Of a stretch of DNA of 64,000 bases, positions 1 through 64,000 are shown one piece after another. Where the stretch lies: the NCBI GenBank assembly GCA_043719295.1, contig JAYSUD010000006.1, positions 17,318-81,317 on the forward strand. Direction: 5' to 3'. Both the position numbers and the translations under genes were made by a program. The notes under the pieces are model-generated. The model saw only the letters and a list, made by a program, of their open reading frames with translations, did no database searches and was not told the DNA's origin. Position 1 is the stretch's first letter. Every line of letters begins with the position of its first letter. The DNA is from a bacterium. Its GTDB lineage: Bacteria; Patescibacteriota; Minisyncoccia; Phycocordibacterales; UBA918.

Positions 1-1662
1 TGTTTGCAAGATTTTTGCATCACTAAGTGATACTCCCGTTGGCAAAAATTCACTTGGTGTAGGTGGATTTACCCCAAACGCTCCTAAGTACAACATGTTT
101 GCAGCTAGGTATGCAGCGGGTGGATTTGGGTGAACAAAATCGGATGTCAACATATTTTCTGCAGTTTGTCCATCATCTCCGTTTCCATAGAGTTCGGTGA
201 ATTTTTTATAGGCTTCAGTATATGCCATACCAGAGGCTGCATAGCCTGCAGTATTTCTTTTCGCTGTTGCTGTATAAAATGTATGGGCATTAGAAGCAAC
301 TGTTTCTCCCTTACTAATACTAATCATATTATCAGGAGCCCAAATACCGTAGAGCATTACGTCAGTGCCGTTTTCTTTTGCAAGTGTTGCAAATAAATCG
401 GTATACTTTTCATAATCAGCTTGGCTACCACTAGTTAGTAGACCGTCGCCACTTTGCAACACGACCAAATCGTAATCTCCTGTCCTCAGAAGATTTTTTG
501 GATCCATAGCTGCTGGCTTACCTGCCCAATTCCATAGTTCACTCATTACTGATCCTCCTATGACTCCATAAGCACTACTTGCCCCAGCACTGTTACGTTG
601 AAGCATTCGCATAAATATACCTGAAGCACTATCAGCTCTTTCTCTACTTACAGCAGCAGTTGTATACGAATTCCCCACAAAGAGAACTTTTGGATTGGAT
701 TTGATTCCAGAAATACTGCCACTGCCAACAGTTCCACCGCCACCTGGGGTTGGTGTAGGCGTTGGAGTTCCGTTTGGTGTTGAATCACAGACATTTCCCA
801 AACCATCTTTATCCGTATCTGTCTGCGTTGCATTACTTATAGCTGGGCAGTTATCTACTGTATCGGCCACCTTGTCACCATCTGTATCTTTAGGCACAGT
901 ACCTATCGGTGGAGTTGTTGTCCCTGTAGGTAAAGGCCGGTAATCAGTATCACAAACGTTACCAATACCATCTTTGTCTTTATCCCATTGTCCTGCGTTT
1001 CTCACTTTTGGACAATTGTCTTTTACATCAACTACACCGTCACCATCTGTATCGGCTGTTGGACTTGGTACTGGAGTTCCGCTTGGGGTAGTGTCACATA
1101 CATTACCAACACCATCTCTGTCTGTATCAAGTTGGTCTGTATTACTTACAAGTTTACAGTTATCGATTGCATCAGCAACAGTGTCTCTGTCTGTATCAAC
1201 AATAGTGACGACGCTTGAGCCGGTTACTTTCAATCGATGTGTTACTGCCCATCCATCAGCACCTGTAGCAAAATTTACTTGTACCCAAGTAAAACCGCTG
1301 GCTGTCTGTGGATTTGAACCTATTACCACGCCCGTACTTCTAAGTAGCTGTGTTCCAACAAGTGTTCCTGAAAGACCAAATGAATTACGTACATTTACAT
1401 CTTGTATAGCTATCACCGTATCTCCAAGTTTTGGTGACGACAAATTTATTCCACCAGTGGTTGGAGTCGTTCCTGTTTGTACACCTTGTAGTTGTGCAAT
1501 AAGCGCAGTTAAATCATTAATTTGTTTTATAAGAGATTCTAAATTTACAGTTGCGGAATCTTGTACAGTTGCTGCTTTTACAGTAATACCTCCAAATAAA
1601 AAGATGGCAACTGCCAACAATATAACTACTTTTGTATGAAAAAACGGAATTGATTTTGACAT
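1..1662 (-). CDS. Giant secreted multidomain protein, paralog of the 1872..5528 gene. It is 3'-partial and runs off the left edge. It carries a signal peptide, an SH3b-like domain, TSP3 Ca-binding repeats and a C-terminal SGNH/GDSL-like hydrolase domain.
   Basis: This gene is absent from the ORF track because no stop lies in the window. Translating the minus strand from ATG 1662 gives MSKSIPFFHTKVVILLAVAIFLFGG...LTALIAQLQGV...VNVRNSFGL...GFTWVQVNFATGADGWAV. DTDxDGxGNxCD repeats follow, then ...LFVGNSYT...VLQSGD... The nucleotide sequence is clearly paralogous to 1872-3000. The plus-strand ORFs at 695..943 and 974..1639 are mirror artefacts of this gene. Confidence 0.75.
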   Translation of the reverse strand, partial: MSKSIPFFHTKVVILLAVAIFLFGGITVKAATVQDSATVNLESLIKQINDLTALIAQLQGVQTGTTPTTGGINLSSPKLGDTVIAIQDVNVRNSFGLSGTLVGTQLLRSTGVVIGSNPQTASGFTWVQVNFATGADGWAVTHRLKVTGSSVVTIVDTDRDTVADAIDNCKLVSNTDQLDTDRDGVGNVCDTTPSGTPVPSPTADTDGDGVVDVKDNCPKVRNAGQWDKDKDGIGNVCDTDYRPLPTGTTTPPIGTVPKDTDGDKVADTVDNCPAISNATQTDTDKDGLGNVCDSTPNGTPTPTPTPGGGGTVGSGSISGIKSNPKVLFVGNSYTTAAVSRERADSASGIFMRMLQRNSAGASSAYGVIGGSVMSELWNWAGKPAAMDPKNLLRTGDYDLVVLQSGDGLLTSGSQADYEKYTDLFATLAKENGTDVMLYGIWAPDNMISISKGETVASNAHTFYTATAKRNTAGYAASGMAYTEAYKKFTELYGNGDDGQTAENMLTSDFVHPNPPAAYLAANMLYLGAFGVNPPTPSEFLPTGVSLSDAKILQT

Positions 1663-1696
1663 AATGATATGTGACATATTAATAATATAAATATTC

Positions 1697-1737
1697 TAAA
1701 AACAGGGATAGCAGGCTGTGCCTGATATCCCTCCTAT
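1697..1737 (-). promoter_or_regulatory. Conserved 5' leader element of the giant-protein gene. On the mRNA strand an AGGAGGG box is followed by an interrupted hairpin (GGGAUA-CAGGC-aca-GCCUG-UAUCCC) and then UGUUUUUAG. This is a candidate attenuator.
   Basis: The hairpin plus U-tract lies about 45 nt upstream of ATG 1662. The same architecture recurs at 5562..5603 with a compensatory change in the inner stem. Confidence 0.5.
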
Positions 1738-1814
1738 CTTCAAATCATATACCCTACCAATAATTTATAACTGTGGCATGTGTGGATAAGTAAACTATAT
1801 CATTTTAATATTTT

Positions 1815-1855
1815 AAAAAAATTAATACCGCACGTAAGTGCGGTATTAATTTTCT
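1815..1855. terminator. Bidirectional rho-independent terminator downstream of the 1872..5528 gene. The stem is ATTAATACCGCAC-gtaa-GTGCGGTATTAAT (13 bp) with flanking A/T runs.
   Basis: A perfect inverted repeat lies immediately after the stop at 1872. Confidence 0.7.
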
Positions 1856-1871
1856 ACAGTACTTGAACTAA

Positions 1872-4800
1872 CTATTTATACCAACTACTATTTGTTTGGG
1901 TATTGTGCGACTTATGTGCCTCAATCGCAATCCCTTGAAGTATTTTTGCATCAGTAAGCGTCACCCCAGCAGGCAAAAACTCACTTGGTGTTGGTGGATT
2001 TACTCCAAAAGCTGCAAGATACATCATATTTGCTGCAAGGTATGCAGCAGGTGGAGCTGCATGAACACTATCGTACGTAAGCATTGTTTCAGCAGTTTGC
2101 CCATCATCACCTTTTCCATAGAGTTCAGTGAACTTCTTATGAGCCTGAGTATATGCCATACCCGCAGCTGCATAACCTGTATTATTACGGATTGCTGTTT
2201 TTTCATATCCTGCATCTAAAGCAGCTGCAACAGTGTCTCCTTTGCTGATACTGATAAGCTGATCAGGTGCCCATACTCCGTATAACATGACATCTGTGCC
2301 ATTTGCTTTTGCTAAATTAGCGAAGAGATCAGTGTGAATTTCATAACTACCAGGTACCGTACTTTGCAGAATATCATCTCCACTTTGTAGTACTAAAAGA
2401 TCATAGTCACCAGAGGCAAGTCGTGTTTTTGGATTATATTGTTCAGGTTTACCTGCCCAATTCCACAACTCACTCATAACTGACCCTCCGATTACAGACA
2501 AATCATGAGTTGCACCAGATGCCTTCTGCTTTAGCATGCGCATAAACAAACCTGAAGCACTGTTTTCACGGATTCCTCCAGGAGCTGCGTAGGTATATGA
2601 ATTACCAACGAAAAGTACTTTTGGATTGGTTTTAAGACCAGTAATACTACCTCCGATTACGGCTCCTCCATCTGGAACTGGTACTGGTGTTCCGTTTGGT
2701 GTAGCATCACACGCATTTCCGATACCATCTTTATCAGTATCTGCTTGTGTTACGTTACTTACAATTACACAATTATCTGTTGCATCGGCAATAGAGTCCC
2801 CATCTGTATCTTTCGGTGCAGTTACCACAGGCGGGGTTGTCGTAGCGACAGTACGATAATCAGGGTCACATACGTTACCAATACCATCTTTGTCCTTATC
2901 CCATTGTCCTACATTCCGCACTGTTGGACAGTTGTCATTAGTATCAAGCACTCCATCAGCATCGGTATCGGCTGTTGGGCTTGGTACAACTGATGATGTT
3001 AATTTGCCCAAAAGCTCTAATTCCATTGCTTGAACCCTCGCTGACCCTGAGGTACCTTGTACAGTCACTTTCACATACCGTCCGGTAGTTTTAATTGAGC
3101 GCTCAAACCACGCCATGCCATATGCATTAGAAGCAGTAAATATTTTTCCATATGCAGCCCCAGCGGTTGATTTAGATTCAAAACTCCAAGTCTTCGAGTG
3201 CCAAGTACCGTTGGTGTCGCCAAAAATTCGAGTAGAGGTAAGATCATAATTTGCACCAAGGTCAAACTCTACCCAAAAGGTTTCACTTACTTCTGAACCC
3301 GCTGAACATCCAAGCGTCACAGCTGTACATCCGTCAAATAAATTATCAGTTATATGATCTTTTTCGAAGTTATTTGATGATGCAATTATTTTCGATGCAC
3401 TGAGCAAATTACTTGGATTTGCACTTGGGGGAAGCGTGACCGTACCATTTGGAGTTGCATCACAAACATTTCCAATCTTGTCACCATCGGTATCAAGTTG
3501 ATTGCTATTGCTTACAAGCACACAATTATCTATAGAATCTGCAACAGTATCTTTGTCTGTATCGGTGACTGTTCCTCCAGTTGTGCTTGTTTTACTTATA
3601 CGTGTAGTAACTACCCAACCATCTGTTCCATTTGCAAAATTAACCTGCACCCACGTGTAACCACTTGCTGTCTGTGAAACAGAACTGATCACGGTACCAG
3701 TACTTCCTAAAGGTTGAGAACCAAGGATGCTTGCAGTAAGTCCATATGAACTACGTACATTAACTTCACTGATAGCAGTAATAGTATCGCCGAGTTTGAT
3801 TAAAGCAGTTGGCACTTCGCCGCCTGTTGTTCCACCACCGGTTGTTGCACCAGGTGTTGGAGTAGCTCCATATAACGCAGTGTCTTTATAATTAGGATAC
3901 TTACCTTCAATCGAAATAGCTCGAGGAGGCCAGTTGCTTAAACCTGTATTTGAGAGAAGTGGTCGTTTTGGTGCACTTGCAGAATTGTAGCTAAACGGAC
4001 TTCCTGCGCCTTTTGCAAAAACTTTTCCAGCTTCATTGAGTTCAAGGTCAGTAACGTTGGCAACCATGCCCGCATTCCAATTTTTAAGGAGCTTACTAAA
4101 TGAGTCAGAATCACTCGCAGCTATACTCATCATGACATTGTTGTTCATGACAATATTTCTGGCTGTCATGAAGGCAGTTTTTGCTGCACCTTTAAGCGTT
4201 TGAGATTCGTCACTAATTGATACACCGTTCTCTTTTGTAAAGGCATTTGTGTACCCAATTATATTGTCATGAACTTCAATATTTTTAAGTGCTAGTTCTG
4301 GCTTATTAGCTGTACCATTATTTTCAATTTCATTAAGACCAATTGATGGAGCGGCAATAAGATTATTAGTACTTATGTTTTCATATCCTCCTGAATAAAT
4401 GAATGTGTTATGGTGCACTTTAGCATTTTGCATATCACCAATTGAAATACCTTTCGGATTGGTTGAATACACAACGTTGTTAAAGTACTGGAAATCTCTA
4501 ACAAAATCGCCTGCTTGACCAGCATTTCCACGACCAAACATATTTTGCATATGACTCGCACCCGCTTCAAGGAATACGTTATTACTCATTACAACTCGCT
4601 CAATACTTTCGTCAGTACCAGCAATATAGTATTGAATACCATCTACATGATCACCGTCAGTTGCTCCCGCCTTTAATTGACTTCGATGAACCCCCATAGG
4701 TGTATTAAATTGATTGTTATCAATCAACACGTCTTGACTACCCACAATCCTCATAAAATCTGAACGGACGTGGTGAATATGAGAGTTCTTAAGAGTTACG

Positions 4801-5528
4801 TGATCAGACTCTGAAGAAACTAGATTAATGATGTAATCAGCCATATCAACAGTGTCAAATGTTACATATGATGAATCAAATACATGTACTCCTCCACCAT
4901 AGGGATAGTTTGAAATTGGCACATCACGACTCGTTGTTTCTGAAGCCAGTACTCCTTCTGTTGATTTGAGTACATGTCCACGAAATACCGTACCGGAAAA
5001 AGTAATATTTTTACTATTTCGTATAGTCACCATCGGGCTACCATATCCACGTCCCACCTCATTGTCGGTGATTTTTACATTTTCAATACGAAGTCCTGTA
5101 CTACCCGTGACCTGAAAATTCTTTGTAAGAATTACAGCTGGATTGCTCGCAACCGCTGAACGAATGATTACTGGATTCGTCGCAGAGAAAACTCGGTTGG
5201 TAACAGAATATCTTTCTCCCAGAGCATCGAGGTCATATGTACCCGGAGAAAGTGCAATAATATCTCCTGACACTGCCTTTTTTAGAGCTGCATCAAATTC
5301 AGCTACAGTTGCTACAGTTTGTGTCCCAAGAACCTGGGGGACACCCTGAAGTTGCGCAATGAGTGCCTTTAGTTCTACAATCTGTTTTGCAATTTGTTCA
5401 AGGCCAGCAACCGAAATGTCACGTGCCACTGATGCCTCTGCATTTGAAATAGTATTTCCAAATAGCAGGACTGTAATTATTGAAAGTGTGAGTACTTTTG
5501 TATATAAAAATGAGATTGTTTTCAACAT
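1872..5528 (-). CDS. Giant secreted multidomain surface protein of 1219 aa. It carries a signal peptide, an SH3b-like domain, a right-handed beta-helix, a discoidin (F5/8 type C)-like domain, TSP3 Ca-binding repeats and a C-terminal SGNH/GDSL-like hydrolase domain.
   Basis: ORF 1872..5630. The likely start is MLKTISFLY at 5528, followed by a hydrophobic signal peptide. Recognisable motifs: LKALIAQLQGV; VNVRSSYGL...GYTWVQVNFANGTDGWVV (SH3b-like); repeated NN..H.N beta-helix turns; DTDGDKIGNVCD, DKDKDGIGNVCD and DTDKDGIGNACD (TSP3); and LFVGNSYT...DLLVLQSGDD (SGNH). Confidence 0.8.
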   Translation of the reverse strand: MLKTISFLYTKVLTLSIITVLLFGNTISNAEASVARDISVAGLEQIAKQIVELKALIAQLQGVPQVLGTQTVATVAEFDAALKKAVSGDIIALSPGTYDLDALGERYSVTNRVFSATNPVIIRSAVASNPAVILTKNFQVTGSTGLRIENVKITDNEVGRGYGSPMVTIRNSKNITFSGTVFRGHVLKSTEGVLASETTSRDVPISNYPYGGGVHVFDSSYVTFDTVDMADYIINLVSSESDHVTLKNSHIHHVRSDFMRIVGSQDVLIDNNQFNTPMGVHRSQLKAGATDGDHVDGIQYYIAGTDESIERVVMSNNVFLEAGASHMQNMFGRGNAGQAGDFVRDFQYFNNVVYSTNPKGISIGDMQNAKVHHNTFIYSGGYENISTNNLIAAPSIGLNEIENNGTANKPELALKNIEVHDNIIGYTNAFTKENGVSISDESQTLKGAAKTAFMTARNIVMNNNVMMSIAASDSDSFSKLLKNWNAGMVANVTDLELNEAGKVFAKGAGSPFSYNSASAPKRPLLSNTGLSNWPPRAISIEGKYPNYKDTALYGATPTPGATTGGGTTGGEVPTALIKLGDTITAISEVNVRSSYGLTASILGSQPLGSTGTVISSVSQTASGYTWVQVNFANGTDGWVVTTRISKTSTTGGTVTDTDKDTVADSIDNCVLVSNSNQLDTDGDKIGNVCDATPNGTVTLPPSANPSNLLSASKIIASSNNFEKDHITDNLFDGCTAVTLGCSAGSEVSETFWVEFDLGANYDLTSTRIFGDTNGTWHSKTWSFESKSTAGAAYGKIFTASNAYGMAWFERSIKTTGRYVKVTVQGTSGSARVQAMELELLGKLTSSVVPSPTADTDADGVLDTNDNCPTVRNVGQWDKDKDGIGNVCDPDYRTVATTTPPVVTAPKDTDGDSIADATDNCVIVSNVTQADTDKDGIGNACDATPNGTPVPVPDGGAVIGGSITGLKTNPKVLFVGNSYTYAAPGGIRENSASGLFMRMLKQKASGATHDLSVIGGSVMSELWNWAGKPEQYNPKTRLASGDYDLLVLQSGDDILQSTVPGSYEIHTDLFANLAKANGTDVMLYGVWAPDQLISISKGDTVAAALDAGYEKTAIRNNTGYAAAGMAYTQAHKKFTELYGKGDDGQTAETMLTYDSVHAAPPAAYLAANMMYLAAFGVNPPTPSEFLPAGVTLTDAKILQGIAIEAHKSHNTQTNSSWYK

Positions 5529-5561
5529 GGTGATATGTAATTGTATTGATAATTTTCTAAC

Positions 5562-5603
5562 TAAAAACGGGGATAACCAGCTTAGCCGGATACCCCCTCC
5601 TAT
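5562..5603 (-). promoter_or_regulatory. Second copy of the conserved leader hairpin plus U-tract. On the mRNA strand it reads AUAGGAGGGGGUAUCC-GGCU-aag-CUGG-UUAUCCCCGUUUUUAG. This is a candidate attenuator.
   Basis: The position and structure match 1697..1737. The inner stem differs by a compensatory pair: CAGGC/GCCUG versus CCGGC/GCUGG. Confidence 0.5.
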
Positions 5604-5702
5604 ACAGACATCATATACCTCAACTTGCATTTAAATTTCATCTCTTGTGGATAACAAATAGTTCGAATCTGTACCTATATAAGTTAAGTATGTACAAAAA
5701 GT

Positions 5703-5748
5703 GACCGGTGCACTTTCCCTCCTGTAACAGAGCTCAAGTGCACCGGTC
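5703..5748 (-). terminator. Terminator-like hairpin with a 13-bp perfect stem, GACCGGTGCACTT/AAGTGCACCGGTC. Its loop carries CCCTCC on the plus strand and AGGAGGG on the minus strand. On the minus strand it is followed by ACTTTTTGT.
   Basis: The stem is a perfect inverted repeat. It sits between the divergent genes 5528(-) and 5809(+). Confidence 0.4.
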
Positions 5749-5808
5749 TATTAAGATACCCAACACCTTCAACACATTCATGTTTTTTATCTATATAATA
5801 AGTACGCA

Positions 5809-6921
5809 ATGAAGCAACATTCGTTTCTACTGATATTTTTATTTATAGTATTTTGTAGTACTGATTTTACGTATGCTGTTGAACCTAATGCGGGAATTGT
5901 ACAAGGGCTTTGGTATGGCAAAGAAAAAATATTTGCAGATGAAACCGTACGTATGTATGTGGCAATTCGAAACTACACGGAAAGTGACTTAACGGGCACA
6001 GTTGAGTTTTTTGATGGCGATAAACGAATTGAACGGAGGTCAGTTACTGCACTTGATGGACGTATTATTGAAAGTTGGGCAGATTGGACACCAAGCTATG
6101 GTACACATAGCTTAAAAGCAACACTCTCACGAATTGAACTTTCTAAAGTTGGATCTACAACACAAGAGGTAACGGTGACATCGTCACTTGCAGAAGATAC
6201 TGTTTTTGTTGACTACGATACTGATGGTGACAATATTGGTAATGAAACTGATAGTGATGATGATGGGGATACTATCACTGATATACAAGAAAAAAAGGAT
6301 GGCACTAATCCACTAGTTAAACAAAAAGTTATCCAACCACAGAGCACAAGTAATAGTTCAAATGAAAATGAAGGTAATTTAAATTCCTCAGCGGAAAGTA
6401 CTGATACTTCCGACAATACGGCCACACGTTCAGGTCTAAACAATCGCTTAAATACCAGCTCATCAAACTCCCCCCAAGGTCTTGAACAGTATCTTGCACC
6501 AAGCCCAGCAGAGACGGCACTTGGAACCGTAACCAACTACATTACAGAAACAAAAACGAATCTTGATACGTATCGAGAAAATCGAAATGCAAAAATTGAA
6601 GCATCTCTTGCCTCTTCAACAAAAATTGAAGTAAACAATGATGGCTTTGGTGCAATCACGCGAACTGACACAAAGGACACCAGGAATTCTTCAGTGACTA
6701 TTCCTAAAATTGAAGGTGAAGGTTTCTTTGACAAGCTTTTTACTTTCATAGGAAGTATCGCAACAAAGCTCTACACCTTTATCCTCGCTACACTCTCATT
6801 TATCCTGGCGCATCCCATTTTTATACAACTTGGCCTTTTACTTCTCATACTCTTTGGCCTCATAAAACTAGCTTCAAAATTCGGCCGTCGTCCGAGCCTT
6901 AAAAAACAAAAAACAAACTAG
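5809..6921 (+). CDS. Secreted protein of 370 aa with a TSP3-like Ca-binding repeat, a Ser/Thr/Asn-rich region and a C-terminal transmembrane anchor with a basic tail.
   Basis: N-terminal signal MKQHSFLLIFLFIVFCS; DYDTDGDNIGNETDSDDDGD; C-terminal hydrophobic helix LGLLLLILFGLIKLASKFGRRPSLKKQK. Confidence 0.7.
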   Translation: MKQHSFLLIFLFIVFCSTDFTYAVEPNAGIVQGLWYGKEKIFADETVRMYVAIRNYTESDLTGTVEFFDGDKRIERRSVTALDGRIIESWADWTPSYGTHSLKATLSRIELSKVGSTTQEVTVTSSLAEDTVFVDYDTDGDNIGNETDSDDDGDTITDIQEKKDGTNPLVKQKVIQPQSTSNSSNENEGNLNSSAESTDTSDNTATRSGLNNRLNTSSSNSPQGLEQYLAPSPAETALGTVTNYITETKTNLDTYRENRNAKIEASLASSTKIEVNNDGFGAITRTDTKDTRNSSVTIPKIEGEGFFDKLFTFIGSIATKLYTFILATLSFILAHPIFIQLGLLLLILFGLIKLASKFGRRPSLKKQKTN

Positions 6922-6946
6922 TACGATATATCGTACTAGTTTGTTT
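6911..6946. terminator. Perfect 36-bp palindrome, AAACAAACTAGTACGATA|TATCGTACTAGTTTGTTT, followed by TTTTT. It acts as a bidirectional terminator between convergent genes. Its core TAGTACGATATATCGTACTA recurs at 8930.
   Basis: Perfect inverted repeat that overlaps the stop codon of the 5809..6921 gene. Confidence 0.7.
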
Positions 6947-6991
6947 TTTAGATACAGACTACTTTTCCAAGTATCTGTTTATTTCACTTAT

Positions 6992-7837
6992 TTATTCTAC
7001 AGGTTCATGAGTATGATCATCATGACCATCGTACTCAGGAATCCAGGTTACGTGTGTAAATACCATTTCACCTGAAACAGCTTTTCGTGCATAGAGTGAC
7101 GGATTATTTTTTGCATCACGTTTCACTACTTCGCCCCATGTTGATGGTTTACTGTGACCAGTTTCTTTTTCAACACTTTCCGACAGGGTTTTTGCTCCAC
7201 TGTTACTTGATAACGCAGCTGTTTTTGTATATGAATCAAACGTATCTAGGTGTGCGTAGATTGCTGCAAGCTGCTCATAATCATGGGCATCAGGACGCTG
7301 ATTCGGAACAGGATTGTATGAGTAATCCATACAAGTACCCTTTGTAGTATTGAAGTCCTCATCATTGTGACCTAAACCAAGAGTGTGACCAATTTCTTGA
7401 CACACTACAGCCTTCCGCCACGCAACGGTGTTGTATGTTGAGGTATTGTAATAAGTATCATTAAGCTTTACGGTACCTTTTGTTATATGATCACCACTTA
7501 CCCATATTTCTGCTATACCAAGCCAGCCGTTTGACCCATAGGCATCATTACAAACCTCAACCATTCCATTAACACCAAGACAACTTCGTGAACGCTTTTG
7601 TGCTTTTAACGCAAAATCAACTACTGGCGATTTGTTCCAATCAACCACAGCGGCCTTCATAGAAGACTGCCATTGATAGGACATACTATTTTTCACTTGA
7701 ATGGTAAACGTTGGTGTAGTGCGAGCCCAGTGATAATTTCCCCATGCGTGATTTGCAAACGCATACGAAGCAAAAAAGAATAAACATACAGTACTTACTA
7801 TCGCAACAACTGACACTCGTTTAATTGTTAAAACCAT
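6992..7837 (-). CDS. Secreted zinc metalloprotease of the metzincin/matrixin type.
   Basis: The likely start is MVLTIKRVSVVAIVSTVCLFFFA, a signal peptide. The zinc site is VVCQEIGHTLGLGHNDEDF, matching HExxHxxGxxH. Confidence 0.75.
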   Translation of the reverse strand: MVLTIKRVSVVAIVSTVCLFFFASYAFANHAWGNYHWARTTPTFTIQVKNSMSYQWQSSMKAAVVDWNKSPVVDFALKAQKRSRSCLGVNGMVEVCNDAYGSNGWLGIAEIWVSGDHITKGTVKLNDTYYNTSTYNTVAWRKAVVCQEIGHTLGLGHNDEDFNTTKGTCMDYSYNPVPNQRPDAHDYEQLAAIYAHLDTFDSYTKTAALSSNSGAKTLSESVEKETGHSKPSTWGEVVKRDAKNNPSLYARKAVSGEMVFTHVTWIPEYDGHDDHTHEPVE

Positions 7838-8072
7838 GGTAATTACTTGAATAATAATTTTACTACTATACCATAGAAAACCTATTTTGTCACGCATTTT
7901 TCAACTTTATGCTCAAATATATGGGTATTTTCAATTTTTTTAAAGAAAATTTACTCAAAAAGACCCGTCTACTTATCCTTTGCAGGACTATTATTAGAGA
8001 TATTATATTTTGGATTTCAAAGAAAACTATATTTCCCTTCAAAAATCTGTTCTTTTGGTTAACACATTGAAG

Positions 8073-8093
8073 CCGCACCTGTGGGGTGCGGCC
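8073..8093 (-). terminator. GC-rich hairpin, GCCGCACC-tgtgg-GGTGCGGC, immediately downstream of the stop of the 8105..8770 gene.
   Basis: An 8-bp GC stem, but with a weak U-tract. Confidence 0.35.
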
Positions 8094-8104
8094 TGTCTTA
8101 TATT

Positions 8105-8770
8105 TCACATCATCAGGTCTAGCGCCATTTTCTTGGAGATACCCTTTTTGTAGTCTCTGAATCCACCAATTTGGTGAACAAAGCCGTCTGGTGTAACCAA
8201 GCAATTTTCTAAGGCTTTTGTATTTGCACCATCATCATCAATGGAAAGAACATTCACCTGTGTCCCTGTGGAATAAAGTGTGTCACGCAATTCCCGACAT
8301 CGTTTTTGATCACCAGCAACAGGTCCTTCATCTGTTGAGATATCTAAGACTCGCCGTAATGTTGTTTTTTCTTTTTTGCTAAAGTAGCGAAGTACCTCTT
8401 TGTGGAAAGTCCTTCCACCACCAAAAGTTTCAGTTGGCGCGCTTGCGATGAGTTCTTCACCGAGAGACATAAAGTCATCAACATTCAGCATCTGCATAGA
8501 AAAGAGTGGGAGGACGGTGTCAGCCCAAACAAATACAGATACCAAGGGTCGATACGGCAACCATGATTCTTGTATAACCGGCATCGCCAGGGCTTCAACA
8601 TGACCTCGAAGTTGTACCAAAAAATGATTGGTAAATTTTTGAAACATACTTGAGGAACAATCCAACAACAAACAAAGCTCTACCTCAACTTTTGTTGAAG
8701 CTTTAAGAACAAATGGTACACACAAACTTCCGGCACCTAAACTAAACGACCTTCTGTTCATACCCGACAT
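8105..8770 (-). CDS. vWA-like domain protein carrying the MIDAS motif DxSxS (DUF1194-like), with an N-terminal Tat-like RR motif.
   Basis: The likely start is MSGMNRRSFSLGAGSL at 8770. The protein contains LLLDCSSSM. Confidence 0.55.
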   Translation of the reverse strand: MSGMNRRSFSLGAGSLCVPFVLKASTKVEVELCLLLDCSSSMFQKFTNHFLVQLRGHVEALAMPVIQESWLPYRPLVSVFVWADTVLPLFSMQMLNVDDFMSLGEELIASAPTETFGGGRTFHKEVLRYFSKKEKTTLRRVLDISTDEGPVAGDQKRCRELRDTLYSTGTQVNVLSIDDDGANTKALENCLVTPDGFVHQIGGFRDYKKGISKKMALDLMM

Positions 8771-8929
8771 TTTAGTACCTCTCGTTTCTAAATTGTTATG
8801 GCAGTGTGCCCATTGATAATGTAAACCCACAGACATCAACCGTCAAGCAATAAGTTCTGAAATTCAAAAACAATCTTCTCGCTAGGGTACTCCTAAGATT
8901 TTTTAGGTAAAAAACTTAACAAGTCCCCG

Positions 8930-8957
8930 AAAATAGTACGATATATCGTACTATTTC
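8930..8957. repeat. Perfect 28-bp palindrome, GAAATAGTACGATA|TATCGTACTATTTC. This is the second copy of the TAGTACGATATATCGTACTA core.
   Basis: It shares an identical 20-bp core with 6911..6946. It lies in the divergent intergenic region between 8770(-) and 9158(+). Confidence 0.7.
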
Positions 8958-9157
8958 TTCAAAGTTGTACCCATGACAGTACATAGGCAAGGTCTATGTA
9001 GTCACGTTTCTATTTATTAGCAGCAGACGCATTTTGCCTAGGTGGAGCTATTTGAGGGGAGTTGTAAGATTAGACCCATAGACGCATCTCCAACATTCGC
9101 TTTGCCCAGAGGTTTAGATGCTTGTGGTATCATTTTTATATTAAATTAAAATTACAT

Positions 9158-10378
9158 ATGCATCTCAAAAAATACTTTTTATTGTCACTATTGCTATCGA
9201 CTTGCTTTTTAAGCACTCAAGGACGCTTAGCAAATGCACAGATGCCAAGCACAACAAGTCAGCCTGAAATTAACTCACAGATCATTACAGAACTCTTGGC
9301 ACAGCTATATGATCTACAAGAACAATTGAAGAATCTGCTGAAATACGAAGATGGCAAACCTTTGAATACTGTTACAGAGATTATTGGACCTAAAACAGTC
9401 ACTGTTGGTGAATACACTACTTGGAAATTTGTTACAAAAGATAAAGATCCTGAAAATTCAAGTCCTGTAATGATAGATTGGGGCGACGGAATGACATCAG
9501 CCACTGGTTCAGGACATACCTATAGTGCACCTGGAACCTATACTATAGTTGCAACACATCATGACGGTAATGGTATGGCAGCTAGTCTTTCATTTAAAGT
9601 TAAGGTAACTCCTAACGTTAGTACGGGTTCTCTCACGGCTTGGGGGAATAAACTTGTAAGTAATAAATCTCTGATCCCAAAAAATCAATTTCGCTCGTAT
9701 TTTTTTGATACAAAAAGCTTTAAAGTTGTATCTGCATCAGAAGTTGTAGACCAGCCATTTTTCTTTTATCCTAATGATTCATTCAGTATCAGGATAAGTG
9801 ATCAATTTCAAGAACACACACTTGGTGCATATTGGGTAGGTTCATTCTCGTACCCTAAGGACACAACAGTATATCTTGATTTTTCTGACCCTCAGTGGGA
9901 TACCGTTCGATTTATAATTGACGGAAAAACAGTCATTGAAAGTAGCCGACGTGATACAAATTTAAAATCACACCCAATTAAACTTAAAAAAGGTATCCAC
10001 ATCATCGAAGTTGAGTACAAGGTAAACTGGCACGCTGGTTTTTTCAGAGCAAAAGTAGGTACTAATGATCCAAACTACGTAGACATAAAAACAGCACAAG
10101 TAGCAGCTCGTGCTATTGCAGGAAAGAGTGCCGTTATGGTATCTCTAAAGGAATACAGTTCTGGGAACACGCTCACAGGGATTACTCCAGTCTCTATTTC
10201 CAATACTGTTACATCGAAGATTCTTGATTTATCTTCATATGAGGCCACTCTATGGGATGTGCAAGGAGCTAATACTAAAGGTGTAAAGGCTATTATTCTC
10301 TCTTCGTTCGCTGGTGCAGCTGATGTAATCAATGCAGATACGATACCAATTTTCAGAACAAGAAATTATTCTGAGTAA
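9158..10378 (+). CDS. Secreted PKD-domain plus PA14-domain protein.
   Basis: The start is MHLKKYFLLSLLLSTCFLS, a signal peptide. The PKD-like segment is VMIDWGDGMTSATGSGHTYSAPGTYTIVATHHDGNG. The PA14-like segment is YWVGSF...IIDGKTVIES...GIHIIEVEYKVNWHAGFFRAKV. Confidence 0.65.
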   Translation: MHLKKYFLLSLLLSTCFLSTQGRLANAQMPSTTSQPEINSQIITELLAQLYDLQEQLKNLLKYEDGKPLNTVTEIIGPKTVTVGEYTTWKFVTKDKDPENSSPVMIDWGDGMTSATGSGHTYSAPGTYTIVATHHDGNGMAASLSFKVKVTPNVSTGSLTAWGNKLVSNKSLIPKNQFRSYFFDTKSFKVVSASEVVDQPFFFYPNDSFSIRISDQFQEHTLGAYWVGSFSYPKDTTVYLDFSDPQWDTVRFIIDGKTVIESSRRDTNLKSHPIKLKKGIHIIEVEYKVNWHAGFFRAKVGTNDPNYVDIKTAQVAARAIAGKSAVMVSLKEYSSGNTLTGITPVSISNTVTSKILDLSSYEATLWDVQGANTKGVKAIILSSFAGAADVINADTIPIFRTRNYSE

Positions 10379-10440
10379 TTATCTTTAAGTCTAAGTTCAG
10401 TAGATCTCAAATTTGAATAGTGCGTTCAGTAGATAAGAAA

Positions 10441-10466
10441 AAAGACCCTTTCGGGTCTTTTTTCTT
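10441..10466. terminator. Bidirectional rho-independent terminator, AAGACCC-tttc-GGGTCTT plus TTTTT.
   Basis: A hairpin with a T-run after the stop at 10378. An A-run on the opposite side serves the minus-strand rpsG. Confidence 0.75.
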
Positions 10467-10473
10467 TGGAATT

Positions 10474-10585
10474 TTAGAATTGGATGCAGGGCGAGGCGTG
10501 CAAAGAAATTTTTGTGAGCCGTACGAATAGTACGGTGAACAAAAATTTCTGTAGTACAACGAAGCGATGCGCCGATTCTGGAATT
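10474..10585. repeat. Family A structured repeat, copy 1. Its core hairpin is GAAATTTTTGT-gagc-CGTAC-gaata-GTACG-gtga-ACAAAAATTTC.
   Basis: About 100 bp, homologous to 11241-11345. It shares its core with 15843-, 18285- and 41708-. The ORF 10397..10660(-) is an artefact of this repeat. Confidence 0.7.
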
Positions 10586-10586
10586 T

Positions 10587-11060
10587 CTACCAAGCGAAGT
10601 GGGCGAAAGCTCGGTTAGCTTCAGCCATCTTGTGTGTATCTTCCTTCTTCTTGACCGCATTTCCTTCTTCTTTTGCTGCCATCATGATTTCTTTAGCAAG
10701 TGCCTTGAACATTGGAACTCCTTTTTGACCGCGTGCTGCAGTGATTATCCATCGGAGGGCCAACGCATGACGTCGTTCAGGTCGTACTTCTCGTGGTACT
10801 TGGTAGTTTGCTCCACCTACACGCCGCGAACGTACTTCCATCTGTGGACCTGCATTTTTAAGTGCTGTATCAAATACTACCAATGGGTCTCCCCCTCCCT
10901 CTTTTGCATTTTTGATTTCTTCAAATGCTGCGTATACAATTTTTCGAGCTGTTTCTTTTTGGCCTCGCATCATCACATAGTTGATGAGCTTTTCTACTTC
11001 CGTTGATGCAAACCTGATGTCAGGCTGCACAACGTTTCGATTTTTAATTGGTCGTCTCAC
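10587..11060 (-). CDS. rpsG: 30S ribosomal protein S7.
   Basis: [17 protein letters not shown]...[19 protein letters not shown]...[12 protein letters not shown], a full-length S7 match. Confidence 0.92.
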
Positions 11061-11240
11061 AATATTGTTTCTTAATTTGAGTAATAATTAAGAATGAGAA
11101 ATATGGCATTCCACACTTTCATTCTTCGCATATTTTGATGCCGAAGGTTTCCCTTGCATCTCGTCCGTTATCTATAGCGAATATAGACTATTTATTTGTA
11201 ATCTGCTGGTTGGTATATCTAAAGCTCACAATTCTTTTTA

Positions 11241-11345
11241 AATTGGATGAGTTGCGCGAAGCACAAGGAAATTTTTGCGACACGTACGTTGTAGTACGTA
11301 GAGCAGAAATTTTCGTAGTGCGACAAAGCAAACCGCCAATTTTAG
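11241..11345. repeat. Family A structured repeat, copy 2, lying in the rpsL-rpsG intergenic region.
   Basis: AATTGGATG...GAAATTTTTGCGACACGTACGTTGTAGTACGTAGAGCAGAAATTTTC... aligns with 10474-10585. Confidence 0.7.
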
Positions 11346-11350
11346 AAGAA

Positions 11351-11764
11351 TTATTTCGCTTTAGGCATCTTTGCTCCGTACCGAGATCTCCCCCGTCGTC
11401 GCGCATCTACCCCTGTTGAGTCGTACTTTCCACGAACAATGGTGTATTGCACACCAATGTCTTTTACCTGTCCACCACGCACCAAGACCACAGAGTGCTC
11501 TTGTAGTGTGTGACCAATACCTGGGATGTATGCAGTAATTTCCTGACCGTTTGAAAGTCGAACACGCGCAATCTTTCGAATCGCTGAGTTCGGCTTACGT
11601 GGAGTCTTTGTAGTTACTCTCGTACATACCCCACGCTTGAATGGCGAGTTGTATTTGTTTGGCTTGTTTTCAATTGAGTTGAAACCAAGTTGTAGTGAAC
11701 CAGTCTTAGACTTGTTCGCTTTTGTACGTCGGGGTGTCTTTGTTAATTGATTTATTGTTACCAT
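11351..11764 (-). CDS. rpsL: 30S ribosomal protein S12.
   Basis: The start is [25 protein letters not shown]. The C-terminus is ...[41 protein letters not shown]. Confidence 0.92.
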
Positions 11765-11900
11765 AAAGCCCGCATACTGTACTACAAAGCACGATTTCTG
11801 CAAGTCTCTCTACCTGTTTTTTAGTTCTTAATATTGAGTATTGTCACAATATACGCAAAAACACCCTAAACGGGTGTTTTTAGACACACTAATTACAAAA

Positions 11901-12962
11901 TTAGTTAGAAATCTGTATTTTGTTTGTTACAAAATTTGCTGCAGGTTTAAATTGAACCTGTTTTAAACCTACAGTACTTGGAGTTGCTGCCCAATTAAGT
12001 GCACCTAACTGTAACTGGTACATCCCCGCTACAGTTGGATCAAATACTGCGGTAAGTGTGAAGGATGCAGTCTCACCTTCGTTGATAACAAAGAAATTGC
12101 CACTTTTATCTGCAGTAGAATCTAAAGTAGCTGTTCTTGAACCAGGTCGTGATTCTTTCCCATCTCCTTGAGAAATACTGTATCCAACTCCCCAAACTGC
12201 GGAAGCCCCAGCAATACCGCCATCAATTGTAGTTTGCGGTACATATACGTCAGAATCATTTGCAGTAATCTCAAACTTTGCGGTAAACCGTCCAGCATCA
12301 TCTGTCGCGGTTGATGCGCTATTTGTTACCACAACTGCTTCGTTTCCTAGTGATTTAAAAACTGGTCCGGTAGTAGCAACTGGTACAGTTGTTGATCCTG
12401 TAGACTTAATTTGTGCTATCCGTGCTTTGATTTGTGCAGATTTAGCTTGCAACTCAACAATTTTAGCGTCAACTTCTTTTTGTGAAGCCATAAGACGTGC
12501 AAGTTCGTTACCTTTACAATCACTACTTTTTGAACCACTTAGTTCTGCACCTTTACTGACACTCTCTTTAGTAAGTTTTGAACTCATAAGTCGGCATTCA
12601 GGACGAAGTGGCTTCAGGTACCCATTTGCACTACTACTTGCTGACGTACTCTTCACTGAAGGAACTTCAATTTTTTGAGCACCACCAAGTATGCTTATTT
12701 GATTTCTTAAAGCAGCAATTTGTATCTGTAATTCTTGTGCTGTGGTGCCTGTAGTTACACCCTTAACTTCACCTTGTGGAGCAAGTTTAGAAAGCAACGA
12801 AGACACTATCATTGAAGCATTAGTAAGTTGGTTCTCCATTTTGGCTAGCCTCTGTATATCTGCAGCGTGTGCCGATACTACAGAAGAGGCAAAAATTGCA
12901 ATGCTCATCCCTACAGCAATAAATGCCTGCTTATTAATTAGATTTGTAAAAACTGTATTCAT
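11901..12962 (-). CDS. Secreted coiled-coil protein of 353 aa, function unknown.
   Basis: Signal peptide MNTVFTNLINKQAFIAVGMSIAIFASSVVSAHA. Heptad-like segments IQIAALRNQISILGG and AQIKARIAQIK. Confidence 0.6.
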   Translation of the reverse strand: MNTVFTNLINKQAFIAVGMSIAIFASSVVSAHAADIQRLAKMENQLTNASMIVSSLLSKLAPQGEVKGVTTGTTAQELQIQIAALRNQISILGGAQKIEVPSVKSTSASSSANGYLKPLRPECRLMSSKLTKESVSKGAELSGSKSSDCKGNELARLMASQKEVDAKIVELQAKSAQIKARIAQIKSTGSTTVPVATTGPVFKSLGNEAVVVTNSASTATDDAGRFTAKFEITANDSDVYVPQTTIDGGIAGASAVWGVGYSISQGDGKESRPGSRTATLDSTADKSGNFFVINEGETASFTLTAVFDPTVAGMYQLQLGALNWAATPSTVGLKQVQFKPAANFVTNKIQISN

Positions 12963-13000
12963 ATTTAATATATAAACTTTTTCTATTTGATAAAACTTTT

Positions 13001-13034
13001 AACAACAAAAAAGGGACGCCCTAACGGGCGCCCT
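13001..13034 (-). terminator. Terminator for the M50 protease gene, GGGCGCCC-gtta-GGGCGTCCC plus TTTTTTGTTGTT on the minus strand.
   Basis: A GC hairpin plus U-run downstream of the stop at 13121. Confidence 0.6.
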
Positions 13035-13120
13035 CCGTATGAATACAATATCGTACTTCAATGACTACACAATGTGCGTATGGTGGATAAGTAACAATCA
13101 TCTTTATGCACAAAGCTTTT

Positions 13121-13762
13121 CTACCCACTAATTCCCGTCAGGAGAGAAACAACGTTTGATACAAAACCGAAAAATGGAGTTGCAAATACTTGGAGGAAAA
13201 TAAAGATAAACGCGAACATTGCGAATATGCCGTATTGTTCAATCCACATTGTAAACTCTTTATATTTTTGTTGTAGCTTGTACGGCAGTACTGCCATTAA
13301 AATCTTTGATCCATCAAGTGGTGGGATAGGGAGCATGTTAAACAACGCAAGAAGGATATTGATATAGACAATATACCAAGCCATCTGTACAAACGAAGTA
13401 CCAAGGTTCAATACTTCTGCAGAACGGATAATGACAGAAAAGATTACTGCTAAAAATACATTCACTGCAGGTCCTGCAATTGCAACCAGAGCCTCTCCCC
13501 ATTTTTGATTTCGAAGATTGTACGGGTTGTACGGAACCGGTTTTGCCCACCCAAAGAGTATCCCCGCGTTACTAATGATCAAAAGTGCCGGCAAAATAAT
13601 AGATCCAAGGAGGTCGATGTGTACTAATGGATTTGGTGATAGGCGCCCTTGAAGTCGTGCAGTTGGGTCACCAAGTGCATTAGCGGCGTATCCATGTGCC
13701 ATTTCGTGAAGAATAATAGAAACAATCAAAGCAATAATCCCAAATATCTGTGTAATATCCAT
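13121..13762 (-). CDS. Site-2 protease family membrane metalloprotease (peptidase M50).
   Basis: MDITQIFGIIALIVSIILHEMAHGYAA carries HExxH inside a transmembrane helix. The protein has multiple transmembrane segments. Confidence 0.75.
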   Translation of the reverse strand: MDITQIFGIIALIVSIILHEMAHGYAANALGDPTARLQGRLSPNPLVHIDLLGSIILPALLIISNAGILFGWAKPVPYNPYNLRNQKWGEALVAIAGPAVNVFLAVIFSVIIRSAEVLNLGTSFVQMAWYIVYINILLALFNMLPIPPLDGSKILMAVLPYKLQQKYKEFTMWIEQYGIFAMFAFIFIFLQVFATPFFGFVSNVVSLLTGISG

Positions 13763-13937
13763 AATGGGTATCAGTATACACCATCTTAATATTCACCAAA
13801 TTCCTAGAGTATGTTCAAAAAGTTCAGAGACGACGCGAGCAAATGAAGAAATGTGAGACATATTCAATATATGGTGAATGTTTCTGAACGCAGCGCAACG
13901 ATGTATGTGGGATTTTTGCACATACTCTAAGAGGGGC

Positions 13938-13965
13938 TTGCAATATGGGGCATAAATGCTAGTAT
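13938..13965 (+). promoter_or_regulatory. Sigma-70-like promoter for rpmB, with -35 TTGCAA, a 16-bp spacer and -10 TAGTAT.
   Basis: The hexamers lie about 25-50 bp upstream of ATG 13988. Confidence 0.45.
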
Positions 13966-13987
13966 AGCGGGACTCAAAAACAACTAT

Positions 13988-14230
13988 ATGGCAAAAGTAT
14001 GTGAAATTACGGGCAAGAAGACCCAAATCGGTGGAAAATACAGTAACCGCGTTCGTGCGACACAGTTTAATCCGTGCGGAAAAGTAAAGCGACAAGTAAA
14101 CCTCCACAAGAAACGAATCTATGTTGCAGAGCTCGATACAACCGTTACTATCAAAGTTTCAACAAAAGGACTTCGAACAATTGCAAAGAACGGAGCATAC
14201 GCAACACTCAAAAAAGCTGCCCTTATCTAA
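13988..14230 (+). CDS. rpmB: 50S ribosomal protein L28.
   Basis: MAKVCEITGKKTQIGGKYSNRVRATQFNPCGKVKRQVNLHKKRIYV... Confidence 0.85.
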   Translation: MAKVCEITGKKTQIGGKYSNRVRATQFNPCGKVKRQVNLHKKRIYVAELDTTVTIKVSTKGLRTIAKNGAYATLKKAALI

Positions 14231-14339
14231 ACTAGAAGACAAAAATCGGAGCTACATGCTCCGGTTTTTTGTATGTGTTGAATCGTCAAAATAGAGTATA
14301 GTTCAAAAGTGATTAATAAATGCACATATTTTGAGCAAA

Positions 14340-15221
14340 TCATTTCTGCCAAACAGTTTCTCCATCTGACAGCATCGTAATAGTTCCCTCTTTTGCAGTT
14401 TCTAGTATTTGAACTCGCTTATTAAAAAGTAAATCAGTTACTTCTATATGTGGGTGACCATACGAATTATCTTTGCCTGCTGAAACAATGGCAAACTTGG
14501 GTTGCACTTCATCGAGATAGAGTTCCGAAGTTGAGGTTCGTGAACCATGGTGGCCAAGTTTGAGTACGTCACTTTTTAGACTTTCTCCTTCTGTAAGGAC
14601 TAAATATTCCTCAATACTTTTTGGCGAATCTCCCGTAAACATGAACGTACTACTTCCATAAAGTAGCTGAAATACAATAGATGAAGTGTTGCTTTCCATG
14701 TTGGTTGGGTCTGAATCTGGAAAAAGTATTTGTAGTGTTGTAGAGGCATCAAGATGGAGTGTTTGTCCGCGTCGAGCAATAAGAATCTCTGCCCCTTCTC
14801 TAGTTTTAAGTTTGGTATACGATTCTGAAGTCGCTGTATCTCCTTTATTTTCAGTGGTGAGAATTTTTAAAACTTTATACCGCTTAAGCACATCAATCAA
14901 TCCTCCAATATGGTCTTTATCAGGATGTGTACCGACGACAATATCGATGGTTCTGTCAAAAAAATTCATTTCCGAACTGAGCCTTCGCAATACCGTTGCG
15001 TCCTTTCCTCCATCAACAAGCACCTGTACCCCAGAAGGCGTTTCAATTAACGCTGCATCACCCTGTCCCACATCAAGAAAATGAACTTGGAGATACGGAC
15101 TTGTTTTTGATTCAAGAAGTGGAAAAGTAGCATGGCTATAGGGTAAAAACCATACCATAGAGGCACAGGCAAGGAGTACCAAAATAACCATGAGCCGCAT
15201 GCGTACAATACTGTCCTTCAT
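14340..15221 (-). CDS. MBL-fold metallo-hydrolase matching the C-terminal beta-lactamase-like domain of ComEC/Rec2, encoded here as a separate gene.
   Basis: HFLDVGQGDAALIETPSGVQVLVDGG...VVGTHPDKDHIGGL...LKLGHHGSRTS. It also has an N-terminal transmembrane helix. Confidence 0.75.
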   Translation of the reverse strand: MKDSIVRMRLMVILVLLACASMVWFLPYSHATFPLLESKTSPYLQVHFLDVGQGDAALIETPSGVQVLVDGGKDATVLRRLSSEMNFFDRTIDIVVGTHPDKDHIGGLIDVLKRYKVLKILTTENKGDTATSESYTKLKTREGAEILIARRGQTLHLDASTTLQILFPDSDPTNMESNTSSIVFQLLYGSSTFMFTGDSPKSIEEYLVLTEGESLKSDVLKLGHHGSRTSTSELYLDEVQPKFAIVSAGKDNSYGHPHIEVTDLLFNKRVQILETAKEGTITMLSDGETVWQK

Positions 15222-15270
15222 ATGCTACTAATGATACACTCTATTTATTATTACAAACTAACATTGCTGT

Positions 15271-15843
15271 ATGTACGAACTAAAAAAATTTGAAATTGGA
15301 ACACTTGACGGAATTTCAGAACAAACAATACAAGAACACCTTGGGTTATACGCCGGGTATGTAAAACATGTCAATTTGATCCAAGAAAAAATTGTAGAGA
15401 TGAAAGAAGATAGTGAAAAAAATGCATACGCACTTGCTGAAGTGCAACGACGACTCGGATTTGAATTTGGGGGGATGAAAAATCATGAAGCCTATTTTGC
15501 TCAATTTGAAGGTGGTGCACATGCGATACCTCAAGGGAAACTTAGTGACATGATTGCTACACAATGGGGTTCATACGAATTGTTTTTAGCACAATGTAAA
15601 GCAACCGCCCTTACACGAGGCATCGGGTGGGTAATGCTCTACAGTGACTCACAATCTAATCAACTTGTCCTGACGTGGGTTGATGAGCAACACATTGGAC
15701 AACTGCCTGATGTAAAAATTGTGCTTGCACTTGATATGTGGGAACACTCATACATGCTTGATTATGCACCAAGTAAAAAGAAGGAATACATTGAAGCTTT
15801 TTTCAAAAACTTGAATTGGGAAGTAGTTGCAAGTCGAGTATAA
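15271..15843 (+). CDS. Fe/Mn superoxide dismutase family protein.
   Basis: C-terminal DMWEHSYMLDYAPSKKKEYIEAFFKNLNWEVV resembles the SOD motif DVWEHAYY...NWD. The N-terminus is SOD-like. Confidence 0.7.
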   Translation: MYELKKFEIGTLDGISEQTIQEHLGLYAGYVKHVNLIQEKIVEMKEDSEKNAYALAEVQRRLGFEFGGMKNHEAYFAQFEGGAHAIPQGKLSDMIATQWGSYELFLAQCKATALTRGIGWVMLYSDSQSNQLVLTWVDEQHIGQLPDVKIVLALDMWEHSYMLDYAPSKKKEYIEAFFKNLNWEVVASRV

Positions 15844-15975
15844 ATTGGAACCTGCAAAAACGGCACACTTCTTCGTTGTGCTGCACAAAATACTCCTCAC
15901 CGTACTATGCGTACGACTCGTCTTATTTTGCTTGCACGTCTCGAATTGCACTCGTTTTTTTCAGGTCCTATCGAA
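15843..15975. repeat. Family A structured repeat, long copy 3. Its core is CACAAAATACTCCTCACCGTACTATGCGTACGACTCGTCTTATTTTG.
   Basis: About 87% identical over roughly 110 bp to 18285-18400. The ORFs 15748..15951(-) and 18177..18377(-) translate alike (MQFET.K.N.TSRT.STVRSILCSTTKKCA) and are artefacts of this repeat. Confidence 0.75.
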
Positions 15976-15991
15976 ATTTGCAGATGGACAC

Positions 15992-16025
15992 AAAAAAAAT
16001 GGCTCCGCTGGAGCCATTTTTTTGT
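15992..16025. terminator. Bidirectional terminator, AAAAAAATGGCTCC-gct-GGAGCCATTTTTTT.
   Basis: A perfect stem with A and T runs, lying between sod(+) and the 16037..16627(-) gene. Confidence 0.8.
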
Positions 16026-16036
16026 TGGAAACTATT

Positions 16037-16627
16037 TTATACAACTGCTGTTGGGGCACTTGCTTCTGCTTGAAGTTCCTTGTAAATCTTAATTGATGCA
16101 AACCAAGTAACAATAAGCATTACTACTGCTCCAATAATAAAGAAGAGTAACCCAAGGAGCACGAGAAGCCCTGACACGAGCGTGAAGAAAAATAACTTCC
16201 ATTTATACCCATTTGTAAGTGCACTACTTGCCTTTAATGCTTCAAGTGGTCGCATTCCTTTGTCTATCACGTAGAACTCTGCAAACATCCAACGAATACA
16301 CAGGTAGATTCCAGGGACAATGAAACAAAGGGTACCTAAAATTATAAAGAGTGCTTTGATGACACTTAAAAAAGCGAAGTATACCCACCGTTGATCAATG
16401 GTAAATATATCGTCAAAAATAAGTGTCCCGCCGTTATAGTGCTTGAAAAGGAGTGCAAAATAACCTCCAAATACAATATACGAAAGTGCAGTTACTAACG
16501 CCCCACTACCACTTGCAGCTGCAAATAGTCCGAAGGTTGCTAATGTCAGTCCAAGCAAATACCACGGACGTTTCATGAATAATGTCCATCCAGCCCCAAT
16601 TGATTCAAATATTTTAATGTTTTTCAT
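16037..16627 (-). CDS. Polytopic membrane protein (DUF975-like), function unknown.
   Basis: It has 5-6 predicted transmembrane helices and no catalytic motif. Confidence 0.55.
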   Translation of the reverse strand: MKNIKIFESIGAGWTLFMKRPWYLLGLTLATFGLFAAASGSGALVTALSYIVFGGYFALLFKHYNGGTLIFDDIFTIDQRWVYFAFLSVIKALFIILGTLCFIVPGIYLCIRWMFAEFYVIDKGMRPLEALKASSALTNGYKWKLFFFTLVSGLLVLLGLLFFIIGAVVMLIVTWFASIKIYKELQAEASAPTAVV

Positions 16628-16669
16628 TACCTGTAAGTATATGATGTGTTACGCTCTTCGTACATATCC

Positions 16670-18292
16670 TCACCTGAAGAAAATTGGGGTATCATTAAAA
16701 GTCGATTTCAATGTAACGGGAACAAGCGTTTGTTCTTCAACGACAGTCCAGTCATGACTTTTTGAAATTAGCGGACGGCCTGGTCTCGAGGCTTTTACAT
16801 ACAATCTCCACAGAATGAGTGCATACAGGAAATACACAATGACAACGACGTAAAATGGAAATGCCGGAACAACGTAGCTTGCAAACGGAAGTTTTGCAAA
16901 GACCTCTGCTATTAAAATGATGTATGCCAAAGACATGTATGCCATATATCCAACTAACGAAGAGAGTGTGGTGCTTATAAAGCCAACCATCCCAGTAATA
17001 AAGATAAGCACCATTGCAACGGGAACCATTGGTAATACTAAGAGATTAACAAATACAGCAACCACTGAAAGTTGCCCCATTTGATACAAAAGGATTGGGG
17101 TAATAAAAATCTGCGTTGCTAACGTTGCAGTGAGAAACTCTCGTAACTTAAACCATGTGGGCATAAACCTAACATAGAAGGCAAGATGTGGTGACACGAG
17201 AATGAGACCTAGGGTTGCAATAAACGAAAACTGAAATCCAACATCGTACACCAGAAGGTACGGATTCAAAATGAGCATGAAAAAACCGGTAAGCACTAAT
17301 GCTCGTAAAACAACATACGTTCTTTCAGTCGCCTGAGAAAGCAATAGTAACAATGCCATCGCACTTGCTCGCATAACTGTTGGAGAAAGTCCAACCAGTA
17401 TCGCAAACAACAAAATTGAAAGTGCCCCACATACCAAACGTAACCGCATAGGTAAAAATAAAGCAAGTAGATACATTACAAACAAAACTACTAACATGAT
17501 GTTGTACCCTGAGAGCACCACAATGTGAATAATGCCAGTTGTTCTAAATGATGCTTCAATATCTTTTCCGAGTGCTTGTTTTACTCCAAGAAGCAGTCCT
17601 TCTCCAAGTCCTGCGTACGGTTCTGGTAACACCGCCTCAATATTACGCATGAACAAATGTTTAAATTCAAGAATATTTTTTAAAATAACACTCGCCTGAT
17701 TTTGTTCTATCACCGTAACTTTTGCAAAAGAAACTACGTAGTGTACGCCGCGCGCATTAAGATACCCTTGGTAGTTAAAGGTTCTTCCAATATCAGTTTC
17801 AAATGAAGTGGGCTTTGCGAGCTTCCCTGTAAAAGAAACTTTGTCTCCGTATGAAACGTCAACGTATCTATCGGTTGTCACCAAAAGAAGTTCGTTATTT
17901 ACTTTCACATAGAGATGCTGGGAAGAGGCTCGAATATCGGGTTCACGAACAATGATTCCCTCTTCTGACAGAACTGTATCGAGCTGTGATTGATAGTGCG
18001 GATTTTCTTCAAAGTGTACTTCTCTATCCATTCGAAGAAGCCCTAAAGAGAAGGAGCAAAGGCACAGTGATAAAAGTAAGAGCAGTGAAGCGGCACGTGT
18101 ATTTTTTTTCTTTAAAGACACCAAACAAAGTGCGAGACCTATACAAAAAATCCACAGTATCCAAGGTAGACCGATACTAAAAAATGAGCGTATGAAAATC
18201 CCTAGAGTAAAACCAACAATGACCCCGTAGATAGGCACTGTCTGCATCAATACAAGTGTAACAGAAATAATTAGGACTTTTGGAAATGGCAC
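16670..18292 (-). CDS. comEC: ComEC/Rec2 DNA-uptake channel protein, carrying the DUF4131-like and competence domains but no MBL domain.
   Basis: ...LLLGVKQALGKDIEASFRTTGIIHIVVLSGYNIMLV... is the competence-domain signature. The protein has many transmembrane helices. The track start is GTG 18292. Confidence 0.75.
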   Translation of the reverse strand: MPFPKVLIISVTLVLMQTVPIYGVIVGFTLGIFIRSFFSIGLPWILWIFCIGLALCLVSLKKKNTRAASLLLLLSLCLCSFSLGLLRMDREVHFEENPHYQSQLDTVLSEEGIIVREPDIRASSQHLYVKVNNELLLVTTDRYVDVSYGDKVSFTGKLAKPTSFETDIGRTFNYQGYLNARGVHYVVSFAKVTVIEQNQASVILKNILEFKHLFMRNIEAVLPEPYAGLGEGLLLGVKQALGKDIEASFRTTGIIHIVVLSGYNIMLVVLFVMYLLALFLPMRLRLVCGALSILLFAILVGLSPTVMRASAMALLLLLSQATERTYVVLRALVLTGFFMLILNPYLLVYDVGFQFSFIATLGLILVSPHLAFYVRFMPTWFKLREFLTATLATQIFITPILLYQMGQLSVVAVFVNLLVLPMVPVAMVLIFITGMVGFISTTLSSLVGYMAYMSLAYIILIAEVFAKLPFASYVVPAFPFYVVVIVYFLYALILWRLYVKASRPGRPLISKSHDWTVVEEQTLVPVTLKSTFNDTPIFFR

Positions 18293-18400
18293 ACTTCTTT
18301 GTTGTACTGCATAAAATGCTCCTCACCGTACTACGCGTACGACTCGTCGCATTATATTTGTACGTCTCGAATTGCACTCATTTCCAAAAGTCCTAATAAA
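18285..18400. repeat. Family A structured repeat, long copy 4. It is a direct repeat of 15843-15975, and the two copies flank the comEC plus membrane-protein segment.
   Basis: GGCACACTTCTTTGTTGTACTGCATAAAATGCTCCTCACCGTACTACGCGTACGACTCGTC...TTGCACTC. A terminator-like hairpin follows at 18402-18432 (GGCCCCGA-acgtaatg-TCGGGGCC). Confidence 0.75.
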
Positions 18401-18802
18401 GTTGGCCCCGAACGTAATGTCGGGGCCATTTTCATGATAAGGGAACCCTACCATTGCACGCTATTGTTTTCACACTAGCGCGCGTGAACGCAATATGGTC
18501 AACATGGATGACGGGGGTGTTGCAGACAGGTGCGTTTTCGCCTCGAATCCACAGCATTCCGTTTTGCCTCACTGATCCGACGACCATTGGTGGTGCCGAT
18601 AAGTTTCATGAGGAATCTCCTTGTTACCGAGTCATCATTAAAATGAAAACATAAAAAGCCAGGACTCGGGGAACTGGCCTACTCGTACGATACCTGTATA
18701 CGTGTTCTTCGTCAATACAGCGAAAGTGCAGATACAAAAAACCGCTCGTTTAAAAAATAAACGGCGGCTGGTGCGGGAGCGAATTCCCCCGCACCATATA
18801 CT

Positions 18803-19210
18803 TCACGCGAAGACTGATTCGGCCTCTGTTCGTACAACCGCTTGGCGGATGCCGAGCTTCCCGATGGTTTGTTGAGGAGTTCGCAACAAGGGAAGAATAC
18901 GAAGTCCGCCTTCTTCGGAAACTGCAAACCCATTCATCGTCGCTCGCTGACCCTTAGTAAGCGGACTGAGTTTGAGTGTTTCTACTCCAAGCCTACAAAC
19001 CACTTCAACTTTCCATCGCTTGATTTTACAAAAATCGGCAGGATGAACCTTGCCACATACCATCATCGGAACAGCGACAGACTCGGTCCCTTTGATGTAA
19101 TAGCTGAAGTAGAAACCCTTCTTGTCCTGTGTCATTGTGGACAGTGAGGGCAAATTCCAAGTCAAAACTTGACCTGCAGCAAAACTCGGGTCAAACGGTA
19201 GTGTTTTCAA
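18803..19210 (-). CDS. Hypothetical protein of 135 aa, lying in a compositionally atypical, GC-richer stretch.
   Basis: This is the longest ORF in 18.4-19.28 kb and no motif was recognised. An overlapping ORF in another frame means it could be a gene remnant. Confidence 0.3.
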   Translation of the reverse strand: MKTLPFDPSFAAGQVLTWNLPSLSTMTQDKKGFYFSYYIKGTESVAVPMMVCGKVHPADFCKIKRWKVEVVCRLGVETLKLSPLTKGQRATMNGFAVSEEGGLRILPLLRTPQQTIGKLGIRQAVVRTEAESVFA

Positions 19211-19282
19211 AAGACTCTCCCATACTTGCTTGTTTCACCGAGCGTCTATAAAATTCTCGGCGCAAATAGAGTACAAGTCTAA

Positions 19283-19696
19283 CTACATTGCGTCAAGAGC
19301 TTCGTTTACCAACCGGTCTGCTTCTTTGTTTTCATTTCGCGAGACATGGATAAAATCAACTCGATTGTACTCCGTTACAAGTGTCTTTGCTGTATCAAAA
19401 TAGGTTTTTAAGGTTGCATCTTTAACTTTATACTCTCCAAGCATCTGTCGTTGCACCAGCTGACTATCAAGTTTTAAAGTTACATCAACACCCTTAGTGT
19501 CCGAAACTATAGTACTTAAAATTTCAAGTGCACGGACAATAGCTTGATACTCTGCAACGTTGTTTGTTGTATTTCCAATATACTCACCATGTTCACGAAC
19601 AACTCCACCCTTTGCATCAAGAATATATACTCCAATTGCAGCGGGCCCTGGATTGCCGCGCGCACCTCCATCAGTAAATACCGTAACTTTTTCCAT
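19283..19696 (-). CDS. rnhA: Ribonuclease HI.
   Basis: VTVFTDGGARGNPGPAAIGVYI...NNVAEYQAIVRALE... Confidence 0.85.
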   Translation of the reverse strand: MEKVTVFTDGGARGNPGPAAIGVYILDAKGGVVREHGEYIGNTTNNVAEYQAIVRALEILSTIVSDTKGVDVTLKLDSQLVQRQMLGEYKVKDATLKTYFDTAKTLVTEYNRVDFIHVSRNENKEADRLVNEALDAM

Positions 19697-19724
19697 AATT
19701 AGAGAATACTATACCATTAAAGTA

Positions 19725-19753
19725 AATTTCGGCCGCCCCAGTATTCTAGGGGC
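19725..19753. terminator. GC hairpin, CGGCCGCCCC-agtattcta-GGGGCGGCCG, with a 10-bp stem.
   Basis: A perfect GC stem lying between rnhA and the small ORF 19765..19977. Confidence 0.45.
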
Positions 19754-19764
19754 GGCCGAGGTGA

Positions 19765-19977
19765 TTACATGTGCTTAAGAACATCTTTGAGGGAAGGAGT
19801 GATTTCAACCGGTGGTGCTTTACCAATGACAATCTTTCCATCTGCACAAAGGGTGATCTTAAGATTGCCTTTGGATAACTTAATGTACAGCGACCCGTCT
19901 GGCTTTCTGTAGATGTCTGCCTTAGTTTTTGCAAACTCAAACAGTCCTACGAAACGATCGGCCACTTGGGTACTCAA
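19765..19977 (-). CDS. Hypothetical small protein of 70 aa.
   Basis: ORF only; the MSTQVADRFVGLFEFAKTKADIYRK sequence gave no recognised motif. Confidence 0.3.
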   Translation of the reverse strand: MSTQVADRFVGLFEFAKTKADIYRKPDGSLYIKLSKGNLKITLCADGKIVIGKAPPVEITPSLKDVLKHM

Positions 19978-20084
19978 CCTTTTGAGGGAGGGCTTCCCCC
20001 TATCACTGTACTTAAGTTCTATAGCTCTGATTGGGATAATTTTCTCCTTTTTGTTTTGATCTTGGAAGGTAGTATCGCTTACTT

Positions 20085-21794
20085 CTATAAAATGTCAACA
20101 ATTCGCAAACGCGTTTGCATCCGTCCCATAAAAAATGATTGCTCTACGTGTGCATAGAGATTAATCCGTTCACCTGCTTTCGGTACTTTTTTAAAGTCCT
20201 CAGGTTTCATAAAAAAAGCTATTGCCTCACCCGCTTGTCCGTCAGTATCAAAAATTAATTTTGTATGCTCTTTTACTTTCCCAAACGCTGCAACTGACTT
20301 TGGGGAAACATTTTCAAACAGGTACAATGGCTTAGGGTTTTTCATACCAAAAGGGGCGATACTTTTTTGCTCCTTAAGAAATCCATGGGTAATATCTGAA
20401 AGTGATAGTTCTGCATCAACTACAACATCTTGATGTACCATTGCCTTCTCGCCTAGTGCAGTAAATGCAACATTAAGAGCCTCACCAAGCGTATGAATAT
20501 GTGTATCACTAACACCAAAACCTCCCGACATATGGTGTCCCCCATAGTGTTCAAGAAACGGCGCCACTTCGTCCATGAGTGCAACTATACTAACGCTACC
20601 ATTTGAACGACACGAACCTTTGATGATCCCATTTCCATCTTTACCCCATACAAACGCTGGTTTGTTGTATTCTTCAGCAAGTTTATTTGCTACGAGCCCA
20701 ACAAGCGACGGTCGCCAAAGCGGATTCCCCATAAATAAAACTTCAGGAATTTCTGACATACTTAACATGCGTCTGTGCACCTCTTTAGTCATTGAAGCCA
20801 CGATTCCTTTTCGCTCATTGTTCAGTTTTTCAAGATGTAACACCAACGCCCCTGCTTCATTTTCATCTTTAGTTGATAACATTAAAAATGCATCCTCAGG
20901 TGAATCCATACGGGAAGCGGCATTGATGCGGGGACCAATTGTAAATCCAATATCATCTTCAGTGAGGTACTCAATGTTTGCTTTTTGCGCTCGCAACAAA
21001 TGCTGTAATCCGAGCCGACGTGACTTTCGCAATACCTGCAATCCATAAAACGCCAAGGCTCTGTTTTCTCCTACAAGCGGAACCATATCTGCAATGGTTG
21101 CGAGCGCGACCATATCAAGTAACCATTTTTCTTGTCCGGCTTTAAGCACTAGAATTTTTTCTTCTGTACCTTTTATGATGAGTGCTTGCACAAGTTTGTA
21201 GATGACCCCACTTCCGCAGAGCCCATCAAATGGATAGGTGTCACCAATTTTTGGGTTTACAATCGCAAATGCATTTGGGAGTGTTTCTTTAGGTTCATGA
21301 TGATCAGTGATGATTACATCAACACCGAGCTCAATACTTTTTTGCGTCGCTTCAAAATCAGTAGTACCACAATCAATAGTAATAATGAGACCAACTCCCT
21401 CTTGTGCGAGCTTTATACTTGCGTCCACATTAAATCCAAATCCTTCATAATGACGATGGGGAATGTAATTTTGAAAATTTGTGTACCCGATGGTTTTGAA
21501 AAAATCATGGAGAACCACAGCACCTGGAATGCCGTCACAGTCGTAGTCACTATAAATTGCGACGCGTTCATTGTCACGGATTGCTTTCAAAATTCGAATC
21601 ACTGCTTTTTCCATGTCATGAAGTAAAAAAGGATCGTGCAAATGTTCTTCATACGAAGGGTTCAAAAAAGCTACTGCCTCATTTTTGGTTTTGATTCCTC
21701 GCGTGAACATGAGTTGTTGCAAGTATGGACTATAATTTTCAAGTTCTTTTCTTACATCTTCTGAGATTTCTGGAGCGAGTACGTACTTTGACAT
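20085..21794 (-). CDS. recJ: Single-stranded-DNA-specific exonuclease RecJ (DHH family).
   Basis: DYDCDGIPGAVVLHDFF...VIITDHHEP...; DHH and DHHA1 layout. Confidence 0.85.
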   Translation of the reverse strand: MSKYVLAPEISEDVRKELENYSPYLQQLMFTRGIKTKNEAVAFLNPSYEEHLHDPFLLHDMEKAVIRILKAIRDNERVAIYSDYDCDGIPGAVVLHDFFKTIGYTNFQNYIPHRHYEGFGFNVDASIKLAQEGVGLIITIDCGTTDFEATQKSIELGVDVIITDHHEPKETLPNAFAIVNPKIGDTYPFDGLCGSGVIYKLVQALIIKGTEEKILVLKAGQEKWLLDMVALATIADMVPLVGENRALAFYGLQVLRKSRRLGLQHLLRAQKANIEYLTEDDIGFTIGPRINAASRMDSPEDAFLMLSTKDENEAGALVLHLEKLNNERKGIVASMTKEVHRRMLSMSEIPEVLFMGNPLWRPSLVGLVANKLAEEYNKPAFVWGKDGNGIIKGSCRSNGSVSIVALMDEVAPFLEHYGGHHMSGGFGVSDTHIHTLGEALNVAFTALGEKAMVHQDVVVDAELSLSDITHGFLKEQKSIAPFGMKNPKPLYLFENVSPKSVAAFGKVKEHTKLIFDTDGQAGEAIAFFMKPEDFKKVPKAGERINLYAHVEQSFFMGRMQTRLRIVDIL

Positions 21795-21839
21795 ATTGGC
21801 TATGGTACCATGATGGAGTTATTGCTTATATATTCACAC

Positions 21840-22250
21840 ATGTCATCAATTTTCACCAAAATCATAAACCGCGAAATACCTGGTCATTTTATATATGAAG
21901 ACGAGTTTTGTGTCGCAATTTTAGATAAGTTCCCGGCAGTTAAAGGTCAGTCGTTGGTTATCCCAAAAAAAGACATTGATTATGCATTTGATCTTGACGA
22001 CGATTCATACATTCATCTTTTCCAAATTGCTAAAAAAATCGCAAAAGCTTCAGACCAAGCACTTAATGCAGTACGCACCTGCTTAGTAGTTGAAGGATTT
22101 GATGTCCCCCATGTGCATATTAAAATCTATCCAATGCAAGATACAAACGAAGCACTTGGTGCAATAATGCCTAGAGGAAAAGAAGCAAACGACGAGGATC
22201 TGGCTGTTGTAGCCATGCAAATTACAAAGGCGTTAGAAGAGATTGTCTAA
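21840..22250 (+). CDS. HIT-family (histidine triad) hydrolase.
   Basis: MSSIFTKIINREIPGHFIYEDEFCVAILD...VPHVHIKIYP is the HxHxH-type triad. Confidence 0.8.
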   Translation: MSSIFTKIINREIPGHFIYEDEFCVAILDKFPAVKGQSLVIPKKDIDYAFDLDDDSYIHLFQIAKKIAKASDQALNAVRTCLVVEGFDVPHVHIKIYPMQDTNEALGAIMPRGKEANDEDLAVVAMQITKALEEIV

Positions 22251-22270
22251 TTTCTTTAGCTTCCATCACG

Positions 22271-22297
22271 AAAAAACGGCCGAGGCCGTTTTTTTTG
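22271..22297. terminator. Bidirectional terminator, AAAAAACGGCC-ga-GGCCGTTTTTTTT.
   Basis: A hairpin with flanking A and T runs, lying between the HIT gene(+) and pgk(-). Confidence 0.8.
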
Positions 22298-22316
22298 TGA
22301 TGAGCAAGTTTAAGTG

Positions 22317-23462
22317 TTACGATTTTTGTGCTTTAAGCAAAGCGTCTAAGGCCGGAAGTGATCCAAGTTCCAAGAACGTAAGCATTGCTCCTCCTGCGGT
22401 TGAAAGAAAACTATATTGATCTTCGTTATGAAGTGACTCTATTGAGGCTACAGTATCACCTCCACCAATAACTGAATATGCATCTGACTTTGCAATTAAG
22501 TGTGCACAGGCAAGTGTCTGATCTTTGAACCCTCCTTCATAATTCCCCAATGGTCCATTCCACAAAATAGTTCCTGCATTTTGAATATAGGGTTCAAGCA
22601 TTGTGAGTGTCGCAGGGCCCGCATCTAAAATTGACTCAATTTTTTGTACAGCTTCAAGACTTGCAACTCTTTGACTCCCTTCAGTACTCACCACAACATC
22701 AGTTGGGAGTAGAATTTTAGGGTGTGTAAGAAGTGGACTGCTTTCTAGACTCATGTCTGACACTAGCGACGTTCCGACTTCATACCCTTTTGCTTTAAAG
22801 AAGTCATTAGCTAATGCACCAGCAATAAACACATGGTCATACAGAGCTAGGAACTTTTCTACCAATGGCATTTTTGTTTCAAACTTTGCTCCTCCGAGAA
22901 TAAACAGTGATGGTGAAACGGGTTGGAGTGCTTTTGATAATTCTTCATATTCATGTGCAAAGTTAATCCCAACGTATGAAGGTAATAAATCACAAATTGC
23001 ATGTAATGATGCATGCTCTCGATGCGAAGCGGCGAAATCATCATTAACAAAAATATCTGCAAGCGATGCAAGCTCTTGTGCAAACGGCACGTCATTTGAA
23101 AGCTCACGTTCGTCTTTTCGTACGTTCTCAAGTAAGAGTGCTTCACCATTTTGAAGTGTATTACGAAGTGAAGTTGTGGCTTCACCGGTAACTTCAGGCG
23201 AAAGTGTGACTTTTATACTTTTTTTAAGAATCTCAAACACAGGTGCAATACTTTGCGTACCATCTTTACCTAAGTGACTGCAAATAATAACCTTCGCCCC
23301 CTTCTCACATAAATACGTAATGGTCTCTAGACTTTGCGTGATACGAAATACGTCGAGCACAACTCCATCTTTTGTGGGTACGTTTAGTGCAGAACGCACA
23401 AACACAAACTTTCCTTCTAAATCTACAACGTCAGTAATGCGAGGTAAATTATGATGTTGCAT
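22317..23462 (-). CDS. pgk: Phosphoglycerate kinase.
   Basis: LEGKFVFVRSALNVP...GGGDTVASIE...; overlaps the tpiA stop. Confidence 0.88.
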   Translation of the reverse strand: MQHHNLPRITDVVDLEGKFVFVRSALNVPTKDGVVLDVFRITQSLETITYLCEKGAKVIICSHLGKDGTQSIAPVFEILKKSIKVTLSPEVTGEATTSLRNTLQNGEALLLENVRKDERELSNDVPFAQELASLADIFVNDDFAASHREHASLHAICDLLPSYVGINFAHEYEELSKALQPVSPSLFILGGAKFETKMPLVEKFLALYDHVFIAGALANDFFKAKGYEVGTSLVSDMSLESSPLLTHPKILLPTDVVVSTEGSQRVASLEAVQKIESILDAGPATLTMLEPYIQNAGTILWNGPLGNYEGGFKDQTLACAHLIAKSDAYSVIGGGDTVASIESLHNEDQYSFLSTAGGAMLTFLELGSLPALDALLKAQKS

Positions 23463-24243
23463 ACGTATCACTAATTTTAATAATTTGTGCGAACTCAAGA
23501 GATTTTAAACTCGCGCCTCCTACCAAGAAACCATCAGCTTTTCCTTCATATAACAAATTTTCTGCATTGTCAGCATTCACCGAACCCCCGTACAGTACTC
23601 TAACTTTAGACACAACACTTCTTCCAAAAAGATCAACCAGGCACTTCTGAATAAATAATTTCATTTCTTGTACATCTTCTGCTGTTGCATGTTTGTTTGT
23701 TCCAATTGCCCAAACAGGTTCATAGGCAAACACTAACCGATTAACGTGCACTTTTTTTAGAGTCGCACAGGCAGTTCGTAACTGCTCTTGGACTACATTG
23801 AAATAGTCTCCGTGGGTATCACGAACTGTTTCGCCAATACATACAACAGGAGTTAATCCAGCTTGCAAAACTGCTTCTGTCTTTTTACGAATTACTTCAT
23901 TTGTCTCACCATCTTTGCGTCGTTCACTGTGACCGACAATGACATATGAAACTCCAACGCTTTTAAGCATAGGAAGTGATGTCTCACCCGTATGTGCACC
24001 CTGTACCTCATAAGAAACGTCTTGCGCCCCAAGTGCCATACGAGTTTTTCCAACAATCTTTTGAAGACTTGTCAGATAGAGCGTGGGCGGCGCAATAACT
24101 ACTTGTGCATACGCATTTTTTGTTCCTATAGTTTTTTTAATGAGCGTTAAAAGTTGCGTAGCTTTTTCTACTGACTCTGGATTCATTTTCCAATTTCCGA
24201 TAATAAGTGGTATCTGCTTTTTTCCAAATGCTGTTTTTGCCAT
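23449..24243 (-). CDS. tpiA: Triose-phosphate isomerase.
   Basis: PLIIGNWKMN...VIAPPTLYL...GAQDVSYEVQGAHTGETS...VIVGHSERR. Confidence 0.9.
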   Translation of the reverse strand: MAKTAFGKKQIPLIIGNWKMNPESVEKATQLLTLIKKTIGTKNAYAQVVIAPPTLYLTSLQKIVGKTRMALGAQDVSYEVQGAHTGETSLPMLKSVGVSYVIVGHSERRKDGETNEVIRKKTEAVLQAGLTPVVCIGETVRDTHGDYFNVVQEQLRTACATLKKVHVNRLVFAYEPVWAIGTNKHATAEDVQEMKLFIQKCLVDLFGRSVVSKVRVLYGGSVNADNAENLLYEGKADGFLVGGASLKSLEFAQIIKISDTYATS

Positions 24244-24325
24244 TGTTAAAAATTGTACCATGAAGGTCTAGAACAGACTTCTAATCGTCAAGCTGCGCTC
24301 TTTGGTTAATTAGCCTAAATCGAGA

Positions 24326-24487
24326 TGGAACTTCGCCATTGTCGTTACATCAGATTGAGTAAGTTAAGCGTTCGAGAGTTCCCATTTTCTGCTGAACTTA
24401 CTGTAGAACACGGCTAACGCCGAGGTTCTACAGTAAGTTCTGGGTCAGCAGCAGAAAATCGGAACGAACTTCGCCATTGTCGCTACG
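24326..24487. repeat. Family B structured repeat. A roughly 35-bp imperfect hairpin (CTGCTGAACTTACTGTAGAAC...GTTCTACAGTAAGTTCTGGGTCAGCAG, with a CCCAG bulge) is flanked by direct GAACTTCGCCATTGTCG(T/C)TAC boxes.
   Basis: It is homologous, in inverted orientation, to the elements at 39647-39895. Confidence 0.7.
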
Positions 24488-24496
24488 CTCTGTGGC

Positions 24497-25894
24497 TCAG
24501 TTCACTTCGCGCCATTCGATAAACTCATAGGTATCAGAAGTCTCAGGCGTCAACGGTGGTGGATCCGATACAAGATCTCTATCGTATGAATTGTATCGAG
24601 TGTTAAAACCTGAAGTATACACACCTAAATTATTTACCCATTTTGTACCTTCACGTCCATTTGAAACAATAGTGCCATTTATGGTCAGAGAATTACGTTT
24701 AATATATGCTCGCCAAGAAGCGGGTATAGATGTATCGAAATGATTACGTCCAAAGTGACCTAATTGCGCCATAAAAATACCGTTAAGAGTCATATTATCA
24801 GGAACCTCCAAACCAATGAGTACATCATACTCCCCTATTGCAAGTAATCCTGAATTCGCGTCTGCGTATGTAATATTATTGTTCAATATTATTGACGGAT
24901 CTCTTCCAACTGTGTCGACATCAGCAACCGCAAGAGTGACCTTACCTTTTACAACTCCTTCAAGCCATACTTGATCCTCAACATAAATAACTGCACACCC
25001 AGTTGGAATTGGGTAATTTCCAAGTAACGTAGTCCCATTAAGAATATGCATATAGCGACCCCATGCGTATCCGTTTGGCTCATTATGCTTGCTGTTCACT
25101 CTACGTACATCATACGTACCATTTGATTTAAAAATAATATGGTATCCAGATCTTCCTGAAGGGCCAAAATATCTTCCACCTGCATTTTGTGCTTTATATT
25201 GCATATCCGCTAAATCAACCGTAATACCAGTGAAGTTAATTGGGGTCGAAGGATATGACCATAAATCAAAATTTGCTCCTGCGCCAAATACACCTGCTCT
25301 AGTAGTAGTTGGAGTGCATCCAAAACTTGGTGTACATGACCAGGTTTCTTGACCACTGGTTACGGTTGAGTTATTGGTTCCATCCATGCGGATTCCCCCA
25401 TTGGAGTGGTAGGGTCCTACAATCACTCTGTCAGCCCCTGCCCACACATTAGAGTTTATAATGTATGCGTATTCAGCTACAGTTGGCTGCGCATACCGAC
25501 CATACACCGTACGTCCATAGTTTGGCTCAGCATAGGTTTTCCCTGTTGAAACTATATCAACCGCATATGTTTCTCCACATGCACTTGAACTTGCAACCGT
25601 GAGTGAATATTCTCCAATTGGTCCACCCTCAGGATCAGAATATACACCAACATACGGCCCTGCAACTCCAGTGCCGTTTGTTACATTGCCAGGGTTATGG
25701 GCTAAAAACCATTTGTAATAATTTAATCCTGCTTCTGCAATATCAATAGCTTGCTCTCTATGGTAGTTGATAATCTGTGATCTGTGTTGCGTTACGATAA
25801 AGCTGATAAATGCAGCAATCATCGTGAGAAAAATTGATCCAAATACTAAAATAAGGACTAACAGATACCCATGATGTTGTTTATATGTTTGCAT
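24497..25894 (-). CDS. Type IV pilus minor component (PilX-like) with an N-terminal transmembrane anchor.
   Basis: N-terminal hydrophobic segment GYLLVLILVFGSIFLTMIAAF. It is the last gene of the pilB-pilC-pseudopilin operon. Confidence 0.5.
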   Translation of the reverse strand: MQTYKQHHGYLLVLILVFGSIFLTMIAAFISFIVTQHRSQIINYHREQAIDIAEAGLNYYKWFLAHNPGNVTNGTGVAGPYVGVYSDPEGGPIGEYSLTVASSSACGETYAVDIVSTGKTYAEPNYGRTVYGRYAQPTVAEYAYIINSNVWAGADRVIVGPYHSNGGIRMDGTNNSTVTSGQETWSCTPSFGCTPTTTRAGVFGAGANFDLWSYPSTPINFTGITVDLADMQYKAQNAGGRYFGPSGRSGYHIIFKSNGTYDVRRVNSKHNEPNGYAWGRYMHILNGTTLLGNYPIPTGCAVIYVEDQVWLEGVVKGKVTLAVADVDTVGRDPSIILNNNITYADANSGLLAIGEYDVLIGLEVPDNMTLNGIFMAQLGHFGRNHFDTSIPASWRAYIKRNSLTINGTIVSNGREGTKWVNNLGVYTSGFNTRYNSYDRDLVSDPPPLTPETSDTYEFIEWREVN

Positions 25895-26520
25895 TATAAG
25901 TTGTCTTTTAGATTACGTAATGCCGCAGCACTTCTGAGCATAAATTGCCCAGGATCACGAACAGGATCAACGTTCACAATTATTTGTGCTCCTACATATA
26001 CTATATCAGTAACAGTACTCGTTGGAGTCCTAAGTTTTCCTGTATTGTCGTAATAGAAAAAAGTTGAAGTTGCCTGATTCAGATTCTGCACATAGTTTGA
26101 AAGGAGATATGTTGCCTCAGCTGTTGTTGAATATACTGGGGGATTCCCGACAGCCCCATACACACGTTTAGTAAGTCGTGTCGTAGTTGATAGCTCGTAT
26201 TCAACATACTCAACACTATCGTCTCTATCAATATCACTATAAAAACCAATTTTGTGGGGTTGCATAATGGCAAGTGGAAAAGTACCATCATCTGCGAACG
26301 TCATTTCTCGAATATCACGAATGAGTGCATCCATACCTTTTCGTGCATTATCTACCTGTGATGACTGAGCAATTGAATACGCATTATGTCGATAGAATGT
26401 CAGGATACTTTGCGTAAGTGCCAACATAACTACTGTAAAAATTCCTAATACAACTACAGTCTCTACAAGAGTAAATCCAGAAGTGTTTTGTCTGTATAAA
26501 TTTTTAATAGTCATACACAT
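25894..26520 (-). CDS. Prepilin-type N-terminal cleavage/methylation domain protein (minor pilin or pseudopilin).
   Basis: MCMTIKNLYRQNTSG|FTLVETVVVLGIFTVVM is a class III signal. Confidence 0.7.
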   Translation of the reverse strand: MCMTIKNLYRQNTSGFTLVETVVVLGIFTVVMLALTQSILTFYRHNAYSIAQSSQVDNARKGMDALIRDIREMTFADDGTFPLAIMQPHKIGFYSDIDRDDSVEYVEYELSTTTRLTKRVYGAVGNPPVYSTTAEATYLLSNYVQNLNQATSTFFYYDNTGKLRTPTSTVTDIVYVGAQIIVNVDPVRDPGQFMLRSAAALRNLKDNL

Positions 26521-26521
26521 A

Positions 26522-28279
26522 TTATGAACTTACAAGAGTCACTATAATTGATTCAGTCCCATCAACAGTAAGCGCTGTTTGTGTCTGACTTACATATCCA
26601 AATGCTGTAACCGTAAGGTCATAGTCAATAGCTGATGTTAACCCACTATTAAATATACTTTGACCACACGAAGAGGTTATTTTTGTTTGATTAAAACCGC
26701 CTCGACTTAATTGTACAGATGCGTTAGGAATATCATTACCCGCAGTATCTATAACTGATACACGAAATGAATACGTCGTCGCTGGAGCGAGTGTGAGTGT
26801 GAGTGTTTCGGTTACTCCAGGAGCTAGTGCATACGGAATATTTTTACATGACTCTGCAACGTCGTATGCTGGATTTGAAACTAGCACATCATACACATCC
26901 CACTCCAAAGAAGGGAGTAAGATCGCTCCACTTCCATTGGTGGTAACAGAATTGGTATATTTATATACAGGAGTTGCTCCATTTGTACCTATCCTTTTTG
27001 TCCCCGTTATTGTGAGAGGAATACCCGCAAGTTCAGTTTTGGATTGTGTGTAAGCTACCTTCCATGACGCAAGCGTAGGAGTTGTCACTGAGCTTGAACT
27101 ATACAAAGAGGTGCCAATAGCAATGGAAGGATATGTACTTACATCAAGTGATGCAAGTGATACTGTGCCCAAGTCAAAACCAGCAGTGTTCCCAGGAAGG
27201 ACTGCATCAGGGATAAGAAGTGGAGATGAAGTCCCTGTTCTGCTATACACATGGACTCTCAGAGACGTTCCTGCTGGAGTAGTCCCTTCTGTTGAAAATG
27301 TATCCCATGAGGATAGTGGACTTGGTGTAATGGTATTTGAAAGAATAGTCCCTTTTGGACTATAGCTACTTGGTCCACCCGACAACAGTACATCTCCAGA
27401 AGACAACACTATGTTACTTGTAGTTGCAACAGCACTTGCATCAATGAAGGTGTCCACAAAAGAATCTGTACTTGGCACTGCCATAGTTTGTATTGCAAGA
27501 GAACTTAATCTATCAATCTGAAAATTCATTGTAGACACTTGGCTTTCAAGTACCGCAACATGGGGTGTTATTGGGTTTGGGTTGGTAGTTGAGGAGTTGT
27601 ATGTTTGATCAACTGAATAGCCGACGTTGGAGACAGTAATCTGATAACCCCCATTTGCAGGTGCCCCGGAAAAAAAAGCAATCCCGTCGATGTTTGTATA
27701 CCGAGTTGTATCTATGGTAGTGGTTCCCGTATTATTATAAACACGAACCGCTGCACCAGATACAGGTAACACTGCAGCATCAAATACATTAACCACCAAG
27801 GTACCTCCTCCGGCTGTTGTCTCAATACCTCGAGGAATAATATTTGAAAGAAGTGATATGGTTTTAATTACTCCTTTTTGATCCCAACTATATGAGACTT
27901 TAGCAAGCTTATAATCAGCCAAAATAGCGTTGCTGTCTGAAGCGCCACTACCATCTTTTGGATCATCAACATACCCAATTAAAATCCGTTCTGTATAGGT
28001 TACTCCGTTAAGTGTTTTTGTTGCAGTCTGTGGAATGAGTCCATTGGGGATACCACTAATAGTTCCAACACTATCGTATGGAAGCGAACGGATATATTCC
28101 ATTCTTTCATTTGCCAAAGATACAGCACCTGCTTGAGCTTTAGAAGAACCAATGAGTGTCGATATTGTTTGCAGTGCTGAAAAGATTCCACCAAATACCA
28201 AAAGCATCAAAGCAGCAGCAAACACAACTTCAATGAGTGTCATCCCGCGCTTATTATATCCTTGGTGACAAGATGCCAT
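26522..28279 (-). CDS. Large pseudopilin or pilus-tip protein with a prepilin-type N-terminus.
   Basis: ...NKRG|MTLIEVVFAAALMLLVFGG..., followed by a 585-aa Ser/Thr-rich beta-rich region. Confidence 0.65.
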   Translation of the reverse strand: MASCHQGYNKRGMTLIEVVFAAALMLLVFGGIFSALQTISTLIGSSKAQAGAVSLANERMEYIRSLPYDSVGTISGIPNGLIPQTATKTLNGVTYTERILIGYVDDPKDGSGASDSNAILADYKLAKVSYSWDQKGVIKTISLLSNIIPRGIETTAGGGTLVVNVFDAAVLPVSGAAVRVYNNTGTTTIDTTRYTNIDGIAFFSGAPANGGYQITVSNVGYSVDQTYNSSTTNPNPITPHVAVLESQVSTMNFQIDRLSSLAIQTMAVPSTDSFVDTFIDASAVATTSNIVLSSGDVLLSGGPSSYSPKGTILSNTITPSPLSSWDTFSTEGTTPAGTSLRVHVYSRTGTSSPLLIPDAVLPGNTAGFDLGTVSLASLDVSTYPSIAIGTSLYSSSSVTTPTLASWKVAYTQSKTELAGIPLTITGTKRIGTNGATPVYKYTNSVTTNGSGAILLPSLEWDVYDVLVSNPAYDVAESCKNIPYALAPGVTETLTLTLAPATTYSFRVSVIDTAGNDIPNASVQLSRGGFNQTKITSSCGQSIFNSGLTSAIDYDLTVTAFGYVSQTQTALTVDGTESIIVTLVSS

Positions 28280-28285
28280 AAATAT

Positions 28286-29512
28286 TTAAATTGCATCGGC
28301 AATTGAGTAGATTGGGGCAATCATTGCAAGCGCAAAGAAGCCAACAGTACCTCCGATAACAACCATCAAAAGTGGTTCAATAATAGTTGAAAGATCTTTG
28401 GTCTTGTGCTCAACTTCAGTTTCATAGAAAACTGCAAGTTCTTTAAGCATGTTTGAGATTTGTCCCGTCTCTTCTCCCACGGCAATCATCTCTCCAACAA
28501 GAATCGGATACAGGTCTCTACGCTCAATAAAGGTTTCAGAGAGTGGTGTTCCCTTTTCGACTCTTCGTCCCGCTTCAGCAATAATTTTTTTGTAGTAATA
28601 GTTTTGGACAACATCTTCCGTAATAGCAAGCGAACGAAGTACATCAACGCCTGATGATAACAACGACGACAGTGTACGAGCCATTGATGCTGCATTTGCT
28701 TCCTTTGCAATCTTTCCAATAATTGGCAAGCGCACCACAAGCCAAGAAGTAACTCTTTTTCCAATTTTGGTATGAAGTGCATATATGAACCCAAAAATGA
28801 AACCAAACATCGAGCTAAGTGCTACAACAGTATGTTCAGTCATAAATTCACTTGCGGCGATAAGTGCCTTGGTTGTGGCAGGTAACTCTGAACCAAGACT
28901 TTTAAAGGTTCCTGTAATAGACGGCATCACGTAGATCATCATTAAAATTCCAATACCGAACATAATAACAATGACGATAGTGGGGTAGATCATGGCGCCC
29001 TTGATTTTCTTTTTAAGTGACGATGCACGCTCCATCTGAACACTCAATATTTGTAAAGTATCAGAAAGCGAACCACTCTCTTCACCGGCACGCACCATTG
29101 CCACATACAAATCGTTAAAAGTTTTTGGAAACTCTGCAAGGGCTTCATTAAATTGATCACCTTTGGTGATACGTGCTTGAATCTGCTTTAAAATACCTCT
29201 TAAGCGAGGATTTGTACTTTGCCGTTCAATAACAGAAAGTGCGCGTGACAACGGGAGTCCTGCAATAAGCATTGAACCCAAGTTACGAGTAACCATCACA
29301 AGTTCGTCTTGTTTAACCCGACTGAGATAATAGTTAACTTTTTCAATATCAAAGTAGCGTTGTATAGAGAAACCCTTTCCTTCATCAATTGAGGAAACGG
29401 TATGCCCTTCTTTCCGTGCAATCTCATACACTGCAAAACGATCAGTTGCTTCAACCGTCTTAGTTATTTTCAAACCGTCTGTGGTTTCACCTTGGTATGT
29501 AAATTTTCCCAT
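28286..29512 (-). CDS. pilC: Type IV pilus assembly platform protein PilC (GspF family).
   Basis: It has two T2SS-F repeats and transmembrane helices, and sits immediately downstream of the PilB ATPase. Confidence 0.8.
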   Translation of the reverse strand: MGKFTYQGETTDGLKITKTVEATDRFAVYEIARKEGHTVSSIDEGKGFSIQRYFDIEKVNYYLSRVKQDELVMVTRNLGSMLIAGLPLSRALSVIERQSTNPRLRGILKQIQARITKGDQFNEALAEFPKTFNDLYVAMVRAGEESGSLSDTLQILSVQMERASSLKKKIKGAMIYPTIVIVIMFGIGILMMIYVMPSITGTFKSLGSELPATTKALIAASEFMTEHTVVALSSMFGFIFGFIYALHTKIGKRVTSWLVVRLPIIGKIAKEANAASMARTLSSLLSSGVDVLRSLAITEDVVQNYYYKKIIAEAGRRVEKGTPLSETFIERRDLYPILVGEMIAVGEETGQISNMLKELAVFYETEVEHKTKDLSTIIEPLLMVVIGGTVGFFALAMIAPIYSIADAI

Positions 29513-29520
29513 TGATTTTA

Positions 29521-31275
29521 CTATTCGTTAATAACACGCAACACTTCTTCAATACTCGTGAGTCCTCGTGACGCTTTATAAATTCCATCTTCAAGCATCG
29601 TAAGCATCCCTTCTTTTTTGGCTTGCGTTTCAATATCGTCTGCAGTAGCGTTCGCCATAACCATATCTTTAAGTGTTGGAGTCATCGGCAACACTTCATG
29701 AATGCCCGCGCGGCCCTTGTATCCATCATCTTGAGCAGTTGTCCCAGCAACAGGTCGATAAAATGGAATTGAATTCCACGAAGTTCCCGCTTTCACAATT
29801 CCTTCTTCAACCATTGTTGCTAAAATTTTATCGAGGTCAGCATGTTTACCAAGCTCTGTTTTTTCAGTTGCACTTAACGTATATGCTTCTTTTGTTTCAG
29901 TAAGTTTCCGCACCAAACGTTGCCCAACTGCTACACGCAATGTTGAAACCAAGAGAAATGATTCAACTCCCATATCCATCAATCGCGCTACCGTACCTGA
30001 AGAAGAGTTCGTGTGGACCGTTGCAAGCACCATGTGCCCGGTAAGGGCTGCATTAATTGCCAAGTTTGCTGTTTCTTGATCACGAATCTCTCCAATCATG
30101 ATGATATCGGGGTCTTGTCGCATTAACGATCGCAAGCCAGAGGCAAACGTGAAACCTATTTCAGGCTTGACCTGTGTCTGATTGATACGAGGCATCTGAT
30201 ATTCAATTGGGTCTTCAATAGTTGAGATATTTACCTCTGGCGTATTAAGAAGGTCCAAGACTGTATAGAGCGTTGTAGTTTTTCCACTCCCTGTTGGACC
30301 GGTAACCAAAATAATACCGGTTGTTTGCTTCATGGCATTATGCAAACGCTCAAGCGTAGTCCCGTGGAATCCTGCACCTTCAAGGGTAAAACCGGAGCGA
30401 TTTTCTCGGAGTAACCGCATTACTACCTTTTCACCAAAGAAAATAGGGAGCATTGAAACTCTAAATGAAACTTTTTGTCCGTCCATCTCCATTTTAAATC
30501 TTCCATCTTGAGGAAGTCGCTTTTGATCAAGCTTTAAATTTGAAAGCACTTTAAGTCGCGCAACAATAGTTGATGACGCATGTTTTGGAAGCGTCATGGT
30601 ATCGTGCAAAATACCGTCAATACGATAGCGAACCAAAACTTCGTTCTCCATTGGTTCAATATGAATATCAGAAGCACCTTGAATAATTGCATGACGTAAC
30701 AACGTGTCTACAATGCGTACTACCGGCAGGTCTTCTGCCATTTTTTTTAAGTCAGCTTCAGTAGCTTCTTCACCGGATTCAGTTTGAATAACCTTTAACG
30801 CTGAGGTCTCCTTCATGATGATGTCGCCGAACTCATCTTTAAGTGTCTTTTGGTACTGTCGCAATGCTTCACGCATTGATTCGCTGTCAGTAAGGCGAGG
30901 AAAGATCTTAAGTCCAACTTTTTTCTTAATGAAGTCAATTGCCGGTAAGTCAGCAGTATCAAGCATTGCAACTTCAAGAGAATCAGCATTCTTCTTATAC
31001 GCGATAATGTTGTGGTTACGCGCTACTGGTTCAGGAATGATTGAAAGTATTTCAAAATCTACTTTAATACCTTTAAGTGACACAAAGGGAATTCCGAGCA
31101 CATATGACTCTACGCGTCGCATGTCGTCTTCAGTCATATGTCCTCCTGCAATCAAAGCTTCTGCAAGGGTTCTTTTTTCTTCTTTGGCAACTTTTTCTGA
31201 CGCAACCAAATCAGCTTTCGGAACTAATCCCGAATCAATTACAAACCGTTTCAATTGTTCATCTTGTATACGCAT
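29521..31275 (-). CDS. pilB: Type IV pilus assembly ATPase PilB (GspE family).
   Basis: Walker A LVTGPTGSGKTTTLY; His-box and Asp-box present; N-terminal GSPII-like domain. Confidence 0.88.
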   Translation of the reverse strand: MRIQDEQLKRFVIDSGLVPKADLVASEKVAKEEKRTLAEALIAGGHMTEDDMRRVESYVLGIPFVSLKGIKVDFEILSIIPEPVARNHNIIAYKKNADSLEVAMLDTADLPAIDFIKKKVGLKIFPRLTDSESMREALRQYQKTLKDEFGDIIMKETSALKVIQTESGEEATEADLKKMAEDLPVVRIVDTLLRHAIIQGASDIHIEPMENEVLVRYRIDGILHDTMTLPKHASSTIVARLKVLSNLKLDQKRLPQDGRFKMEMDGQKVSFRVSMLPIFFGEKVVMRLLRENRSGFTLEGAGFHGTTLERLHNAMKQTTGIILVTGPTGSGKTTTLYTVLDLLNTPEVNISTIEDPIEYQMPRINQTQVKPEIGFTFASGLRSLMRQDPDIIMIGEIRDQETANLAINAALTGHMVLATVHTNSSSGTVARLMDMGVESFLLVSTLRVAVGQRLVRKLTETKEAYTLSATEKTELGKHADLDKILATMVEEGIVKAGTSWNSIPFYRPVAGTTAQDDGYKGRAGIHEVLPMTPTLKDMVMANATADDIETQAKKEGMLTMLEDGIYKASRGLTSIEEVLRVINE

Positions 31276-31464
31276 ACCAAAAAAGAACTCTTATAGTACG
31301 CAACAAACTTCAATCATTTGCATACGTACTACCTTATAAAAAACATCCCTGTTCTTAAGCATAAGTATACAGCATGAAACTTTTTTCTTACCCTCACACA
31401 TGTTTAAAAACAACATGAGATACATGTCTCACTTAGAAATATAAATCTTTACAAATAACACATC

Positions 31465-31745
31465 TAGAGGTACAGTAGATGAACTTACTGATATGCGCGA
31501 CTCGGATACGAGCCGCGCATAACTTTTAAGAAAATAAGAAGACTGAGGCTATAACAGAGGTGAAAAAGTGCTACAGCACTTTTTCAAGACCTTGCCTAGC
31601 ATTTTCGAAGAAAATAGTGGCAAGGTGTACCTCTACATATTAAAAGAAATAGACGTAGCATTAGAAACTGAATTGACGTAATTCTAAAATTGCATTAGGA
31701 ATAGCAATTTTAGAAAGCCTCGTTCTTTCTAAATTGCTACGCTCA
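31465..31745 (+). promoter_or_regulatory. Highly structured region upstream of nusA. A 9-bp enclosing stem (TAGAGGTAC/GTACCTCTA) surrounds three hairpins. Two mutually exclusive leader hairpins lie downstream at 31684-31712 and 31702-31740.
   Basis: H1 ATGCGCGACTCG-gata-CGAGCCGCGCAT; H2 GAAAAAGTGCT-aca-AGCACTTTTTC; H3 CCTTGCC...ATTTTC-gaa-GAAAAT...GGCAAGG; leader hairpins CTAAAATTGC...GCAATTTTAG versus TAGCAATTTTAGAAAG-cctcgtt-CTTTCTAAATTGCTAC. Confidence 0.5.
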
Positions 31746-31759
31746 TAAGAAAAACGGGC

Positions 31760-33148
31760 ATGTTAGACCTAAAAGTAATTCACTCAGTATTAGCTGAGAT
31801 GGAAGAGGAGCGAGGAATTTCTCGCGAAAAGATGATGGACGCCATTGAACAGGCATTAGCTACTGCATACAAAAAAGAATACGGAAAACGAGGACAAATT
31901 GTCCGCGCTAATTTTGATATTGAATCAGGTGCAACTCTTTTTAATCAGATTAAAATTGTAGTTGACGAATCAATGCTTAAAAGTGACGAAGATCAAGATG
32001 ATGAAGCTGACCGCAATGATAAAGATGACAATTCTGGTATTACTGATCTTACAAAAAAAGTTCGTTTTGATCCTGAAAAGCACATCATGCTTGATACCGC
32101 AAAGATGATCAAAAAAGAGGTGTCGCTTGGAGAAGAACTTGTATTCCCACTTGAAAGTAAAGACGACTTTGGAAGAATTGCTGCACAAACAGCAAAGCAA
32201 GTGATTATCCAAAAGATTCGTGAGGCAGAGAAAGAATCAGCAATGACTGAGTTCGGACAAAAAGAAGGCGACATTATTATGGGACACGTACAGCGGTTTG
32301 AACGAGGGAACCTCTATGTTGACCTTGGACGTGTAACGGGTGTTATGCCGTACGACGAACAAATCCCTGGAGAGCGATTTAAACCAGGAGAACGCATTCG
32401 TGCACTATTGCTTACCGTTGATGAAACACCACGGGGTATTTTCCTTAAACTCTCACGAGCACATGCAAACTTCCTCGCAAGTTTGTTTACTATCGAAACT
32501 CCAGAGCTACAAAACGGTGCAGTAGAAATTAAATCAATTGCGCGAGAAGCGGGGGCACGAAGTAAAATTGCAGTATTTGCCCATGATCAGCACATTGATC
32601 CTGTTGGATCACTTGTAGGACAACGTGGTGTTCGCGTTTCAACCGTAATGTCGGAACTTGGAGGTGAGAAAATTGACATCATTGAATGGAGTGAGGACCC
32701 CGTAACGTTTATCGAAGATGCACTGTCTCCAGCACAAGTGTTAAAGGTAACTATTCAAACTGAACCAAATGAAGAAAATCCAAGCGATAACCGAGGTCAT
32801 GCAACCGTTGAAGTGGCAAACGACCAACAATCACTTGCAATTGGACGAGGAGGACAAAATGTTCGCCTTGCTGCCAAGTTAACTGGCTGGAAAATCGATA
32901 TTGTCTCCGTTGGAGGACCAAAAGAAGAAGAAACTATTGCGTCAATAGAGGCTAAAGCAGATGAGGACGTACTTGAACGAGAAGATGCAACCACCACAAA
33001 GCCAGAACTTCCTACCTCAGATGATACAGAGACTACTGATCGAGATGCGCTTGATCTAGGAGAGACCAGTGAAACTGATACACCTGAAGAGGCAGAGGGT
33101 GGAGTTGTAGAAGACAAGAAAGATGGAAGCGCAGATGTGACAGCATAA
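31760..33148 (+). CDS. nusA: Transcription termination/antitermination factor NusA, with an acidic C-terminal extension.
   Basis: N-terminal domain, S1 domain (GDIIMGHVQRFERGNLYVDLG) and KH domains. No rimP upstream and no infB downstream. Confidence 0.88.
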   Translation: MLDLKVIHSVLAEMEEERGISREKMMDAIEQALATAYKKEYGKRGQIVRANFDIESGATLFNQIKIVVDESMLKSDEDQDDEADRNDKDDNSGITDLTKKVRFDPEKHIMLDTAKMIKKEVSLGEELVFPLESKDDFGRIAAQTAKQVIIQKIREAEKESAMTEFGQKEGDIIMGHVQRFERGNLYVDLGRVTGVMPYDEQIPGERFKPGERIRALLLTVDETPRGIFLKLSRAHANFLASLFTIETPELQNGAVEIKSIAREAGARSKIAVFAHDQHIDPVGSLVGQRGVRVSTVMSELGGEKIDIIEWSEDPVTFIEDALSPAQVLKVTIQTEPNEENPSDNRGHATVEVANDQQSLAIGRGGQNVRLAAKLTGWKIDIVSVGGPKEEETIASIEAKADEDVLEREDATTTKPELPTSDDTETTDRDALDLGETSETDTPEEAEGGVVEDKKDGSADVTA

Positions 33149-33167
33149 AAGAGTCTTTTGCAGACAA

Positions 33168-33205
33168 TAAAAATGGACGGTCACAAAGTGACCGTCCATT
33201 TTTAT
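33168..33205 (+). terminator. nusA terminator, AAAAATGGACGGTCAC-aaa-GTGACCGTCCATTTTT with a 16-bp perfect stem.
   Basis: A perfect hairpin plus T-run 20 bp after the stop. Confidence 0.85.
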
Positions 33206-33217
33206 ATGTTTACCATA

Positions 33218-33250
33218 ACAAAAGGCGCAACCGAAATTGCGCCCATTTTG
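33218..33250 (-). terminator. Terminator for the 33280..33738 gene, GGCGCAA-tttcgg-TTGCGCC plus U-run on the minus strand.
   Basis: A 7-bp stem with a T-run on the minus strand. Confidence 0.6.
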
Positions 33251-33279
33251 CGAAAAACACATCTGTCGTATTCTTCGCT

Positions 33280-33738
33280 TCATTCCACAAGGTCAGGGAA
33301 CTCTTCCTGCAATGTTTTCCACATTGCCTCTTCGAGTTCATTTTTCCTTTGGTAGTACCGCCTCCAGTGTTCATTCTCCCCTTTAGAACGAATCCAGAAT
33401 GCCTTAATCTGATCTTGAAAATTGGCTTGTACGAGGCACAAGAGCGGGCGCAACTGCTTATGAGCCTGATTGATACGGTTCAGTGAACATGTCTTGGAAA
33501 TACCAAAAAGTCTACCAATCCGCTCATGCGTAAAGTCTTCCCCATGGCGTGCACGAAGCATTGCGGGAAAGGGATTTTTCAGTTCCGCAACTGCAACATC
33601 GATAATCCTTTGTTGGTCATCAGTGACCACAATGCTCGCCAGAATTGCTTCATGCGAGTGACGGTTTTCGTAGCTGTAACCATCAAACCTAAAAACTCCG
33701 ATGACCAATTTTTTGTAAAATGTTGTTGTGTCGGGCAT
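33280..33738 (-). CDS. Small DNA-binding protein with a sigma-70 region-4-like HTH.
   Basis: HERIGRLFGISKTCSLNRINQAHKQLR resembles a region-4 HTH. It is divergent from fic. Confidence 0.5.
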   Translation of the reverse strand: MPDTTTFYKKLVIGVFRFDGYSYENRHSHEAILASIVVTDDQQRIIDVAVAELKNPFPAMLRARHGEDFTHERIGRLFGISKTCSLNRINQAHKQLRPLLCLVQANFQDQIKAFWIRSKGENEHWRRYYQRKNELEEAMWKTLQEEFPDLVE

Positions 33739-33863
33739 TTCTCTCTCCAGAGCTTTTATGCAAGCGCATCGCGTGCATTTCTACCTAAAACTATAACAAA
33801 AAAAAACGAAATGTCAAGGCCACAAATTAGTCACAATTAAAGCTCTTTTACTGGGACAATACT

Positions 33864-33933
33864 TATTCATGCCAAAACTGTGTATTATTCGTGCCAATTT
33901 GGCATGAATAATGGTATACTTTGGCACGAATAA
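33864..33933. promoter_or_regulatory. Operator-like array of four TTATTC(A/G)TGCCAA half-sites arranged as direct, direct, inverted, inverted. It overlaps the fic promoter and start codon and contains an extended -10, TGGTATACT.
   Basis: Half-sites at 33864-33876, 33885-33897, 33899-33911 (inverted) and 33921-33933 (inverted). The central 27 bp form a near-perfect palindrome. Confidence 0.55.
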
Positions 33934-33940
33934 TTACTAT

Positions 33941-34984
33941 ATGTTTACAATTACACCTAGACAACAACTCATCATTGAACAAATAAAACTAAGGTCTGCA
34001 ATTTCTTTTTCTGAGTTATTTACAATAATTGGAGCAGGCACCAGTGAACGTACCCTCAAACGTGATTTAGCCGAACTAGTAGAAGCTAAAGTTTTAACAA
34101 CAGATGGCGGAGGACGTTCTCTTGTGTATCGTCTTCCGCTCATAGGGCGTATATTTTTACCAATTGATGCTGCTAGCTACAGTGCCGAAGAACCTGACCG
34201 ACGCAGTGGTGCCCTAACCTCTTATCAATTTGATGTGTGGAACAATTGGCCAGCGACTTTATTTTCAAAAAATGAACTATCTCATCTTTGGAATAATACT
34301 GATATCTATCAAACTCGGGTAGCCACTCAGTCACCCGACATTAAAGCGAAAGAACTCGAACGATTTGTAATTGAACTGTCATGGAAATCTTCTCGTATTG
34401 AAGGCAACACGTATACCCTTCTTGATACCGAACTACTACTCCGTGAAGGGATTGCTTCTAAAACAAATACGCCTGAAGAAACAACTATGATAGTGAACCA
34501 CAAAATTGCTTTTGATTTTGTATTAGAACAAGCCACAGCAAACACACCTCTGACAAGAGGTTTTATAGAACAGGTACACACTCTCTTAATGACTGACCTA
34601 TTAAAGGATACTGGTCTACGTAAAAATGCCGTTGGTATCACTGGCTCTACATACCGACCGCTTGATAATCAATTCCAAATTGGAGAAGCATTAGATCATT
34701 GTATTGCTCGTGTAAATAAATGTGAGACGGGTTTCGACAAAGCTCTAACCGCCCTTGTTGGCATTAGTTACATTCAACCTTTTGTTGATGGTAATAAACG
34801 GACAGCCCGTCTGGTTACAAATGCCGTATTACTCACGCACAAGCTAGCACCATTATCGTACCGTAACGTTGATGAAGTCCTCTACCGCGCCTCACTTTTG
34901 GCTTTTTATGAACAATTATCTGTACTGCCAATGAAACAAATTTTTATCGAGCAATATGTGTTCGCGAGTGAACATTATTCGTAA
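33941..34984 (+). CDS. fic: Fic/Doc family protein, a putative AMPylase.
   Basis: Fic motif IQPFVDGNKRTARL matches HPFx[DE]GNGR. An alternative ATG lies at 33911. Confidence 0.8.
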   Translation: MFTITPRQQLIIEQIKLRSAISFSELFTIIGAGTSERTLKRDLAELVEAKVLTTDGGGRSLVYRLPLIGRIFLPIDAASYSAEEPDRRSGALTSYQFDVWNNWPATLFSKNELSHLWNNTDIYQTRVATQSPDIKAKELERFVIELSWKSSRIEGNTYTLLDTELLLREGIASKTNTPEETTMIVNHKIAFDFVLEQATANTPLTRGFIEQVHTLLMTDLLKDTGLRKNAVGITGSTYRPLDNQFQIGEALDHCIARVNKCETGFDKALTALVGISYIQPFVDGNKRTARLVTNAVLLTHKLAPLSYRNVDEVLYRASLLAFYEQLSVLPMKQIFIEQYVFASEHYS

Positions 34985-35057
34985 CACCCCTATATGCTTG
35001 CAAGAATAGACCTCCTGTTCTACACTTTTGCCATTACTCAGTAGACACTACCTATAT

Positions 35058-35978
35058 ATGATTAACATTTTTGGACACGTATCACCGGACACTGATGCAA
35101 CAGGGAGCGCTATTATTTGGGCGTGGTACCTCAATACGCATACGGCTGATGAAGCAACTCCGTTTGTACTAGGACCCCTTAATAGCGAAACTGAATTTGT
35201 ACTTAACCATTTTAAAGTCGCAACTCCAGCACTTTTGGAAAAGGTTGGAGAGAGCGATAGCGTAGTTATTGTTGATACCAACAACCCGCAAGAACTTTTT
35301 TCAAATATCAACGAGGCAAACATTGTTGCAATTATTGATCACCACAAACTTGTAGGAGGAATCGAGACTAAAGTTCCAATTGACATCACCGTTCGTCCTT
35401 TAGCCTCTACTGCCTCAGTTATGTACGACCTTCTTGGAGCACATACTGAAAATCTTCCACGAGAAATTGCGGGCGTTATGCTTTCTTGTATTTTGTCTGA
35501 CACGCTTGCATTCCGAAGCCCAACCACCACTCCTCACGATAAAGACATTGCAGAAAAACTTGGAACGTACCTTGGTATTGATATACATGAATACGCAAGC
35601 TTGATGTTTGAAGCAAAGTCAGACATCTCAAGCTTTACTGATGCGGGCTTGGTAAAACTTGATAGTAAGAAGTTTGAAGTAGGAGAGAAGAACTTCCGTG
35701 TATCAGTTATAGAAACAACAAATCCAGAAACAGTACTTGCTCGTAAAGATGGAATCTTAAGCGCCATAGCAGAACTTGTTGCTGAAGAAGCTGATATTGA
35801 TGACGTACTGTTCTTTATTGTCGACATCTTAAAAGAGGAAGCTACCATCTTAACCTACAACGACCTCACCAAAGACATTATTGAGAAATCATTTAAAGTT
35901 ACCGTTACAGGTGATACAGAGATTCTGCCGGGGATTGTCTCAAGAAAAAAACAGATTCTACCAGCACTTACACTCTAG
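35058..35978 (+). CDS. ppaC: Manganese-dependent inorganic pyrophosphatase (family II, DHH).
   Basis: MINIFGHVSPDTDATGSAI...IIDHHK...; DHH and DHHA2 layout. Confidence 0.85.
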   Translation: MINIFGHVSPDTDATGSAIIWAWYLNTHTADEATPFVLGPLNSETEFVLNHFKVATPALLEKVGESDSVVIVDTNNPQELFSNINEANIVAIIDHHKLVGGIETKVPIDITVRPLASTASVMYDLLGAHTENLPREIAGVMLSCILSDTLAFRSPTTTPHDKDIAEKLGTYLGIDIHEYASLMFEAKSDISSFTDAGLVKLDSKKFEVGEKNFRVSVIETTNPETVLARKDGILSAIAELVAEEADIDDVLFFIVDILKEEATILTYNDLTKDIIEKSFKVTVTGDTEILPGIVSRKKQILPALTL

Positions 35979-35996
35979 AAACAACCCTGATGTGAA

Positions 35997-36033
35997 TAAA
36001 CCCCTTGTGGCCTATAGCCTCAAGGGGTTTATA
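35997..36033 (+). terminator. ppaC terminator, AAACCCCTTG-...-CAAGGGGTTT plus TAT.
   Basis: A 10-bp stem 20 bp after the stop. Confidence 0.65.
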
Positions 36034-36060
36034 CTATGTACTACAATAGACATACCTATT

Positions 36061-36666
36061 ATGAAATACACATCACTTCTCTGCTCTCACATAAAAGAAA
36101 CATTGGTTTTATTTTTTGTCTGCACTTTTTTTATAGCTACACTAGCAACTGCACAAACAGAAACCAGTTCATCAACAGCAGTATCCCTAGACAATTCTGA
36201 ACAATTTGTAGATCCAAAACCTGAAGAAGATAGAGAACAAACAAAACTATCGGGAGCAAAGCAAACACGGATTATTAATTTATGTGCGAACATTAGTAAC
36301 CGCTTTGAAGCAACACTCGCTAGACTTGAAAATATTACAAAAAGACTCGAGGCACGAATGCGGATTATGAATACACAAGGCCTTCAAGTTGATGATGCTG
36401 CAATACTGCTTCTTGAAGTTCAAACCACACTCAATACCGCCCGCGTTCAACTTGAAAATATTGATAGTGAGGTTTTTGCTGTTGCGACAGGAGATAACCC
36501 CCAGTCCTCATGGAAACAACTTCGTACGACATTCACAAAAACATACAAAACCATACAGCAAGCTCAAGAACAATTGAAAGAAGTGGTCATTCTCCTTAAA
36601 AATAGCACGGTACCCACAATACAAGAGGTGAACAGTACAACCACAACGGAAGCCAATAGTATATAA
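36061..36666 (+). CDS. Secreted coiled-coil protein, function unknown.
   Basis: Signal peptide MKYTSLLCSHIKETLVLFFVCTFFIATLATAQT. The helical region is rich in L, E, A and R. Confidence 0.55.
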   Translation: MKYTSLLCSHIKETLVLFFVCTFFIATLATAQTETSSSTAVSLDNSEQFVDPKPEEDREQTKLSGAKQTRIINLCANISNRFEATLARLENITKRLEARMRIMNTQGLQVDDAAILLLEVQTTLNTARVQLENIDSEVFAVATGDNPQSSWKQLRTTFTKTYKTIQQAQEQLKEVVILLKNSTVPTIQEVNSTTTTEANSI

Positions 36667-36676
36667 TAAAATTAAT

Positions 36677-37060
36677 ATGGCACTTAAACGAAGTATCAAA
36701 AAAGAAGAATTACAAATGCCCAAAGAGCAGTTTGGTGCACGCAATCACGAAGACGCTCCATCGTATCTTGGGATAGTACTTGGTGTATTGATTGTTATTC
36801 TCATCTGCATCCTCGGAGGACTCTATATGTGGAGCGAAGCACTCAAGAAAAATGAACTCAAACCAATTGTTCCCGAATCAAGCCGACCTACCGCAGAAGA
36901 AAACAACGAACCGGAAAGTACCAACGCTGAAGCGGAAGTAGAAGCACTCAACACACTAAGTCCTTCAAACGAACTTGAGGCAATTGAAGCCGACCTTCAA
37001 AATACACAAATCCCTGAACCAGAAACCGACCTAAACGCTGTAGATGCAACACTCGAGTAA
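36677..37060 (+). CDS. Single-pass membrane protein with an acidic C-terminal tail, function unknown.
   Basis: Transmembrane helix YLGIVLGVLIVILICILGGLYMW, followed by an E- and P-rich tail. Confidence 0.5.
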   Translation: MALKRSIKKEELQMPKEQFGARNHEDAPSYLGIVLGVLIVILICILGGLYMWSEALKKNELKPIVPESSRPTAEENNEPESTNAEAEVEALNTLSPSNELEAIEADLQNTQIPEPETDLNAVDATLE

Positions 37061-37072
37061 AGAGACGTTTCA

Positions 37073-37105
37073 AAAAAAGTGAGGCCAAAGGCCTCACTTT
37101 TTTAA
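37073..37105 (+). terminator. Rho-independent terminator, AAAAAAGTGAGGCC-aaa-GGCCTCACTTTTTT.
   Basis: A perfect 13-bp stem plus T6. Confidence 0.85.
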
Positions 37106-37189
37106 TGAGGAGGTCCTAAGGAGGATGTTTGCAATTTCTAGTATTTTACGTACACTAACCACCTATTATCAAGCGTAAAAAATGTTTCT

Positions 37190-38332
37190 ATGGACTTTGT
37201 ATCACAATTTAAAATAACTAAAGAACCAGGCTCACAAATCAAAATTGAGGGTGAAATTCCTTTTGCTGAACTTCAAAAGCACCGAGATAAAGCTATCAAG
37301 CATCTTGGAAAAAACATGGAGCTCCAAGGATTTCGTAAGGGAAACATTCCAGAAAAAATGGTGGAGGCGCAAGTTGGACCACTTGCCATACTTGAAGAAC
37401 AAGCTGAACGAGCGCTTGCACTTTGTTATCCCGAAGCGCTCAAGCACCATAAAATTGATGCGCTTGGATATCCCCAAATTACACTTACCAAAATTGCTGA
37501 AGGTAACCCCCTTTGCTTTACTGCCGTTGTTGCAGTACTTCCAGAGATTACGCTTCCTGACTTTAAAAAAATTGCTAAAGAAGCAAACACAACAAAAGAA
37601 TCAGACGAGGTAACTGAAGAAGAAGTTAATCAACAAATCAAAGATATTCTTCGCCAAAAACTCGCATATGAACGTCTCCAAGGAAAAGCTGCACAAACCC
37701 ATACACACGAAGACGGTACGGTACATGAAGGAGCGTCACACGATCATCACGAAGATGATGAGGAATCAAAAACACATGAAGAAGTGAAGGCGGTTAGTGA
37801 TACCGAGCTTCCAGAACTTACCGATGCATACGTAGCAACCCTTGGAACCGAGGGTCAGTTTACTACCGTTACTGATTTTAAAGCAAAAATTAAAGAACAT
37901 TTGGCTGTTGAGAAAAAGCAACAGGCGCACGGTGCGCATAGAGCAAAAATTACCGACAAGATTATTGAAGAGACCGTTGTTGACTTGCCTAAAGTACTCA
38001 TTGATTCTGAAATTGAACAGATGTTTGGCCAGATGAAAGAAGACCTCGACCGTGCTCACTTGAAAATTGACGATTACCTTGCACACATTAAAAAAACAAA
38101 AGAAGAGCTACATCAAGAATGGATGCCTGCTGCACAAAAGCGAGCAAAGCTACAACTGGTATTAAACGAGATTGCAAAGAAAGACAGCATCACACCTGAT
38201 CAAGCACAACTTGATGAACAAGTTGACCAACTCCTGAGTCAATACAAAGATGCCGACGAAATGCGTGTACGTGTGTACGTTACGTCAGTAATGACAAACG
38301 AAGCAGTAATGAAGATGCTCGAACAAGCATAA
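37190..38332 (+). CDS. tig: Trigger factor. At 380 aa it is short and may lack a canonical PPIase insert.
   Basis: N-terminal ribosome-binding domain with the GFRKGNIP signature, plus C-terminal arm-like helices. Confidence 0.75.
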   Translation: MDFVSQFKITKEPGSQIKIEGEIPFAELQKHRDKAIKHLGKNMELQGFRKGNIPEKMVEAQVGPLAILEEQAERALALCYPEALKHHKIDALGYPQITLTKIAEGNPLCFTAVVAVLPEITLPDFKKIAKEANTTKESDEVTEEEVNQQIKDILRQKLAYERLQGKAAQTHTHEDGTVHEGASHDHHEDDEESKTHEEVKAVSDTELPELTDAYVATLGTEGQFTTVTDFKAKIKEHLAVEKKQQAHGAHRAKITDKIIEETVVDLPKVLIDSEIEQMFGQMKEDLDRAHLKIDDYLAHIKKTKEELHQEWMPAAQKRAKLQLVLNEIAKKDSITPDQAQLDEQVDQLLSQYKDADEMRVRVYVTSVMTNEAVMKMLEQA

Positions 38333-38478
38333 AACTCAGCTTTTTTAAGAAGAGACATGACGACATATCAAAACCTCAGGCCTATGGTCTGAGGTTTTGA
38401 TATGTTGTGCAGGAAACTATACAAAAGAACTATTATCTTGTAGTCTTTCAGTCGGTTCGCATACGTAAGGGGAGAGTT

Positions 38479-38910
38479 ATGCAATATGTTCTTGTTGCTG
38501 TAGAGCAACTCAATCAGGCAATTGTAAAGTGGCGTGCACAAATTCGTTTTTTTCTTTCAGGGATACTCAGTGATATTGTCTACTATGTATTCTATATATT
38601 CGGCCCAATGGTGTATGGTCCGCACTATCTCTTTGCATCACTTACAGGCTTCATCGCGTATTGGGGAATGAATTTCTTTTTAATGCGTACATGGACTTTC
38701 AAGAGTACCGGTAATGCAAGAAAAGAAATGGGACAGCACTTATTGCTCCACATTGGGTGCCAGACCTTATCAATGTGTGGTTTATATATCCTTATTGAGA
38801 AATTTGGATGGCATTATATTCTTGCGCAAGTACCTATGGCACTGATGTACTTTTGCATCAACTATTTTTTCTCGGTAAAAATATTTAGAAACGATAGTAC
38901 GAAAGACTGA
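38479..38910 (+). CDS. GtrA-family membrane protein.
   Basis: MQYVLVAVEQLNQAIV...; four transmembrane helices with a GtrA-like layout. Confidence 0.55.
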   Translation: MQYVLVAVEQLNQAIVKWRAQIRFFLSGILSDIVYYVFYIFGPMVYGPHYLFASLTGFIAYWGMNFFLMRTWTFKSTGNARKEMGQHLLLHIGCQTLSMCGLYILIEKFGWHYILAQVPMALMYFCINYFFSVKIFRNDSTKD

Positions 38911-39026
38911 CCCTCCCGACAGTGTCGGTGGGGTCACACTTGTTTATTGCTACTTAATTTCTTTTTTACTCAATTTCTGGTACATTAGCACAAGTGGCAG
39001 TTACGATAGTAATTTAATTTTGATAT

Positions 39027-39626
39027 ATGGAAAAACATTCGCACATTAACGATTTTCTGGTACCGATGGTAGTAGAGAAGACACAAGGTGGCGAGCGGGC
39101 GTATGATATTTTTTCAAGACTCTTGAAAGAACGAATCATTTTCGTCACAGGACCTATTGAAGATCATATGGCCAACTTGGTTGTGGCACAGCTCTTATTC
39201 TTGGAATCGGAAGATCCGAAAAAAGATATTTCCTTATATATTAACTCTCCGGGAGGAAGTGTGTCAGCAGGATTAGGCATTGTCGATACTATGAACCACA
39301 TCAAACCTGATGTTTCGACAGTTTGTGTAGGTCTTGCAGCGTCAATGGGTTCAATCATTCTCTCACAAGGAGCAAAAGGAAAGCGGTATGCACTCACAAA
39401 TGCAGAAGTTATGATTCACCAACCATGGGGTGGAGCACAAGGACAGGCAAGTGATATTGAAATCACTGCTCGACATATCCTTAAAACACGTGAACGATTA
39501 AACAAAATGTTAGCAAAAGCCTCAGGAAAAACTCTTGCTGAAATTGAAAAAGACACCGACCGAGACTTCTTCATGGATGCCGTAGAAGCAAAGAAATATG
39601 GGCTTATAGATGAAGTACATAGATGA
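39027..39626 (+). CDS. clpP: ATP-dependent Clp protease proteolytic subunit.
   Basis: [35 protein letters not shown]...[18 protein letters not shown] carries the Ser-His-Asp triad context. Confidence 0.92.
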
Positions 39627-39646
39627 AGTAAGTAAACGAGCGTAGC

Positions 39647-39895
39647 GACTATTACGAACTTCGTTCCAAGTTTTTGTTGTTGACCCAGAACATAGTTATA
39701 TGCAATGTTGCTTTGCATAAAACTATGTTCAACAAAAACTTCTGGAACAACTACTCGAACGCAAGATACACTCAGCGACTCATAGCACTCAAGCTTTTGT
39801 AGCGACAATGGCGAACTTCCGTCCCGGTTTCCGCGCTGACCGAGAACGCTAGTGTAGAACCTCAGCGTTAGCTGTGTTCTACACTAACGTTCAGC
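39647..39895. repeat. Two tandem Family B structured repeats. Each has a GTAGCGAC...CGAACTTC box followed by a roughly 25-bp hairpin carrying a CC(C/G)AG bulge.
   Basis: 39647-39750: box, then GTTGTTGACCCAGAACATAGTT...AACTATGTTCAACAA. 39804-39892: GTAGCGACAATGGCGAACTTC, then CGCTGACCGAGAACGCTAGTGTAGAAC...GTTCTACACTAACGTTCAGCG. Confidence 0.7.
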
Positions 39896-40007
39896 GAAAA
39901 CCGCTGGACGTCTCCAAAACCAAAATTAACTCTATCTCCTGGAACTCTCCAACGCCGACATAACCCTGCACGTCCTAGCTACACTAACAACCGCTACAAA
40001 TACAACT

Positions 40008-40047
40008 AAAAGACCAAGAGAGGCTAAGTCCTTCTTGGTCTTTTTTC
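40008..40047 (+). terminator. Terminator, AGACCAAGA-...-TCTTGGTCT plus TTTTTT, ending the clpP transcription unit.
   Basis: Hairpin plus T6. Confidence 0.7.
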
Positions 40048-40143
40048 TACCTCTTCCTTTAGTGCTTAGAGTCTGCTAAAGTGCATGTAACAGTATCCTC
40101 TGGAACCAACTTTCCATACTGTTTTATTACTTAGAAAAACCCT

Positions 40144-41670
40144 ATGCCCTTGATAACGTTAGCTGCATTAATTGCAGCATTACTTATCGGCATTGCTTTT
40201 GGATACTACCTTCGATACCTCCACGCCCTCTCGAAGAAAGCATCTATTGAACTTGAAATAAAAGAAAAAGCGCTAGAAGCAGACGAAAAAGCGCTTAAAA
40301 TTATTGAAAAAGCGGAAGCGAAAGCCGAAAAGATTGCTGAAGAAGCAAAACAAGAACTAAAAGAAAAGGAAGATAAGAACAAACACAAAGAAGAGCGTTT
40401 GGAGAAAAAAGAAGAACTTCTTGATGAACGACAAATTAGCCTCGACTCAGAGAAAGAAGCAGTCCGTTCAAAAATTGAAGAAGTTAAAAACTTGAAGACT
40501 CGCCTTGACGAACGTAAAGGTGAACTTGATGTGAAACTTGAAGAAGTAGCTTCACTCTCACAAGAAGAAGCATTTTTGATGGTTGTAGATCGCATGACCA
40601 TTGAACGGGCACAAGACCTATCAGTTCGTGTCCAAAAACTATCATTTGCAGGAGAAGAAGCGTTTGAAGCAAAGGCTCAAAACATTTTACTTGCAGCAAT
40701 GCATCGGGTTGGTAACAACATGCCGAGTAACGTGATGACTTCAAACGTTGAACTTCCAAGTGATGACCTTAAAGGTAAAGTCATTGGTAAAGAAGGGCGA
40801 AACGTTCGTGCATTTGAACGTGCAACAGGTGTTGATGTGCTCATTGATGAGACTCCAGGATACATAACTTTGTCATCGTTTGATCCGATTCGCCGTGAGA
40901 TTGCAAGAACCGCACTTGAAGCACTCTTAAAAGACGGTCGTATTCAACCAGCAAAAATTGAAGAGGCTGTTGAAGAAGCGAGAAAAGAAGTGTCAGCAAT
41001 GGTTCGAAAAACGGGAGAGAAAGCAGCGTATGAAGCAAACGTGCCAAACCTCCACCCCGATTTACTTACCATCTTGGGACGCCTCCACTTCCGAACGAGT
41101 TATAGTCAAAATGTGCTTGCTCACTCAGTTGAGATGGCACATATGGCAGCAATTATCGCAGAAGAAGTTGGAGCGGACGTTGCTGTGGCAAGAGCTGGCG
41201 CACTCCTTCACGATATTGGAAAGACGGTAAGTCACGAGGTCCAAGGAACGCACGTTGAAATCGGTATTCGTATCCTTCAGAAATATGACGTCGATGAAAA
41301 GGTAATCCTTGCTATGCGTGCACACCATGAGGAATATCCGTACGAGACACCAGAATCAATCATTGTCCAAGTATGTGATGCATTGTCAGGTAGTAGACCA
41401 GGAGCCCGACGTGACTCAATTGAAAATTATATCAAACGTCTAACTGAACTTGAGGCTATAGCGACGAGTATTACTGGGGTTGATAAAGCATTTGCAATTG
41501 CAGCAGGTCGAGAGATACGCGTTCTTGTGAACCCTGAAGTACTTTCAGACTTTGACAGTACAACGTTAGCGCGCACTATCGCTATGAATATTGAAGCACA
41601 ATTGCGATACCCCGGTGAGATTAAGGTGCATGTTATTAGAGAGACACGAGTAGTTTCATACGCCCGATAG
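40144..41670 (+). CDS. rny: Ribonuclease Y.
   Basis: N-terminal transmembrane helix, coiled coil, KH domain (GKVIGKEGRNVRAFERATGVD) and HD domain (LLHDIGK). Confidence 0.9.
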   Translation: MPLITLAALIAALLIGIAFGYYLRYLHALSKKASIELEIKEKALEADEKALKIIEKAEAKAEKIAEEAKQELKEKEDKNKHKEERLEKKEELLDERQISLDSEKEAVRSKIEEVKNLKTRLDERKGELDVKLEEVASLSQEEAFLMVVDRMTIERAQDLSVRVQKLSFAGEEAFEAKAQNILLAAMHRVGNNMPSNVMTSNVELPSDDLKGKVIGKEGRNVRAFERATGVDVLIDETPGYITLSSFDPIRREIARTALEALLKDGRIQPAKIEEAVEEARKEVSAMVRKTGEKAAYEANVPNLHPDLLTILGRLHFRTSYSQNVLAHSVEMAHMAAIIAEEVGADVAVARAGALLHDIGKTVSHEVQGTHVEIGIRILQKYDVDEKVILAMRAHHEEYPYETPESIIVQVCDALSGSRPGARRDSIENYIKRLTELEAIATSITGVDKAFAIAAGREIRVLVNPEVLSDFDSTTLARTIAMNIEAQLRYPGEIKVHVIRETRVVSYAR

Positions 41671-41707
41671 ACGTTTTCTAAGACCTCATCTACTTTGTTG
41701 GACTGCA

Positions 41708-41752
41708 GAAATTTTTCCTCACCGTACGCCATGTACGGCTCGCAAAAATTTC
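41708..41752. repeat. Family A core hairpin, copy 5, GAAATTTTTCCTCACCGTACGCCATGTACGGCTCGCAAAAATTTC.
   Basis: It has the same CCGTAC-N5-GTACGG core and AAATTTTT/AAAAATTT outer arms as the copies at 10505 and 11268. Confidence 0.65.
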
Positions 41753-41805
41753 ATTGTCCGCCGCGTATCTGAAGCCTTATAAAACGTCTATACAATATGA
41801 ATACA

Positions 41806-41842
41806 CAAAAAACAGGAGAGACTTTGTCTCTCCTGTTTTTTG
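41806..41842. terminator. Bidirectional terminator, AAAAAACAGGAGAGAC-ttt-GTCTCTCCTGTTTTTT.
   Basis: A perfect 16-bp stem lying between rny(+) and the 41854(-) gene. Confidence 0.85.
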
Positions 41843-41853
41843 TTGTTCTCAAA

Positions 41854-42417
41854 TTACTCTAGCTTCGTTGCAACTACAAACGTTGTGTAGTTGTATTTCA
41901 AGTCCTGTATTGATTCTTCAAGGATATCTAGTCCATAGAGCGTTGCGCATCCTCGCGAGGCTATAACTGCAGTTGTATCAGGAAGTATGCCCGACGCTAA
42001 ATCGCTTGCCGCTTGTGCAGTGTCAGCATACGGCACAATGTCAGCATTACCCCACATACGTTTGATGTACATTCGACATTGTTTAATCGCCTGATCGTGT
42101 GATGAGATGGAGGTTACATGTGACGCAGTTGTTCCTTTCTTCACCAAGAGCATGTGATGCACATCAAGTTCAAACATTTTTTCAATAGCAAATGTATGTT
42201 TTGCCATGGCATACACAGCCTCAAGTACGATACCACCATTTGAATTTTCAATCGGGAAAATAGCCTTATTGCAGGCCCCTGTTTCAAGTGCCGACAGAAC
42301 AGCTTCGGCAGTAATAAGCGGAACTATCTCTCCTTGCTCTATATGTTCATTTTTAATATACGTTTCTCCCGCTTTCTCAGAGAAACTTCCCCGTGCACCC
42401 ATAACTCCAATCTTCAT
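41854..42417 (-). CDS. Prephenate dehydratase, PDT domain only with no ACT domain.
   Basis: MKIGVMGARGSFSE...FPIENSNGGIV... It is only 188 aa. Confidence 0.7.
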   Translation of the reverse strand: MKIGVMGARGSFSEKAGETYIKNEHIEQGEIVPLITAEAVLSALETGACNKAIFPIENSNGGIVLEAVYAMAKHTFAIEKMFELDVHHMLLVKKGTTASHVTSISSHDQAIKQCRMYIKRMWGNADIVPYADTAQAASDLASGILPDTTAVIASRGCATLYGLDILEESIQDLKYNYTTFVVATKLE

Positions 42418-42568
42418 ACAAAACACATTAGTTTACTAATACAGAACTATTACATATTTAATTTTTCAACACAAATTACTATTCATATCTCCAAATATAC
42501 GTTTCAAGAATGAGGAAATTAAAAAACTGAAAAATAACTACAACACACAAAGTTATCTTTACAAGTCG

Positions 42569-42596
42569 TTGCAGGTATAAAACCTTACTATATAAT
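42569..42596 (+). promoter_or_regulatory. Sigma-70-like promoter for hup, with -35 TTGCAG, a 16-bp spacer and -10 TATAAT.
   Basis: The hexamers lie about 90 bp upstream of ATG 42689. Confidence 0.5.
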
Positions 42597-42688
42597 GTTT
42601 CTAAGCCAAATAATAAGGCAGGGCATCAGAAAGAAGAACTGATGCAAAAAGTATTTTTACTCACCATTTAGAATAATAATGGATTCAT

Positions 42689-42961
42689 ATGAACAAGGCA
42701 GATATCATCAACAAAGTACATGAAGAACTAGGTATCACAAAAACTGATGCTGAAAAAGCAGTTGAGACCGTATTATCAAGTATCGTTGATACACTTGTTT
42801 CAGGACAAGAAGTATCTATCGCTGGACTAGGTATTTTCTCAGCTAAGATGCGAAATGCACGAACAGCACGAAATCCACGAACAGGTGAGGCAATCGAGGT
42901 ACCCGCAATGCGCGTTCCAAAATTCCGAGCTGCAAAGGCGCTCAAGGACGCAGTAAAATAG
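42689..42961 (+). CDS. hup: DNA-binding protein HU.
   Basis: MNKADIINKVHEELGITKTDAEKAVE...RNPRTGEAIEVPAMRVPKFRAAKALKDAV. Confidence 0.9.
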   Translation: MNKADIINKVHEELGITKTDAEKAVETVLSSIVDTLVSGQEVSIAGLGIFSAKMRNARTARNPRTGEAIEVPAMRVPKFRAAKALKDAVK

Positions 42962-42978
42962 TCTTATCTTACTGATAT

Positions 42979-43010
42979 AAAAAGCTCGCAATTATAGTGC
43001 GAGCTTTTTA
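42979..43010 (+). terminator. hup terminator, AAAAGCTCGCA-attatag-TGCGAGCTTTTT.
   Basis: Hairpin plus T-run 18 bp after the stop. Confidence 0.8.
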
Positions 43011-43235
43011 TATGCTTGATTATGAAGATACGTAATACACACACAATAATAGAGTACTTAAAGCTACATGCTATACTGTATAGGTAGCGGAGGTAATAAC
43101 GCTATGAGGATACGCAAAGAGTAAAATCTTGCTATTCCCATCACAAAACAAGAAGCCCTTTAGCCGGGGCTTTTTGTTTTCCCAATTAACTTAAAATCTC
43201 CAGTCATTTTTGCTATACTTTAAAAAGATTTTTGT

Positions 43236-43754
43236 ATGAAAACAAAAGGATTCACATTAATTGAGCTACTTGTTGTTATTGCTATCATTGGAATACTCGC
43301 AAGCGTTATACTCGCAAGCTTAGACGCTGCACGGGTCAAGGCAAGGGATGTTAAACGTATTGGTGATGCACGTGCAGTATTGCAAGCTCTTGAACTATAT
43401 TATTTGGATAATGGCCATTACCCCTGTAGTGGATTTAGTTATTCTAATAATCCTAATTTTTTGTCTGTACTTGTAAGTGGCAATTATCTCTCTGAAAGAG
43501 TCACCGATCCTATAAATACCGGCGGGAATATTTACGGGTATACTTCATTAAAAGATAACGTTCCCGGTAGTCAATGTGGTAAATATGCTCTTTTTACATA
43601 CGATGTTGAATCCTCTCCAGGTCAATGTATCCAAGACGGGCAATTTGTTAGCGCAACGCATTGTCATATCCCCTGGCCAACACCACTACCTTGTGGTGAT
43701 CCATGGATGGATAACGATAATTTAACAACGTGTACTACGTTATCTATTAATTAA
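43236..43754 (+). CDS. pilA: Type IV major pilin with a prepilin N-terminal methylation motif.
   Basis: MKTKG|FTLIELLVVIAIIGILASVIL; contains C-terminal Cys residues. Confidence 0.8.
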   Translation: MKTKGFTLIELLVVIAIIGILASVILASLDAARVKARDVKRIGDARAVLQALELYYLDNGHYPCSGFSYSNNPNFLSVLVSGNYLSERVTDPINTGGNIYGYTSLKDNVPGSQCGKYALFTYDVESSPGQCIQDGQFVSATHCHIPWPTPLPCGDPWMDNDNLTTCTTLSIN

Positions 43755-43755
43755 C

Positions 43756-43947
43756 ATGAAACAAAATACACTACTCAATTTGATTATAAAAAACTCATTT
43801 GGAATAATCCGTACTACAGAACAAGCTACTAAATTTTTATTGGTGATAACGGCAATACTAGTTTGTACATCTATTTTTATACTGACAAGGTCAGGAGCTG
43901 TAGAAAACGAGAACCCGCATTATAAGTCTCAAAACGTTAGGGAGTAG
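43756..43947 (+). CDS. Hypothetical small membrane protein of 63 aa.
   Basis: ORF with a single hydrophobic helix, FLLVITAILVCTSIFIL. Confidence 0.3.
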   Translation: MKQNTLLNLIIKNSFGIIRTTEQATKFLLVITAILVCTSIFILTRSGAVENENPHYKSQNVRE

Positions 43948-43961
43948 TGCACTAAAAACTT

Positions 43962-44285
43962 TTATATACTTTCAAGCTGATATACATCAATAGAAACCTC
44001 TTCGTAGGGATGCACAGCCTTTATGGCTTCAACTACTTCTTTTAAAATATCTCGAGACAAAACTACTTCGATACGCTCTTCTTCAACTGTTTCAAGTTGA
44101 GCTATTTTTCCAATGTGTGGAGTTGCCCCTTCTGCAGGCTTAAAGCGCCCAGTAACCATTGAGGATATTGAGCAGAAGTCATAGTTTCCTAACTTCCCTG
44201 CTCTTGCGTTACCCATAGCATCACGCACAATGTCAGCATGTGAAAGTGGGACAGTAACGACGAGTTTTAGATCATTTGGTGACAT
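43962..44285 (-). CDS. Small conserved protein with an HPYEE motif. It may be PII-like/CutA-like or Nif3 C-terminal-like, but the fold is not established.
   Basis: KLVVTVPLSHADIVRDAMGNARAGKLGNYDFCSISS...AIKAVHPYEEVSIDVYQL. Confidence 0.45.
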   Translation of the reverse strand: MSPNDLKLVVTVPLSHADIVRDAMGNARAGKLGNYDFCSISSMVTGRFKPAEGATPHIGKIAQLETVEEERIEVVLSRDILKEVVEAIKAVHPYEEVSIDVYQLESI

Positions 44286-44361
44286 ATAGAGATAGTGTAG
44301 CAGACATGACGATGGCGGGGAATAAGTTCCCCGCCATAAATATTACCAAAAGCTTTACTCA

Positions 44362-44745
44362 TCATTCAACCAAAGGGCTGAGCAGACAAGCTATATTGCT
44401 CGGCTCCCATCTGCGCTTGTTCACCAGCGTTGCTTTGAACTCCGCACACAACACAGTCAGAGATGTACCGGTGATATCTCGATCACTTGCTGAGAACAGC
44501 GTAAACGGAATATGTAAGAACCTCGAATCCGCCCGAACGTCACAAAGTAACTGACCGCCTGTCATCTTCGGCATGTCGTAGTCAGAAATGATATACTCGG
44601 GAAGTTTGGGCATTTTGTTGCACAAAAGATTCCATGCAACTTGTCCATCTTTAGCAGAGACAACGTCGTGTCCGTCGCGCTTAAGTCGCATTGCGAGCCT
44701 TTCACGGATCTCACCCTCATCATCTACATGCAAAATCAAAGCCAT
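44362..44745 (-). CDS. Stand-alone response-regulator receiver domain protein (CheY-like).
   Basis: MALILHVDDEGEIRE...IISDYDMPKMTGGQLL... Confidence 0.65.
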   Translation of the reverse strand: MALILHVDDEGEIRERLAMRLKRDGHDVVSAKDGQVAWNLLCNKMPKLPEYIISDYDMPKMTGGQLLCDVRADSRFLHIPFTLFSASDRDITGTSLTVLCAEFKATLVNKRRWEPSNIACLLSPLVE

Positions 44746-44938
44746 AGTTATCTCCCTTTGATTCAAGTCACCATCCACTATTGTGGCGTGAGGAAACTAT
44801 ATACTTATATAAAAGTGTTTACAAGAGTGAGGGGAATCGGCCTCAAGTAAACAACCCAGAGGGACTTTTCGAGATATATGATTATGGTTTTCACTAATTC
44901 AGGCATTCTTCAGCTAAATAAGGTAGGATTAAAGGGTC

Positions 44939-45610
44939 ATGAAAATAGTCCTGGTTGAAGATAATCAGACTTTGCAAAAGAGTATTGCCAAAGTGCTGAT
45001 CGACAAAGGTCATCGTGTTCAGGTTTTTTCTGATGGTGAGTCAGCTTTGAAGTGGCTAATGGTAGAACACGAGACTGTGGACGTCTGCATTTTTGATTAC
45101 ATGCTACCCGAGCTCGATGGAGTGTCACTGACATCGCTCTTGCGAGCTGCCAATATAGCCATTCCGATACTGATGCTCACAGCACGAGACACACTCAGTG
45201 ACAAGGTCGCAGGACTTGAGAGTGGGGTAGATTACTATCTTACTAAACCATTCGAGTTTGACGAACTGCTTGTCTGTTTGAAGGTGTTATACCGTCGCCC
45301 ACTGACGTATCAAGTAGAAGAAGTTGAGATTGCGCCTTTGACCACGTGTAACTTACACAACCATAGCGTGTCGGTTGTAGGGAAGGACATACTCCTGACA
45401 CCAACCGAGTTTTTAATTTTAGAATATCTAATCAGACATCGAGGCATGCCGGTTTCGCAACACGAGTTGTATGAGCACGTATTTGATTTTGCTAAAGAAA
45501 ACTGGAGTAACACCATTGAGGTGCACATAAAGAATTTACGTAAAAAATTACAAATTAAAGAGTATGACAATCCCATCAAAACCCTTCGCGGAGTTGGCTA
45601 CACGTTATAA
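44939..45610 (+). CDS. OmpR-family response regulator.
   Basis: Receiver domain (DYMLPELDG...LMLTARD) and winged-helix domain (LTPTEFLILEYL...IEVHIKNLRKKL). Confidence 0.85.
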   Translation: MKIVLVEDNQTLQKSIAKVLIDKGHRVQVFSDGESALKWLMVEHETVDVCIFDYMLPELDGVSLTSLLRAANIAIPILMLTARDTLSDKVAGLESGVDYYLTKPFEFDELLVCLKVLYRRPLTYQVEEVEIAPLTTCNLHNHSVSVVGKDILLTPTEFLILEYLIRHRGMPVSQHELYEHVFDFAKENWSNTIEVHIKNLRKKLQIKEYDNPIKTLRGVGYTL

Positions 45611-46745
45611 GTTTGATGACTTTTTCCGAGCCCGCATCAGATTAACATTACTCTATACGTTAGTAATGACTTTGGTATTGCTCTTTTTTTCCATCTTTCT
45701 GTTTGTGCGAGTCGAACAGCAACTGATAAAACTTTCTGCCAATAGTGGTTCCTCACAATTTATTTCAAAAGAGAAAGCTGTTGCTATAGCAGAGTCACAG
45801 AGTCCTCAAGCACACGTAACTGACATTACAGAAGAGTCACTTCATGACAAGCTGGTCTACGTAGTTGAAATGTACCAAAACCAACAAGAGACAGATGTAT
45901 ATGTTGACCGTGTTACGGGACTTATTTTGTCATCTGCAGATGATGGCGAGGAAGTAGAAACATTTAATGACGTCTTAATAAATGACTTTGAGGAAAACCT
46001 ACTTTGGGCAAATGCAGTTGTTTTACTACTTACAATTTTTCTTAGCTATTTTTTAGCCGGAGCTACACTACGCCCAATCCAGAGGAAAATGAAGCAGCAA
46101 GAACAGTTTAGTCTCGATGTTGCTCACGAAATTCGCACACCACTATCTGCTATTACGGCAGCCGCCGACTCGGTGTTAATAAAAGAAGAGACGGTACCAA
46201 CCTATCAAGAGACACTACTAGACATCAAACGAGAAGCTAAACGTCTTAGTGGTCTCACTGAAGACTTGCTCGCTACTGCTACAGGCGCTAAGCGGACAGA
46301 ATTTGTAGTAGTTGACATACGTGAGGTTATTCATTGTGTGGTACATAGATTGGCGGGACAAGCGCATGAAAAAGATATCCGACTTGATTTGATGGTGGAA
46401 CAAGCGTTTTCGACTTTTGGTAATAAAATTATGCTGGAACGAATGATAGAAAACGTTGTGCATAATGCCATTAAATTTAGTCACAATGGAGGCATGGTGA
46501 AAATTATCCTCAAAGATAGAATGGTCAGTATTTCAGACTCTGGTATTGGTATGTCACCTGAAAACCAAGCTCACATTTTCGAACGTTTTTATAGTGCTGA
46601 TACTTCCCGCAATGAGTACAATAAAAACGGCGTCGGCCTCGGACTTTCAATTGTCCGCAAGATTGCTGATATCCATAAAATTGCCATTCACATTGACAGT
46701 GAGCAAAGTCACGGCACCGTATTCCAATTCTCATTTCTTCAGTAA
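45564..46745 (+). CDS. Sensor histidine kinase.
   Basis: H-box HEIRTPLSAI; HATPase region GGMVKIIL...DSGIGMS...GVGLGLSIV. It overlaps the response-regulator stop. Confidence 0.85.
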   Translation: MTIPSKPFAELATRYKFDDFFRARIRLTLLYTLVMTLVLLFFSIFLFVRVEQQLIKLSANSGSSQFISKEKAVAIAESQSPQAHVTDITEESLHDKLVYVVEMYQNQQETDVYVDRVTGLILSSADDGEEVETFNDVLINDFEENLLWANAVVLLLTIFLSYFLAGATLRPIQRKMKQQEQFSLDVAHEIRTPLSAITAAADSVLIKEETVPTYQETLLDIKREAKRLSGLTEDLLATATGAKRTEFVVVDIREVIHCVVHRLAGQAHEKDIRLDLMVEQAFSTFGNKIMLERMIENVVHNAIKFSHNGGMVKIILKDRMVSISDSGIGMSPENQAHIFERFYSADTSRNEYNKNGVGLGLSIVRKIADIHKIAIHIDSEQSHGTVFQFSFLQ

Positions 46746-46801
46746 GACTTCAGCTGTAATACGTAGACTTAATTAGTACATTTACTAATTAAAAATTATT
46801 T

Positions 46802-47392
46802 ATGGATCAAGTCTTTAATATTTCTCTGTACAGTCACGTTTTTGTATATTTGTTTTTAGATATAGTCACCATACTGATCTTTAGTTGGGGTATATATTTT
46901 AAGCGTTATTCTGACAGAGAAGGAGTGGTGACATACGTACTCTTCAATGTATTTGTGTTTGTTGTAGTAACTGCATTCTTGCATGCAAAAGAAGGCATAG
47001 ACGCTGGCTTTGGCTTTGGTTTATTTGCGGTTCTCTCACTTATTACACTCCGTAGTGAGACACTCACACGCACAAATATCACCTTCTTCTTCGGGAGTCT
47101 CTCCATTGCCCTCATTAATGCACTTTCACTAGAAAGTCTGGTTGTGGTCTTACTCCTTAACGGTATAATTCTGGCTTCGACTTGGATTATTGACCATCCA
47201 CATCTCTTAAGTGGCGTACAAAATATGAAGATAGTACTTGACCATATTCCAGCAGGCTTGTTGGATACTAATCCAGTGACACTTACTGAGCTCAGTGAGT
47301 CCCTTGGTGTACAGGTACTTACCTACACGGTTATAAACATTAACCAGGTAAAGGACACAGTAAAACTTGAAATTGCGTATAAAAAAATATGA
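46802..47392 (+). CDS. DUF4956-like membrane protein.
   Basis: It has 4-5 transmembrane helices and a conserved C-terminal region. It lies next to a VTC-domain gene, which is the typical pairing. Confidence 0.55.
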   Translation: MDQVFNISLYSHVFVYLFLDIVTILIFSWGIYFKRYSDREGVVTYVLFNVFVFVVVTAFLHAKEGIDAGFGFGLFAVLSLITLRSETLTRTNITFFFGSLSIALINALSLESLVVVLLLNGIILASTWIIDHPHLLSGVQNMKIVLDHIPAGLLDTNPVTLTELSESLGVQVLTYTVININQVKDTVKLEIAYKKI

Positions 47393-48195
47393 ATCCCGTT
47401 ACACACCTTGAAACATTTGAATCACTCTCTCTAGAGGCACTTGATGCAAAGGCTGACATGCTCACTCGTATGGACAACAAGTATATCGTACGCGGGCGAC
47501 TCTCCACAAAATGCATAGAAAAGCTGCAGAGGGAATTTGATGTCCTTGCTATTGATAGACACCGCTTTTTCCAGTACCACTCAATATACTTCGATACCAA
47601 CTTACTTTGTTTCAACGAGTATAAAAAAGGCAAGCGTCAAAGATTTAAAGCGCGAACACGTGTCTACCAAGACACTAAAAACCTTGCTTTTTTTGAAATC
47701 AAACTCAGCGGGAAAGGATCTCAAACTGCCAAGTTTAGAATTCGTTGTAATACTGCTGAACATGGCACCTTGCCCCCTCATTTTCTGAACTTTTTGAAGG
47801 AAACATATCGCACACAATATAAAAAAGAGTTCACTCATACGTTGACTCCCGTTGTTTCAACTTCTTATAAACGAGTGACCTTGGTTGCAAAGAAGGGCGG
47901 GGAGCGTCTGACAATCGATTTTGATCTCGTGTTTACTGTCGAGGGTGAAGTTATACCGTTACCACATGATTTTTCAATTTGCGAGACAAAATCAAAAAAT
48001 GGTAATGGTCTGGCAGATAAAATCCTCCACGCAGAACGTATTCATCCTGTACTTGGATGTTCAAAGTTTGGACTTGCAATGGCTTTAAGTGGTAAGGTAA
48101 ACCGCTACAATAAATTCCTTCCAATACTGAAAAAACATCTTAAGGAAAGATTGCGGGAAATCTCCCAAAAATCCTTACATGTCCAACCACGTTAA
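47389..48195 (+). CDS. VTC-domain (CYTH-like, polyphosphate-polymerase-like) protein.
   Basis: ...MDNKYIVRGRL...FFEIKLSGKGSQTAKFRI...ICETKSKNG...; the bacterial VTC domain is normally found with DUF4956. Confidence 0.55.
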   Translation: MNPVTHLETFESLSLEALDAKADMLTRMDNKYIVRGRLSTKCIEKLQREFDVLAIDRHRFFQYHSIYFDTNLLCFNEYKKGKRQRFKARTRVYQDTKNLAFFEIKLSGKGSQTAKFRIRCNTAEHGTLPPHFLNFLKETYRTQYKKEFTHTLTPVVSTSYKRVTLVAKKGGERLTIDFDLVFTVEGEVIPLPHDFSICETKSKNGNGLADKILHAERIHPVLGCSKFGLAMALSGKVNRYNKFLPILKKHLKERLREISQKSLHVQPR

Positions 48196-48445
48196 ACCCG
48201 TTGAGAAAAAGAGAATCGAGTTGGTTGAGCCCGAAACAGAAGATGGTACTGATGCAGATGACGAGGTGGAAGAAAACTCGCTTTTAAGGAAGATGGCGGC
48301 GAAGGTGACAAAATCCAAGGTAACGGAAAAGAGGGTAAGAATAACAACTTGCTCCAAGTACGCCTTTTGGAACTTTTGTAACAGCTCATCGCACTCTTGC
48401 AAAGTCGATAGTATCGACACTTTGGTGCAAAACAAAAACTCCTAA
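48179..48445 (+). CDS. Hypothetical small protein of 88 aa that overlaps the end of the VTC gene.
   Basis: ORF only. The sequence is Lys/Glu-rich. Confidence 0.25.
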   Translation: MSNHVKPVEKKRIELVEPETEDGTDADDEVEENSLLRKMAAKVTKSKVTEKRVRITTCSKYAFWNFCNSSSHSCKVDSIDTLVQNKNS

Positions 48446-48462
48446 CCAGGAGTTTTTGTTTT
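48433..48462 (+). terminator. Terminator, AAAAACTCCT-aacc-AGGAGTTTTT plus GTTTT.
   Basis: Hairpin plus T-run at the end of the TCS-DUF4956-VTC transcription unit. Confidence 0.75.
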
Positions 48463-48527
48463 CTTGTTAATTGGACTTATCACTGTTTGTGAGGTATTCA
48501 AGCCTCCCAGTCGCGTCTCACTAGTAT

Positions 48528-48690
48528 GTGCGGGTGAGAGGAATATCGAAACTTACAGTTTCAACTATAACCCCACCCCCAACCCACATCACCTATACAA
48601 ATAACCACCACCCTCCCTCAATCTTCAGTATTCTATCCTCTGTGCGCACTACGAATTCATTCCTCGTCTAGAATGAGGTTGTGTATTTTA
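48528..48690. repeat. tRNA-Gly 3'-end-derived element R3, the degenerate copy. Its left terminus is GTGCGGGTGAGAGGAATATCGAAACTTACAGTTTCA. It contains a 69-nt G-free tract.
   Basis: Its left end matches the reverse complement of the tRNA-Gly 3' end plus the shared CTTACAG(C/T)TTCA box. Confidence 0.55.
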
Positions 48691-48966
48691 TGACTCAAGC
48701 AACTATTCGCGCTTTTACGCGCATGACGTTGATACGTGTTTACGAGTGTCTCAGGCAGTACAACGGTATCTAGGTACCAGAAGCTGTATCGAGATCACTC
48801 AGATTCGTAGCGCACACAGAAGGCAGGACTCTTGATTGATAGGGTGTATTAGTGATGACCATTTTCCACATGACAATTGCATACGCCGTATGTAATGAAG
48901 GCTTCCCTTTTAATCAAATTTGTAGTATTGTGCTTTTATAAGAGATGTTCATTCAGGAGAATCACG

Positions 48967-49281
48967 ATGTCATCATACATCCCTACTCCACACCAAGTCG
49001 AAGTGGCTCAAATTCTTATCGCCGAACTGAAGAATCTTGACTCACAAAAAATAAATCGTCTGGGTACGTTACGCGATCTTTGTCTTTCTATCATGAGAGA
49101 ACAAATGGACGGACTCGGAATAAGGCGCGTCAAGAAAATTGAGAAAATGGTGACAGATGATTCATTCGATCATGAACTGCTCAACATCTTCATTGGAATG
49201 CGCAACGACCAACGTGATGACGATAATGAGATAACAAGAGGGATGTTTAATCGGATCCAAGTAGCTCTTGGTCTGACTTGA
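48967..49281 (+). CDS. Hypothetical protein of 104 aa.
   Basis: The AGGAGA Shine-Dalgarno sequence lies 7 nt before ATG 48967 (MSSYIPTPHQVEVAQILIAELKNLD...). The track ORF starts at 48877. Confidence 0.5.
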   Translation: MSSYIPTPHQVEVAQILIAELKNLDSQKINRLGTLRDLCLSIMREQMDGLGIRRVKKIEKMVTDDSFDHELLNIFIGMRNDQRDDDNEITRGMFNRIQVALGLT

Positions 49282-49374
49282 CGGGGAAGTAACGGCTCAG
49301 TTTTTTCTTCATTGTTGGAAGCCCGTTTGGGTCTCGCATGCTTGCGGGGCCCTTTTTTTATATTTAAAAAATTG

Positions 49375-49510
49375 CTGTGCGGGTGAGAGGAATCGAAGCT
49401 TACAGCTTCAGTACACCTTTTGGTTATTTCTTTTCGTTCCTCAAGAAATTGATCAAAAGGTCTTCGATTCCTCACGTAACCTGATACTATCAGGTTACTT
49501 CACCCGCACA
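49375..49510. repeat. tRNA-Gly 3'-end-derived MITE-like element R2. Its inverted termini are GTGCGGGTGAGAGGAATCGAAG ... CTTCGATTCCTCAC-[hairpin]-TTCACCCGCACA.
   Basis: On the tRNA strand the last 24 nt equal the tRNA-Gly 3' end plus its trailer. Internal inverted repeats CCTTTTG...CAAAAGG and GTAACCTGATA/TATCAGGTTAC are present. Confidence 0.7.
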
Positions 49511-49603
49511 CTATGTTCCAACAAAAAAGTTCCTTAAGGGGACTTTTTTGGGAACATATCTGTGCACCTTGTGGGACGATGTTAGAGAAGTTTTAAATCT
49601 GAC

Positions 49604-50071
49604 CTAACCTCTCACTAGATCAAAAAGCTCATTACACTCCTCTCTCATAAACTCTTCAAATAGTTCAAGTTTCGGGTCCCCTGCTTCGAGCACCGCTTTA
49701 CACTTCATATTAATTTGTCGCCATGAAAATCTTTCTGTAGCATGCCCTTCTGCATCTTCAATCGTTGCTCCAAACACAATCCCCCCCATACGTGCCCATA
49801 TTGCAGCTGAAGCACACATCGGACACGGTTCATGTGTTGTATATAAAACCATACCACTCAAGCGTCGCGTCTGTAATTTTGCACAAGCGTTTCTTATTGC
49901 AACTATTTCACCATGAACAGTTGGGTCATTTTCATGTTTCAGATTAGTTGTTCCCACTGAAATAATCTTTCCGTCTTTTTCTATTACAGCACCAAGTGCA
50001 TAGTCACCGTTCTTTGCAGATTCTTTAGCTGCTTCTATAGCTGCCTCCATCATTTTCTGGTTTGGTTTCAT
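49604..50071 (-). CDS. Nucleoside/tRNA-specific deaminase (TadA-like, CDA fold).
   Basis: The start is MKPNQKMMEAAIEAAK. Motifs: DPTVHGEIVAIRNA and HEPCPMCASAAIWARMGG (H[AG]E...PCxxC). The track ORF extends upstream through repeat R1. Confidence 0.8.
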   Translation of the reverse strand: MKPNQKMMEAAIEAAKESAKNGDYALGAVIEKDGKIISVGTTNLKHENDPTVHGEIVAIRNACAKLQTRRLSGMVLYTTHEPCPMCASAAIWARMGGIVFGATIEDAEGHATERFSWRQINMKCKAVLEAGDPKLELFEEFMREECNELFDLVRG

Positions 50072-50090
50072 TAGCACAAGTATAACAAAA

Positions 50091-50222
50091 GGGTGAGAGG
50101 AATCGAAGCTTACAGCTTCAGTACAGGTTGTCAGTATTTTAGTTCGCTTCGCTCTTAAACTACCAGGCAACCTTTTCGATTCCTCACGAAAGTGCGTCAA
50201 AGCACTTTCTTCACTCCGCACA
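50091..50222. repeat. tRNA-Gly 3'-end-derived MITE-like element R1. It has the same architecture as R2 but a different inserted hairpin, GAAAGTGC-gtcaa-GCACTTTC.
   Basis: GGGTGAGAGGAATCGAAGCTTACAGCTTCAGTACA...TTTTCGATTCCTCACG-hairpin-TTCACTCCGCACA. It also supplies a TGTTATACT extended -10 for the deaminase gene. Confidence 0.7.
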
Positions 50223-50227
50223 GCAAC

Positions 50228-50259
50228 AACAGAAAAACCGTCCCTAAGGACGGCTTTTC
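50228..50259 (-). terminator. Terminator directly after tRNA-Gly, AAAGCCGTCC-ttag-GGACGGTTTT plus TCTGTTGTTG on the minus strand.
   Basis: A perfect 10-bp stem 8 nt past the tRNA 3' end. Confidence 0.75.
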
Positions 50260-50269
50260 ATGTTGGCTG

Positions 50270-50340
50270 TGCGGGTGAGAGGAATCGAACCCCCGACTAC
50301 TGCTTGGAAGGCAGTCGTTTTACCACTAAACCACACCCGC
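50270..50340 (-). tRNA. tRNA-Gly (anticodon TCC).
   Basis: Manual cloverleaf: acceptor GCGGGTG/CACCCGC; D arm GTTT-AGTGGTA-AAAC; anticodon arm ACTGC-CTTCCAA-GCAGT; T arm GGGGG-TTCGATT-CCTCT; discriminator A. No CCA is encoded. Confidence 0.85.
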
Positions 50341-50416
50341 GTGTGAGTACGTAACGTGCGACATAATAGCACTTATTCCTGCAGATTTCTAGCCTCGTTT
50401 GCTATACTCACTGTAC

Positions 50417-51496
50417 ATGGACTTTCTTTCACAACTTGTATCGGTACTACTTGGCTCATATCTTGCCTTTACTAATACACTTGCGCTCTATATTGAAGAG
50501 GCACTTCCTTCATATCTCTCTTCTACAACATCCCGGGAAGTTGCCTATACTGATCCACAACTTATACCAATTGTTTCAAAAACTCCGTTTACAAGTATCC
50601 CCGATATTCTGCTTAAAAATAATGCCTACCAAAAAGCTTCAATTGTTGAAAGTATTGATCCCGTAACTGCACCTGCTACAGCGCTTGAAGCTTTGGTCAA
50701 TATTTACTGTACGTACAAAACAGACAAGTATATTAAAACAACTACAGGTACGGGATTTTTTATTGATACCAATGGAGTTATTTTAACCAATGCCCATGTA
50801 GCTCAGTTTCTCCTACTTGAAGGACTTGAAGGTCAAGCAGACTGTATTATCCGAACGGGCAATCCTGCAACTGCAGCGTATGAAGCAGACTTACTTTACA
50901 TCCCGCCTACGTGGGTAAAAGAGCATGCACAGATGATAAATGACGTTACTCCAAAAGGAACAGGTGAGCGGGATTATGCACTCTTGTATGTCACTTCGGC
51001 ACTTGAAGGAAAACCTATGCCTGCACAATTTAAAGCACTCCCTTTTGAGACAGCTCCACTACCAATACGTGCAAATAATACAGAAGTTTTTGCAACGGGA
51101 TACCCTGCAGAATCAATGCTTAAAGAAGGGATTAACGGCCCACTTATTCCAAAACAAGCAACAACCACCATTACTGAACTCATGACGTTTGGATCAAACC
51201 TTGTTGATATTTTTACCATAAAAGGTTCAGCTATTGGTGAGCATGGTTCTTCAGGAGGGCCCGTGGTAAACATGGAAGGTAAAACTATCGGCATTATTAG
51301 TACCAAAGGTGATGATGAACGGTTTGGTAAAGGAAGTTTACGAGCAGTTTCACTTGCGTACATCAATAGAACTATTAAAGAAGAAACAGGTTTTGAACTG
51401 TATCAAAACATGAGTGGCAATCTCCCTTATCGTGCACAACTTTTTAAAGAGACCATAACTCCTTTTCTTCAAAGGATACTGCAAGCAGAGCTGTAG
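50417..51496 (+). CDS. Secreted trypsin-like serine protease (S1C family, HtrA-like protease domain, no PDZ domain seen).
   Basis: Signal peptide; GTGFFIDTNGVILTNAHV (His region)...GSSGGPVVNMEGKTIGIIS (Ser region). Confidence 0.8.
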   Translation: MDFLSQLVSVLLGSYLAFTNTLALYIEEALPSYLSSTTSREVAYTDPQLIPIVSKTPFTSIPDILLKNNAYQKASIVESIDPVTAPATALEALVNIYCTYKTDKYIKTTTGTGFFIDTNGVILTNAHVAQFLLLEGLEGQADCIIRTGNPATAAYEADLLYIPPTWVKEHAQMINDVTPKGTGERDYALLYVTSALEGKPMPAQFKALPFETAPLPIRANNTEVFATGYPAESMLKEGINGPLIPKQATTTITELMTFGSNLVDIFTIKGSAIGEHGSSGGPVVNMEGKTIGIISTKGDDERFGKGSLRAVSLAYINRTIKEETGFELYQNMSGNLPYRAQLFKETITPFLQRILQAEL

Positions 51497-51503
51497 GACA
51501 GAA

Positions 51504-51536
51504 CAAACGCGCAACTTTGAGGTTGCGCGTTTCTTG
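51504..51536. terminator. Hairpin AAACGCGCAAC-tttgag-GTTGCGCGTTT.
   Basis: An 11-bp perfect stem lying between convergent genes. Confidence 0.65.
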
Positions 51537-51553
51537 ATGTTAAGAAAAGTATA

Positions 51554-51838
51554 TTATTCCCAAGACCAAGGATGACTTGTCAAAGCGGCATAATCTTCAT
51601 GGGCCAAAGAAAGTGCATCTCTATGGAGCAAAGACCCACGACGATGCAAATACAAATCCATGAGATGCCCATCTATTTCAGTAAAATCTTTCTCATGATT
51701 TCTCCATGCGAGATAGAGGCTACATACTCCGAGTTCTTGCAATCTCTTTGTAAACCATGATACGTCTCTTACTTCAACTGAAGCTACACAGTTAAGTAAC
51801 TGCGGGAATGGATGATTCCCTTTTGAAACAAACGTCAT
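51554..51838 (-). CDS. Hypothetical protein of 94 aa.
   Basis: GGAGGG lies 8 nt before ATG 51838 (MTFVSKGNHPFPQLL...). A faint Vsr/DUF559-like stretch (AWRNHEKDF) is not conclusive. Confidence 0.45.
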   Translation of the reverse strand: MTFVSKGNHPFPQLLNCVASVEVRDVSWFTKRLQELGVCSLYLAWRNHEKDFTEIDGHLMDLYLHRRGSLLHRDALSLAHEDYAALTSHPWSWE

Positions 51839-52252
51839 TTCTTTCTCCCTCTGTTTTTTTCTTCCCATCCATATCACCTGACATGGCGGATATATTTCGA
51901 ACGCCTCATTGCGGTCCGAGTGCAAAGAGGAATTTATTTCCTTACTCTCTGTACTCAAACGACAAACAAAAGACCCGATGGTTCCCTGAGGAAACATCGG
52001 GTCATTTTGAGTTTATAATTTCTACACCTTCAAAACAACACGAGTTTCCTTGCTTCTAAACCAGAAATAGAATGGTGTTGTTGTTGAATATGTCCGTTGC
52101 ATATTTCATTTATATCGCATCCCTAAAAAAGAGTCAATTAATTACTTTGTTTGTGCCCATTGCAATTACGGAATTTTACTCTATAGTACAACCTTAATGT
52201 CAACCCAACAGGACGGGCAGAAATCCGTTCTTTATTTCGAAAGGGACTTCCA

Positions 52253-52885
52253 ATGATTGATTCGCTCACTGTCGTGTCACACCCGTTGGTGCAACACAAA
52301 CTCACGCTCATGCGTGAGAAAACAACTTGTACTTCTGAATTCCGTAGACTTCTACGGGAAATCAGCCAGCTTTTGGCGTACGAGGTCACTCGTGGACTGC
52401 CGATGACCACAAGACAAATTGAAACCCCGCTTGAGTTGATGGATGCTCCAACCCTTGGTGACAAGAAGTTGACTTTGGTTTCAATCTTGCGGGCAGGTAA
52501 CGGCCTTCTTGATGGAATCTTGGAACTTATTCCCACAGCAAAAGTAGGGTTCGTCGGCCTTTACCGTGATCCTGAAACGCTGCAACCGGTGCAGTACTAT
52601 TGTAAGCTGCCAGAGGGCTTGGCTGAATGTATCAATATCGTTGTTGATCCGATGCTAGCAACTGGCAATTCGTCGGTGGCTGCGGTGAACCTTTTAAAGA
52701 AGGCGGGCGCAAAAAACATCCGTTTTCTTTGTCTTCTGGCAGCGCCAGAAGGGATCAAACGTATGCAAGAGGAGCACCCGGACGTACCGATCGTCACAGC
52801 GGCGGTTGATAGTCACCTCAACGAGCACGGGTACATCGTTCCTGGTCTCGGGGATGCCGGCGATCGGATGTTTGGAACAAAATAA
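52253..52885 (+). CDS. upp: Uracil phosphoribosyltransferase.
   Basis: [12 protein letters not shown]...[11 protein letters not shown]...[10 protein letters not shown]...[17 protein letters not shown]. Confidence 0.92.
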
Positions 52886-52960
52886 AAACGCAAAAGGGCG
52901 GTGCTTACGCACCGCCCTCCCCACCCTACCGACTTGCATCCGCAGTCGGCTTTTTGTATT
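52885..52960. terminator. Back-to-back convergent terminators. GGGCGGTGC-ttac-GCACCGCCC serves the minus-strand gene, and CCGACT-...-AGTCGG plus TTTTTGTATTTTT serves upp.
   Basis: Two hairpins, each followed by a T-run on its own strand. Confidence 0.75.
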
Positions 52961-52974
52961 TTTAAAAATTAACT

Positions 52975-54504
52975 CTATTGCGCAACAGTTGGTTCTGTTG
53001 TTGTTGCAGTTACCGGAGCCACTTCAACTGTCCCTTCAACTTTGATTGGTTCGTTTGAGGTAAGGAAATCAATATCAGCTGCCATGTTTCGAGCTGATTC
53101 AACACTCGTTTTAGCTTGATCAATAGAACCTTTTTCTAGGAAAGTGGTTACTTTTTTTAACTCAGAGGTAACCTGTTTTTGTCCATAGGTTACTTTACTT
53201 GAAAGTCGTGAAGAAATACTTCGTGCAGTTACTTTTGCCTGGAGTGTTTGTGTCTCTTCAAACAAATTCATTACCTCTTGTACTTTTTCTTCAGTAGTCG
53301 GCACAACAGGAACTAAATCATTTATTTCAACATTTTCTCGTACATCAATATGAGAAAGGTAATTGAGTAGCTTTTGAATATCTGTTAGTGTAACTCGAAG
53401 TGATGCAACTGCTTCAGCTTCTTGGGCACTTTTCTCTTCATCAGTTTTCGCTGGTGCTACATCTGCAATCAAAGCAACATCGGTTGCTGTCATCATTGCA
53501 ATGTCATCGGTTCCAGTGGCTACAGTTTCTGCCACAGCAGAAACCGCGTCACTAGTTACAAGTGTCTTCTGTGACATTGAAAGTCCGAGAGCAACCACTT
53601 CTGCATCTGTAGAAACAGCTCTCCCTTCTTTAGTGGTAACTGCATACGCAACTTTGCGCTCAACGTCAGCAAGACGTCGTTCTACATCAGCTACCTGTGA
53701 TTGAGTTGCACCTTTTTTAACTGATTCAAACAATTCATATATTTTGGTCGATTCTTGCTCAACAGTTGCAAGTAATTTTTCATATGAAAGTGAAGATGCC
53801 GTTTGAGCAGTTTCAGCAGATGTTCTTGCTTTAGCAACTACATCTACAAGTGCAACAACTGAGTAGTCACCAGTCCCTTGCGTGTTTTCGTTCCCAATAT
53901 GCCCTTCAAGCACCTCAGACTGCACCGCGAGCGCTGACGCAAAGGCAATTGACGCTAGTTCAGCACCGTCACTATCTGTTTCTCGTAACTCCGCAATTTC
54001 TCGTTGTGCAGCGTCGGTGTGGGTTTGTACTGCTTCCGCTACTGCACTTTCTGCCTGTGGAGTTAATCGTCCCTCACTTGCAAGTAATCGTGCTTCAGAG
54101 ATTCGTCGTTCAAGACGTTGTGTTTCCCATTCTACTTTTGCATATGGTGAGAAGGCAAGTGTTGACCGCAACTCTTCATTAAATTGAACTTTAACTGGAT
54201 AGAGTGCATCACCAGGAACCGCCCGTTCAGCAAGCGCCGGAACTCCAAGTATTAAAAAGAATACAAATGCTCCTCCAAACGCTCGTGTGTATATTTTATT
54301 AAAAGTAAATGCATAGAAAGGTTCAGAAATGATCCCAACAGCCTTCGTGTTTTTTGAAAAAGTATTTTTAGTCACTACCATTTCTGGTGGAAGTGGATGA
54401 TACTCCATATAGGAAACAAGCCGAGCTTTAAGCTCTTCTTTTTCAGAAGCCCGCATTATGATGCGCTCCCCTTGTTTCTTAAATTGTTGACTAAACCGTT
54501 TCAT
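52975..54504 (-). CDS. Putative anti-sigma factor or sigma-associated membrane protein (DUF5667-like), with a long Ala/Thr/Glu-rich coiled region.
   Basis: It is translationally coupled downstream of the ECF sigma gene. It has one transmembrane helix (GGAFVFFLILGVPALA) and a low-complexity helical region. Confidence 0.5.
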   Translation of the reverse strand: MKRFSQQFKKQGERIIMRASEKEELKARLVSYMEYHPLPPEMVVTKNTFSKNTKAVGIISEPFYAFTFNKIYTRAFGGAFVFFLILGVPALAERAVPGDALYPVKVQFNEELRSTLAFSPYAKVEWETQRLERRISEARLLASEGRLTPQAESAVAEAVQTHTDAAQREIAELRETDSDGAELASIAFASALAVQSEVLEGHIGNENTQGTGDYSVVALVDVVAKARTSAETAQTASSLSYEKLLATVEQESTKIYELFESVKKGATQSQVADVERRLADVERKVAYAVTTKEGRAVSTDAEVVALGLSMSQKTLVTSDAVSAVAETVATGTDDIAMMTATDVALIADVAPAKTDEEKSAQEAEAVASLRVTLTDIQKLLNYLSHIDVRENVEINDLVPVVPTTEEKVQEVMNLFEETQTLQAKVTARSISSRLSSKVTYGQKQVTSELKKVTTFLEKGSIDQAKTSVESARNMAADIDFLTSNEPIKVEGTVEVAPVTATTTEPTVAQ

Positions 54505-54510
54505 TGTAAA

Positions 54511-55104
54511 TTATTTCTTTTTTGTGTTTTTTGTACGGACCGCAATTGCTTCTTTTTCTTTTGACTCAACCATTTGTCGAAGGAGTCGCAACGCTCGGTG
54601 TAACCGAACCGATACCACGTTTTCAGTCTCTTCAATGAGAACGCTTATCTCTTTTGGTCCCAGTTCATCGATAAACCGCAAGATGATAACTTCCTTGTAT
54701 ACATCAGGAAGTGTCTCTACAAGCCCAAAGACCTGCTTACCATCAAGTGTTGCTGCAAGTGACTCAACAGTGTTTGAAGACAGTTCGTCAAACGAACCTT
54801 CATCAATTCCATCAATTTCGAATAGTGCATCAAGTGAAGCTTCTTTAGTTTTGCGGTACTCATCAATAATCAAATTATTGAGTACTTTGTATAAAAAAGG
54901 TCTAAAAGACTCTACTTCATGCCCCTTTCGCACGTACGCCCATACTTTAGTATAGGTGTCGTGTACAACATCAATGGCTCGTTCTCTATCGCTTATACGT
55001 AAGAAAGCGTGCCGGAATAAGGCATCACTATACTCCTCGAAAGCTTTCAAAAAACGCTCTTCGTGGTCCCCTTTTATGCTGTCATTACTTGTAGGACTCT
55101 GCAT
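54511..55104 (-). CDS. ECF-type RNA polymerase sigma-70 factor.
   Basis: Region 2 is DVVHDTYTKVWAY. Region 4 is LPDVYKEVIILRFIDELGPKEISVLIEETENVVSVRLHRAL. Confidence 0.85.
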   Translation of the reverse strand: MQSPTSNDSIKGDHEERFLKAFEEYSDALFRHAFLRISDRERAIDVVHDTYTKVWAYVRKGHEVESFRPFLYKVLNNLIIDEYRKTKEASLDALFEIDGIDEGSFDELSSNTVESLAATLDGKQVFGLVETLPDVYKEVIILRFIDELGPKEISVLIEETENVVSVRLHRALRLLRQMVESKEKEAIAVRTKNTKKK

Positions 55105-55182
55105 GCAAGAACCATTATACGTGAAGACGTGAAGATTACCTGTTTCTTACTCACAAATGGAGCGAGAGTCGTAATTTGGCAA

Positions 55183-55246
55183 GATATTGAGCCAAATATA
55201 CTCAAAGAAAAGCTCGCTTTTAGTTTGAGTATATTTGGCTCAATAT
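55183..55246. repeat. 23/24-bp perfect inverted repeat, GATATTGAGCCAAATATACTCAAA ... TTTGAGTATATTTGGCTCAATAT, with a 17-nt loop. It lies upstream of the ECF sigma gene.
   Basis: Perfect arms. The ORFs 55063..55377(+) and 55074..55385(-) are mirror artefacts of this repeat. Confidence 0.7.
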
Positions 55247-55551
55247 GCAGGCTTCGCTTGCGCCAAGTTATGACCGAGCGGAATGCAGGGAGAACAAACT
55301 TTTCTGAACACCGCAGTGTGAAGAAAACGTTTTTACTGACAAAGAACTCTTTCTCCTTTTTAGGTATAAATCTGTAAAAATGCAAACTTTGTTTGCGTCC
55401 ATACTGATTTCCGAGCGGAGCGTAGATAGAACAAATTTGCTTGTTTCTAGCAAATTTTTACTCATAAAATCAAAATTATCCAATGGTTATGATCTCTATA
55501 CAAAAAACGAGCTCGGCCGGGAAAAATCCCTAGCCGAGCCCAAACAGGACC

Positions 55552-56391
55552 TTAGTCCCGAAGCATTTCATTCAATGCTGTCGCCGCGTCTGTCCCTTCG
55601 TCCCGATACTTCACGATGTAAGGACAGAGAAGGCCGTTCTTCGGATGGATGCCCATCATGACAACAGCCCGAGCGGGGACTTCGCCAAAAGTGATCGCAC
55701 CATCTTTGGTCCGATCAACAATCGGGGTATTCTTTCCGATAAACACCCCCATTGAAAGAACTGCTCCTTCGCGAACAATCACTCCTTCGACTACCTCGGA
55801 TCGTGCTCCGATGAAGCAGTTGTCCTCGATGATGGTCGGGTTGGCCTGCAGTGGTTCAAGAACCCCACCAATCCCAACTCCTCCAGACAAATGGCAGTTC
55901 TTACCAATTTGTGCACAAGAGCCAACCGTCGCCCACGTATCAACCATCGTGTTTTCACCGACATAAGCTCCGACGTTCACAAACGACGGCATCAGTACGA
56001 CATTCTTGCCAATAAATGCGGAGTGTCGCACGATAGACCCTGGCAATGCCCTGAAACCGGCTTCACGCCATCGCAGAGAACCCCACCCCAGGAATTTCGA
56101 TGGAACCTTGTCATACCAAGTTGAATCATCGTTCCCACCTTCAACCAATTTCATATCATTAAGCCTGAACGAAAGTAGAACAGCTTTCTTCGCCCAATCG
56201 TTCACGACCCAAATTATCTTGCCGTCTGCCCCTGGAAAAGGCTCTGCTATCCGCAGTTCGCCCCCATCAAGCATTTCTAAGACTTTTCGAATCAAAGCCT
56301 TTTCTGGCGTTTTTGCCGTTGTTGAACTGAGTTTGTCTTTGTTATTCCACATCTCGTTAATGGGCAGGCTAAACTCGTCATCTTTAAACAT
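55552..56391 (-). CDS. dapD: 2,3,4,5-tetrahydropyridine-2,6-dicarboxylate N-succinyltransferase.
   Basis: The N-terminal domain plus hexapeptide-repeat left-handed beta-helix (...[36 protein letters not shown]...) matches DapD. Confidence 0.8.
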
Positions 56392-56405
56392 AGGTTTCTC
56401 CTTCT

Positions 56406-56831
56406 TCAGGCCACCTCGGCCGATTTCCATTGAATCTCAACCACAATATCAAGGTTTCTGCCTTCAGTGGCCAAAACTGCATAGACGAAAGGATGTTTTC
56501 CGCCCTTCGATTCGATTGCTTGCTGGCACACTTTCTCACCCATATAACCCCGAAGGGCAAAATAAGCAACAGCGTCGATAGCAAGCTCAGTTGTTTCGTA
56601 GCGACCCTTGCCACGATACGCCATCATCGCCTCAACCCAAACGGCCGAACGATATTTTCCTTCGCCGACAGCATCGTTAAAAAAGACTTCACCATCAACG
56701 TACACTCGTACCTGTGCAATGCACACATCAGAAACAACTTCATAACCAAGTTGTTTAGCTGCAATATCACCATTTGATACAACTGCCCCTAACTCACCGT
56801 CAGGTACAAAGTTGAATCCCAAAAATGACAT
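56406..56831 (-). CDS. Hypothetical protein of 141 aa.
   Basis: ORF adjacent to dapD. The [32 protein letters not shown] sequence gave no recognised motif. Confidence 0.45.
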
Positions 56832-56949
56832 ATTTTACCCCTTCCCCTTTTCAAAACCCCACAACGGGGCGGGTCTATCCAAGTCGTACGCTATCACAAA
56901 AACCCTTGTCGAGCAACGAAACTACAGCTTCTTAATCTCCGCAATCAAT

Positions 56950-57897
56950 TCAGAAAATTTCTTTTAGAAAGGATTCAAAAATGTATTTTCTAGCCACTTC
57001 ACCATCAGCTGAAAATTTATGGTTGCTTTCTGGTAATGAAATGAGTTTAGATTTTGAATGTGCCATATGAAGGTCAAATGCACCCTTAAATGGACAGAGA
57101 ATATCATGTCGACCATGAACAATAACCATTGGGATATCTTTGATTTGAGGAATATCTCGCAATAATTGATTCTCTTTCAGAAAAAAAGAATTGGATTCGT
57201 AGTGCAAAAATATCTTTACCGAAGCAATATCTTCATCTTTTACGTCCACTGCTGTTGCATAAGATACATCAGAGGATGACGTCATGAGGTTGCCTTCCCA
57301 ATTTAAAACAGCAGCTACAATCTTTTTCTGTTCATCCATGTCCATAGTTTGCAGTTTCTCAAGAAGTACTTTTGAAGAATTAGATAAATCAGCTCCGTAT
57401 GCTGTTAGTTTTTCTTCTCGTTCTTTCCAAACATCTGGAAATAATACAGCAACTCCATCAGGTTTAGTAAAACTCCATTCAATTGCTATTTTATCAGCTA
57501 GAAAAATTGCACACAACAGTAAACCTTTTATCCGTGTAGGAAATGATTCTGCATACGCTAGTGCTAGTGTTGAACCCCAACTTCCTCCTGTGACAAACCA
57601 AGATTCAATACCTAAATGTTCTCTGAGCCGCTCCATATCTGCGACAAGTTTCTCTGTTGTATTATTTTCAATTTTACCTGCTGGAGTACTTTTGCCACAC
57701 CCACGCTGGTCAAATGTTATGACGTGATATATTTCCAAGTCAAAATTTTTTACATGTTTTGCTCTACTCTTTGATCCTGGTCCACCGTGCAATGAAATAA
57801 TTGTTTTACCGTTTGGGTTACCATATTGCGAAAAGGATACAGAATGTCCATCTTCTTTGGCTAAAAATCCTTCATTAAATGCTGTAGGGTTGTACAT
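56950..57897 (-). CDS. pip: Proline iminopeptidase (alpha/beta hydrolase).
   Basis: ISLHGGPGS...FDQRGCGKS...GGSWGSTLALAYA. Confidence 0.85.
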   Translation of the reverse strand: MYNPTAFNEGFLAKEDGHSVSFSQYGNPNGKTIISLHGGPGSKSRAKHVKNFDLEIYHVITFDQRGCGKSTPAGKIENNTTEKLVADMERLREHLGIESWFVTGGSWGSTLALAYAESFPTRIKGLLLCAIFLADKIAIEWSFTKPDGVAVLFPDVWKEREEKLTAYGADLSNSSKVLLEKLQTMDMDEQKKIVAAVLNWEGNLMTSSSDVSYATAVDVKDEDIASVKIFLHYESNSFFLKENQLLRDIPQIKDIPMVIVHGRHDILCPFKGAFDLHMAHSKSKLISLPESNHKFSADGEVARKYIFESFLKEIF

Positions 57898-57904
57898 AAT
57901 TCAA

Positions 57905-58828
57905 TTATAACCACTTATTTCGTTTAAACATATACACTACCCCCACAACCAAAAACACAATAACTAAAAGTACCATCCAAAATGCATACGGGTTGTCACC
58001 AAACGGTATTTGAACGTTCATACCAAACAACGACGCAACAATCGTCGGGACGGTAAGAATGATGGTCAAAATAGTGAGGGTTCGAATAGTCGTGTTTAGT
58101 TTGTTTGTTAAAATCGCCTCTGACGCAGAGCGTATATTCTGAATAGTCTTCAATACAGAGCGAGTAGAATCAACGAGCTGACTGTTTGCAATCATAAGGT
58201 CCTGCATGAGCTCCACATCTTCGTTATAGAGTTGCATAAAGTTGCCGGAGGTTACTTGTTGTAGCCATGCGTTAGTAGGCACAAGTGCAGTCACAATATC
58301 GTTCAGGTCATTTTCGAAATCTACAAGGCGTTCAATTTCACGAGAACCAATCTTCCGCAATCGCGCTCTGTCGCGTTGTACAAGTTTTCGGAAACGTACA
58401 AGTTCCTTTTCGTATGAGTTTGTAATACTATCCATAATCTGGATAAAAAACTTTGCCTTCTGGGTTGTAGTGATTGATTCTGTTCCTTCAATAAACCTTT
58501 TAAATTGGGGTACTTCACGAACTGCAAAGGTAAGCAAGAAGGATTCACCAATAACAATCAAAAGGGGTGCAGTTCCACTATCTTCTGTTTTTTCATCATA
58601 CGGATAGCGTGTAAAAAAGTAAGTCACTCCCCCGCCACGCTCCATACGTGGAACCTCGAAAAAGTCACGAGCGTCTTCAAGTACTGCATCATCAAGCGCA
58701 TACTCTTTCACAATCTGAGCAACTTCTTCGTCAGTTGGGGCAACCACATGTGTCCACACCCCCGTCCGAATCTCTTCAACAGTTTTTAGTTCTGTATCTT
58801 GAACGGTTTTGAAGTAATGAGTAATCAT
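57905..58828 (-). CDS. corA: Magnesium/cobalt transporter CorA.
   Basis: C-terminal transmembrane helices carrying the GMN motif (LFGMNVQIPFG). Confidence 0.85.
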   Translation of the reverse strand: MITHYFKTVQDTELKTVEEIRTGVWTHVVAPTDEEVAQIVKEYALDDAVLEDARDFFEVPRMERGGGVTYFFTRYPYDEKTEDSGTAPLLIVIGESFLLTFAVREVPQFKRFIEGTESITTTQKAKFFIQIMDSITNSYEKELVRFRKLVQRDRARLRKIGSREIERLVDFENDLNDIVTALVPTNAWLQQVTSGNFMQLYNEDVELMQDLMIANSQLVDSTRSVLKTIQNIRSASEAILTNKLNTTIRTLTILTIILTVPTIVASLFGMNVQIPFGDNPYAFWMVLLVIVFLVVGVVYMFKRNKWL

Positions 58829-58893
58829 GAAGCATGTAGTATAGCCATAGTAGCCTTATTTTACCAATAGTAACAATCTGTTACTATATTTGT

Positions 58894-59289
58894 ATGAAAT
58901 TTTACGTTGCAGGAAGATATAGTCATGAACCAAGTAGGCTACTAATTCAAGAAATGATTGCAAAACTTACTGAACTTGGACATGAATGTACTTTTAATTG
59001 GACTACAGGCCCTACATGTAAGCCTTATGAAGATAATCTAGCACTTACCAAAGAAATGACAATCAAAGCTACTGATGCTGTTTTAAAAGCAGAACAATTT
59101 ATCATGGTAAGTCACCCAGAAGGTACTGGCATGTATGTTGAATATGGACTTGCGCTAGCAGAAAACACGAGGACAGGAATTCCTAAGCTGTATCTCATTG
59201 GTGAATATCAAAATTGTTCAATGTTCAACTACCACCCAAATGTAATCTGGAAAAATTCTTTAGAAGAAATTTTGGAGGATTTGCAATAA
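58894..59289 (+). CDS. Nucleoside 2-deoxyribosyltransferase-like protein.
   Basis: N-terminal MKFYVAGRYS, about 130 aa, Rossmann-like. Confidence 0.45.
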   Translation: MKFYVAGRYSHEPSRLLIQEMIAKLTELGHECTFNWTTGPTCKPYEDNLALTKEMTIKATDAVLKAEQFIMVSHPEGTGMYVEYGLALAENTRTGIPKLYLIGEYQNCSMFNYHPNVIWKNSLEEILEDLQ

Positions 59290-59297
59290 TCAGAAAT

Positions 59298-59336
59298 ATA
59301 AAACACAAAACCCGGCCAATTTCCAAAGGCCGGGGT
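59298..59336 (-). terminator. Terminator for the 59366..59770 gene, CCCGGCC-tttggaaatt-GGCCGGG plus TTTTGTGTTTTAT on the minus strand.
   Basis: GC hairpin plus U-run. Confidence 0.65.
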
Positions 59337-59365
59337 GAAAAATCTATCGTGGATGAAAATATGGC

Positions 59366-59770
59366 TTATGTTTGCCGCCAAACGTGTACATGAACTTGGC
59401 CACGCGTAAGGAATCGTTTGAGATTCATGTGCATCTGCAGCACTAGATTCATAGCTTCATTCACAATACCTGGACCAAAGAACAAGAGCGCATCCTCACG
59501 GTCATCTTCATCAACCTCGAAGTCCCCTGTCCCATGGGCCGAAACCCGACGAAGAAGAAACACGGCCATACGGAGGTTGCTTACTGCAAGAACGACATCT
59601 TCTCCTCTTTCACCAACATCAATGGTGAAATGAGTCAGATGATGACTGAGTTCCTGAAGCATTGCTTCGTTTTCCCAATTGGTGTTTTGGAGATTGAATT
59701 TTACCCCAACCCGGGCAAAATTCGCCTCCATGTTTCCTTCAACAAGAGCGACGAGATGCGGTACAGTCAT
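59366..59770 (-). CDS. Hypothetical protein of 134 aa, encoded in a locally GC-richer (~48%) stretch.
   Basis: GGAGG lies 7 nt before ATG 59770 (MTVPHLVALVEGNMEANFARV...). No motif was recognised. Confidence 0.5.
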   Translation of the reverse strand: MTVPHLVALVEGNMEANFARVGVKFNLQNTNWENEAMLQELSHHLTHFTIDVGERGEDVVLAVSNLRMAVFLLRRVSAHGTGDFEVDEDDREDALLFFGPGIVNEAMNLVLQMHMNLKRFLTRGQVHVHVWRQT

Positions 59771-59973
59771 TCCAACCTCCAAAAATGTTGTGCATAGGTG
59801 CACGTATTCGGTACAATATCATTTTTGTAGAGAATTACAATACAGTATGTATTCGCATTTTTATTGAGTTGGTGGTATGATTTTGGTCGCGAATGAGTAG
59901 GGATACGGGGTGTATGCAAAGCATACAACCTTTCTTCGCTCGAACATCGTGTGTGGCAAGCAAGGCTTGCACA

Positions 59974-60031
59974 TTTGTTTGAAACTATATAAAACGAAAG
60001 TGAACTTTAGTTTTATATAGTTTCAAACAAA
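59974..60031. repeat. 22-bp perfect inverted repeat, TTTGTTTGAAACTATATAAAAC-(14 nt)-GTTTTATATAGTTTCAAACAAA, upstream of tRNA-Pro.
   Basis: Perfect arms and AT-rich. Confidence 0.7.
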
Positions 60032-60062
60032 TACCACTTCACACTCGACGTTACTCGCTCAT

Positions 60063-60133
60063 CGGGGTGTAGCATAGTGGTAGTGTACTCGGTTTGGGAC
60101 CGAGCGGTCAGGGTTCGATTCCCTGCTCCCCGA
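60063..60133 (+). tRNA. tRNA-Pro (anticodon TGG).
   Basis: Acceptor CGGGGTG/CTCCCCG with one U-U mismatch; anticodon arm CTCGG-TTTGGGA-CCGAG; T arm CAGGG-TTCGATT-CCCTG; discriminator A. Confidence 0.8.
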
Positions 60134-60137
60134 CTTC

Positions 60138-60186
60138 ACAATAAGAAAATCCCCAAAGGTGCTCCTTTGAGGATTTTCTTATTGTC
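60138..60186 (+). terminator. Long hairpin, ACAATAAGAAAATCC...GGATTTTCTTATTGT, after tRNA-Pro.
   Basis: A stem of about 20 bp. Confidence 0.65.
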
Positions 60187-60218
60187 GGCTGAAATTTCGG
60201 ACCTATATTCACACATTT

Positions 60219-60887
60219 TTATTCTTTTTTAAAAAATCGATTCCACACCAAAAGTCCAACCTCAAACAGAATCCAAATACCTATAATTTTTAATACCAGA
60301 ACAAAATCAAGAAGCAGTAATGCCGATTCCCCAAGTGAGTACACCAACACCCCCCAGAATGTATTCCAAATGACTACAGCTATAACCATTAACATTAAAA
60401 ATCTTTTGTACCTCAGCTGAAGAATCCCAGCTGCAGTTGAGGTAAATGAAGCAAGTCCAGGATTCCAAAATGTATAAAATATATACCGAGTATCATTTTT
60501 AACTATTTTTGCTTGTGCATTGGCAATGCCATTTTGCATCCCCAGTTTTAAGAAAATCCTATACCAGCCATATTTTCCAAACAAATAGTTTAGAGTATAG
60601 CCACTCAACATTCCAACACTCACAGCAACAACAGCCAAAAATGCATGAAAAGTATCTGGAGCGAGGGCAACACCCAGAAAAATGATGACACTCCCCGGAA
60701 AGTAAAAACCTACAAAAAGTAGGGCTTCAAGAAATGAGCCCACTACAATAAGTATCAAACCATATTGTGTTAGCCACTGTGTAACCACACCTGTCATCTC
60801 TACATCAGAAGGCAAATCGAGTAGCTTCCAGACAATAGTGAGCAGAGCAACTAACACAAACCAAAATAATGCTGGCTTAAGTCCCAT
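60219..60887 (-). CDS. DedA/VTT-family membrane protein.
   Basis: Polytopic membrane protein with a DedA-like layout, including YFPGSVIIFLG. Confidence 0.6.
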   Translation of the reverse strand: MGLKPALFWFVLVALLTIVWKLLDLPSDVEMTGVVTQWLTQYGLILIVVGSFLEALLFVGFYFPGSVIIFLGVALAPDTFHAFLAVVAVSVGMLSGYTLNYLFGKYGWYRIFLKLGMQNGIANAQAKIVKNDTRYIFYTFWNPGLASFTSTAAGILQLRYKRFLMLMVIAVVIWNTFWGVLVYSLGESALLLLDFVLVLKIIGIWILFEVGLLVWNRFFKKE

Positions 60888-61061
60888 ACAAACATGATAT
60901 CATGGGTAGCATATCTTTTACTCTGAGCTCAAAAAACAAATTTCTCTACAAAAGTTCGAGTTCGGATCTCGAACTTTTACATTTTAGTTCGTAATCATAC
61001 CTAATCTTAAAAAATACGGTAATATATTAGTATTGTGTAATTAATATATCCCCTACCATTC

Positions 61062-62033
61062 ATGGACTACCTTATTGCTTTTATACTTATTATTCTATCA
61101 GCGCTATTTTCAGGACTTACCCTTGGGCTGTTTACACTTGATAAGCACAGGTTGAAGCGACTAGCGACTCTTGGAGACAAGCACGCCGCACGTATTTATC
61201 CGCTTCGAGAAAATGGCAACAGATTACTGACAACACTTCTTCTTGGTAATGTGACCGTAAATACTATTCTAGCAATATACCTAGGCACTATGTTAAATGG
61301 CATGACTGCAGGTATTGTAGCAACGGGGCTCATTTTTGTATTTGGCGAAATCATCCCACAAGCAGCTTTTTCACGGCATGCACTTGCGTTTGGCTCATTT
61401 ACTGCGCCATTTGTGACGCTTGTATTATTTATTTTCTACCCTATTGCATACCCAATTTCAAGAATACTCGACAGAATACTTGGCGATGAACTCCCAAAAA
61501 CATATACAAAGGCTGAGTTTATGCACATTATCTCGGAACACGAAGATTCTGAACACAGCCCTATTGATGCTGATGAGGAGCGTATTGTCCACGGAGCACT
61601 ACAATTTTCTCACTTAAAGGTGACTGAGGTTATGACGTCAATTGAAAAGGTTGTTATGTTCAGTAGTGCACAGAAGCTAACTCAAACATTCTTTGATACC
61701 GTTGCAGAAGAAGGATATTCACGATATGTGGTATATAAAGAAAATAAAGAAAATATTGTCGGTATCTTATATGCAAAAGATCTCCTTGCTGAAGATGAGA
61801 ACATCACTATTGAGCAAACTGAAGAAGCATTTGAAACAAATTTCCTTAAAGTTCGAGATCAAGACCTTCTTGATGGTGTACTCACAAAAATGCTTAAAGC
61901 CAAAAAACACATTGCAGTTGTGTACACAAAGCACCATATCGCAGTTGGAGTTATTACCCTTGAAGATATTATTGAAGAGATAATCCAACAAGAAATTGAA
62001 GACGAGGACGACGCGGAGGACCAGATTACATAA
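61062..62033 (+). CDS. CNNM/CorC-family transporter with a DUF21 transmembrane domain and a CBS pair.
   Basis: N-terminal four-transmembrane DUF21 domain, followed by CBS-like repeats and an acidic C-terminus. Confidence 0.75.
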   Translation: MDYLIAFILIILSALFSGLTLGLFTLDKHRLKRLATLGDKHAARIYPLRENGNRLLTTLLLGNVTVNTILAIYLGTMLNGMTAGIVATGLIFVFGEIIPQAAFSRHALAFGSFTAPFVTLVLFIFYPIAYPISRILDRILGDELPKTYTKAEFMHIISEHEDSEHSPIDADEERIVHGALQFSHLKVTEVMTSIEKVVMFSSAQKLTQTFFDTVAEEGYSRYVVYKENKENIVGILYAKDLLAEDENITIEQTEEAFETNFLKVRDQDLLDGVLTKMLKAKKHIAVVYTKHHIAVGVITLEDIIEEIIQQEIEDEDDAEDQIT

Positions 62034-62062
62034 AGGACAGAGTGTCCTTTATGTACCAAACG

Positions 62063-62458
62063 TTACCCAGCAACGATATTTTCAATATAATTGACTGTTG
62101 CGTACTTTTCCTCTACCACCATACGCACTGCAACAACATCAATCTGCCAAGCGCCTTCATACGAACGATCACTAATCCAGGTTTCAATTGACTTCCCTAT
62201 CTGATGTAATTTAAATTGATGCACCTGTTCTTCAGGTCTCCACGTTCCACATGAAACTGCATACCGAAGTTTCTCTTTAGTTTCATATGAAACACTTTTT
62301 ACTTCTACAAAATGCACCATACCATCTTTTGATGCGACAATATCAAGTTCACCCCACTTGCGCCAATAGTTTATATCTAAAACAGTAAATCCCCTCTTTT
62401 TAAGATAATTTGCAGCAATTTTTTCACCGTAATCACCTATGACTTTTGTGTTTTTCAT
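62063..62458 (-). CDS. yraN: YraN-family (UPF0102) endonuclease.
   Basis: GDYGEKIAANYLKKRGFTVLDINYWRKWGELDIVASKDGMVHFVEVKS. Confidence 0.8.
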   Translation of the reverse strand: MKNTKVIGDYGEKIAANYLKKRGFTVLDINYWRKWGELDIVASKDGMVHFVEVKSVSYETKEKLRYAVSCGTWRPEEQVHQFKLHQIGKSIETWISDRSYEGAWQIDVVAVRMVVEEKYATVNYIENIVAG

Positions 62459-63448
62459 TTTATTGAATTAGATTTGCAGTATTTGTTCCATGTGGAACTG
62501 TAATAATGTTTCACGTGAAACGTTATCATTCTGTTATGTGCAAAGTTTTTCATGAAAATTGAGATTATAGTTATATTTTCAAGCATATTATATAAGACTA
62601 ACAAAATTGCAATTTTGTCCCTTATACACATATCCACTCGCTTATCCACTGTTTTTGACCTTTATGAACATCTGCTGGATGTATGAATTAAGCATGTATC
62701 TTTCAAAAACACTACATTGCAACCTATTAATGGTAGTTCCACATGAAACAACGAGCAAGATGGGGGAGTGTACAATGCAAAAAATGCCCCATAATGGGGC
62801 ATTTTTTAGTATTCAAACACGTCTTGATCACCCAGCCGGAACAGACCTTCATCTATTCGTTTCTGATCAAGAAAATGTCCTATAAATCCGACTGAACGGG
62901 GGATTATGAACAGAGCATTGAAGAACTCTATACCTAGGAGCTCTTGAATATGTTCCACGTCGAACATTTCTTTCTGCTCTAGATAGTCCAAAAACAATGC
63001 TGCTACAGTACCATCTACGTTTAATATAAGGTTATCCCGTTTTTTTGATGTTTCACGTGCAACTTCTTCGGCAAAGAGGAGGTATTTTGGATTTGCAATT
63101 GCAGATTTACCAAGTGCTATAAGTTCGGAAACTCGCGGGTCAGGTTTGTATACGGTGTATTTTTTGTGACCTATTCCTGCAATATATTCACGTTTCTTAC
63201 TGTAGAGCGCCACTAGCTCTTGCGGTGTTGTTCCATGTGAAACACTTTCAAACCACACTTTCCCCGCATTATTCATAGCTCCACCAAATCGATCACCGAT
63301 AGTGAGAATACCTGTTGCAAGAGCTGAACCCATATCACGTCCTGCCCTTGTAGTAATAATTGTATTTACTGCACCTGATACATGCGGTCCATGGTCAATC
63401 AATTCCGAGAATATTGTATCTGCAAACGCGACTGTTTCATGTGAAACG
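62243..63448. promoter_or_regulatory. Cluster of eight parS-like 16-bp palindromes with consensus tGTTyCAyrTGrAACa. They are candidate ParB binding sites and lie in yraN, the intergenic region and the citrate-lyase-like gene.
   Basis: Sites at 62243, 62279, 62484, 62507 (TGTTTCACGTGAAACg), 62735, 63049, 63229 (TGTTCCATGTGAAACA) and 63433. None is present elsewhere in the window. Confidence 0.7.
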
Positions 63449-64000
63449 CTATTCCGCTGTAGCACACGCATTAAAATACCTTCAGTAAAGCTTGAGGCTT
63501 TTTTCTCACGTGTGTACTTTGGTGCACTGAAATGCGTTGATTTTATTGTGGTACTTCGCAAGGTAAAGTCTCGTGCACCTATAACCTGTGCTTTTTCTTT
63601 TGAAAGGGAAGTAAACGCTGTCATGAAGTCTGCAAATGTTTCACAAACACTAACCCCAACAACTCGCAACGCCACCATCTTAGCTTGGGCAGTTTCATCT
63701 TCTGTTTTTGCAAGCGCTTTTGCATGTCCAAATTGAATTTTTTCATCTTTTGATTTAAATCGTCCAGCAATATATGCAACTATTGGCTTCGTTATTTTTT
63801 TGTCCTTTATAGCCTCTATGAGGTCGTATTCATCACGACCACCCAATTCTCCGAAGTAGACAATCTCTTTCGTCTGTGGGTCGTTTTGGGCCATTGTAAT
63901 CCATTGTAAGGGCGACGTGATAGGAAAGCGGTCGCCACCAAATGCAACTGCAAAACTAATTCCTGATCCAGCTGCCACAATCTGGTACATAAGCTCGTTA
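62806..64000 (-). CDS. ATP-citrate lyase / citryl-CoA-type protein, a succinyl-CoA-synthetase-alpha-like CoA-ligase domain fused to a citrate-synthase-like domain. It is 5'-partial.
   Basis: ...VAYIAGRFKS... is SCS-alpha-like. C-terminal ...FIIPRSVGFIGHFLDQKRIDEGLFR... is citrate-synthase-like. The ORF is open to the right window edge. Confidence 0.65.
   Translation of the reverse strand, partial: NELMYQIVAAGSGISFAVAFGGDRFPITSPLQWITMAQNDPQTKEIVYFGELGGRDEYDLIEAIKDKKITKPIVAYIAGRFKSKDEKIQFGHAKALAKTEDETAQAKMVALRVVGVSVCETFADFMTAFTSLSKEKAQVIGARDFTLRSTTIKSTHFSAPKYTREKKASSFTEGILMRVLQRNSVSHETVAFADTIFSELIDHGPHVSGAVNTIITTRAGRDMGSALATGILTIGDRFGGAMNNAGKVWFESVSHGTTPQELVALYSKKREYIAGIGHKKYTVYKPDPRVSELIALGKSAIANPKYLLFAEEVARETSKKRDNLILNVDGTVAALFLDYLEQKEMFDVEHIQELLGIEFFNALFIIPRSVGFIGHFLDQKRIDEGLFRLGDQDVFEY

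Follow-up and report, generated by a model that had tools for sequence, protein, structure and literature searches.

The right-hand end of the window (i.e. the whole 64-kb stretch of DNA that was analysed) contains two neighbouring genes on the - strand, viz. yraN (62063..62458), which encodes a UPF0102 protein of 131 aa that is a predicted PD-(D/E)XK nuclease, and the gene for an ATP-citrate-lyase-like (ACL-like) beta subunit, of which the 3' two-thirds (62806..64000) is present. The complete ACL-beta protein, whose start is located at ~64557, outside the window, is 583 aa long and contains the Ligase_CoA and Citrate_synt domains. The two genes are separated by a 347-bp intergenic region. A terminator-like hairpin with a U-run (62776..62806, - strand; -18.4 kcal/mol, z = -4.1) is found just past the ACL-beta stop codon, and a block of DnaA-box-like 9-mers in direct orientation (62622..62670, + strand) is adjoined by a stretch of 99 bp (62523-62621) that is 76% A+T. 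The same yraN protein is encoded on a 4.6-kb Logan contig (L001), which adds 650 bp to the right of the window. The remainder of the window is ordinary chromosome and carries pgk, tpi, type IV pilus genes, nusA, tig, clpP, rny, comEC, recJ, corA, dapD and two tRNAs; part of the window gene set (viz. pilBC, comEC, a two-component pair, corA and CNNM) also occurs together in the cultivated Saccharibacterium Southlakia epibionticum.

A search of the whole window with TGTTNCACGTGAAACA, allowing <=3 mismatches, has identified nine parS-like 16-mers within 62243-63448; yraN contains two of them, the intergenic region three and the ACL-like gene four. Both of the sites in yraN differ from TGTTNCACGTGAAACA at 3 positions; on the coding (-) strand, site 1 (CGTTCCACATGAAACT, 62243..62258) reads V-S-C-G-T and site 2 (AGTTTCATATGAAACA, 62279..62294) reads V-S-Y-E-T. 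Among the intergenic sites, site 3 (TGTTCCATGTGGAACT, 62484..62499; 3 mismatches) lies 26 bp upstream of the yraN start codon, site 4 (TGTTTCACGTGAAACG, 62507..62522; 1 mismatch) is the best site of the array, and site 5 (AGTTCCACATGAAACA, 62735..62750; 2 mismatches) adjoins the ACL-beta terminator. Within ACL-beta, site 6 (TGTTCCACGTCGAACA, 62951..62966; 2 mismatches) reads M-F-D-V-E-H in the other stop-free frame, site 7 (AGTTGCACGTGAAACA on the - strand, 63049..63064; 1 mismatch) reads E-V-A-R-E-T, site 8 (TGTTCCATGTGAAACA, 63229..63244; 1 mismatch) reads V-S-H-G-T, and site 9 (TGTTTCATGTGAAACG, 63433..63448; 2 mismatches) reads V-S-H-E-T. One, two and three mismatches are found in three sites each, the three with a single mismatch being those that start at 62507, 63049 and 63229. 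The spacings between successive sites are 36, 205, 23, 228, 216, 98, 180 and 204 bp, and the density of the array is one site per 134 bp. The central ACGT is kept in 3 of the 9 sites and the rest have ACAT, ATGT or ATAT; restriction-site avoidance was considered as the reason for these degenerate site centres and rejected, ACGT and CACGTG both being present at the expected frequency.

The original prediction had placed eight palindromes within 62243-63448, distributed over yraN, the intergenic region and the citrate-lyase-like gene, and it had stated that the motif occurs nowhere else in the other 62.8 kb. The place and the distribution over the three features are borne out by both the pattern and the mismatch searches, and the number is revised to nine at <=3 mismatches. 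The degenerate pattern GTTYCAYRTGRAAC on which that prediction was based has 7 exact matches (at 62244, 62280, 62485, 62508, 62736, 63230 and 63434), compared to 0.00 expected from 100 shuffles. The statement of exclusivity also holds, as the 62.8 kb beyond the array contains no site with <=2 mismatches and just two matches with 3 mismatches (at 7064 and 35903), which is the chance level. When both strands are counted, TGTTNCACGTGAAACA has 20 strand-matches at <=3 mismatches in the window vs 3.5 per 64 kb in shuffled sequences, and a Poisson estimate of the probability of finding at least nine sites in 1.2 kb by chance is ~1e-19. This distribution, at a single locus rather than genome-wide, also led us to reject a DNA-uptake sequence as an explanation. 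The possibility that TATAAAGGAC is a general promoter element was similarly rejected, as no enrichment of it was found in the window.

Conservation of the array among related genomes

The organism is a member of Candidatus Saccharibacteria (TM7/CPR). In collections with one genome per species and in metagenome collections, the relatives of the ACL-like protein carry the label Candidatus Saccharibacteria and share 64-77% identity with it, and closer relatives (80-89% identical) were found on short contigs only. The array is present at the same locus (ACL-like alpha/beta, yraN and CNNM) in all 17 of the 17 syntenic loci that reach the 3' half of the ACL-like gene (viz. L002-L015, L022, L027 and L028; ACL-beta 64-89% identical). 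Fifteen of these loci were anchored on the ACL-beta stop codon and scored for sites with <=2 mismatches, with the interval from -3000 to +1700 taken as the locus; the 62.5 kb of locus contained 112 sites and the 183 kb of flanks none. Another 38 kb of nearby sequence from one species (L025 and L029) likewise contained no site. Hence, over the sequence scanned, which comprises the window and the flanks of its relatives, the sites are confined to one region. The arrays of the relatives extend for up to 3.4 kb and comprise 2-16 sites (<=3 mismatches), the fewest being found on truncated contigs, and perfect TGTTNCACGTGAAACA sites are present in six of them (L003, L004, L011, L012, L022 and L028). 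Many relatives, including the two nearest (ACL-beta 85% and 80% identical), have 2-3 additional sites in the 5' part of ACL-alpha, and on this basis the array of the window is probably cut by its edge and would continue at ~65.4-65.7 kb, inside ACL-alpha.

The individual sites differ in their species distribution. Site 8 (63229) has an orthologous site in all 9 of the aligned genomes and site 9 (63433) in 8 of the 9; these two in-gene positions are thus common to nearly all of the genomes, and other positions are lineage-specific. Site 7 (63049) is shared with L002, L003, L010, L022, L027 and L028, and the other relatives, which are without the site, read S-V-A-A-L-T at this position; site 6 (62951) is common to the window, L002 and L027. 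In the intergenic region, site 4 (62507) is aligned with GTTTCACGTGAAAC in 7 of 8 aligned sequences and is degenerate in L007, and at the position of site 5 (62735) five aligned relatives have two inverted sites flanking a hairpin. The array is thus conserved at the locus with turnover of its individual sites.

The gene content of the locus also varies. The array extends through an inserted def gene as well in L009, and in both L008 and L009 through a gene for a 224-aa membrane protein that is located between ACL and yraN. ACL-like homologues at 50-61% identity, which are found in other gene contexts (viz. among polysaccharide genes in other Patescibacteria), lack the motif altogether, with no match at <=3 mismatches in sequences of up to 21.7 kb apiece. 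The array tracks the locus rather than any one gene.

Identity of the motif

The consensus of the 112 sites from the 15 loci is tGTT[C/T]CAC[G/A]TGAAACa, in which G2, T3, G11 and A12-C15 are conserved at 94-100%. The chromosomal parS consensus is reportedly near-universal, and the positions that separate parS from the Noc-binding sites (NBS, ATTTCCCGGGAAAT) of Firmicutes are said to be G2, A7 and their symmetric partners. In NBS, positions 2 and 7 are occupied by A and C, respectively, and the sites are scattered over the chromosome away from the terminus. In the 112 sites, the corresponding conservation is 100% for G2, 95% for A7, 89% for T10 and 98% for C15. The sites are related to NBS, which are palindromes of 14-16 bp that are bound by a ParB paralogue, and differ from them at both positions and in their restriction to a single locus. 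As judged from these specificity positions, the consensus is that of chromosomal parS sites of ParB/Spo0J and not of a Noc site, which agrees with the assignment to the parS type that had been made from the window alone.

Selection on the DNA sequence within genes

The effect of the sites on the genes that contain them was examined by aligning the ACL-beta codons of nine genomes; in this alignment, 112 codons have an invariant amino acid and four-fold degeneracy. For most of these codons the commonest third base is found in 3-6 of the 9 genomes, and only 6 of the 112 keep the same third base in at least 8 of the 9. Four of these six most conserved synonymous positions fall in the two shared sites, at their GTT and TCA codons, and in site 8 the third bases of both codons are invariant. 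The freezing of synonymous positions at the two shared sites indicates selection on the DNA.

The protein sequence changes with the presence of the sites. Where a site is present, the protein reads V-[S/A/L/T]-[R/H]-[E/G/V]-T, and a comparison of genomes with and without a given site in ACL-beta shows E-V-A-R-E-T vs S-V-A-A-L-T in one case and S-V-L-R-E-T vs S-A-I-A-N-P in another. The parS palindrome contains TGA in one of the three frames on either strand, and only the other two frames, which are stop-free, are used at the 11 in-gene positions that were mapped in ACL-beta. Nine of these 11 are in the V-S-R-E-T frame, such that the in-gene sites mostly read V-x-[R/H]-[E/G]-T. The frozen third bases, the residue changes that accompany a site and the use of stop-free frames indicate that the sites are kept as DNA elements and that the proteins accommodate them.

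ParA and ParB in the surrounding and related DNA

Searches for ParA, ParB and DnaA were carried out by tblastn with approximate sequences of B. subtilis Soj, Spo0J and DnaA as queries against the window and 29 loci, and by Pfam on ~38 open reading frames of the window and on the flanks of the relatives. No ParA, ParB or DnaA gene was found in the window, in the flanks of the relatives, or in the ~452 kb that these searches covered in all. The sole match by tblastn was a DnaA fragment (E = 0.08, with an approximate query) in one distant locus. In six relatives, the 10-kb flanks on the side past the right edge of the window contain ACL-alpha, tRNA-Gly, an HTH protein, variable small genes, tRNA-Arg, the CCA-adding enzyme, a conserved non-coding block and exonuclease III. 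In one species, which was extended to ~37 kb, the genes found were those for a XerC/D-like recombinase, rpsO, pnp, a comM-like protein, a LysM peptidase, uvrD, ksgA and T4SS-like genes, the last three being all that was seen in the 10 kb that were added last. It had been suggested that parAB might lie just beyond the right edge of the window; Pfam and tblastn detected no ParA or ParB in the flanks of the six relatives or in the ~37 kb of the one species, which speaks against this placement. The array does not adjoin parAB or dnaA, and between approximately -37 kb (in relatives) and +62 kb (in the window) there is no dnaA, no parAB and no clear switch in skew.

With no ParA or ParB found in the DNA examined, a ParB for the genome of the window rests on a distantly related cultivated Saccharibacterium, Southlakia epibionticum, the one species for which Tn-seq data are available. 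In supplementary tables 1-2 of its Tn-seq study, ParA (SEML1_0183) and ParB (SEML1_0184; PF02195 and PF17762) are listed as widely distributed core families with a Tn-seq call of growth-defective or essential (PMC10633639). As given in the same source, parAB of this species is 180 kb from dnaA in a genome of ~864 kb (PMC10633639). Our literature search found no description of a parS site or centromere from Saccharibacteria or Patescibacteria.

The intergenic region and the replication origin

A further reading, which would complement a centromere and not compete with it, is that the ACL|yraN intergenic region is a replication origin unlinked to dnaA, with parS sites bracketing oriC. The DnaA-box-like block in the middle of the array contains three 9-mers with <=1 mismatch (TTATACACA at 62622, TTATCCACT at 62642 and TTATGAACA at 62662) and a weaker 9-mer with 2 mismatches as judged by eye (ATATCCACT at 62630). 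Besides parS, no intergenic element is as well conserved as its core when the window is aligned with seven relatives, and 10 relatives share with the window a matching pair of boxes, 20 bp apart, at this position. The rest of the window shows no enrichment of DnaA boxes, and this and the A+T-rich stretch beside the block are consistent with an origin. However, no dnaA or dnaN is found near the array, no DnaA-trio-like repeats were seen by inspection beside the block, and three boxes located just upstream of a gene would equally fit DnaA as a transcription factor acting on yraN. The intergenic region has no match to an Rfam family.

The nucleotide skew also argues against an origin at this position. 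GC skew is negative across the whole window, where it mainly follows gene orientation, and neither skew nor gene orientation changes across the array in the window, L002, L008, L009 or L011. When skew per gene was regressed on orientation, the residual replication term was small (+0.02 and +0.03 on the two sides), and in L011 this replication component does not flip within ~27 kb of the array. A skew switch near cca, which had appeared as cumulative minima in several relatives, was rejected since the replication term keeps its sign once one contig is extended by 18.5 kb; the minima hence reflect gene orientation. The large exoIII|cca gap of the relatives was also considered as oriC and rejected; it contains DnaA-box-like pairs, but the rest of it looks like an RNA gene, and neither Rfam nor ARAGORN found anything in it. 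Given this evidence, we regard an origin in the ACL|yraN intergenic region as unlikely. The original prediction had also offered an origin-proximal position of the array as a reading, and the skew and gene content of the DNA covered here speak neither for nor against it. The DnaA-box-like block may serve in the control of the yraN promoter by DnaA or, less likely, may be part of an origin. Equally doubtful is the stronger proposal that the centromere has moved from parAB and dnaA almost entirely into the coding sequence of metabolic genes, with the 350-bp intergenic region forming a combined oriC-centromere unlinked to dnaA. If true, this arrangement would occur in a lineage for whose cultivated relative the annotation tables name no SMC/ScpAB.

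Other explanations of the palindromes

The palindromes could alternatively be operators for another protein, such as the 220-aa HTH protein whose gene is located just upstream of ACL-alpha; its targets would be the ACL operon and yraN. Such a small HTH protein is indeed conserved beside the locus in the relatives with annotated flanks, and three of the sites are located in the region that comprises the yraN upstream sequence and the ACL terminator. However, most sites lie deep in coding sequence, are spread over 1.2-3.4 kb and are 100-230 bp apart, which is unlike operator architecture, and the array persists where the gene content between ACL and yraN changes. The sequence, moreover, fits parS at every specificity position, and the HTH protein is weakly sigma-70 region 4 or Tfx-like, with nothing that resembles ParB. 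Operators are thus an improbable explanation.

Less probable still is that the sites serve the partition of an integrated mobile element (a plasmid, a prophage or another type) that has its own parAB close by; the original prediction had offered an integrated element as one of two readings. Plasmid centromeres (e.g. F sopC) typically contain densely arrayed partition sites, and the array reaches the edge of the window. The array is, however, embedded in the same housekeeping gene order (HTH, ACL-alpha/beta, yraN, CNNM and CorA) in every syntenic relative that reaches it, over a range of 64-89% identity in ACL-beta. Its GC content is ordinary (0.394 vs ~0.40), its motif is the chromosomal consensus, and no ParA/ParB, integrase or element genes are found within 10 kb past the edge in the relatives. 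The XerC/D-like recombinase beside rpsO is 8-9 kb away and is itself syntenic. An integrated element is, in view of these observations, very improbable, and that reading is abandoned. Finally, although several in-gene sites encode similar pentapeptides, an origin of the repeats as the by-product of a recurring peptide motif (V-S-R-E-T) or by chance can be dismissed almost entirely, as sites also occur between genes, make use of a second reading frame and are distributed over four unrelated proteins, their third-codon positions are frozen, distant homologues of the same enzyme are without both the sites and the context, and the chance probability is ~1e-19.

Comparison with known partition systems

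The closest known counterpart is the chromosomal parS cluster of Myxococcus xanthus, which consists of 22-24 sites in ~3 kb (Iniesta 2014, PMC3899335; Harms et al. 2013, PMC3778016). The 22 parS sites in 3 kb are bound by the ParB of this species in vitro, and the array is located ~4 kb upstream of parA, near the origin (PMC3899335). The array described here shares with it the 16-bp consensus, an almost identical density (one site per ~139 bp in M. xanthus vs 134 bp here) and the organization as a single compact array, which in M. xanthus serves as the centromere of the chromosome and here is a candidate for this role. ParAB is essential in M. xanthus, as it is in S. epibionticum, where it is scored essential or growth-defective. 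The density of the array, which had been considered unusually high, is thus high yet equal to that of the M. xanthus cluster, and hence it is not unprecedented. The two arrays differ in that no parAB or dnaA is present here within ~37 kb on one side (in relatives) and 62 kb on the other (in the window), in that most of the sites here are inside the coding sequence of unrelated housekeeping genes, and in that the genome is approximately nine times smaller, as estimated from one sized Saccharibacteria genome of ~0.86 Mb.

The presence of parS inside coding sequence is well known from other bacteria, e.g. within spo0J. In B. subtilis, C. crescentus and P. aeruginosa, whose parS sites are reportedly origin-proximal, 4-10 sites are distributed over 10 kb to hundreds of kb and usually flank parAB/oriC. 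The palindrome is the same and the loading of ParB is presumed to be shared; in contrast to these species, 9-16 sites are found here in 1.2-3.4 kb at a locus unlinked to parAB. The centromeres of plasmids (e.g. F sopC with 12 tandem 43-bp repeats, P1 parS and the OB sites of RK2) resemble the present array in having many ParB sites within ~1 kb. They are regular, tandem, non-coding repeats of plasmid-specific sequence located beside their own parAB, whereas the sites described here are irregularly spaced (23-228 bp), represent independent insertions in genes and follow the chromosomal consensus.

Proposed function and significance of the array

The density of these sites, their location mostly within genes and their conservation at the same locus indicate that this is very probably a place where ParB is loaded, and the fit of the sites to the chromosomal consensus points strongly to ParB as the protein that binds them. 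The number, exclusivity and conservation of the sites also suit the proposal, made in the original prediction, that the region is a ParB nucleation centre, for which it is now a well-defined candidate. The array is thus most plausibly interpreted as a ParB-bound parS array, and it is likely the centromere of a clade of Saccharibacteria. Counting against this reading are the degenerate centres of six of the sites, the 3 mismatches of three of them, and the negative searches for parAB and for a link to the origin. In the mechanism that we propose, each 16-bp palindrome would be a place at which one dimer of chromosomal ParB, a CTP-dependent clamp of the Spo0J type, is loaded. ParB would load at the 9 sites of the window, or probably at ~11 when the ACL-alpha sites expected past the edge are included, and would then slide and bridge across the neighbouring few kb, forming one dense partition complex. 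After replication, the ParA ATPase would move the partition complexes apart. Most of the sites lie within coding sequence, and the encoded proteins have adapted to them.

The usual second role of ParB-parS is SMC loading. The annotation tables of S. epibionticum name FtsK, and no SMC, ScpA, ScpB or MukB is named in them (PMC10633639). SMC loading by the array is therefore doubtful, and segregation driven by ParA is the likelier role.

The array belongs to a type of element that is already known, in a phylum that has been little studied; its mechanism is the expected one, and it leaves the accepted view of ParABS systems unchanged. It also provides a clean natural case of a code for DNA binding that is superimposed on a code for protein, and the cost of this overlap can be measured in the recurrent V-S-R-E-T pentapeptides and in the frozen synonymous positions. 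The Saccharibacteria, which are ultrasmall and live as epibionts, have become amenable to genetics only very recently, and for this group the array represents a concrete and conserved centromere candidate. It could be used as a target for ParB ChIP-seq or for tagging with fluorescent ParB, by which the segregation of the chromosome may be followed, and as a ready-made partition cassette for stable replicons in these organisms.

Conserved elements within and near the parS array

At window positions 62622–62670, DnaA-box-like 9-mers in direct orientation form a conserved block; three of them have at most one mismatch and one is weaker. The 9-mers are followed by TAAAGGAC and an A+T-rich stretch (62523–62621; 76% A+T). 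The block and this stretch lie immediately upstream of yraN and midway along the parS array, and the block is also present in the homologous loci L002, L003, L004, and L006–L012 from relatives. No enrichment of DnaA boxes is found in the window outside this block. One of these loci, L006 (JBLHGD010000027.1), is labeled in its record as "Candidatus Azotimanducaceae" (Gammaproteobacteria); it carries, however, an ACL-yraN locus of the Saccharibacteria type with the parS array, and the contig is probably mis-binned or mislabeled.

Five of the seven relatives in alignment A2 (L002, L003, L004, L010, and L011; columns 55–110) have, just after the ACL-beta stop codon, a GC-rich terminator hairpin that is bracketed by an inverted pair of parS-like sites, some of which are degenerate. 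Because the sites are inverted on both sides of the hairpin, they lengthen its stem. The window differs from these five relatives in that it has kept one parS-like site at this terminator and its hairpin is separate.

In relatives, the exonuclease III and CCA-adding-enzyme genes are convergent and separated by a gap of 0.8–1.1 kb, 7–8 kb from the parS array (L002 2692–3463, L004 2177–3049, L005 4580–5528, L008 1973–3133, and L009 4759–5626; alignment A1). Within this gap, about 450 nt form a block that is strongly conserved and contains the palindrome GTGTCCTTTATAAAGGACAC, two tandem DnaA-box-like 9-mers, a promoter-like stretch, hairpins, and a terminator. The block has the look of an undescribed RNA gene, for which Rfam and ARAGORN gave no credible match.

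GC skew and segregation genes

In both the window (1–64000) and the 40 kb merged from L011 and L025, GC skew mostly tracks the coding strand (about ±0.05–0.1) and its replication term is small (about 0.02–0.04); hence, minima at switches of gene orientation can be mistaken for origins. In the cultivated Southlakia epibionticum, parAB is 180 kb from dnaA and does not adjoin it (PMC10633639). ParA, ParB, and FtsK appear in the annotation tables for this species, where they are called growth-defective or essential, and the tables name no SMC, ScpA, ScpB, or MukB (PMC10633639, supplementary files 1–2).

Probable surface protein and ACL-like enzyme

The minus strand at window 1872–5630 encodes a protein of 1252 aa that combines beta-helix, SH3, F5/8 type C, and thrombospondin type 3 repeat domains and probably serves the epibiont as a large surface or adhesion protein.

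In Saccharibacteria and other Patescibacteria, an ATP-citrate-lyase-like enzyme is encoded as two subunits (window 62806–64000 and beyond; L002–L029), of which alpha carries a Citrate_bind domain and beta carries Ligase_CoA and Citrate_synt domains. S. epibionticum differs in having only a shorter succinyl-CoA-synthetase-like pair, 7–9 kb from dnaA. In distant relatives, the ACL-like genes are surrounded by NeuB, CMP-sugar, and polysaccharide genes, a neighborhood that hints at a role for this enzyme other than the reverse TCA cycle.
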